Source of the DNA: Dimorphilus gyrociliatus
Lineage: Eukaryota > Animalia > Annelida
Assembly (NCBI GenBank): GCA_904063045.1
Contig: CAJFCJ010000103.1
Span: forward strand, 29,957 to 71,193
Direction: 5' to 3'
DNA length: 41,237 nt
Shown here: piece after piece, positions 1 through 41,237 of the stretch
Position numbering within the stretch: the first letter of the stretch is position 1
Layout: the number at the start of each line of letters is the position of its first letter
The notes under the pieces: generated by a model
What the model saw: only the letters and a program-made list of their open reading frames with translations
What the model was told of the DNA's origin: nothing
Database searches by the model: none
Made by a program: the position numbers and the translations under genes

Positions 1-350
1 TTTTTCAGGCATTACCTTTTCATAGATAATGATCAAGTCTCACTCTATTTTCAATTCATCAACTAATATGTAGAATGAGCCTTTTCAGGTCATATGACTG
101 TTCATTATATTATGACAAACCTCCAAACTGTTTTTTGTTCTAATCGATGGACCAAACACTGACCAATTTTCAGGTTTCCACATGGAATTACATATCCCTA
201 TAATTTCAAAATACAACAGTAGGTCAACAAATTTCTGTTGTTCCAAAGATCAGACTTCAGTCTGCTGGTAATAATGGTAATACAATGATATCCTAAGATC
301 TCTCCATTCTTTTCCTTTCTCCATATATTGTTTGGAATATCTAAACAAAC
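1..350 (-). mobile_element. Decayed MULE (Mutator-like) transposase C-terminal fragment
   Basis: Reverse complement of 12367..12716. It translates to DLLLYFEIIGICNSMWKPENWSVFGPSIRTKNSLEVCHN, matching the MULE W..FG.SIRTNNxxEGWHN motif. Confidence 0.7.
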
Positions 351-572
351 AATCTCAAAGAACATTGAACAATCATGATGTGAATGTCCTTGAATTAGTC
401 CAAGAGGGACTGAAGATCTTGAATGCTGTTTTACACTGAAAATTTCACATACAATTTATCTACCAACTACCCAAGCTGAAATGGGAAATAACAAACTATG
501 ACAGATGAAATCACTATACAATTTGGTGTATGAATATAGAGTGTTATCTAATAAAAAAAGCAAACAACTGAA

Positions 573-3500
573 TCAACTTATGAAGACAAACTGCTTCTTT
601 TTAGCCAGTTGAATTATTCTTTGATTGGAATGTTTTGCCAATTGATTGTTTGACATATTAACTTTAATTATCGTTTGTAATTGCTTTAAAAATTTAAGTA
701 AATCTTCTAAAATGTAATTATCAATTCCAATTGATTGAAAAAACAACAATTCCAATTTGGATGAACTTTGTGTGAGAGATCGTAAAAATTTTTGAAAGGA
801 TTCATTGCCAATTCTGTTGTAGCTTATGTCAAAGAGTCTTAAACAGAATTGCATATTTAGAAAAGTTTGTAGACTTTTGCAAATGATTTCATTCAGATTT
901 GCATTTCTTAATATAATTTCAGTACAATTGATAAATGTACTTGTCATATTTGTAAAAAATAATTTTAAATTGTAAAAATTTACATTCATATTTTGGAAAT
1001 TTAACGCCATTTGTTTTATAATTACTGTACCGTTTGGTGCAGAGTGAATGATACTGCTTTCAATTAAGTTCTTTAATTCTTTAAAGAAACTGGTATTAAT
1101 GTTGAATGGGCAGAATATTTCACTTGTATGAAAGTAGATTAAAGCTAGATTTTTACTCTCTATTGAACATATCTTCCTCAGGGATAGGATGATCTTTTCA
1201 TTATTTTTGTACTTGATTAATATTTCATTGAATTGGTATAGCGTCTTCTTGAGTAGATAGAGAAACATTTTCATATCATCCACATTGTAAATGTTTATGG
1301 GTGAGGTGTTTTCAGACAGATTGATTTCATTCAGAGCTATGAACAGCTGCTTTCTTCCTGGAGATGATGATGGCAAGTCTCTTGAGTTTAATAACTCTTT
1401 TAGGTAGTCTCTTTCTGGAGTGGATGATGATGATGGCCATGATGGTAGTTTAGGATTCAATAACTTTTTCAAGTAGTATCTTTCGATGGATGATAATATG
1501 AATAGTTTACTGGAATTATGAAAAAAATGAAAGATAGCCTGAGGATTATATTTAATAATTCCAGTTGATAAAAGATATCCAATATTTTTTGATGTTAAAC
1601 TGGTAAAGTATTCCACTAAAATATCATTGTTACAATCCATTTGTAATTGGAAATTTCCTCTTTTTTTCATTTCTAAAATTGTTAGAAATTGTTTCATTGC
1701 ACTATCAAAGGCCAAATAACGTTGATTACACTTAAAACCTAAATTCAAAGATACAAGTAAAAAGCACAGAGGATGGGTACAGAATTCTTGAAAACCTTTC
1801 AAACAATGAATTAACATTAAAAATTGTTGTTTAATTGATGAAAGGAAAGATTGACTATTTTCTTTGTAAAAACTGCAAATTTCAATCAAACTTTGTATAT
1901 TTTGTTTTGGTTGAATACCTTCAATCGAAAATATAGAATCAATTGGAATTGATGTTTCGACTAAATTTCTAACAAATATCAACTTTTTTATCTTTTTTGT
2001 GGTGTCTTCTTCAAAGATTTTGTATATTTCATTATTTGAATTATTTATATATTCTTCATTGTCGTCTATCAGTATTATTAGTTTTTCTGGATTACTTTCT
2101 ATAAAGTTTTCTAATTTCTCCTGTATTTTGTGGAGATTTTCTTTTTCATTTTTGTAATTTGATAAGAGAAGATGTTGTAGTAGAGATTTTTTATCTGATA
2201 TCTTCTCTTCCTTTCCATTGAATGAGAGTTTTAATAGTAGATAATTTTGCAGTATCTCCTCAATCGACCATAAATATAGCAGTCTATTTAACAATGTTGT
2301 TTTACCAATTTGTGCAGATCCTACTATACAATTATTTACCGCTGAACCAGCAATACATTTCAAAAATTCAACATCAACTAGACGCTTAGATGATTTGTAT
2401 AGATTAGGCTTAACTTGCAATAGATTTAATGGCATGTACAATTGATTAAAGAATTGAGCACATTTTAGTTGAATAATGTTTCGTGAAATGATTTTTGTTT
2501 GTAATGTTTCGCTGTGTAAATATTTTATTTCCTTCAGAAATTTTATACTGTCTAAATATTGAATATGACAGTTAGATGTTATTTCTAAAAGTTCATTCCA
2601 TTCTGTTAAATGTAGATTTTCACCAAATGTAAACTTGAATGTTTCATTTTCAACAGTTTTCAACATTTTCATTTTAGCTTCAACAATCCATGGAAAAAAT
2701 TTTAAATCGTAAAAACTCTTTGAACTGATTATTTTGATTAGCTGCTTAAAAATTAGCCATCTTATTTTAGGGTCAAAGTTCAAGTTAAGATCTTTCAAAT
2801 TCGGACATTCAATTAGAAATCTAACAATATTGTCTATATCTTTTTCAATAATATGACCCGACAAGTGGAGTACTCTTAAAGACAATGAGGAATTGATCAA
2901 ATGTTCAAAAATATCTGAAAACAATTGTCCACTCTTATTATCTTCTTTCAATGAATCGCTCTCTTCAATTGACCTTGTGCCAAAAGTTATATAGACTTCT
3001 TCAAGATAGTAACAATACTCGAATAGTTGACACAACTCAGTACAACATTTGTCACTTATTTCGCAATTGTTGATATTTAAAATTTTTAAATTGTTATGAG
3101 AATGAAGAAGAGAAGTGAAAATTTTACTCAAACTATTAGAAATATCCCCATTATTGCCAATATCAATTTCATTTATATTTTGACATTTCTCTAGCAATTT
3201 GGCTAAATAATCTCCATCGGTGTCATTCAAATTGCATGAATTGAATTTCAAAGATTGAAGTGGTGAACAACAGAAACTCAACTTCGATAAACAATGATTT
3301 TTATCATTGTTATAATCTTCTTGTTTGAATAGATTCTCATTAAAACTCATATCCAAGTAATGTAAAGATCTGCAATACATGAAGAGTTGACTTAATTGCT
3401 GTGCCTTCTCCTTTTCAGAAAATTTACATGATCTCATAATCAAAAAATGAAGAAAAGGAGCACATGATTTTGCAATTGAAGATATTATGATATCCATACA

Positions 3501-6500
3501 AAATTCATTATAGCTCAAATTCAAGTATTTCAATTTCCTAAAAGCAATAAAGAAATTCTTCATCTTCTCCAAAGCATGATTTCGAAAATCTTCTAACAGT
3601 AATTCTTTAAATTTTTTAACATCTTCATTTTCTGATGATAACGACACTTCCAATAGACATTTTTTGAAATGATTCAATCTATCATCATCATCATCCTTTT
3701 CCAAACTATAGATTCTTTGTAAATCTTTTGAAAGATTTTCAAATAATTTTTTGACGTCACGACATACGAATTGTTGACAATCTAAGTATTCAATTTCCAA
3801 ATGAGGTATTTTCTTAAGAATATTGATAAAAGTATTTAAATCTTGATTTTCCTGAAATTCTGATGTAACGCACTTTTTCAATACATGAAAATTTGATAAG
3901 GATAAATCTTTTAAAAGATAATCTTGAATATCTCTATCCTTGATGTCTTTGATATTTCTTATATTACAATTTGAAATATCTAGATAGAGCAAGTTAATTT
4001 GATTTGGTGTTATGTTTGAATAGAGAATTTCAAAATGTCTACCAACCTCTTCATTTCCACTCAAAATGATACTTTGAATATTCGATAATGTTTTAAAAAG
4101 TTTCCACAATGCTTTTAAACTTTTTCTTGATAGATTACAATTCGAAACATTTAATTTTAAAAGCGTCTTTTTAGACGCTGATTTTGAAAGACCTTTAAAT
4201 ATTTTGCACATTTTTTTCTCATTAATTTCAATATTATCCTGTAACCATAAAACTTTCAAACATTGACTTTTAAGAAGAAATTTACTCAGTTCATTAATTT
4301 CGCTAATTTTTAATTTGCAATCATTAATCTTTAAAATTTTTAATGTTTTTGTTGAAGATTCAATTAAAGATTCGAATAATTTTGAACAAGTATTTTCATT
4401 AATTTCATTTCCGCTTAGAATTAAATTTTCTAATTTTAATGTTCTTTTTATGAAATATTCACAAAAAAAATTAAAGTTGTTGTTATTAAGTTTACAATAA
4501 CTTAAATTGATAGTTTTTAAACATTTCAAAGATTTCATTACACTTTTAAAAACTTTTTCAAATTGTCCACAAAATTGAGTAGTGTAGGATAAATCAACTT
4601 CTGTTAGAAAATGTAGTCTTTTCATCAAATTAATCAGACTTTTATACTGATAATGGTGATTTAAATGACATTTTGATAAATTGATATTTTTCAATTGTTC
4701 ACTCCTCAATTCAAATATTTTCAAATATTCAAAGTCTAGACAAACTATTCCAGATATATGTAAACATTCCAATTGGTTCAATTCCTTAATCATGTGACTC
4801 AGAATATGACAGCCATCTTTATTTAGGTAGCAATTTTCAATTGAAAATTCTTTGATATTATTTTTAATTGAATTGAAACCATACCAAAGAATTTGCATTG
4901 ATGTATCAAGAAATTTGACATCAATGAATTTAATCGACTCTAAACCATTTAACGACGCAAAACAAGTTGATAAAATTGAACTGATGTTATCGTTGATGAT
5001 GACATTTTTCAAATGGAAATATTTCAATTGTTGATATGAATTCTTCATAAAATTTTGAAATACTTGTAAAAATCCAGTCATATTAAAGTTTGTCATTGAA
5101 ATCTTATGTATAGTATTGTTTTTTAATAGATAGGCCATTGAAACTTTAGATTTATCAATCTCATCATTTAGATAGTTCTCTTCTTTCTCTTCTTCGCTGC
5201 TTTCCATATATTTGAGAAAGAATTTATTCTTCTCTTCAAAGGACGCTCCTGGATGGTATGGAATTTCGGAAAATGTTATTAAATTCTTGCCCATGGCGTT
5301 CTTGATGTACTTAAGCGGTTTTTTCAAATTGTGTTTTTCTCTTTCATTTTTGGTTGGAATAATTTGAAACATTTCACCATCATTATTGGAATTAAGGAGA
5401 ATCTTGGGTGAATTGTCTATCTTTACAATTGATATTTCATTCAGTTTTTCATCGTCCTTGTTCTCTTTTTCTCTATCAGGAAGTGATGAAGGATTAGGAT
5501 TGAAAGACATCATATAACTATCTGGAAAATCCTTGTAAATTGAAGAGTAATTTCTCATTGTAACATTACTGTTATCTGTCTTATTAAATGCGAAATTATT
5601 ATTGGAGATGTGCTTGTTACAACAATCAAAAAACTGTTTATAAATCTCTAAAATCTCACAATTTAAAATATTAACTTTTTTTGAAAGTTTACATTTTTCA
5701 ATTATCTCAAAAAATTCTTTACAAAATTCAATTGTTAATATTTTGTTATTAATTGTCATGAACTCTAAAGTTTCTATATCTCTTATCATTTTTACAAATC
5801 CAGTTGTTATCTTATCTCTATTACAGATACTATCGTAGTATAGGCCTATTATTTTTTGTCCTGAATATTCTAAGTCGAATCTTAAGCCATATTTTTCTTT
5901 GACATTTGTTAAGAGGATTGTACGAGTAATTGAATTGTTATCTTTATCTGATAACTTACTTTCGCTCACTTCAACACTATATTTTTTAATTTCTTTCGTT
6001 GTTGATAGAGTTTTATAAATCACATTTTTCAACTTTTTCAACTGTAATACGGATATGAGTAGTTTATGAATATTCATTTCCAAATTATAATGATCAATTT
6101 CGTCATCTTTAAAAATTATTTGTTCCAAATGTTGACAAATATTTATTCTTTCAAAAAAGCCTTTTCTTCCGCAATCTTTCTCTTCTTCTCTAAATTCACA
6201 TTTCGTTAGTCTTAAACTCTCTAATCTACAATGAAACCTTCTAAAGATAATTCCAGATTTATAAGCGTTTAAATTCTCTTCTGTTATAGAAAGTTTTTTT
6301 GGATTATCATTACCAAGGATCAACTCTTTTAGCTTTTTATCATTAAACATTCTATACTTCATGGCTGATTTATCTAATAGTTCCATATAGGTGTCAAAAC
6401 AGTATTTTTCCAAAAATGATAGGATATTATAAATCTTTGGATTTTCAGTTTTTTCAATAACTTTTAAAATATTATAAGTGATGTCTACTCCTTGATCGCC

Positions 6501-7898
6501 CTCCGTAGCCTTTTTCCAATTAGTAAATTGTATTTTTAAATGTTTTGTTGAAAAGTATTCAACTATGAAATTTGAATCAAATTGTAATTTATATTCCACA
6601 GCTTCCGGTGTAGAATTTGGGTCAATAATTTTACAGATAACATTGGAATAACAGTTGACTATTTCGTCTAGTCTGTCAAATTCTTGAATTGGTTCGTTTT
6701 CTTCTCCTATCATATTATTGAAACAAGTGTGAAAGAAATTTTCTTCCGATTTTGTTGGCTCCAAACTATTTCCATATTTAAATATCTGATCTAAAACAGA
6801 ATATGGCGTTTTGTCATTAAACTCTTCTCTCTTCTCTCTCCAGAGGATTGATATTATCATAGCAATCTTTGGAATTCTACTCAATTTTTTTAATTCTGTA
6901 TTGAATTTTAACAATTCGTCACTTTCCTCCTTTAGTATTTTTCTGTAGAATTTTTTAATTTGTTTTTTGTCGAATTTCAACAGTTCATAGATGGCAGTCG
7001 CATTGGCTTTTAAATCAAAATCCCGTAGACTTTCCAACCAAACTATCGTTTTATTTGGATATTTATTTCTTAGTAGATATTTCCTTAAAAAATACTTTTG
7101 CAATTGGCATTCCTTATCCAAATCTATAAGAAGGATTATTCCAGAATTCTCTTGTTCCAATAGACTTTCTAAAGCTTTTTCGCTAATGTAATTAAACATT
7201 TCTCTATTAAAATTTTGCTTTTTTACAACTGTTGCCAACTTTTTGTCGCTTTCCTCTATTTTACTAACATCAACAGAGAGCAATAGTTTGTTTTGATTAG
7301 TGACACCATTAGACCAATTCCAGATGACTTGTTGACGTTGAAGAGTCTTACCCAACCCAGATTTTCCTGTTATTAACCATTTATTAGTCTTTTCTTCATT
7401 CTCGTCAAATATCCTCTCAAAAACTTTATCCTCTTCAAACTCGTCCTCTGAATTATTAAGCTTATTCAACATTTTTAAAGGTATTCTAAAACTGTTCAAT
7501 TCTTCTTTTTTGTGTTGATCATTCTCTAAAATTGGAACCTTTGAAAGTTCTTCTCTTCTCTTTTCTTTAACATTTTCTATTAGATTTTGCCAAAATTCGT
7601 CTTTCTTAGTCTCAGTAAATTGTTTAGCAATTGTATTTGATTGCTGAGTTTTTTGAATATTTAAAAGTGCTCTCAAAGAGATATTTGAATTGAAAATTGT
7701 GTTTATAACTGAATCTATTACATTCGATTTTTTGTTTGCATTATTATAGTCGTTTAAATAGTCATTACCTTGATCATTATTATAGACATTCTCCTGAATG
7801 AGATAGGCAATAGTATAAGTGAAATTGGCGTCATCTTCCAGCAAGTCCGTTAGTTCCCTGTTGTACAAATTCATCAATAATCTGTCAAGAGCATCCAT
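573..7898 (-). CDS. Intronless NLR-like protein, 2441 aa: putative death-fold/CARD, NACHT1, long RI-type LRR region, NACHT2, short LRR tail
   Basis: Uninterrupted 7.3 kb ORF. Walker A GKSGLGKT at aa 178 (7344..7367) with Walker B-like IILLIDLDKE. Second Walker A GSAQIGKT at aa 1860 (2298..2321) with KLIILIDDNEE. Many LxxLxLSxNxL / LxLxxCxL repeats between and after the two modules. In-frame TGA at 7917..7919 lies upstream of the ATG. Confidence 0.9.
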   Translation of the reverse strand: MDALDRLLMNLYNRELTDLLEDDANFTYTIAYLIQENVYNNDQGNDYLNDYNNANKKSNVIDSVINTIFNSNISLRALLNIQKTQQSNTIAKQFTETKKDEFWQNLIENVKEKRREELSKVPILENDQHKKEELNSFRIPLKMLNKLNNSEDEFEEDKVFERIFDENEEKTNKWLITGKSGLGKTLQRQQVIWNWSNGVTNQNKLLLSVDVSKIEESDKKLATVVKKQNFNREMFNYISEKALESLLEQENSGIILLIDLDKECQLQKYFLRKYLLRNKYPNKTIVWLESLRDFDLKANATAIYELLKFDKKQIKKFYRKILKEESDELLKFNTELKKLSRIPKIAMIISILWREKREEFNDKTPYSVLDQIFKYGNSLEPTKSEENFFHTCFNNMIGEENEPIQEFDRLDEIVNCYSNVICKIIDPNSTPEAVEYKLQFDSNFIVEYFSTKHLKIQFTNWKKATEGDQGVDITYNILKVIEKTENPKIYNILSFLEKYCFDTYMELLDKSAMKYRMFNDKKLKELILGNDNPKKLSITEENLNAYKSGIIFRRFHCRLESLRLTKCEFREEEKDCGRKGFFERINICQHLEQIIFKDDEIDHYNLEMNIHKLLISVLQLKKLKNVIYKTLSTTKEIKKYSVEVSESKLSDKDNNSITRTILLTNVKEKYGLRFDLEYSGQKIIGLYYDSICNRDKITTGFVKMIRDIETLEFMTINNKILTIEFCKEFFEIIEKCKLSKKVNILNCEILEIYKQFFDCCNKHISNNNFAFNKTDNSNVTMRNYSSIYKDFPDSYMMSFNPNPSSLPDREKENKDDEKLNEISIVKIDNSPKILLNSNNDGEMFQIIPTKNEREKHNLKKPLKYIKNAMGKNLITFSEIPYHPGASFEEKNKFFLKYMESSEEEKEENYLNDEIDKSKVSMAYLLKNNTIHKISMTNFNMTGFLQVFQNFMKNSYQQLKYFHLKNVIINDNISSILSTCFASLNGLESIKFIDVKFLDTSMQILWYGFNSIKNNIKEFSIENCYLNKDGCHILSHMIKELNQLECLHISGIVCLDFEYLKIFELRSEQLKNINLSKCHLNHHYQYKSLINLMKRLHFLTEVDLSYTTQFCGQFEKVFKSVMKSLKCLKTINLSYCKLNNNNFNFFCEYFIKRTLKLENLILSGNEINENTCSKLFESLIESSTKTLKILKINDCKLKISEINELSKFLLKSQCLKVLWLQDNIEINEKKMCKIFKGLSKSASKKTLLKLNVSNCNLSRKSLKALWKLFKTLSNIQSIILSGNEEVGRHFEILYSNITPNQINLLYLDISNCNIRNIKDIKDRDIQDYLLKDLSLSNFHVLKKCVTSEFQENQDLNTFINILKKIPHLEIEYLDCQQFVCRDVKKLFENLSKDLQRIYSLEKDDDDDRLNHFKKCLLEVSLSSENEDVKKFKELLLEDFRNHALEKMKNFFIAFRKLKYLNLSYNEFCMDIIISSIAKSCAPFLHFLIMRSCKFSEKEKAQQLSQLFMYCRSLHYLDMSFNENLFKQEDYNNDKNHCLSKLSFCCSPLQSLKFNSCNLNDTDGDYLAKLLEKCQNINEIDIGNNGDISNSLSKIFTSLLHSHNNLKILNINNCEISDKCCTELCQLFEYCYYLEEVYITFGTRSIEESDSLKEDNKSGQLFSDIFEHLINSSLSLRVLHLSGHIIEKDIDNIVRFLIECPNLKDLNLNFDPKIRWLIFKQLIKIISSKSFYDLKFFPWIVEAKMKMLKTVENETFKFTFGENLHLTEWNELLEITSNCHIQYLDSIKFLKEIKYLHSETLQTKIISRNIIQLKCAQFFNQLYMPLNLLQVKPNLYKSSKRLVDVEFLKCIAGSAVNNCIVGSAQIGKTTLLNRLLYLWSIEEILQNYLLLKLSFNGKEEKISDKKSLLQHLLLSNYKNEKENLHKIQEKLENFIESNPEKLIILIDDNEEYINNSNNEIYKIFEEDTTKKIKKLIFVRNLVETSIPIDSIFSIEGIQPKQNIQSLIEICSFYKENSQSFLSSIKQQFLMLIHCLKGFQEFCTHPLCFLLVSLNLGFKCNQRYLAFDSAMKQFLTILEMKKRGNFQLQMDCNNDILVEYFTSLTSKNIGYLLSTGIIKYNPQAIFHFFHNSSKLFILSSIERYYLKKLLNPKLPSWPSSSSTPERDYLKELLNSRDLPSSSPGRKQLFIALNEINLSENTSPINIYNVDDMKMFLYLLKKTLYQFNEILIKYKNNEKIILSLRKICSIESKNLALIYFHTSEIFCPFNINTSFFKELKNLIESSIIHSAPNGTVIIKQMALNFQNMNVNFYNLKLFFTNMTSTFINCTEIILRNANLNEIICKSLQTFLNMQFCLRLFDISYNRIGNESFQKFLRSLTQSSSKLELLFFQSIGIDNYILEDLLKFLKQLQTIIKVNMSNNQLAKHSNQRIIQLAKKKQFVFIS
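1357..1484 (-). repeat. In-frame 69-bp (23-aa) tandem duplication, Ser/Pro-rich
   Basis: ERYYLKKLLNPKLPSWPSSSSTP followed by ERDYLKELLNSRDLPSSSPGRK. In the right arm the units start at 11233 and 11302. Confidence 0.85.
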
Positions 7899-8239
7899 AG
7901 TTTCTTCCCACTTTTTTCACGTATGCAATTTCTTTTCAACCACCCAACCTGTTAATGAAACGTAGACAACTGCTTACGGATGCTCTCTAGACTAATATTG
8001 ATAATTGTACAATGCTCTCAAGATTTTATATCATTAGTAAAGCGAAAATAAAAATTAGAAATTCCCAAATCAATAAATCAAGCGGTAGAAAAGACAAGAC
8101 TAATATTTGACAAAACGTTAAAGTTTTGGATCAATTCCAACTTGTCACTTTGAATGGTTAAATTGTCCTTTTATACATTAGTAATATTTATATGTGACTA
8201 TAGCTAAACTTTTCCTTTACTTTTTTAACTTCTGTTTTT

Positions 8240-8525
8240 ACTGTTTTTTCTTCCTTGGATGACACTTTGTGAAATACTCCAAAACATGGCACCATTAGCT
8301 ACACTATTATAATTTGTGAATTTTCTTAAGGCCTGTATCTACATGCAATTCATTTAAATTCTTCCCTTCTGTTACCCTTTCCTTGTTTCTTTTAAGCCTC
8401 TTCACAATCCTACACATTCTTGCTACATCCCTCTCTGTGAGTCTCTTTGGACAACCCCTGTTCTCTTGTTGGGGTGGCTTATATCTTAAAATATCACTTA
8501 AGGATTGTAAGGACATTTTATACAT
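8240..8525 (-). mobile_element. Tc1-like transposase remnant
   Basis: RGCPKRLTERDVARMCRIVK resembles the Tc1 GRPRKLT.RD.R.I.R.V motif. NGAMFWSIS (8270..8296) resembles the SVMFWGCIS motif. The frame is broken. Confidence 0.55.
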
Positions 8526-9341
8526 TTATCAGTTTTCTTGTTCAATGTATATCCCAAAGTGCATTGTTGGCAATTTGTACTATTTGTACATTTTTGGCAT
8601 AAATTAAGACATTCTGGGTTAAGAATTTCCTAAATTGATAACTAATCAGCAGAATAAACAAAAAAAGTATTTAAAAAGATTAACATAACATTATTATTTG
8701 TAGACAATTCGCTGGGAAAACCAGTTAATCTTTATAAGAAAAGGAAGAAAAAATTGAGCTATGATGACTTCGCTGTTAATTAAAGAAGGCAAAGGTGAGA
8801 TCAACATAAAATAGTACTAAGTGGGATATTTAAAGACAACATTTTGGGATAAGAAATGGTTAGGAGGAAAAAAATACCTATTAATTTGTATTTAGGTCCA
8901 TCCCAATCTAAGGTTTAGCTATACTAAAAAAGATTAGAGATGTACAGAGGATGGCTTAGTGTGAGGGTAAGAATATGTATATTTCTCTCGCATCTGCAAA
9001 GACTGGTGAAATGCTCAGGTGCTGTCGGAAGAATATTACTATGGGTAAGTCTTTGGCTGCTAACGATGAGCTAGGTTTTCCAATTCCTGTTTATTGTGAC
9101 TGACCAAAATTAAATGTCATCATTCTCTTTGTTACTATCTTTGTATAATTATAGTTCAAGGTAGCTTTAGATTTAGGAATTGTCTCTTTTTTGTGTATAG
9201 AGATGTATGATGAGTTTGATTGCACTTTTTGATACAGAATTTCGATTAAAAATTTTCAAGTACATGTCCTCCATTCCGACAGTTCGGGTATCTATACAAT
9301 AATTGGACCAACCTTTTTGTCTTCCCTTTAAATCAGAACTA

Positions 9342-9611
9342 CTACGTTTGTTTCTGTAGTCCTCCGTAGATAAGAACCCTCTTCGAGAGCTTTGATGATT
9401 CCTGCAATATATTATACCAATCTGTTAAAATCAGATCGATATGACTCCAGATATTTACTGGAAGCCTGTCAGTGTATTGTTCAAGTTTGTCAAACTGTGA
9501 GTGTCGTTTGTAATTCAGAATATTAAAAAACATAAAAAGTTTTTTGAATTCAACCCAATTTGCTACAATGCTAGGTTGAAACGGTGTTGTTTTATAGAGA
9601 ATTCGTTCCAC
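9342..9611 (-). mobile_element. Possible decayed gag-like fragment of an LTR retroelement
   Basis: PFQPSIVANW...QFDKL...LP...IDLILTDWYNIL loosely resembles Gypsy gag N-termini. No LTR or pol was recognised. Confidence 0.3.
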
Positions 9612-9918
9612 AACAATCCCCTCTCGTAGTGAAGTATCCCCATAAGCACTCTCTAGAGTCTATAATAGATTTACAAAGTTATCTTCATCACCACTTATAT
9701 CGTAATATTCACGGGAATCATCATCTTCCGCTATCTAACGTTTTATATTTATAATATCTGTTTGACAATACTAATAAGAGAATCAATCATAGTGATAAAT
9801 ACAGTATTAAACAAGAAAATAAAGTTTTTCAGTCTGATTTCATCGATTTGAAAAAAACTGAACAAAATTAGTATTTATCTAAGCTATTTTGAAATTGATA
9901 TTTTTTTGATCATTAAGA

Positions 9919-10193
9919 ATGTACACATACATTCATCAGCTATGCTCTTCAATAGATAAGTAGTATTGAATCAGTATTGTACTGTGCAGATAGCACTCAT
10001 AGAAATAAGTAGTATTGACCTAGTTTCACATAGGGCAATGCATATACAGTGTATACACAACACTGTTCTATATAGCATGCATTAATCAGATATACTTCCT
10101 CCTTATACACTGACATAAATGATTGCAAAAGAAAGATTACAGTTGTGACTAACCAGAAATTCCTACAAAATTACAATACAACAAATTATAAAG
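9919..10193. repeat. Interspersed repeat family R, internally deleted copy, opposite orientation to 19621..20553
   Basis: 9919..10113 matches the reverse complement of 20420..20553 and 20184..20248. 10116..10193 matches the reverse complement of the 19621..19700 module (gattacagttgtgac.aaccagaaattcctaca). Confidence 0.85.
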
Positions 10194-10325
10194 AATATCT
10201 TTAGATAATCATCTGCATTTGAACTGATATAAAATATCTTTTGAATGTTAAAATTGTGATTCAAAAATTTATGAAGAACAAAAGTTAATTGTCAGGGAAA
10301 ATGATTACAAACATCAAAAGAAAAA

Positions 10326-10532
10326 GGATACGACAGAAAACGTCCACAAATTGGTGCTTTTACCCTAACCCTAACCCAGCCCTTAGCTGTACCTAACCTT
10401 TAGCATTAGCCTTAACCCTTAGAGGAGACCCTCCTAAGTACAAATCAGTTGCTGTTTTCTTTTGCCTAACCATTTCTCAATCCAAACTTTTGTCTTGAAA
10501 TTTCTCATTTGTGGACGTTTTCTGTCGACCCC
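10326..10532. mobile_element. MITE-like element with 21-bp perfect TIRs and internal (CCCTAA)n-like repeats
   Basis: cgacagaaaacgtccacaaat (10331..10351) and its exact reverse complement (10507..10527), with imperfect outward extension. Internal accctaaccctaaccc at about 10362. Confidence 0.8.
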
Positions 10533-10779
10533 CTTTTCAATATTTACACTATCTGATCAAAAATATAAACATATAAAGTAACCTGCATAAAAATTGGAAC
10601 ATCATATATTTTGATAGGTTAAACATTAAAAATCTTTTTCACAAAGAAAAAAGATTTCGTTTCTATTTTTTCTGTCTTAAATATTAGATTAAACATAGAT
10701 ATATAAATGAACATCTTCTAAATAGAATTTAAGTAAATTTTTATATAATTTTCTTGGTTTTATATTATATATTGTTTTA

Positions 10780-12144
10780 TTGATTTTTTTTTCTTATTTG
10801 GCATCGCTTCATAATAATTGGAACAGGGGGTTTAATGTTCATAGTTTTTACAAAGAAAATAGTCAATCTTTCCTTTCATCAATTAAACAACAATTTTTAA
10901 TGTTAATTCATTGTTTGAAAGGTTTTCAAGAATTCTGTACCCATCCTCTGTGCTTTTTACTTGTATCTTTGAATTTAGGTTTTAAGTGTAATCAACGTTA
11001 TTTGGCCTTTGATAGTGCAATGAAACAATTTCTAACAATTTTAGAAATGAAAAAAAGAGGAAATTTCCAATTACAAATGGATTGTAACAATGATATTTTA
11101 GTGGAATACTTTACCAGTTTAACATCAAAAAATATTGGATATCTTTTATCAACTGGAATTATTAAATATAATCCTCAGGCTATCTTTCATTTTTTTCATA
11201 ATTCCAGTAAACTATTCATATTATCATCCATCGAAAGATACTACTTGAAAAAGTTATTGAATCCTAAACTACCATCATGGCCATCATCATCATCCACTCC
11301 AGAAAGAGACTACCTAAAAGAGTTATTAAACTCAAGAGACTTGCCATCATCATCTCCAGGAAGAAAGCAGCTGTTCATAGCTCTGAATGAAATCAATCTG
11401 TCTGAAAACACCTCACCCATAAACATTTACAATGTGGATGATATGAAAATGTTTCTCTATCTACTCAAGAAGACGCTATACCAATTCAATGAAATATTAA
11501 TCAAGTACAAAAATAATGAAAAGATCATCCTATCCCTGAGGAAGATATGTTCAATAGAGAGTAAAAATCTAGCTTTAATCTACTTTCATACAAGTGAAAT
11601 ATTCTGCCCATTCAACATTAATACCAGTTTCTTTAAAGAATTAAAGAACTTAATTGAAAGCAGTATCATTCACTCTGCACCAAACGGTACAGTAATTATA
11701 AAACAAATGGCGTTAAATTTCCAAAATATGAATGTAAATTTTTACAATTTAAAATTATTTTTTACAAATATGACAAGTACATTTATCAATTGTACTGAAA
11801 TTATATTAAGAAATGCAAATCTGAATGAAATCATTTGCAAAAGTCTACAAACTTTTCTAAATATGCAATTCTGTTTAAGACTCTTTGACATAAGCTACAA
11901 CAGAATTGGCAATGAATCCTTTCAAAAATTTTTACGATCTCTCACACAAAGTTCATCCAAATTGGAATTGTTGTTTTTTCAATCAATTGGAATTGATAAT
12001 TACATTTTAGAAGATTTACTTAAATTTTTAAAGCAATTACAAACGATAATTAAAGTTAATATGTCAAACAATCAATTGGCAAAACATTCCAATCAAAGAA
12101 TAATTCAACTGGCTAAAAAGAAGCAGTTTGTCTTCATAAGTTGA
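10780..12144 (+). pseudogene. 5'-truncated copy of the NLR gene (aa 2009-2441: post-Walker half of NACHT2 plus LRR tail); first in-frame ATG at 10900
   Basis: Protein is identical to the C-terminus of 573..7898 from SFYKENS onward. It has no Walker A/B, and the 63 bp upstream of 10843 are unrelated sequence. Whether it is expressed is unknown. Confidence 0.75.
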
Positions 12145-12716
12145 TTCAGTTGTTTGCTTTTTTTATTAGATAACACTCTATATTCATACACCAAATTGTA
12201 TAGTGATTTCATCTGTCATAGTTTGTTATTTCCCATTTCAGCTTGGGTAGTTGGTAGATAAATTGTATGTGAAATTTTCAGTGTAAAACAGCATTCAAGA
12301 TCTTCAGTCCCTCTTGGACTAATTCAAGGACATTCACATCATGATTGTTCAATGTTCTTTGAGATTGTTTGTTTAGATATTCCAAACAATATATGGAGAA
12401 AGGAAAAGAATGGAGAGATCTTAGGATATCATTGTATTACCATTATTACCAGCAGACTGAAGTCTGATCTTTGGAACAACAGAAATTTGTTGACCTACTG
12501 TTGTATTTTGAAATTATAGGGATATGTAATTCCATGTGGAAACCTGAAAATTGGTCAGTGTTTGGTCCATCGATTAGAACAAAAAACAGTTTGGAGGTTT
12601 GTCATAATATAATGAACAGTCATATGACCTGAAAAGGCTCATTCTACATATTAGTTGATGAATTGAAAATAGAGTGAGACTTGATCATTATCTATGAAAA
12701 GGTAATGCCTGAAAAA
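10843..12716. repeat. Right arm of the inverted duplication
   Basis: Reverse complement of 1..1874 with constant coordinate sum 12717, so no net indel. Confidence 0.95.
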
Positions 12717-12850
12717 CAAATCTGTAGACATCAAAGAAAAAGGTATGTGCAAACAGAGAATAAAATATTTGATATTCGGGATAAATATAAACTGAGAAAA
12801 ATGTTGGCAGATGAATTGTTACTACAAACATCTCATATCTATGCTCCATG
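12367..12850 (+). mobile_element. Decayed MULE transposase C-terminal fragment
   Basis: WKPENWSVFGPSIRTKNSLE motif and the LADELLLQTSHIYAP terminus. Clearly similar to 39880..40255. Confidence 0.7.
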
Positions 12851-13079
12851 GTTTTTACATATATTTTATATTGTTATATTCTGTTCATTTCTTTTTTAAC
12901 CTTATATTCTTTCCAAGAAGATGGCACAGGCAAAAATGCATTAGGTTAATGTGTAGAAAGACATATTGTAGAATAAATAATAAGATTATTGTTGGTCAAA
13001 ATAAATATATTGAATATGTTCCATAACAGGTTAAGCTCAATTCTCATTATATTAGGTACGATCGCGATATTGTAGACAC

Positions 13080-13290
13080 TTTTGCTACGTGGACTATGTG
13101 GAAATAATGACCATTCTTGACCTCCTATAAAATCTTTTTCTGTTTTAAAACTTGTTTGAGGTCTGGCATTGTCAGGCTTCAACATTATCTTTTTTTCCAG
13201 TAGAATTTAGTTTAACTAAGCCTTTTCAGACATCCAATGTATATTTTGAAGTCCATTTTTTCTCCATACTCCATAAATTCACATGGATTT
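13080..13290 (-). mobile_element. Mariner transposase remnant
   Basis: DNARPQTS...QEWSLFPHSP matches the mariner HDNARPHT...WEVLPHPPYSP motif. Confidence 0.65.
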
Positions 13291-14205
13291 TGCAACAATA
13301 TTCCCCCAATACATAATAAAACAGTTTTTTAGCTGATTTAGTGACCAGATCTCAGAAAAAAGTCTTTAATACTTTTTTCCTTTTTTTGTGGCAGATACCC
13401 ACCCTCTTACTGAACCTCAGAGTTTCATCCCCAAAATAGCTTTTGACCCTGAATAAATATTCTTTGAGGGTGATTCAGGACAACTACCCCAATCTAATCA
13501 TTAAGAAAAATCACCTGAAAACAACCTGAGATTTAACAAGCAATATAAATTGGATAAGCAAGAGAAGTACGTTATCTTAAAAATGGTAATATTAAAAATA
13601 TATAAAAATGATACGGTTAGACTCTACTTCAATATTATTTAACCAATCATCATTTTTGCTATAGCTACAGTCCACAAAAAGTAAGGTATATCAATGATTT
13701 TTAAGATAAAATATCATTAATTATCAAAAAATATTTGATAGATTGCTTACCTGATCAAAGATTATTGTTTTGTAGACAAAGTGTTTCTAAATTAGAAAAC
13801 AATCTTTCTCTATATGGAAACAAGAGTCAAAAATGTATTGTTATCTCTATGATAAGATATCACAGATTTGTGGAAATTTTACAATTAGATAACAAAAGGA
13901 AGAAAAATATTGAAAATTTTCGGTTTTTACTCTCTGTTTGCGTCTGTCTATTTTCCATGTTGGAAGGGCTACTTGTAGCGTGTCGCTCTAAAACTACTTT
14001 ATAATTATAGTAATATTCATACCTTAACTAATTTATAACCTATATTCAAAAAGAAATTTATATTCATCATAGGAATTTAAGAGTTTTAATCAATAAAAAT
14101 ATATTAGATAAGTTATCTTTAATACTTTTTTTTTCAAGTCTATATATTTATAGTAATACAAGTTTCAATACTTGTTTATAACACTAAAACAGACAAAGAT
14201 TTTTC

Positions 14206-15573
14206 ATGGGTTGCGGAGCGTCAAGTGTCAAACCTTGCAGACATTTGTATTGTCTGCAATGTTGTCAACTTTTACCAGGAGATAAGTTTGATATAATTTG
14301 CAATCTTTGTTCAGAAGAATTTGAACTAACTGAAGATCAAATTTTAAATGTTAAATTTAGTATTCCGGATGAATCTCTCGAGAAAATATCATTTGTTGAT
14401 AAATTGTGTAAAGATCATAAAACTATTTTATCAACTAGTATAAAACTAAATATTCAATTTACAACTGAAAATTTTCTTGGCTTGTGTGATAGATTAAATA
14501 AAGGTCCAAGTTTATTGACAAGTGTAAAATTTAAACTCTGTCAAATTGATGAGAATTCTTGGAAAACTATTGGTAATACCTTGGAAAAATTTTCTTCAAT
14601 TGAAAATCTAGATTTCAGTAAAAATATTGGAATGGGAGATGGCTTGATAATTATTTGTAAGAGTCTTATTACATCATCAAATAATGTAAAAGATTTGAAT
14701 TTATCAATGTGTATGTTAAGTGAAAATCATTGGATAGAAATTGGGAAAATATTGGAAAATTTTCATAGATTGAAAAATGTAGATTTGAGCGGAAATAGAG
14801 GAATAGGCGACAATGGAGTATTAAATATTTGTGAAGGGTTAAAAAGTTCATCAACTTGTTTGAGATACTTAAATTTAAGTGATTGTAATTTTATATTTTT
14901 GGCTCAATGGGAATTAATTTGTGCATTAGTTGGACAATTATACTATTTAGAAATTGTTGATTTAAGCTATAATACTATACAAGAGAATGTATTGATTCCA
15001 ATATGTAAAGGACTACAATCATCTTTTAATAGTTTAATCTCTATTAATTTTTCATTTTGTAATTTTTCTTCACTTGAATCTAAAGTATTGGGAAATTTTT
15101 TAATGGATATGCCAAAATTACAAAAAGTAAATTTAAGTGCTAATAAACATATGGGAGTTGGATTAGCATTAATCTGCAATGGACTTGTTGAATCATCAAA
15201 TACATTGACAACTTTATCTTTTGTTGATTGTGAACTGAATAATGAACAATGTCTTAACATTGCATATGCTCTGAAAAAATGTCACAAAATAGCTTTCCTA
15301 AACTTGTCTTTCAATACAAACATGGGTGATGGACTAGAGAGTATTTGCGAAGGGCTACTTGTAGCGAAAGATACTCTTCAGTCAATTCTTTGTTATAAAT
15401 GCTTCTTAACCGACAGTCAAAAGAAAGTCCTCCTCTGTTTGTTAGTACTCTGTCCTTCTATGCTTTGTTTGGACATGAGAAATGAAGGCGACATAAATGA
15501 TGGATCAATAATAATAGAAACAATGTTTTTAAGGCTTGAATTCACGGAAAAGATTAAGAAACATCAGAGATAA
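14206..15573 (+). CDS. Intronless 455-aa protein: MGCGASS acylation motif, partial RING-like Cys/His cluster, RI-type LRRs
   Basis: Starts MGCGASS. PCRHLYCLQCC...CNLC gives C-x-H-x2-C-x2-C...C-x2-C. LRRs such as VKDLNLSMCML and LKNVDLSGNRGI follow. In-frame TAA at 14185..14187 upstream. Confidence 0.85.
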   Translation: MGCGASSVKPCRHLYCLQCCQLLPGDKFDIICNLCSEEFELTEDQILNVKFSIPDESLEKISFVDKLCKDHKTILSTSIKLNIQFTTENFLGLCDRLNKGPSLLTSVKFKLCQIDENSWKTIGNTLEKFSSIENLDFSKNIGMGDGLIIICKSLITSSNNVKDLNLSMCMLSENHWIEIGKILENFHRLKNVDLSGNRGIGDNGVLNICEGLKSSSTCLRYLNLSDCNFIFLAQWELICALVGQLYYLEIVDLSYNTIQENVLIPICKGLQSSFNSLISINFSFCNFSSLESKVLGNFLMDMPKLQKVNLSANKHMGVGLALICNGLVESSNTLTTLSFVDCELNNEQCLNIAYALKKCHKIAFLNLSFNTNMGDGLESICEGLLVAKDTLQSILCYKCFLTDSQKKVLLCLLVLCPSMLCLDMRNEGDINDGSIIIETMFLRLEFTEKIKKHQR

Positions 15574-16488
15574 TTCAGTTTTGCGGCTGTCAATGTATAA
15601 TTCATTTAATGAGTGATAATTGAGACATTTCAGAAGTTTAGTTTATTGAACAAAATTAATCTTTATACTTGACAGAAAGATAGATATGAATCTTGTCAGA
15701 AAAATATTACAACACTATCCTTTAAAAATAAATGTTCTAATTTGATGCTGTTTCCAAATTGATTTTATTTTAATTCAATTACTTGGTCAAAATTTGTCAA
15801 TTTCCTTTTAGTTTACTACACATAACATTCTGACCATGACAAAAATTTCTCATTTCTATACCATTAAAAAATAATGTTTCAGTAGTCTTTCAAATAGTAA
15901 ACAACAACAGGTTTTGTGTTTGTAAACCCTTAATTATCAATTATTATATCATGTTTATGCAAATGAACACTTTTTGTTGTTGACAACATGTTTAAATGTC
16001 CTGTATCCTACAATTATTTTTGATAAACATCAATTAAATCATTTTCTCTTTTTAAATTTATCAACAATACAATGAAATGAAGAATTTTTTTATAAATTTC
16101 TATTAAATTTGCTGTGAAAGCCTTTAAAGTCATTATTGTTTGATTAGCTCCTTTTAAAATTTACTAATTATTTGTTGATCAGAGACTAGTGAAATTGATC
16201 ATTATTGTTTATATTTGCTTATCACTCAGTATTGGTTTCATTTGAACCTTTAAAGAAAGTGTTTAATTTGAATGGTTTATTTGAAACTAAATACTTAAGC
16301 TTGTAACAATATAAAAGTTCAATAGCAGGGTAGACAGTATGTTATAGCCGGTTCCCAAGTTACCAAACTAGTGTCTAATATTGAAAGAGTAGAAGGCTTG
16401 CCCCAGTGGGGTTCTTTTCAGTTTAAGGTAAGACAGTTAGAGTAAAACAGTGAGGGCTTACATATTTGTAGATTTGTCTCCAATATGT

Positions 16489-16660
16489 AATCATCACCCT
16501 ACAGTTGGTGGTCTAGGAACAGTATGTTACAAAGTTCAACACTTGAGAAAACAAATTAATCACACTTTGGCCAAACCCTAAACAAGTTCATTAATCATAA
16601 CTTGGACAAACCCTAAACAAGCCTATCAATCACAACTTGGCCAACTTGGCCAAACCTTAA
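16489..16660 (+). repeat. Interspersed repeat ending in about 2.5 tandem 35-bp units; related copy at 26044..26200
   Basis: Units start at 16558, 16593 and 16628 (aatcac/tactttggccaaaccctaaacaag). The segments aatcatcac..tacagttgg and atgttaca..gttcaaca recur at 26044 onward. Confidence 0.65.
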
Positions 16661-18356
16661 GTATGACCAGGCAAGGTCTGACTTTGGCCAAATGGTGATT
16701 GTATTTCTGACGTAGGTTTTTGATTAAGTATATGGTTAAGTTGTTTATCCTAGCATAGTATAAGCATCAAATAAAACAAAAGTTATAGACCATTTTACCA
16801 TTGCTTAAAAAAGCAGAAATACTGCATGTAAGCAGTTCGTTTTCTTTGAAACTACTCTTTGAATCTAAATATAATCTAAATTCTTAAGCACAGAAAAACA
16901 CATGTTTTCTTATTTCTAAGATGTTAATTATTTTTGGGTATACTTGCGAACTTGATCATTTAACTAAGGTAATAATACTAGTTATTAAAACAAATGGCCA
17001 GAATCCTTTTTATAACTGCTTTAGGATTTTCATCTTTCATCAATTTGAAATGTCTGCCATAATATATTTGAAGAAAAATTGTTCAAGGGAATAAGATGCC
17101 TTTTGAAAATGGTAGTGCAAACGCAAGAGATAGTTTAGAGTTAGGATAAAAGCAAAAATTTGTAGACAGTTTGTTTTCTATTTCCACAGATTGTATACAA
17201 AATTAATAAAACACAATAAAGAATAGATGCTGTTTTGTGATATAAAGTAAAGCCTATATCAATTTTTTATATACCTGCCAGAATCTTTATCTCTCGAAAT
17301 ACAGTTTCAAGACAACAAAAGTCCTATGCAAATGATCATGATTTGCATCATGAGAGAAACAACAGCCTATTCATTTAATGAAAAATTTCATTTTCCAAAT
17401 GAATTTTACATTAGTTTTGTTTGAAATTGAAAACTTTTAAGAACACAGAATGCCAGATGAAAAAGTGAATGAAGAAGAAAACACTCCAGATCATTTTAAT
17501 GAAATTGAACTATAGATAGAAACGATTTCAACTAAACATGGTCAAGTATTTAAGAAAAGGAATGTATAAGGTGCAAAGTAGATGAGCAAACAAGAGTTGT
17601 AGTTTTTGCGATAGATATTCAACTTTAACCAATTGTAATCAACAATCATTTGTTTCCTGAAGGAATATTCAAACAATTGCAGACTTTTCATGAATTTAAA
17701 AAAAAAGATTTAGGATTGAAACAGGTATCATCTTTTATTTGTATTCTGTTCACTCAAGAAAAAGACTGCTTATAAAATATTTTTCAAGATAAATATAATA
17801 TATGCTCAAAATATAATTTTTAATTACTGTTGATATTTCATAGGCTGTTTAACACATTTATGCTTTTAAACAAAGTTTTTTTGTATGGACAACACTATAT
17901 ATTATTTCACACAACATGCATTAACCCGATTAAAAATATGAAAAATAACCCAAAGTTCATTATTACTTACTCCTAATCTCCTACCCTAATTAAACTTGGC
18001 AGAATTCTGAAGTAAATTTATTAATAGGTGTAGGCCATTTATTTTTAATATCTCATAACACTTAGATTATATCTAAGTGCACAAAAAATATCTTCAATAG
18101 AACTTTTTTTTCTTACAGTTTACTCTTGAAGATGATTAAATTAATTCTATCAATTGGCTTGGTTTGTGAAGAAGAATGAGAACTTTTTAGCTACTGTATC
18201 AAATCAACAGTTGTTATTAATAAATAATTAAAGAAAATTCAATAAAATTGCAATAAAGAAGAACAATCTTTTAATAGAATATCACGTGATGAAATATAAT
18301 GACAATTGATATCTATTTCAAGAAATTTTCACTGATCATGAATTCTAGATTGATAA

Positions 18357-21300
18357 ATGAGAGATAAAGAACAAAAGTGGATGTTTATCACAAGTTTTCT
18401 ATGGGTGATATTAATAAATAATCAAAATGTTGTTAAACCACAAAGAGATATAGAAGGTTTTAAAAAAATTGAAATATTTGAGGAAAATGATGAATATATT
18501 ATTGGATATGTAAAAATTGTTGAAAAGACTAAAAAAATTGAACATTTTCTACAATATTCAATTTACAAATACAATGTTTTAAATGAACCGGATCGTAGTA
18601 ATCCACTCATTAATGAAACTATTAAAATTATTCAACCAAACTCTATTCGGAATAGTCAAATGAAAATTGGTGAAAAGAGAAGAAGAGAAATGTGTAAAAG
18701 TACATTATTTTCATTAAGAGAAAAGAGCGATTTAGAAAGATATATAGATAAAAAGACTATAATATTAATCAATGAAAAAAAAAGTTGGCAATATTTGGTG
18801 AATGATCCGAATAGAAATACAATTATTAAATGCAATTATATGGAATTAGATGGTTAATAAGAACGTTTTCAATTCCATTTAACTCTCTCTCTCTCTCTCT
18901 ATCTTTATATCTCTCCATCTTAGACTATGAATTACAGAGAAAACATAAATTTAAATTTAATGTTTTTCACATTTCAAATGATGCTTGGAAAGATTATTAC
19001 ATTGTAACAAAATCACTTTTAGCCTTTCCACTGTTTTTCTCTCAGAAGACTGATTGGAAAACAGCCTGTCTATTTGTTTGTAATTTATTAAAGCAAAGCA
19101 ATGGCGTTGATTATTGTTACGGAATTCAGTCCTCATATCACGTAAGAGAAATTGTTTTAAAGGACACTGACAAACTTTTAAGCATCTCTACCCATTTATT
19201 TTTCACGTCATAAGTCAACTATAATTATTAATGGTTGCGTAATAGGGAGTAATAAATTTACTGTTCAAAAATGTTATTATGAAATATTCGAGAAGAAAGT
19301 CACTACTTTACAGATGGATGTTGATTGTATTGAAAAATTCACTGACAGTAATAAATGAGTTTGTCTTATTTTCACATTTATACTTTTACATTCTTTTTTT
19401 TTAAAAAAACAAAAAGTAACTAGAAGTATTTTCGATTTTAAAAATTTGAATTTTAAATTACAAATATATAATGAAGATAAAGTTTCCTCTTATGGAAGTT
19501 TGTTGGTTAGTGTAAGAGGGGAAAGTGTCTACAGACCACTAGAATATAGAAAAATACCAATAAATATTTCAAATACAATTTGCCTTCTGCTTGGTTATGA
19601 TAGACTTCATTCTTATGTAATTTGTACTTTGTTGTATTGTAATTGTAGGAATTTCTGGTTCGTCACAACTGTAATCGTCCTTTCCAATCATTTACCAACT
19701 TGCCAAAGTACTGGTCCAAATAGAACCTTTAAAGTTCGTCCACAAATAGTCTAACAAAGGCAATTTCGGTAGAAATTAATTAACAAAACACCAGTATTTC
19801 GTCCAAAGAATATGTATTGAGTAAAATGAGCTTCTAGTTCTAAACAAGCTAGTTTAAACAACTAGCTGACGGTTAGAAAACTGAACTATCAACTGTTAAT
19901 TTCGTAGGGTTTATATACTCTTTTAAGGGTTGATAGTTCACAAATTTCAATGTTCACAAAAACAAAAGTAACATTTGAAGACAAAGAAAAGTTCTAAATA
20001 TGGTCATGTTTTTATTGTTTTCCTCTTCTAAATAATAGTTGAATTTCGAAGGTTGGAGAGTTGCATAAGATGTAACAATTTTAGTAGGACAAGTCCAACA
20101 ATCAAGAAAACATGTAGATTGTATATTTTTTATATTCTACCTTAATAATGATATTCAATTGATTGAGTTAGTAAATTTAGCATCAGCATATAAGGAGGAA
20201 GTATATCTGATTAATGCATGTTAAAAAGAACAGTATTGTGTATACAATACTGTTGAATAGTCAATATAATCTAAACTTAGAATTTAAGCATAATTGATAT
20301 TTAATTGAACTAGTTTTAGTTCGAAATCATAAATTTATGGATTAATAAATTGTAATATTAATGCTAGGTTGCAAATAGCAAATATTCTTTATATAATTCA
20401 ATAGGTTTTATTGCTGCATAATGTGTATGCACTGCCCTATGCGAAACTAGGTCACTACTGCTTATCTTTATCAGTGCTATATGCATAGTACAATACTGGT
20501 TCAATACTACTTCTCTATTGTAGAATATAGCTGACGAATGTATGTGTACATAATTTATTCAAAAATTGAGAATATTAATAATTCAACAGCCATTTTTCAA
20601 AGTTTTGTATTCGAAATCACGTGATAAAGTCATTTTGATCAATTTTGATTTTTTTTTAAATTCTGTTGTTTTCAGAGTAATTAGAATGACGAATTCGTAT
20701 AGGAAATCACTTATAAAATGCTATAAATCACAAGCAAACTGTTTGTTTGTTTGTTTGTTTGAATATTTCTCCTTTTTCATTTCATTCTTTTTGGAAAATT
20801 TTTAGACTTTCTATCCTATCCAGAAAACCTTGACTATTCGCTTTGGTTAAAAGAGAATGATACTATTTATAGAGTCCTTTCTCCGGACAATAAATCTACT
20901 CACCTATGTAGACAGTCTCAATATATCCTACTTTTGGCAGGCTTTCTTAATCATAATAAACATGCTATATTTAATGATTATGGAAATATAACACTATCCA
21001 ATAACTATCGACTATCCCCAATCCAATGCAACATTTTGCAATTAGAAGGTTGAAACGTCATCCCATATTTTATCCTTATGAAAATGTTTTTTTTTTCCAT
21101 TTTCAAAGAACTTGATGTTAGAAAAATGAACGAAATTCAAAATTTATCATATGATTTAGAATATTCTGAAAAAAATCTAACATTCAATTATTTCATTGAA
21201 TCCAAAACTTATGGTATCCTGTTTCCATTTAGCAATCAGGAAGATCTATCAAAAGATCTATGCTCGTATATTTGCCAAAGATATTCAATGGTTATTGACG

Positions 21301-22650
21301 AATTTGGTTGTCCCGAGATAAAAGTAGAAGACAGTGTATGTAGGTCTTATTCAGCCAATAGGAAACTAGATATTTAGGTCACAGATATTTTATAATTATT
21401 TAATTGTCTGTGTGTATTCTTTTAAAAATATACACTTCTTAGCCCTTTTTGTCAGAGAATCTTCTTTTTAAAAAGTAAAAAATAACAATTTTTTTAGCTT
21501 CCACATTTTAATTCCAATCCTGGCCGAATAAAATCAAGTACATTAATTGGACATTATAGAAGTATTGCTACTCTGTATTTATCTTCTCCAAAATGCCTTC
21601 AAAAACCAAATTTTTTTTATTAATAAATATTAATAGTCGTTTGTCTTTTTTTTATAAAAAAAAAGCATTAAAATTTCTTGGTAATAAAGAAAATTTATAT
21701 TTTAATGAAAATCTCCGAAAAAAGTTCATAAAACTTTTCAAGGACTTTTACAGTTGTTTGTCAATTTAAAATGGTATTATTTCTTATATTTGAATTATAA
21801 TACTGTAAAGAAGATATGTTCATTCTTTGGCTATAAATATGGAACAATTTTAAATGTAAATACTCAATCTATCTCTGAAATTCGATTCAATTTTTATCAA
21901 ACTCTAAATTGTTCAATTAATTCAAAAGTCATTCAGGATTGTACAATTATTTATAGGTCAAATCAATTGAATTTCAATGCAGTAAATTTTTTATCTTGGC
22001 CATTTTTTTTTCCTCTTCAAAGCAGCAACAGTGATGAGTCGTCTCTTTATAAATTCAATCTAGAATGTTCAGATAGGCCTAGTCAAGATTGTATAGGCCA
22101 AAATGTTTTAACAATCTATGATACTTGCTATGTATTATGTATTCGAAACAAAATTATTGAAAAGCGTTAAGGAAAGGGAGGGAATTTGTCAACAGAAGAA
22201 TTTAACGTTAGCTGACTATCCTACTCGACAGAGGATATTTTCTCTAGAACTTCTACAAATATTTATAAAGAACATATTAAATTTAAAGGAGAAAACTGAG
22301 AAAAATATTGGAAATATCTGTAAAAAATAGAAAAATAGAAAAACTATATGAAATATCATAATTTTAAATTATAACAGATGTTCATGTGGGAAAATTAAGA
22401 AATAATCAATTAACTTTTCAAACTTCTAGTAATTTTGATTTAAAATTTTTTACATTTAGAAAACTATTGCCTCAGGTAAATTGTTTGTTAGATATTTCTT
22501 TATATATCTCTAAAACAAACAAATAAAACCATCTAATAAAGGAATTAAATGCTTATTCAAATATGATGCAATTCCATCATGAATTGAATGGTAATGCCGA
22601 ACTTGGAGATGAATTTTGTTATGATATAACAATGAATTATGGAATTGTTG
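18357..22650 (+). CDS. Probable upstream exons of the GPCR gene (N-terminal ectodomain); exon structure not resolved
   Basis: Series of same-strand open segments (18357..18857, about 18924..19213, about 21110..21350, 21754..22170, about 22545..22651), several bounded by AG/GT. No domain was recognised. Confidence 0.4.
18883..18900 (+). repeat. (CT)9 microsatellite, probably part of an intron polypyrimidine tract
   Basis: ctctctctctctctctct upstream of an AG at 18922..18923. Confidence 0.85.
19621..20553. repeat. Interspersed repeat family R, longest copy (modules A 19621..19758, C 19764..19897, B 20184..20248 and 20420..20553)
   Basis: Module A recurs at 36145, 38576 and inverted at 10116. 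Module C recurs at 37205, partially at 38655 and inverted at about 30436..30476. Module B recurs inverted at 9919. Confidence 0.85.
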
Positions 22651-22954
22651 GTAATTTATAAAAATTTAAACAAACAAGCAATTTTTGCTAATTGATCATT
22701 GAAATTCTCTAGCAAAATTTCAATTGATATTGTGCAATATGAAAGAAAGCCGAGTAGTAATTTGCCAAAAAATACTGAGTACTTTCATTCAGTTTTTTGT
22801 TTCCATTATTTAAAATATACTTTCTTAAAATTTATAATAGCCAGTAAAAGATCAGTGATGTCTAATCTCTATAAAGAATATCCAAAAAATTGTCTACTTT
22901 GCAAAAATCACGGAATATTCATTAATATAGTTCATAAGTGCAAATGGGGAAGAA

Positions 22955-25155
22955 TGATTTGCATTTCTGATGATTTACAAGAGCATCATTGTTTACAAGA
23001 AATCAATGATAATTTCCTTTGTAATGATATGAAACAGAGAATTAACTTTCAACTTGTTTGCAATTTCCAAAGAGATTGTTTAGACGGTTCGGATGAGAAA
23101 GATTGTAGTAAGATGATAGAATCCTTTTTTTATAATTTTCACTAAATACAAATGAAAAATTTAGAATATTCAAAGTGTAAAAGTAATGAAAGGTTTGTTT
23201 GTTTATGAGATAATTTCATTCATACTCTAATAACTGTAATAGATATACATAACCACTGTTTACAAGGCGATGACGAAAATGATTGCAGTGAGTAGTCACT
23301 GATGGATAATACTAATAAAAAACTTATTGTCAGCAACCATTCACAACCAAATCTTTTTTAGATGATGAATTCTTTGCAAAAGGATTTTTTATGTGCTATA
23401 ATCATACCAAATTTTTAACTCATGATCAAATTTGTGATCAAATTATTGACTGTAGTGATGGTAGCGATGAAATTCTATGCAAAATTCCAATAATTTTATA
23501 TCCTGGTTACAATAGTTTGACAACTGCTCCTCATAGTCTATACTGTAACTTGAGCAATATTACGAAGAATCAAAAGTTAGCAAACAATACAATTAAAAAT
23601 GCAAACTATTTAAGAAAGATTACAATTACTGGTGAAATATCAAATATAAATCTACTACAAAATTCTACAAATTTAATCATTTTAAAAGTTATTAATAGCC
23701 CAAAATATTTTCAAAATAACCAAATAAATATTCCAAATTTAATTTCATTATCGCTCATTAAAAATCAAATCAAAAATAAATATTATATTTTAAATCAAAA
23801 TTATAAACTTTTATTAAATTTAACAATTTCAAAAAATCCAATTAATTCATTAAATTTTCTAAATAAACTCAAATGCACAAATCTACTTAATTTGGATGTT
23901 TCTTTTACGAAAATAATAACCCTAGCAAAAGTTGATTTTCTTGGATTAACAAAACTGCAAAGTTTAATTATGAGGAATTGTTTAATAAAAGAAATTGATA
24001 AATTGTTATTTAATCATCTAACAGAATTATTAATCTTAGATTTAACAAATACAGAAATTCCATACAATTATCAAACAAATCTAATCATTAATATTAAACA
24101 AATTGAGAAATTTTATAGCACAAATTCCAGACTTTGCTGTCTAATATGGAAATATGTTAATGATAAACTTCAATGTTCTTCGAAATATCAATATCCAAAT
24201 TGCTTAACAATTTTCAATTCAATTTTTGAAAGGGTTATTTACTGGATTATTGGTGCTATTGGAGTTTTTGGAAATATCTTTTCAATAATCCTGACACTAA
24301 GGTCGAAAGCTTCTTCAAAAAAATTTACACTATCATCCAAATTAAGTGGCTTAATGACATCACTATACTTTCTATTAGTAGCAATTATAGATTCCTACTA
24401 TCAGGAAACTTTTATTGAGTATGAAAAGAAATTCCTTCAAAGTATAACTTGCCAAACATTAGGATTTATTGCAACATTTTCATTGAGTTTGTCAATAAAA
24501 AGTATGCTGCTCATATCAATAGAAAGGCATACAGTTGTGATTAACCCTCTAAGACAGATGCAATTTCCAGCGAAACAATATATTTGGCTTGCAATTGCAA
24601 TAGTATTTTCTACATTTGAATCCATCTCTTTCATATTTGTAAATAAGGTGAAATAGTATAATATAAGTACCAGTTTTTACTAACCCATTTTTTTTCCTAT
24701 AAAATAAAGTACTACCATGGCAAAACTTCAAAATGTTTTTCAATGCCTATTCAGACTGCAAAAAAGCTACATTGGACAATTGCAATCTTTTTCTATGGAA
24801 TATTCAACCTTTCCATTAGTTGTATTATACTCATTCTATATGTTGATATTAATAGAACTGTGAGATCAGCAAAAAATGTAGGAAAGCTAATGGGGAAGAA
24901 AAAAGGTGAGAGAAAAATGAAATTAACAATTATTTTACTCTCAGTATGGGCTATTTTCACTTGGTCCCTTATTTCAACGCTAAGTAAATTGATGAGTGAA
25001 AAAAAATAATTCAAAACTTTTTAAATTTTTTAATTTTTAAATCTTTCATATCACATTTTAAATATTTATGGTTCAGTGATAGAGCTTACAGTTGGATAGT
25101 GTTTTTTATACTGTCATCAAATATGATTTTGGATTTAATAATTTTCTATTTATAG
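22955..25155 (+). CDS. Multi-exon LDLa-LRR-7TM GPCR (GRL101 / LGR type C-like)
   Basis: LDLa motifs CNFQRDCLDGSDEKDC, CLQGDDENDC and CDQIIDCSDGSDEILC, then LRRs. TM1 YWIIGAIGVFGN, TM3 CQTLGF...ISIERH..INPL. Phase-compatible introns include one ending at 23361 and 24648..24709. TM5/6 lie in 24743..24983 and the TM7-like segment WIVFFILSSN at 25081..25155. The last splice junction is not resolved. Confidence 0.85.
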
Positions 25156-26043
25156 GGAAACATTGCAACAATTTAAAGAATTTAAATTAGGCCTTTTAGG
25201 AGATAGGTAAAAAGTTTTATTAATCAATTAACACCTCTTATTCATCTTATTTTCACATTATCTTGAAAATTTAGAATTAATCTTATTGCAAATACAACTA
25301 AAGAAAATTTTCTAAAAGGTTATGTAACATTTCTGGTGCAAACACTAGAGAATATCAATGAATTTTTCTGTTATCTTTAATTGTATCTATTTGATTTCAG
25401 TTTCGATACTTTTACAAAATCAGAAAAAGAGTAATTTGATATTTACATATTTTAAAAGTTACTTTTCAATATCAATGAATGAAGAGACATATTTTCAAGA
25501 TAGTAAATATATTAAATGCTGCCAGAACATTGCAAATTCCATTCAAACTCTCCATAGTTTAAATTTTTCTTTGAGTGGTGAATTTTCTTTAGAAGATGTA
25601 TGCTTCAAGGTTTTCCTTTAATATTTTCCTTTTGCTTTCCTGTTGGTTAACAGTATTGACAAAATAAATTCAGGCTGAAGATAATATGTTCTTTTTATAT
25701 ATAAAAAAATTAACTTTTAAAACTGAGGAGAAAGGAGCAAAAGATATTCACCGTTTTGGCTTTATTGTAAGAAAATTACTTCAGAAGAGACAGCAGTATA
25801 TTTAATGATAATTAATGTATATTTTTTACCCTTAAAATACAAATTACTACAAATGCTACATAAACTATTTAAATTTCAAAATCAAAATTTAAAACAAAAA
25901 AAATGATGAAATATAAAAACATCCAATTTACTTTGCAGTTTTTTCCCTTTATTAATATATATAATATTGTGAGAAAGTGAGCTTTTATATCTGTGGTGAC
26001 AAGTACAATACTGTAGATACTTTGAGGTTTGCTTCTGATATCC

Positions 26044-26200
26044 AATCATCACTTTACAGTTGGCGAACTGTCTAATTCATGTTTATCTTTAGTAACAGGA
26101 TGTTACATGGTTCAACATTTAGGAAAGTTAATCGAATTATAGTTTGGCCAATTAAAGATGAGCCTTCAAGCTGACTAATCATGACCTGTATTTGGCCAAT
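26044..26200 (+). repeat. Diverged copy of the 16489..16660 repeat
   Basis: Shared blocks aatcatcac..tacagttgg, atgttaca..gttcaaca and repeated ttggccaa. Confidence 0.55.
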
Positions 26201-26912
26201 ATTATAGTATTTTCTTTTATAGGTGTTAAAATATACATGTATATGTTACATTCAATGTTGATAGGTAGTTAAAGTATGATTAGAGTAGTTCTGTAATTAA
26301 TGTTAAGTTCATTACATTCATTGGCAAGAATTTTATATCTGCACATGGGTGCTTGCATTTTGGTTAATATTCAAAAGCATTGTGCACACTATGCACGAAA
26401 TGCTATTGTTAAACATTCATTTAAATTAATTATTAGATAAAATACGATATTCAAAAATAACTAACCTGATTTATCAATGTATATTTGGTGTGAAACAATT
26501 GGAGTTGGTAGATAAATGTAAGGAAAAAAGACAGGAAAAAAGGAAAGAATGATAAGAATGAGCATCTTTCGAAGAACATTTTTAATATTTGAAAAAAGAA
26601 ATTGTATGATCCAGCTCTAAATATAGATAGTCCATTCCCTTTCTTATCATTATAATTTTCAACAAATAGAATATGTTCCATTCATAAAATATATAAAGTA
26701 ATTAAATATTTTATTAGGAAAAGTTTTTATATTCAATTAATCGAATTTTGTAATTGTTTGAATTCGAGAGAAAGAAACTCCATAAATCAATGGATTTTAC
26801 CCTAACACTAACCACTTTCCTTATTCCTAACTGTTAGAACAAATTTGATGAAATATAAATTGAAAACGAAGACTTATGATGGAAATGTACCTTGGTGCGA
26901 ATGTACCTAAGT

Positions 26913-26944
26913 GGGTGCAAACATATCTGGGTATGTTTGCACCC
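26913..26944. other. Perfect 13-bp stem / 6-nt loop hairpin followed by a T run
   Basis: gggtgcaaacata-tctggg-tatgtttgcaccc, then tttttt. Confidence 0.85.
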
Positions 26945-26970
26945 TTTTTTCCTTTATTTTACTATTGAAG

Positions 26971-27168
26971 TGGAAATGCTTTAAGATGTTAACTAGTCTG
27001 GAAATTGACCAATACAAAGTAAATAACAAGAAAAGCTTGAAAGAAAATAGAAATGAACCTGCTTTAGTTAAGGAATCAACATTGGAGGATGAAAATCCTG
27101 TTTATTCAGAAATCCAATCAAGGGATCTAGACTATTTTGAAGAAGTTGAGGCAAATGATAGTAATTAA
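26971..27168 (+). CDS. Possible terminal exon encoding an acidic cytoplasmic tail with an NPVYSEI tyrosine motif
   Basis: AG at 26969..26970 after a pyrimidine tract, then an open frame to TAA. Contains EDENPVYSEIQ. The parent gene is not identified. Confidence 0.4.
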   Translation, partial: WKCFKMLTSLEIDQYKVNNKKSLKENRNEPALVKESTLEDENPVYSEIQSRDLDYFEEVEANDSN

Positions 27169-28240
27169 GATAGTGATTTAATCACAAAGAATGATTTTAT
27201 TTTATTAAATGTTGAATAACCTTTTGTTGTTTAAATTAAATTAAATTGAATTAAAGTTTTGCATTTGCTTTCACATTCCATCTGGACATCAGCTGATCAT
27301 TGTAATAGAAACCACTTTTATTCATAATCAATGCCATTTCCAATGTTGTACAATGCTCTAGAATCATTTTGGATCAATGAAAAGGGTTGAGCAGCTAGAT
27401 GTAAACAACATTAGATAGAGCTTGTTTTAAAAAAGTCTGCAATATAGTAGAGATTTACGTTTCTCAGAGAAAATTTGCTGATTCGGCTTTATTGAATGCC
27501 ATTAAAGTTATCAAAGGTAACAATACTATGAGGATATATAAAATTAACTTGGTTTCAACTTGCTTTTTGCTTGAAAACGGCGAAGGATCCAACTCATATG
27601 TTTCCAATGTTCATTTTTAGTTGAATCATAGATTTAATTGTTGTAATTAAAATAAAATATTGATTTCACTTGACAACATTAAACTTCAAAACTTGAAAAA
27701 AACAAATATTTCAACATCCTACAAGTATTTGTTATTGGAAGCATGAAGAAATATTATAACATTATATCAAATTCCAATATTAATTTATAAACGTTTTAGT
27801 AAATTTTCTTTTGGTTGTTGTACCTAAAACACAATACTCTTGTTAAGTATTCATATTAAATAGTATTGATCTTAGTCTACGGTCTTCTAAAAAGCAGTGC
27901 AGTCCATGTTTTAGTAATACCTTTTTACAATCTATCCCTAGTTACAAATTATAAAGAATTTCATCATTTTAATAATAAAATTTGTTGAAATATTTGATAA
28001 AAATATAAAAATTTCACTACAGAAAAACACATCATTTAGCTCTTAAAATATATGAAAAGAATGTAAAACAAACAAAACACATTTTCAAAATGGCTCCCAA
28101 ACAATTACTCATTTGAGAAAATTGGCTTAGATATCCGATTTTAAAGCATTAATTTGAAAAGGGAATACAAATGAAGACAAACTTAATTGGCTAAAACTCT
28201 GTTTCACAATAAAAACAATAAATTTCTCAAAAATATAAAT

Positions 28241-30112
28241 ATGGGAAAGAGATTTTTAAGTATTTGTGAAGGACTTCACACATCATCAAACACTTTGAAA
28301 AATCTTCATTTTTGTTATTGTGATTTAAATGAAGAACAAAGTACACAAATTGGAAATCTGCTAAAGCATTGTTCCACAATAGAAACAATAAATCTGTCGA
28401 ACAGTAAAAATATGAGAAATGGATTATTGAATATTTGTGAAGGCCTTCAAACATCATCAAGCACTTTGAAAAATCTTAATTTAGATTTTTGTGATTTAAA
28501 TGAAGAACAAAGTACACAAATTGGAAATTTGATAAAACATTGTTCCACAATAGAAACAATAAATCTATCAAACAATGACAACATGAGAAATGGTTTTTTG
28601 GATATTTGTGAAGGCCTTCAAATGTCAGCAAGCCATTTAAAAAATCTGGAATTAGAATATTGTGATTTAAGTGAAAAACAAAGTGCAGAAATTGGTGATT
28701 TGCTACAACATTGTTCAGGAATAGAAAAAACAAAGGTATCAGGGAATAAAAATATGGGAAATAAATTTAGAAATATTTGTAAGGGACTTCAAATTTCATC
28801 AAACCATTTGAAAAAGTTGGAATTATTTGACTGTAATTTAAATGGAGAACAAAGTACAAGCATTGGAGATTTGCTAAAACATTGTTCCACAATAGAAACA
28901 ATTGAGCTATCATATAATAACATTATGAGAAATGGATTTATAAACATTTGTAAGGGACTTCAAATTTCATCAAACTCTTTGAGAAATCTTCATTTAGCTT
29001 ATTGTGATTTAAATGAAGAACAAAGTACAGAAATTGGAGAATTGCTGAAACATTGTTCCACAATAGAAGTAATTGATCTATCATTTAATAAAAATATGAG
29101 AAATGGATTTATAAATATTTGTGAAGGACTTCAAATGTCATCAAACACTTTGAAAAAGTTGGAATTTTTTGACTGTAATTTAAATGGAGAACAAAGTACA
29201 AACATTGGATATTTGCTAAATCATTGTTTTAGAATAGAAACAATAAATCTATCACACAATAAAAATATGAGAAATGGATTTTTGAATATTTGTGAAAGAC
29301 TTCAAATGTCATCAAACACTTTAAGATATCTTCATTTAGCTTATTGTGATTTGAACGAAAAACAAAGTACCAAAATTGGAGATTTACTAAAACATTGTTC
29401 CATAATAGAAACAATAAGTCTACCCAACAATAAAAACATGAGAAATGGGTTCGTGGTTATTTGTGAAGGACTTCAAAGGTCATCAAATACTCTGAAAAAT
29501 CCTTATTTTCCTTATTGTGATTTAAATGAAGAACAAAGTACAGAAATTGGAGATTTGCTGAAACATTGTTCTAGAATTGAAACAATAAATCTGTCAAACA
29601 GTAATAATATGAGAAATGGATTTTTGAATATTTGTGAAGGACTTCAAATGTCATCAAACACTTTGAAAAATCTTCATTTATGTTATTGTGATTTAAATGA
29701 AGAACAAAGTAAAGAAATTGGAGACTTGCTGAAACATTGTTTTAGAATAGAAACAATAAATCTATCACACAATAAAAATATGAGAAGTGGATTTTTGAGT
29801 ATTTGTGAAGGACTTCAAATGTCATCAAACACTTTAAAAAATCTTCTGTTGGCGTATTGTGATTTAAATGAAGAACAAAGTAGAGAAATTGGAGATTTGC
29901 TGAAAAATTGTTCTACAATAGAAACAATAAATCTATCAAATAATAACAACATGAAAAAAGGATTTGTGAATATTTATGAAGGATTTCAAATGTCAACAAA
30001 AACTTTGAAAAATCTTCAGTTAGATTCTTGTGACTTAAGTGAAGAACAAAATTTGGAAATTGTAAATTTGCTAAAAAATTGCTGCACAATAGAAACAGTA
30101 GATCTTTCATAG
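28241..30112 (+). CDS. LRR-only ORF: eleven 57-aa (171-bp) ribonuclease-inhibitor-type A/B units; possibly a truncated gene
   Basis: ATG at 28241, next unit ATG at 28412 (+171). Consensus MRNGFLNICEGLQMSSNTLKNLHLxYCDLNEEQSTEIGDLLKHCSTIETINLSxNKN. Degenerate out-of-frame repeat sequence precedes the ORF, and repeat-like codons (NDAMENG) continue after the TAG. Confidence 0.8.
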   Translation: MGKRFLSICEGLHTSSNTLKNLHFCYCDLNEEQSTQIGNLLKHCSTIETINLSNSKNMRNGLLNICEGLQTSSSTLKNLNLDFCDLNEEQSTQIGNLIKHCSTIETINLSNNDNMRNGFLDICEGLQMSASHLKNLELEYCDLSEKQSAEIGDLLQHCSGIEKTKVSGNKNMGNKFRNICKGLQISSNHLKKLELFDCNLNGEQSTSIGDLLKHCSTIETIELSYNNIMRNGFINICKGLQISSNSLRNLHLAYCDLNEEQSTEIGELLKHCSTIEVIDLSFNKNMRNGFINICEGLQMSSNTLKKLEFFDCNLNGEQSTNIGYLLNHCFRIETINLSHNKNMRNGFLNICERLQMSSNTLRYLHLAYCDLNEKQSTKIGDLLKHCSIIETISLPNNKNMRNGFVVICEGLQRSSNTLKNPYFPYCDLNEEQSTEIGDLLKHCSRIETINLSNSNNMRNGFLNICEGLQMSSNTLKNLHLCYCDLNEEQSKEIGDLLKHCFRIETINLSHNKNMRSGFLSICEGLQMSSNTLKNLLLAYCDLNEEQSREIGDLLKNCSTIETINLSNNNNMKKGFVNIYEGFQMSTKTLKNLQLDSCDLSEEQNLEIVNLLKNCCTIETVDLS

Positions 30113-30890
30113 AATGATGCTATGGAAAATGGAATTTTTAATACATTCAAAGGATTTTACCACAAAATTCATGTTCAATTTAGTTTTTACATACAGTATA
30201 TGCTTTATAGAGAATTATAGAACTCCATACTTTTTAGAATACTCAATAATAGCATTATGTACAATAGTTGTGTAGTTGTTAAGTTAGTTGGGTATCTTAG
30301 GAAATTGTGATTCACTGAAATATTAGTATAACTTGTGAAAGTTTATACTAATACTAATTAATAATTTTAAGCAAACACATACACACAATGAGTTGTAGAA
30401 CTAGAATGAATGATGACTAGGAGGTCTTTGGATGAAATACTGGTGCTTTGTTAATTAATTTCTACCGAAATTACATTCATAATGAAAATGATTTTTAATA
30501 TTTGGCATATCAAAATTCGAGGTGTTCCAATTTTCCTGTCATTTACTTTATTGAATTCTAACATTTTCATCAATGGTAACATCCTTAATAGTTACATCAA
30601 GTCCTGATTCTACAGCTTTTAGTGGATCACTTCCTTTGCAGTCTGGATTCCAATGGCCATATGCAGGTTAATATTTCTCATTAATTGTCTTTGGTTTGAC
30701 CCAAAAGATTTATTGGTGAGTTTATCCAGTCCAAATGACTTCTTATCTAATATTATAAATTATAATTAATTAAATTAAAAATTGGATTGGCTTATCCTAA
30801 AGGATGGCTTGTACATAAAATATGACAATTTACGCTTTCAGAAATGTGACTATTCCATACTATGTTGTAGCTTACTTAGAGGCTATTTCT

Positions 30891-33800
30891 TCACGTTGAT
30901 AAAATATTATCTTCCAAGAATTTGTTAGAATTTTGTAGAATTAGTTTATTTTTTTCTTCACTAAATTGATGACAGTTTAAATAGGGATCAACAGAAAAGA
31001 CCACAAATGATATTTTGTTATCTTGATTTCGGATTAAAAAATTGTTGTTGATTATTTTTAGACACTTTGAGGAAGAAATTATGGCTGTTAAATATTTATT
31101 AAATTCCTTATTACCAGTCAAATTCACCTCTCTGAGTGCTGTGCAACTCTTTATTAAACTATAGAAAACTAAGGCTTCCATTTTTGTTAAATTGCAGTGA
31201 GCTATGTTAATTTTTTTTAATACTTTTGATGATGATATAAGTGCTTGGAAAATCAAGTCAACATCTTGGTTTGATGACACATTTATATTTTCTATTGAAG
31301 AATGGTGCTCAAGTGCTTCTCTAAAATAAAAGGCAGTATCAATAGCAATTCCACATACTGATATATTAATGTCTTTAAGTTTTTTACATTTCAGTGACCT
31401 AAATATCTCATAAAATGCTTCCTTAATGTTTTTATTTCCTGACAGGTCCAGAGTTTTTATCTTTTCACATTTCTCAAGTGCTTTTCCAAACAATTCTGCT
31501 TGTGTTTTAGAAAGATTACAGTGAGACAAATTTATTTCTTTTAATGAGTTACCATTTGACCACTGTTGACATATAGATCGGAATCCGTCTCCCATTTCCT
31601 TGTTATTGGATAAATCTATAACTTCTAAAAATGGACAAACTTCTATTAACTCTTGTAGACTGTGAGCATCAATTTGATTTAGTTTACAATTAGAGAGTTT
31701 CAGACTTTTCAATTTTTTAGAACAGTTTTCAAAAATCTTTTCAAATTCATTGCCTAATTCTTCATTTTCAGAGAAATCAATGGTTTCTAATGAAGTACAT
31801 TGTTTCAATATTTTTGAAAGGGAATTTGCATCTCTTTTACTCAAGAAGCAGCTTATCAGTTTCATTTCACTTAATTTTGAAGAGGATGACTTTAATCCAT
31901 CACATATTGTTTCAAAAGCTTCTTCACCTAATCTATTATATGATAAATTAAGACTTTCTAATGAAGTACATTTTTTCAAAGTATCTCCAAGCCATTTTCC
32001 TTGTTTTTCAGTCAGATAACAATTTTTCAAGTTTATTTCTTTTATAAACTCCCATGATGAAGATATTCCATTGCAAATATTTTTAAATCTATCTCCCATT
32101 AATCTATTGTTAGATAAATCTAAACATTGTAGTGATGAGCAAGATTCTAGAAGAATTGCCTCTGTTTCATTTAAACAACAATATTTAAGGTATACTTTTC
32201 TTAAACTTTTAAAACAGTTGCTTCCAAACTTTCTTCCCAACTCTGCATTGTGATTTTCTGATAAATCTAAAATTTCCAGGCAAGAGCAACTTTGAATAAT
32301 TTTGTGAAGATTTTCAGCTTGTTTGACATTTAGACTGCATTGAACTAATTTTATTTGTTTTGGATGTTTTAAAGGAGTTTGCAATCCATCAGATGTTATC
32401 TGGAATATTTCTCCTATTTGTTTATTATGTTATAAATCAATATTTTCTAGTGCAGAACAATGTTTAAGTGTTTGTGCAAGAATTTTAATTTCCTGCTTAT
32501 TCAAAAAGCAGTTGGAAACATTGATATGAGTAATTTTTTGTGATGCTAGTCCTTCACAAACTGCATTAAATCTATCTCCCAACATTCTGTTGTTTGAAAA
32601 AATTAAAATTTTTAGTGAAGGACAATATTTTAAAACTTTTCCAATATCTTTCAGAGTCTGCTCTTTCAAATAACAATCCCTTATTTCCAATTGCTCTAAT
32701 TTCCACAAATAATTTGATAAGAGTGCATGATTTGAACCATAATCTGAAAAAACTGTATCATATATTATCAGTTTCTTTAAACCATCTGCCTTTGAGAAAA
32801 GCAATTCAAATAAAAGTTTAGTGTTGATATTTGTATTGACAATCTCTACCATTTCTAAGAACTCTCCAGTCTTTTCTATTAAAGTTTCCAGAATATAATT
32901 GTGAATGTCGTCATTTTCTAGAATCATGGTGTGACAGTCATCCGAATCTTGACATAAAATCTTTTTGACATTGTCACTACAATTGTACATTTTTAGTACC
33001 AGTTCAGAGTAGAGTATATATTATTAAATATGTCTTGCTTATGTTCTTTTATAAAGTCAATGACATTATAAATAGTGGAATTATTTGTTGTTCTCAATAA
33101 ATTATCCATAGTAGACATTAAATTTTTGACTTCATTTTCTTTATATTGCATTATATTTTCAGAAATTTTGCTGAAAAAAACTCTTGAAATGATAAATGAT
33201 AGAAATGTAGTTCTCTCTTATCAAATTCAGCTGGAATAATCTGCAATAAGCCTTGTAAACCCTCTTTAAAAAGTTTTTGATCAGTGCTATCTTTAGGTAA
33301 GATAATTTTGTTTTTAGCAAGATTCATGAAAGACAATTTACAAAGACGGTTTTGGTCGGTTTTATTTAACATTTTTCCATTCTTTATGCTTTCTCAACAA
33401 GATCTTCATAAATTTCATATAGAGATTTTTCACAAATATCTTCTTTTTCAATCCAAACATGAAAGACAATCATTGCCAAAATTGGAATTTTACACATCTT
33501 TTTAATGTTGGAATTATTATTTATAATCTTTTCAATAAAGTTTTTGCTTTTTTCCTTGGAAATAAAACACTTAGCAAAGAAATTTTCCATTTGATGAGGA
33601 TTCCACCCCATTAGCTCAAATGCAATATCACAGGTACTTTCAAATTCCTGTCCCTTCCATTTGCGAGACCATATTGCAGTAGGAATATTTGTTTTTTGTT
33701 GATTAAGGATATCATTGATTTGATGATTTTTTAAATGAAATTCATCTGCTCCTGCTAAAAGCAATATTACATCATTTCTTTTTTCAGTGAAAAATAATTC

Positions 33801-34529
33801 AACAATTTTAGCATCAATGAATGAAATATTTTTAAAGTTTTGTTCTACAATCTCCTCATAAATACTTTTTTCTTTTTGGACATTCTTCAGAATGAGAAAT
33901 ATAAACAGTTTGTCATTATCATCAATCTGGGACCACTTAAAGAGAACACTTTTCATGTGAACACTTTTTCCCACTCCAGGTATTCCTTCAATTAAGATTT
34001 TATTTTAAGATTTCTTGTAGAATATCTTAAAAAAATTGTCACAAGTCACTTCTGTGTCTACAAGTTTTCTTTCAATGATATTCTCAGATGTTGTCTTTAA
34101 CATTTTAATTGGAGTATTGATATCTTCAATTCTCACTTGTTTTGTCCCACCAAACGGAAGAAGTGAAATCATACAACAATCATTCATCCTCTGTTCCTTT
34201 GTGGCAGCTACTAATATATGCCAAACAGATGTCTGATCTTTTACTTTTTCTCTCAGTTGTCCAGCTTGTTCATTACCCTTATCACTAATTGTTTTTAATA
34301 TTTTAAGTGTTTTATCTATTGAAATTTCACTGAGATAATCCAGCAGCTTCTGGACTGCTTTTGTTTTTTTCTGTTGATCTGCTAATTCTATCTGGAGAGT
34401 TTCTTTTGATGCAAAACTACTCAATCCTTGTTGTTGTGCACACATTGGTAGCATTTCACTTTCTTTCATAAATAAGGTTTGGATATTTTCCCTGTGGTAA
34501 TTGAAACTCAGTCTTTCTTTTGAAAGCAT
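30891..34529 (-). pseudogene. Intronless CARD(putative)-NACHT-LRR NLR pseudogene
   Basis: Reads FYKKS*NKILIEGIPGVGKS (in-frame TAA at 34005..34007 before Walker A), Walker B-like VILLLAGADEF and winged-helix FYHLSFQEFFSA. Frameshifts near 33390, 33160 and 33020. In-frame TAA at 32430..32432 (IDL*HNKQIG), then LRRs to 30891. Confidence 0.85.
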
Positions 34530-35890
34530 TTTTTAACAGGTGCAGCAAAACTATTTGTAATAGGCATAAAAAATGGTTATAATGTTAAGAACTTGTACTT
34601 CTATATGGTTATAGTAAATTTATAACCAGAAGATATAACATCTACAAAAGATCATAAACATTTAAAGAGAAACAGAAAAGATTGATAAACACACCACAAA
34701 CAATTAATTTATAGATGCTTCATCATGATATTTGCAAAGACTTTTGCTCTTTGTTAAATCTTTAACAGTTTACAGTTCGATTTTTTGATATATTGTTTGG
34801 CTGCCAATTTGAAAGCACAGTTTCTATTTCGTTATACTTTGTTTTCTATTTTTAGAACAGTATTTCTATTGAAATGTCCAAATTTTTATCAAACACTGAA
34901 CAACTTTACGATGATAAGGCAAAAAAATTTTCTGTGTTTTTTAAATAAGGAAAAATTGTGAAAGAGTATCACTAAATTAAGGCTGGATTGATATATGTAA
35001 CGAACTTTGAATTGATATTCAAAACTGTGTTGTGTGATCATAGCACATCTCATGCATATATTAATTAATATATAAATCATTTTTAGGAATATTTTGAATC
35101 CATTGGTACATTATGCAAAACCTTTCAAAGATCTCTGTTGGATAGTATAACAATTAATATTATAGCAACTCATTCTTTTAAATTTGGCCTATGAAAATTT
35201 AGGGTGTACTAAATTTTATACGGATTGCTGTATATTTAAAAGTTAACCATAAGATTACCACAAGCATTTACAATCTAAAAGTTTTCTGTTGCTTAGTTTA
35301 TTCTATATAGTTCTTTTATTTTTTGCTGAAATAATGAGATATATCAAAAAACAGTATATTTTTCTATATCATTATTGTAAAAACCATGAAATTTTTTAAA
35401 TTTTTTTCAACTTTTTAGACAATATATTTTTGGGGATGTTTTCTGTTTGAACCGATAAGTATTATTGAACCAATGTGATAGGCCTGGCTTTGATGGGAAC
35501 TCAAGTAGCTGTTACATAGAGAAAATTCCAACTAAAGAGTCTTAATATATTTTTGAGTATTTTATATATGTATAGGCTATTTGCCTATTTAAATGTTTTA
35601 ATGCCACCTAGGTTTTCAATGGCAACAGTGACTAAACTTTGCAACATGCCCAAATCCGATTCTCACCATTTTATGTTTATTCAAAACCCAATATAGCTAA
35701 TTAAAATTATTAGAGACTATTGTCAAATATATAATCAGAAAACTTAGCTTAGTATTTGTCTAGGATGACAACAACAATTTTAAATTTGTAGTTTTTTAAG
35801 ATAAATTTGTATAATACTGAGAAATAAAATAAAATTCAATTGGAACTCTGACCTAAACCAAATGTAATTTAAGATTCCTAAAGGAAAAAG

Positions 35891-35947
35891 CTTAAGGTCT
35901 TGGAAGAATGGACAGATTAACATCCTGACTTCAATCCCATGGAATGA
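35891..35947 (+). mobile_element. Tc1-like transposase remnant
   Basis: LKVLEEWTD*HPDFNPME resembles the Tc1 VLEWPxQSPDLNPIE motif. Confidence 0.5.
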
Positions 35948-35956
35948 TTATCATTG

Positions 35957-36120
35957 GTCACTTCTTGCATATGATCTATTAGTTAAACAAAAAAGCAGTA
36001 GTTTGATTGGATGAAATGTAGGCTGTATGATAGATGTTGACATAATTATCATTCTTGATTTTTTTAAAGAATCCGTTTACAAACTGTGGTTGGTCTTGCA
36101 TTATCATGCTGCAAAAGTAT
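35957..36120 (-). mobile_element. Old mariner transposase remnant
   Basis: ILLQHDNARP followed in the same frame, through stops, by QHLSYSLHFIQSNYCFF (decayed PHPPYSPDLAPSDYHLF). Confidence 0.65.
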
Positions 36121-36144
36121 CTGGCTTACAAGCCTGATTCTATG

Positions 36145-36283
36145 TTTGTACTTTGTTGTATTGTAATTGTAGGAATACCTGGTTTGTCACAACTTTAATC
36201 ATTCTTTCCAATCATTTGCCAACTTGCCAAAATACTCACACAAATAGAACCTTTAAAGTGAGGCCACAAATAGTCTTAACAAA
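36145..36283 (+). repeat. Family R module A, immediately left of the mariner insertion
   Basis: Co-linear with 19621..19758. Confidence 0.85.
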
Positions 36284-36287
36284 TGTA

Positions 36288-37202
36288 TTAGGATTACCCT
36301 GAAAGTTTAACCATTTGTGTCTTACACCTAAAAAATATTATATGATATGTTTAGTCATACATATTAACTAATGTCTTAGGTATGTCTATATAGCTTCGAA
36401 TTGTCTATTATTGTCAATGCATGTTTGCCACCTGGCTGGAAGCATATCAATTCCTCTGGCAATGTATAAGGGCGGTTTAGACCTGAAAAATGCCCTTACT
36501 GCATTTTGCAATTCCTCATCATTCTCATATATATTACCCTGAAGATGGTCCTTTAATTTCCAGAACAGATAATAGTCTGATGGCGCCAGGTCTGCGCTGT
36601 AGGCTGGATGAGGCAAGACTACCTATCCAGTTGTTCAAAGATATTGAGTAGTTTGTAAGCTTTCTGATACCAATCAATTTGGTAGGGAATCCATCTTGAG
36701 ACAATCTTTCTCATCCCAAGACTGGAAATCAAATCTTCAACAGCAGCATGACCTATGTTCAATGTTTGAGATATCTCAGCCTGGCTTATTCTCCTATTAT
36801 CTCTGATTAGAGCAATTCTTTCCTTATTTTCATTGTTACTGGCTGTGCTTGGGCATCCCTGTCTATCATCATCAAGTATATTTGTTCTTCCTCCTTTAAA
36901 TTCTCTAACCCACCTTCTTACTGAACTTTCATGAAGTGTTGTTTTCAGTTGCCTGTAAATATTGATTGCAATAGCTTGCTGTGATTCAAGAAATTGAATA
37001 ATTACACTCTGATTTATACCGCCATCCATACCATGTCACCACTAAAGTCTCAATAACTTTTCATTCAGGGGTCGCAAATTCTGAAAGTTTTTTGGTAATA
37101 ATCAATTAATGAATTCACTTTCTATTGATAATGATAACATAGACCTACAATGTACTGTTTTAAAATTACAGGAAACGGGTAAAACTTTTAGGGTGACCCT
37201 AA
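36288..37202 (-). mobile_element. Internally deleted mariner element (915 bp) with 25-bp TIRs and TA target-site duplication
   Basis: TIRs at 36288..36312 and 37178..37202 (21/25 match), TA at 36286..36287 and 37203..37204. N-terminal HTH SVRRWVREFKGGRT, RWIP, and C-terminal PHPAYSADLAPSDYYLF. The central GDETW and HDNA motifs are absent. Confidence 0.9.
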
Positions 37203-37204
37203 TA

Positions 37205-37336
37205 ATTTAATCAACAAAACACCAGTATTTCGAACAAAGAGTATGCATTGAGTACTAGTTCTAAATGAGCTTCTAGTTCTAAACAAGCTAGCTGAAATAA
37301 CTAGCTGACAGTTAGAAAACTGAATTATCAACTCTT
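37205..37336 (+). repeat. Family R module C, immediately right of the mariner insertion
   Basis: Co-linear with about 19777..19897 (aacaaaacaccagtatttcg...aaatgagcttctagttctaaacaagctag). Confidence 0.85.
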
Positions 37337-38575
37337 ATATGTGAAGCTCTAAAATGTTTTTGTTTGTTTGATGCTTTCCTCATGGTTAAATGTATTTCAA
37401 GTTACCAAAAATTCTGAAATAGTGAAATTTCTTCAAAGTTGACATTTCCTAGTTTGATAAAAATATTTTGACAAATATCATTATATCAAAGTGCATACTT
37501 ACCTACAACCCCACAGCAAGAGAGTACATCCACAATAATAGATCAATATTTAGACTTTAGATATAAAGGAATTATAATGGTGGAACATTAAAAGTAAATA
37601 TTGCTTGTTACTTCTTTCCACTACAGGTCAGACACACCTTTACTTAATTCTTCAAGAATTGACTCTCCCATTCCCAAGGTGGTAGTACCCCTTTCAATGT
37701 CCCCTTGTAAGACAACATCCAAGGAATCCATTGGTCCACTATTGGAATGTTGAGTATAAAGTGGTTCCCTTGCTACTTGGGAGCTCTTACACCACGACCT
37801 TGTACTGTATTCTCCTCATTTTGCTATCCCCACTGTCTCATCTGAGTTGTTGGAAGGTATCTTGGTCACACAGGCTTTCCCTTTATTTTGTAGGGGTAAC
37901 AATTAACAATCTGGCTGTCCTTTGAAGGTCTAGGACCTTCTCTTGTACAGTGAAAACTCCTTTAGTTCTTGGAAATTCATCTGTTTTATCGAAGGCATTA
38001 TCAAGCTTTTTAAATATTTCTTGCATAACTCTTCCTCTCTCCAAACCATTCCCAATAGGTCCTAATGACATTCTAAGAGAGTGGAGAACTTCTTTTTCTA
38101 TCATTTCTCCACTCTTCCTTTTCATAGTTTCCCTTCTTTGAGGTTTCATCATGTTAGTTATCCAATTCATTTCAAGTTTAACAATATTCTTAAAAGATCA
38201 AGGAGAAACTTTAAGATTGTCTTATTGAAATGTTCAATTTTTGAATGTTCCAAAAGAGAAGAATAATTCTTTTGCTGAATTATTGAATTTTTCTTTGCAA
38301 TTCCTTTTGCTTCCATTTAATACTGTTGAAGATCAGTTCTTCTATATATGCTTAGCATATATAAAGTAAACGACATGTATATAGGCACACCTCGAATTCT
38401 GATACGCCAATTTGTAATTAACAGTTAAAAATGTTTGTTCGCTGAAAAGTATTTTTTTTGTCTAAATTTAAATCAAAAAAGAGTTACATTTACATAATAC
38501 TAAAGAAAATTTGACAAAAAATCATCATATTTTGTAAATATTATTAGCAAAATATTTTTAGTAATAATCATAAGT

Positions 38576-38702
38576 TTTGTACTTTGTTGTATTGTAATTG
38601 TAGGAATTTCTGCTTCTTCAGAACAGTATTCGTCCTTTCCAATCATTTATCATTTAAGTAAGTTTAAACAACCAGTTAACTGTTAAAGAACTGAACTGAC
38701 AA
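38576..38702 (+). repeat. Family R partial copy (module A start joined to module C end)
   Basis: tttgtactttgttgtattgtaattgtaggaatttctg..., then aagtttaaacaa...aactgaact. Confidence 0.75.
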
Positions 38703-39000
38703 GCTGGGGAAATGCATTTCCTTTTATACATTTCCAAAGCTTGGGTTCAAGTGGTCAAAGGATTACAAAGTTCAAATCTGACAGTATCATAATTCTCATG
38801 TAACAAAAATATGAAAGACTTGTTATATCAAACATATAAAATATAATCCTAAGATTAGGGCCACATGTCAAGCATGTGCCACAGCAAACAAGGCCTGCCT
38901 CATCAGCATCTGGTGTTTGACCTGCATCTTTTCCATGTTCTTTGTTCCTTTGTTAATTCCCAAGTAGTCACTATCTGTTACAGTCAAAGAGTCTATTTCT

Positions 39001-39109
39001 TACGAAATAGAGTTCTTTCTAATGTACTAAAAGCTAACACTACGAAATAAAAGTCTTTCTAAACTTCCACCACTATAATTCCTACGAAATAGAAGTCTTT
39101 CTAATGTAC
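39001..39109 (+). repeat. Three short direct repeats at 40-42 bp spacing
   Basis: tacgaaata(g/a)a..tctttctaa at 39001, 39041 and 39083. Confidence 0.7.
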
Positions 39110-39879
39110 CCTTATATCTAAAGTCTAAGTATTGATATATCACTACAGTATATCTAAGTGCACAAGTTTTTTCTTTATTTGGCCAAATGACACGATTTTT
39201 GACGCACTTACTTTACATCCGGTTTAGCATTCAAATAGACATCTCTCAAACAGCTTTTTTTTCAACTTATTTGCTTTTTTAAGTTAAGTTTCTTAGTTAT
39301 AGACTTTTTTAATTACAGTATATAATTTTTATTACTCTCCAACTCTCAAGGGTTGGCATTCCTCAATGGATTTGATATCATTTTTTTTTCTGAATTTGTT
39401 CAGTATTCTTTGTGTTATGTTTTTATGTATTTGTTTCATCTTTATCCAATACAATTGCACCAGTTGTTGTTGCAGGAATAAGGAAATTGATAATAGTTTG
39501 TAGTGGTTTCTTCGTCCAAGCCATAAAATATCTTCTAGAGTTAGTTAATGAAGGGTTAATGCCAATTTGTTTTGCATAATTTAGTTGTTTTGAATGTTGA
39601 TCAAGCTTATTTGTCATATAATCCATTACTTGCTGTAGCTGTACACCCTTTTTTCCAATGTCTTCTTTAATACCGTAATTCCAACAGTTCTGAGAGTCTT
39701 TCAATATCTAATTGGGGTTCTTCCAGGTTATCAGCATCTTTAATCTTATTGATTGAGCAGCAACTTTCCTGAAATTGCATCCATTTGTAAAATTATGAAT
39801 AAATATTTTCTGTTTGTTATTACTCTAAACAGATAAAAATATCTTATTTCATAATTAATTTGTTATTATCAGTCTTTAG

Positions 39880-40255
39880 GATATTCCAAACAATATATGG
39901 AGAAAGGAGAAGAATGGAGAGATCTAAAGAAAAATCATGGCATTACCATTTCTGCCATCTGATATCATCATTTCAAGATTTGGCAGACTCAAGTCTGAAC
40001 TTTTGGAACAACGGAAATTTTCTGACCTACTGTTGTATTTTGAAAATACATAGATATGTAATTCTATGTGAAAACCTGAAAATTGATCAGTGTTTGGTCT
40101 ATCAATTAGAACAAATAATAGTCTGGAGGGTTGGCACAACAGGATAAATAGTTGTAAAGTGCATTCAAAAGGCTCATTCTACATATTAGTGGATGAACTG
40201 AAAAAAGAGGGAGATTTGATCATTATGCATGAAAAGGTGATGTCTGATAAACAAA
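39880..40255 (+). mobile_element. MULE transposase C-terminal fragment, less decayed than the 12367 copy
   Basis: FGLSIRTNNSLEGWHNRIN motif; co-linear with 12367..12720. Confidence 0.75.
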
Positions 40256-40276
40256 TATATATATATATATATATAT
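40255..40276. repeat. (AT)11 microsatellite
   Basis: atatatatatatatatatatat. Confidence 0.9.
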
Positions 40277-40320
40277 TATAAATATATATAAAACATATAC
40301 AGAACATTAAATTACAAATG

Positions 40321-40390
40321 GGTACAGTTTAACCCAGGTATGGTTTATATGTGTATGGTTTAACCCTCTAGTGGGTACGGTTTCACCCCT
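40321..40390 (+). repeat. Four short degenerate direct repeats (g/ggtac/tgGTTTa/cacc), possibly subterminal repeats of an element
   Basis: gggtacagtttaacc, ggtatggtttata, gtgtatggtttaacc, gggtacggtttcacc. Confidence 0.55.
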
Positions 40391-40501
40391 ATTCTTTTTG
40401 AAATAAACATTAATTTTCTTCCTGACAATTTCCTGCAAAAATATGTTTCATTTGGAAATTGAATAATAATCATATTTGCTTCCTAGCAACAGTGTGACCT
40501 T

Positions 40502-40678
40502 TTATCTAAAATCAAAGTTTGGTATCTGGATGGTACATTTAAGGTTGTCAAAGAACCATCAGTTCAACTTCTTTCCATCCATGCCTTTACAAAAAAAGAT
40601 GAAGAAACAAAGCAGATTCCTTTGGCATTTATTTTCATGACATCAAAGAAGAAGAAAGCATATAGAGAAGTATTAAGG
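40502..40678 (+). mobile_element. MULE transposase catalytic-core exon (first D of DDE), not called in the ORF track
   Basis: Open frame LSKIKVWYLDGTFKVVKEPSVQLLSIHAFTKKDEETKQIPLAFIFMTSKKKKAYREVLR ending at a GTAAGT donor (40679). Confidence 0.8.
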
Positions 40679-41237
40679 GTAAGTTAAAAAATAACTGCAT
40701 TTGATCTACTGGAAAAAACAGCAAATAGTTATTCTAATTGACATTAGGTTAAAATTTCTTTGTGCATTTTCAGAAGTTTAGCATTTTTATTTTGCGTTTA
40801 GTCTGTCACCTTGTATAACAAAAAAAAATTAAGATTCTCATTTTACATCAGCAACATTGGATATCTATTTATCTATTTCTTTTAACATTAAAATGGTTGC
40901 TTTTGCAAAAAAGGGAGTGCTTCCATGGAGGGGACGAGTTTTCCCAGGAACAGGTTTACCCTGACCCTCCGAAATATTATGTAATATTTTCAAAAATGGT
41001 CTAAATCAATGATCCATTGTTTAAATTAATCCATACAACGTTATGGAGAAAAAACCAAGTAAAAAGTCAATTAACATATGGTGCCACTATGGAATTAACA
41101 AAGGAACAAACAATATAGAAATAATGCATGTCCAATTTGTAACATCTTTTTCAAAAACAGATGCGGAAGAGGCAGGCTTGTTTTTGCAGTGCCACAGGTT
41201 AGCAATAAGTGATGTAATAGTTTTTCATGTTTTTGTT

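Follow-up and report, generated by a model that had tools for sequence, protein, structure and literature searches.

A probable double NLR gene with two NACHT–LRR modules in the annelid Dimorphilus gyrociliatus

Animal NLRs are taken to carry one central NACHT switch. The locus described here, part of a window of 41,237 nucleotides (the whole stretch of DNA that was analysed) from the annelid Dimorphilus gyrociliatus, raises the question of whether one chain may hold two. An open reading frame of 2441 codons plus stop, hereafter G1, has no internal stop over its 7.3 kb, in agreement with a preliminary sequence-only reading of the locus. It starts with ATG and runs on the minus strand, a point that, like the inverted repeat described below, goes beyond that reading. 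The frame has a GC content of 27%, and over the same interval (573–7898) the other two minus-strand frames hold 238 and 284 stops and the plus-strand frames 115–240. The same reading took the long open frame as an argument for selection, and the layout conserved in paralogues, the invariant motifs and the lack of stops lend weight to that argument. Taken with the full explanation developed below, G1 is probably a genuine, intact annelid gene for a 2441-aa double NLR. Its parts are as follows.

573–7898, minus strand: the whole open reading frame G1, overlapping the public gene model DgyrCDS14929
7494–7898, minus strand: N-terminal helical region (aa 1–135), common to the paralogues and a neighbouring NLR
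6927–7376, minus strand: NACHT1 NTPase domain (aa 175–324), from a Pfam match and invariant motif residues
2799–5081, minus strand: LRR1, a long RI/NLR-type array (about aa 940–1700), from motif periodicity and profile matches to LRR arrays of fish NLRs
1896–2462, minus strand: NACHT2 nucleotide-binding domain with pre-NACHT strand (aa 1813–2001), from a Pfam match, a fold match and invariant motifs
576–1295, minus strand: LRR2, a short RI-type array (aa 2202–2441), modelled at pLDDT 76–92, with structure matches

The Pfam NACHT profile (PF05729, gathering cut-off 26.7 bits) matches the whole protein at 50.5 bits over two stretches. Scanned alone, module 2 (aa 1857–1978) scores 33.0 bits and exceeds the cut-off, whereas module 1 (aa 175–324) scores 24.8 bits, slightly under it; module 1 of the paralogue P0002 (see below) reaches 36.3 bits. 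The two Walker A motifs (consensus GxxxxGK[ST]), GKSGLGKT in NACHT1 (aa 178–185, window 7344–7367) and GSAQIGKT in NACHT2 (aa 1860–1867, window 2298–2321), are separated by 1682 aa. Each module has a pre-NACHT motif, FRIPLKML (aa 137–144) and LYMPLNLL (aa 1820–1827), respectively, and a Walker B-like strand, IILLIDLDKE (aa 254–263, window 7110–7139) and LIILIDDNEE (aa 1940–1949, window 2052–2081), and R1977 is the putative sensor-1 of NACHT2. LRR-like LxxLxLxxN motifs recur at a spacing of about 28 or 57 aa across aa 991–1604 (LRR1) and aa 2251–2410 (LRR2). The outline first drawn from the letters alone, namely, two Walker A motifs about 1680 aa apart, each with its own pre-NACHT segment and Walker B-like strand and each followed by LRRs, is thus borne out, and the proposed Pfam scan recovers NACHT in both modules, including the region around aa 1850–2130 on which the claim of a second NACHT depended and where the profile match is joined by an NLRP3-like predicted fold.

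The predicted model of aa 1813–2001 superimposes on the NLRP3 NACHT domain (7alv) with a Z-score of 14.0 and an rmsd of 3.2 Å over 163 residues (VIA-align), and on 8ri2 with a Z-score of 13.7 and an rmsd of 2.6 Å over 158 residues. In a Foldseek search with the same model the top matches are all NLRs, NOD2 being first at 2e-11. As modelled, NACHT2 has a NACHT-type NBD fold. The LRR2 model matches RanGAP, ribonuclease inhibitor and the NLRP1 LRR (Z 12–14, rmsd of about 3.5 Å, about 190 residues), and its predicted fold is RI-like LRR. Residues 1995–2203, where HD1, WHD and HD2 are expected, are modelled at pLDDT below 50, and the winged-helix His that seemed lost to the sequence-only reading would fall in this stretch; the paralogue alignment reveals a conserved C-x-h-P-L motif in this helical part after NBD2. 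In aa 1750–1840, put forward earlier as a possible degenerate death fold, the predicted helices are of low confidence. The single-sequence AlphaFold model of the N-terminus and module 1 (aa 1–560; pLDDT 34) is too poor for a fold search. A CARD, tentatively placed at the N-terminus by the sequence-only reading, found no counterpart: G1 has no Pfam match to CARD, PYD, DD or DED at E up to 5, its N-terminus has no PDB-profile match to a death fold, and a feature search of the Atlas with aa 1–135 gave no lead. A divergent death fold may be present there. Against PDB sequences, phmmer and a profile search likewise returned nothing significant (best NOD2, E 0.4); G1 is so divergent that phmmer recovers no NLR of known structure. 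The NB-ARC profile scores 18.8 bits against G1, below its own cut-off and weaker than NACHT, and an NCBIfam scan of G1 returned noise only.

The NACHT Walker B consensus is hhhhDGhDE. Unlike canonical animal NLRs, G1 has hhhhD-L-D-K-E in module 1 and hhhhDD-N-E-E in module 2, so that the departure pointed out earlier is real. The accompanying suggestion that one or both modules may be nucleotide-binding only fares less well, as the acidic residues (D259; D1945, D1946 and E1948) are invariant among the paralogues, so that the Walker B divergence does not point to lost hydrolysis, and for module 2 still less than for module 1. Furthermore, an HMM of module 1 matches module 2 of the paralogues (5e-11 and 1e-10, about 320 residues). 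By this profile comparison the two modules of the family are homologous to each other, and the match fits head-to-tail doubling of an NLR.

An exhaustive HMMER search with module 2 against 1.84 billion representatives yielded four matches only, two of which are proteins of about 2250 aa, P0002 and P0003 (Logan runs SRR23372216, SRR23372228 and SRR23372229), matched at positions 1600–1970 with E-values of 3e-40 and 1e-38. G1 is collinear with them over aa 1–2422 at about 28% identity (24–31%); in BLASTP, G1 103–2422 aligns with P0003 102–2212 and G1 1–2147 with P0002 1–1921. In all three proteins the parts follow one another in the same sequence, the alignment is collinear from end to end and both P-loops are conserved, whereas G1 is longer (2441 versus 2233–2270 aa) and has an insertion at about aa 2150–2185. 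Invariant in all three are G178, G183, K184 and D259 in module 1 and G1860, G1865, K1866, T1867, D1945, D1946, E1948 and R1977 in module 2, and also P2043. Paralogue identity is 39–42% in NBD2 versus 24–36% in NBD1; on these alignments NBD2 evolves more slowly than NBD1 and is conserved better than any other part of the protein. In the tree of NACHT1 and NACHT2 that the sequence-only reading had proposed, the NBD2 sequences form a separate clade (100/100), apart from the NBD1 sequences, which group with the neighbouring single NLR (81/85). That neighbour carries an in-frame TAA.

The doubling is old because a collinear layout is common to three proteins that share only 27–31% identity. Judged from the sequences, it is ancient and constrained and predates the divergence of the paralogues, being neither a recent fusion nor a misjoin. 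Of the earlier proposal of a head-to-tail fusion, the doubled NLR unit therefore stands, through the module-1 HMM match, and a recent fusion falls, through the collinear divergent paralogues. A decayed paralogue with frame changes and a deletion, L006, lies on another scaffold of the same genome. So far, the double NLR family defined by these alignments is small and very divergent, comprising G1, P0002, P0003 and the decayed copy. A word search with the whole G1 protein matched the public model alone, and one with the NACHT2–LRR2 piece gave no match. When the family profile was used, the matches were mostly fish NLRs, NLRC5-like and NLRP12-like proteins among them, which were drawn in via their long LRR_6 arrays; the fish proteins that were checked have a single NACHT. 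Two sequences considered as full-length P0003 mRNAs, L004 and L005, were rejected: L003 continues across the (CT)n and A-runs at which they end, so that these ends are ordinary assembly breaks.

The public D. gyrociliatus model DgyrCDS14929 has 1842 aa and is thus shorter than G1. It places two short introns inside a frame that is continuous in the DNA.

2284–2339, minus strand: 56-nt predicted intron (GTAAAT..AATAG), containing the second P-loop
7715–7768, minus strand: 54-nt in-frame predicted intron (GTAATG..ATAG), aligned to residues in the paralogues

Without 2284–2339 the second P-loop is lost and translation continues out of frame into a stop at 2260–2262, which is why the public model ends early. 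If this intron were spliced, the expressed product would be the 1842-aa single NLR, with NACHT2–LRR2 untranslated or separate. The predicted intron does have GT..AG ends, its length is normal for the species, in which the median intron is 66 bp (PMC7854359), and the RNA evidence contains nothing that contradicts splicing. However, it encodes the invariant GxAQIGKTT P-loop and is followed by a further 580 codons that are open in frame in DNA of 27% GC; the downstream part is kept in the paralogues, NBD2 being its best conserved piece, and the public annotation calls no gene over NACHT2–LRR2 downstream of the end of its model. We therefore regard the single-NLR product as unlikely, and the 56-nt intron is, on this sequence comparison, most likely a prediction error.

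A second concern is the 3' end of G1, which lies in a perfect inverted repeat of 1874 nt.

1–1874: left repeat arm, comprising codons 2009–2441 of G1 (433 codons) plus 3' flank of 572 nt or more
10843–12716: right repeat arm, a 5'-truncated duplicate of the G1 3' end, with a mechanical ORF at 10780–12144 on the plus strand
1603–1685, plus strand: 83-nt GT..AG intron antisense to G1, spliced out in an X2 contig

The left arm is a 100% inverted copy of the right one and ends at window position 1 against a scaffold gap of 3228 N. Such a perfect copy of an internal segment, located right where a contig ends and a gap begins, in an assembly made with PBcR, HaploMerger2 and SSPACE-LongRead (PMC7854359), could mean that the last 433 codons were misjoined and that the true gene differs after aa 2008. 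Moreover, the sole RNA-like contig over the repeat boundary, from X2, crosses position 1874 and continues into sequence that flanks the right arm, where the same 83-nt intron lies at 11032–11114 on the minus strand; since it enters that flank, the contig was assigned to the other copy. By contrast, P0002 and P0003 align with G1 without a break over aa 2008/2009, a junction flanked by conserved motifs (GIQPxxN before, EFCTHPLC after). In the other copy an in-frame stop lies 21 codons upstream, and nothing NLR-like precedes 10843. The k-mer DNA depth is 206–339 over the arm and 108–118 over unique sequence, a 2–3-fold excess that suggests two to three real copies of the arm. Together with an X1 unitig that terminates exactly at 1874, as expected when both junctions are in the reads, this depth fits two real junctions, the DNA run in question being possibly the one used for assembly polishing and in that case not independent. 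A misjoin at this point is very unlikely. The duplicate 9 kb away is a recent inverted copy of the last 1.3 kb of G1, the native junction being the one on the gene side. P0002 and P0003 do not share this inverted 3'-end duplicate.

Other accounts of the repeat were dismissed. A missed-adapter PacBio palindrome was ruled out as its source, as such artefacts carry no 9-kb spacer. An invertible cassette that swaps the C-terminus fails because recombination between the arms would flip the spacer and leave the coding sequence unchanged. Pfam found no match in the small spacer ORFs, and a Tc1-like HTH remnant at 8307–8525 is likewise unsupported. In general, perfect inverted duplications at contig ends can make real genes doubtful, and collinear paralogues can settle such cases.

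It is also highly improbable that the family is decaying and that G1 has lately lost its function, or is hardly used any more, with its frame still open: the RNA-like signal is very thin (in X2, with assembled contigs serving as reads here as in all runs used, the unique part of the frame is covered at 2775–2958 and 5078–5249 at a depth of 2.5–2.9), L006 has decayed, the neighbouring NLR has its TAA and the locus is being rearranged through inverted duplication, but the catalytic motifs of G1 are all intact and none of the approximately 200 stops expected over 2441 codons is seen.

The double NLR that we favour would be arranged as an N-terminal helical region, NACHT1, a helical middle, a long RI-type LRR, a linker with pre-NACHT strand, NACHT2 and, after a further helical stretch, a short RI-type LRR. 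A single NLR unit would have doubled head to tail before the paralogues split, both nucleotide-binding sites having been retained since. We infer that the product is a cytosolic receptor with two covalently linked ATP-driven switch units, in which the faster-evolving unit 1, with its long LRR, might be the sensing unit and the conserved unit 2 a partner that controls or drives oligomerisation. Cooperation of sensor and helper NLRs is known between separate proteins, namely, NAIP with NLRC4 and plant NLR pairs. By analogy, G1 may tentatively be viewed as a sensor/helper pair fused in one chain. Somewhat more doubtful is a fuller scheme in which a ligand at NACHT1–LRR1 would free NACHT2–LRR2 to oligomerise, or the reverse, and perfectly complementary antisense RNA from the inverted 3' duplicate would tune G1 expression. 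If the sensor–helper reading is true, G1 would offer an in-cis test of one STAND switch activating another; more broadly, nature provides in a conserved two-switch family a construct with which communication between two STAND ATPases can be studied. The family is also an example of innovation of the NLR repertoire in a strongly compacted genome, and the public annotation, whose model stops short at the second P-loop, can be corrected.

Like NOD2, NLRP3 and NLRC4/NAIP, G1 has a NACHT P-loop NTPase recognised by Pfam, a pre-NACHT strand and C-terminal RI-type LRRs, and it shares with canonical animal NLRs the C-x-h-P-L motif, which in G1 lies in the presumed helical domain that follows the NBD. 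Unlike them, it has two NBD–LRR units per chain and no recognisable CARD, PYD, DD or BIR. Plant sensor/helper NLR pairs also supply a concept applicable to G1, in which one unit senses and a second, coupled to it, executes. Two STAND NTPase domains are also joined in one immune-receptor-type chain in rice BPH18, a CC-NBS-NBS-LRR protein (PMC5041133), and in wheat WTN1, which has a tandem NB-ARC (10.1101/2024.08.30.610185). However, these plant proteins use NB-ARC rather than NACHT and are of independent origin, and their NBDs are adjacent and followed by one common LRR array, whereas those of G1 lie about 1680 aa apart, each with its own LRR. G1 also resembles animal proteins in databases that are annotated with two NACHT and LRR domains, mentioned in a passing remark in the literature. 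Those proteins have N-terminal BIR domains, which G1 lacks, and the source does not address whether their layout is conserved or reflects a merged gene model, whereas the layout of G1 is found in one probably intron-free ORF and in divergent paralogues.

G1 begins with ATG on the minus strand (window 573–7898) and continues for 2441 codons with no internal stop; over the same span, stops number 238 and 284 in the remaining minus-strand frames and range from 115 to 240 in the three frames of the plus strand. The GC content of the span is 27%, and an open frame as long as G1 cannot have originated by chance in such DNA. The predicted protein displays the following motifs:

aa 137–144, FRIPLKML, short hydrophobic pre-NACHT motif ahead of P-loop 1
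aa 178–185, GKSGLGKT, P-loop 1
aa 254–263, IILLIDLDKE, Walker B-like strand after P-loop 1
aa 1820–1827, LYMPLNLL, short hydrophobic pre-NACHT motif ahead of P-loop 2
aa 1860–1867, GSAQIGKT, P-loop 2
aa 1940–1949, LIILIDDNEE, Walker B-like strand after P-loop 2

Pfam NACHT matches G1 twice, with 50.5 bits for the entire protein; taken alone, module 1 (aa 175–324) scores 24.8 bits, slightly below the 26.7-bit cut-off, and module 2 (aa 1857–1978) scores 33.0 bits against the same cut-off. Pfam LRR signals are weak; LxxLxLxxN-type motifs with a period of ~28 or 57 residues extend across aa 991–1604 and aa 2251–2410. The open frame, the motifs, the two Pfam matches and the LRR periodicity bear out the sequence-only reading of a single ORF with two NACHT modules, each with its own LRRs.

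HMMER, run exhaustively over 1.84 billion representative proteins with aa 1800–2230 (module 2) as the query, produced only four matches:

P0002, 2270 aa, E 3e-40, match at 1600–1921
P0003, 2233 aa, E 1e-38, match at 1644–1969
P0004, 569-aa D. gyrociliatus model
P0005, crinoid NLRC4-like protein, E 2e-5

P0002 and P0003, which derive from the Logan assemblies of SRR23372216, SRR23372228 and SRR23372229, are collinear with G1 from about aa 1 or 100 through the C-terminus at 24–31% identity, and G1 is one more member of this double-NLR family. Residues identical in all three proteins are G178, G183, K184 and D259 in module 1 and G1860, Q1863, I1864, G1865, K1866, T1867, D1945, D1946, E1948 and R1977 in module 2; a C-x-h-P-L motif ~40 residues past each NBD is likewise invariant. 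NBD2 is the best conserved part, with 39–42% identity between paralogues versus 24–36% for NBD1. Moreover, a module-1 HMM matches module 2 of the paralogues over ~320 positions (E 5e-11 and 1e-10), and therefore both units appear to be old duplicates of one NLR unit. Of the head-to-tail fusion of two NLRs proposed earlier, the double unit is thus real, given the collinear paralogues and the HMM match, and the doubling is ancient. Maximum-likelihood phylogeny unites all three NBD2 sequences in one clade (support 100/100) and groups the NBD1 sequences with a single-unit NLR located 25 kb away in the window (81/85); the latter grouping is tentative because the NBD1 branches are long. A decayed paralogue is found on scaffold CAJFCJ010000036.1 (region L006, 6263–9836), where pieces corresponding to G1 aa 487–617, 744–1357 and 1518–1950 are scattered over three reading frames and a deletion falls between them; P0004, the public model, covers no more than a portion of this paralogue.

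The sole close database match to G1 is DgyrCDS14929 (D. gyrociliatus, 1842 aa, 99% identity), located on CAJFCJ010000103.1 (GCA_904063045.1), a scaffold that matches the window at 100% identity. This model consists of G1 aa 1–43 and 62–1853 plus seven frameshifted residues, and has two predicted introns:

window 7715–7768, 54 nt, in-frame, GT..AG
window 2284–2339, 56 nt, GT..AG

Both are of a size normal for D. gyrociliatus, in which the median intron is 66 bp (PMC7854359); NLRs are not mentioned in that genome paper. Excision of the 56-nt intron deletes exactly P-loop 2, after which the shifted frame terminates at 2260–2262. Since it encodes a motif invariant in the paralogues and 580 further codons are open downstream, we take this intron for a gene-prediction error.

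Single-sequence AlphaFold of aa 1–560 gave an unusable model (pLDDT 34). Run with an eight-row alignment, aa 1700–2441 reached a mean pLDDT of 57, with 64–84 in the NBD and 76–92 in LRR2; the helical part between them (aa 1995–2203), including the winged-helix region, is below 50. The top Foldseek matches of this model are all NLRs, namely, NOD2 (2e-11), then NLRP3, NLRC4 and NLRP1. VIA-align superimposed aa 1813–2001 on the NLRP3 NACHT 7alv (Z 14.0, rmsd 3.2 A, 163 residues) and on 8ri2 (Z 13.7, rmsd 2.6 A, 158 residues), and aa 2202–2441 on RanGAP, ribonuclease inhibitor and the NLRP1 LRR (Z 12–14, rmsd ~3.5 A, ~190 residues). Thus, the second NACHT, read from sequence at aa ~1850–2130, has both a profile and a fold match in its NBD. 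The suggested N-terminal CARD was not upheld by any Pfam, Atlas or PDB-profile match; this region (aa 1–135) is helical and common to P0002, P0003 and the neighbouring NLR. Nothing supports a death fold ahead of NACHT2, where helices are predicted at low confidence.

Window 1–1874 is an inverted copy of 10843–12716 with 100% identity, and this left arm holds G1 codons 2009–2441 plus the 3' flank. Misjoins are classically suspected where a repeat arm coincides with the end of a contig, and here a perfect inverted arm lies beside a 3228-N run that adjoins window position 1 in the public scaffold, as if the last part of G1 had been wrongly attached. However, the G1 frame continues through the repeat junction and both P0002 and P0003 align over it unbroken, whereas at the other copy no NLR sequence precedes 10843, and a stop codon interrupts the frame 21 codons ahead of that position. 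Because of this, the gene-side junction is judged native and the right arm a 5'-truncated duplicate. Furthermore, in Logan contigs of the DNA run X1, which is possibly not independent, as it may have been used to polish the assembly, k-mer depth is 206–339 in the arm versus 108–118 in unique sequence, and a unitig terminates precisely at 1874, as expected with two different continuations in the reads. A misjoin is accordingly very improbable. By our reasoning, a missed-adapter palindrome as the source of the repeat is ruled out, being incompatible with the 9-kb spacer.

Contigs from several runs end at window position 154, 34-nt contigs of far higher depth cover 154–187, and X1 depth rises to 791 over window 1–200; the breaks and the depth therefore point to a short high-copy element in the 3' flank of G1. 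The spacer contains a telomere-like repeat, CCCTAACCCTAACCC, at 10363–10377, 466 nt ahead of the right arm (chance expectation, 0 in 100 shuffles).

Transcription was judged on assembled contigs rather than raw reads. The 2017 run X2 resembles RNA-seq in its patchy cover and in one contig from which 83 nt bounded by GT..AG are missing:

window 1603–1685 (11032–11114 on the minus strand), plus strand, antisense to the G1 ORF, 83-nt intron, GTAAAG..polypyrimidine..TTAG

The spliced contig runs on into the reverse complement of 10813–10842, and therefore derives from the right-arm copy. From this contig of the RNA-like run, the truncated duplicate is transcribed antisense. Its RNA would be 100% complementary to ~1.2 kb in the 3' part of the G1 coding sequence, and might be either a regulator of G1 or a piece of a long upstream transcript. 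In the unique part of G1, X2 covers only 2775–2958 and 5078–5249, at a depth of 2.5–2.9.

Three other loci lie in the window:

30891–34529, minus strand, single-unit NLR similar to G1 module 1 (aa 53–384, E 1e-18), LRRs at 31071–32687
14206–15573, plus strand, 455-aa ORF beginning MGCGASS, a gene in the public annotation
23391–24656, plus strand, ORF with a partial rhodopsin-type 7TM match (32.6 bits) and traces of LDL-receptor class A and LRR

The first is probably a pseudogene, because it has an in-frame TAA at 34005–34007, just ahead of the P-loop, and more stops past ~aa 390. The second has RI-type LRRs resembling LRR1 of G1 (27–31% identity, E ~1e-6) and lacks NACHT. The third resembles a single exon of a gene for an LGR-type receptor.

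Overall, G1 is an NLR by its NACHT profile, NBD fold and LRR type, with the unit doubled and no recognisable death-fold head. By homology and fold, it would be a cytosolic STAND-type receptor, and the conservation of two nucleotide-binding sites speaks for nucleotide cycling by both units. The first unit combines a fast-evolving NBD1 with the N-terminal domain and a long LRR1, the second a slow NBD2 with a short LRR2, an asymmetry suggesting that the two units may divide labour in the manner of sensor and helper NLRs, by analogy with NAIP/NLRC4 and plant NLR pairs; we regard this as possible rather than probable. A full-text literature search found no description of an animal family with more than one NACHT domain per protein. 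Two adjacent NB-ARC domains are known in the plant NLRs BPH18 (PMC5041133) and WTN1 (10.1101/2024.08.30.610185), which differ from G1 both in domain family, NB-ARC rather than NACHT, and in layout, their NBDs being adjacent, whereas those of G1 are separate.
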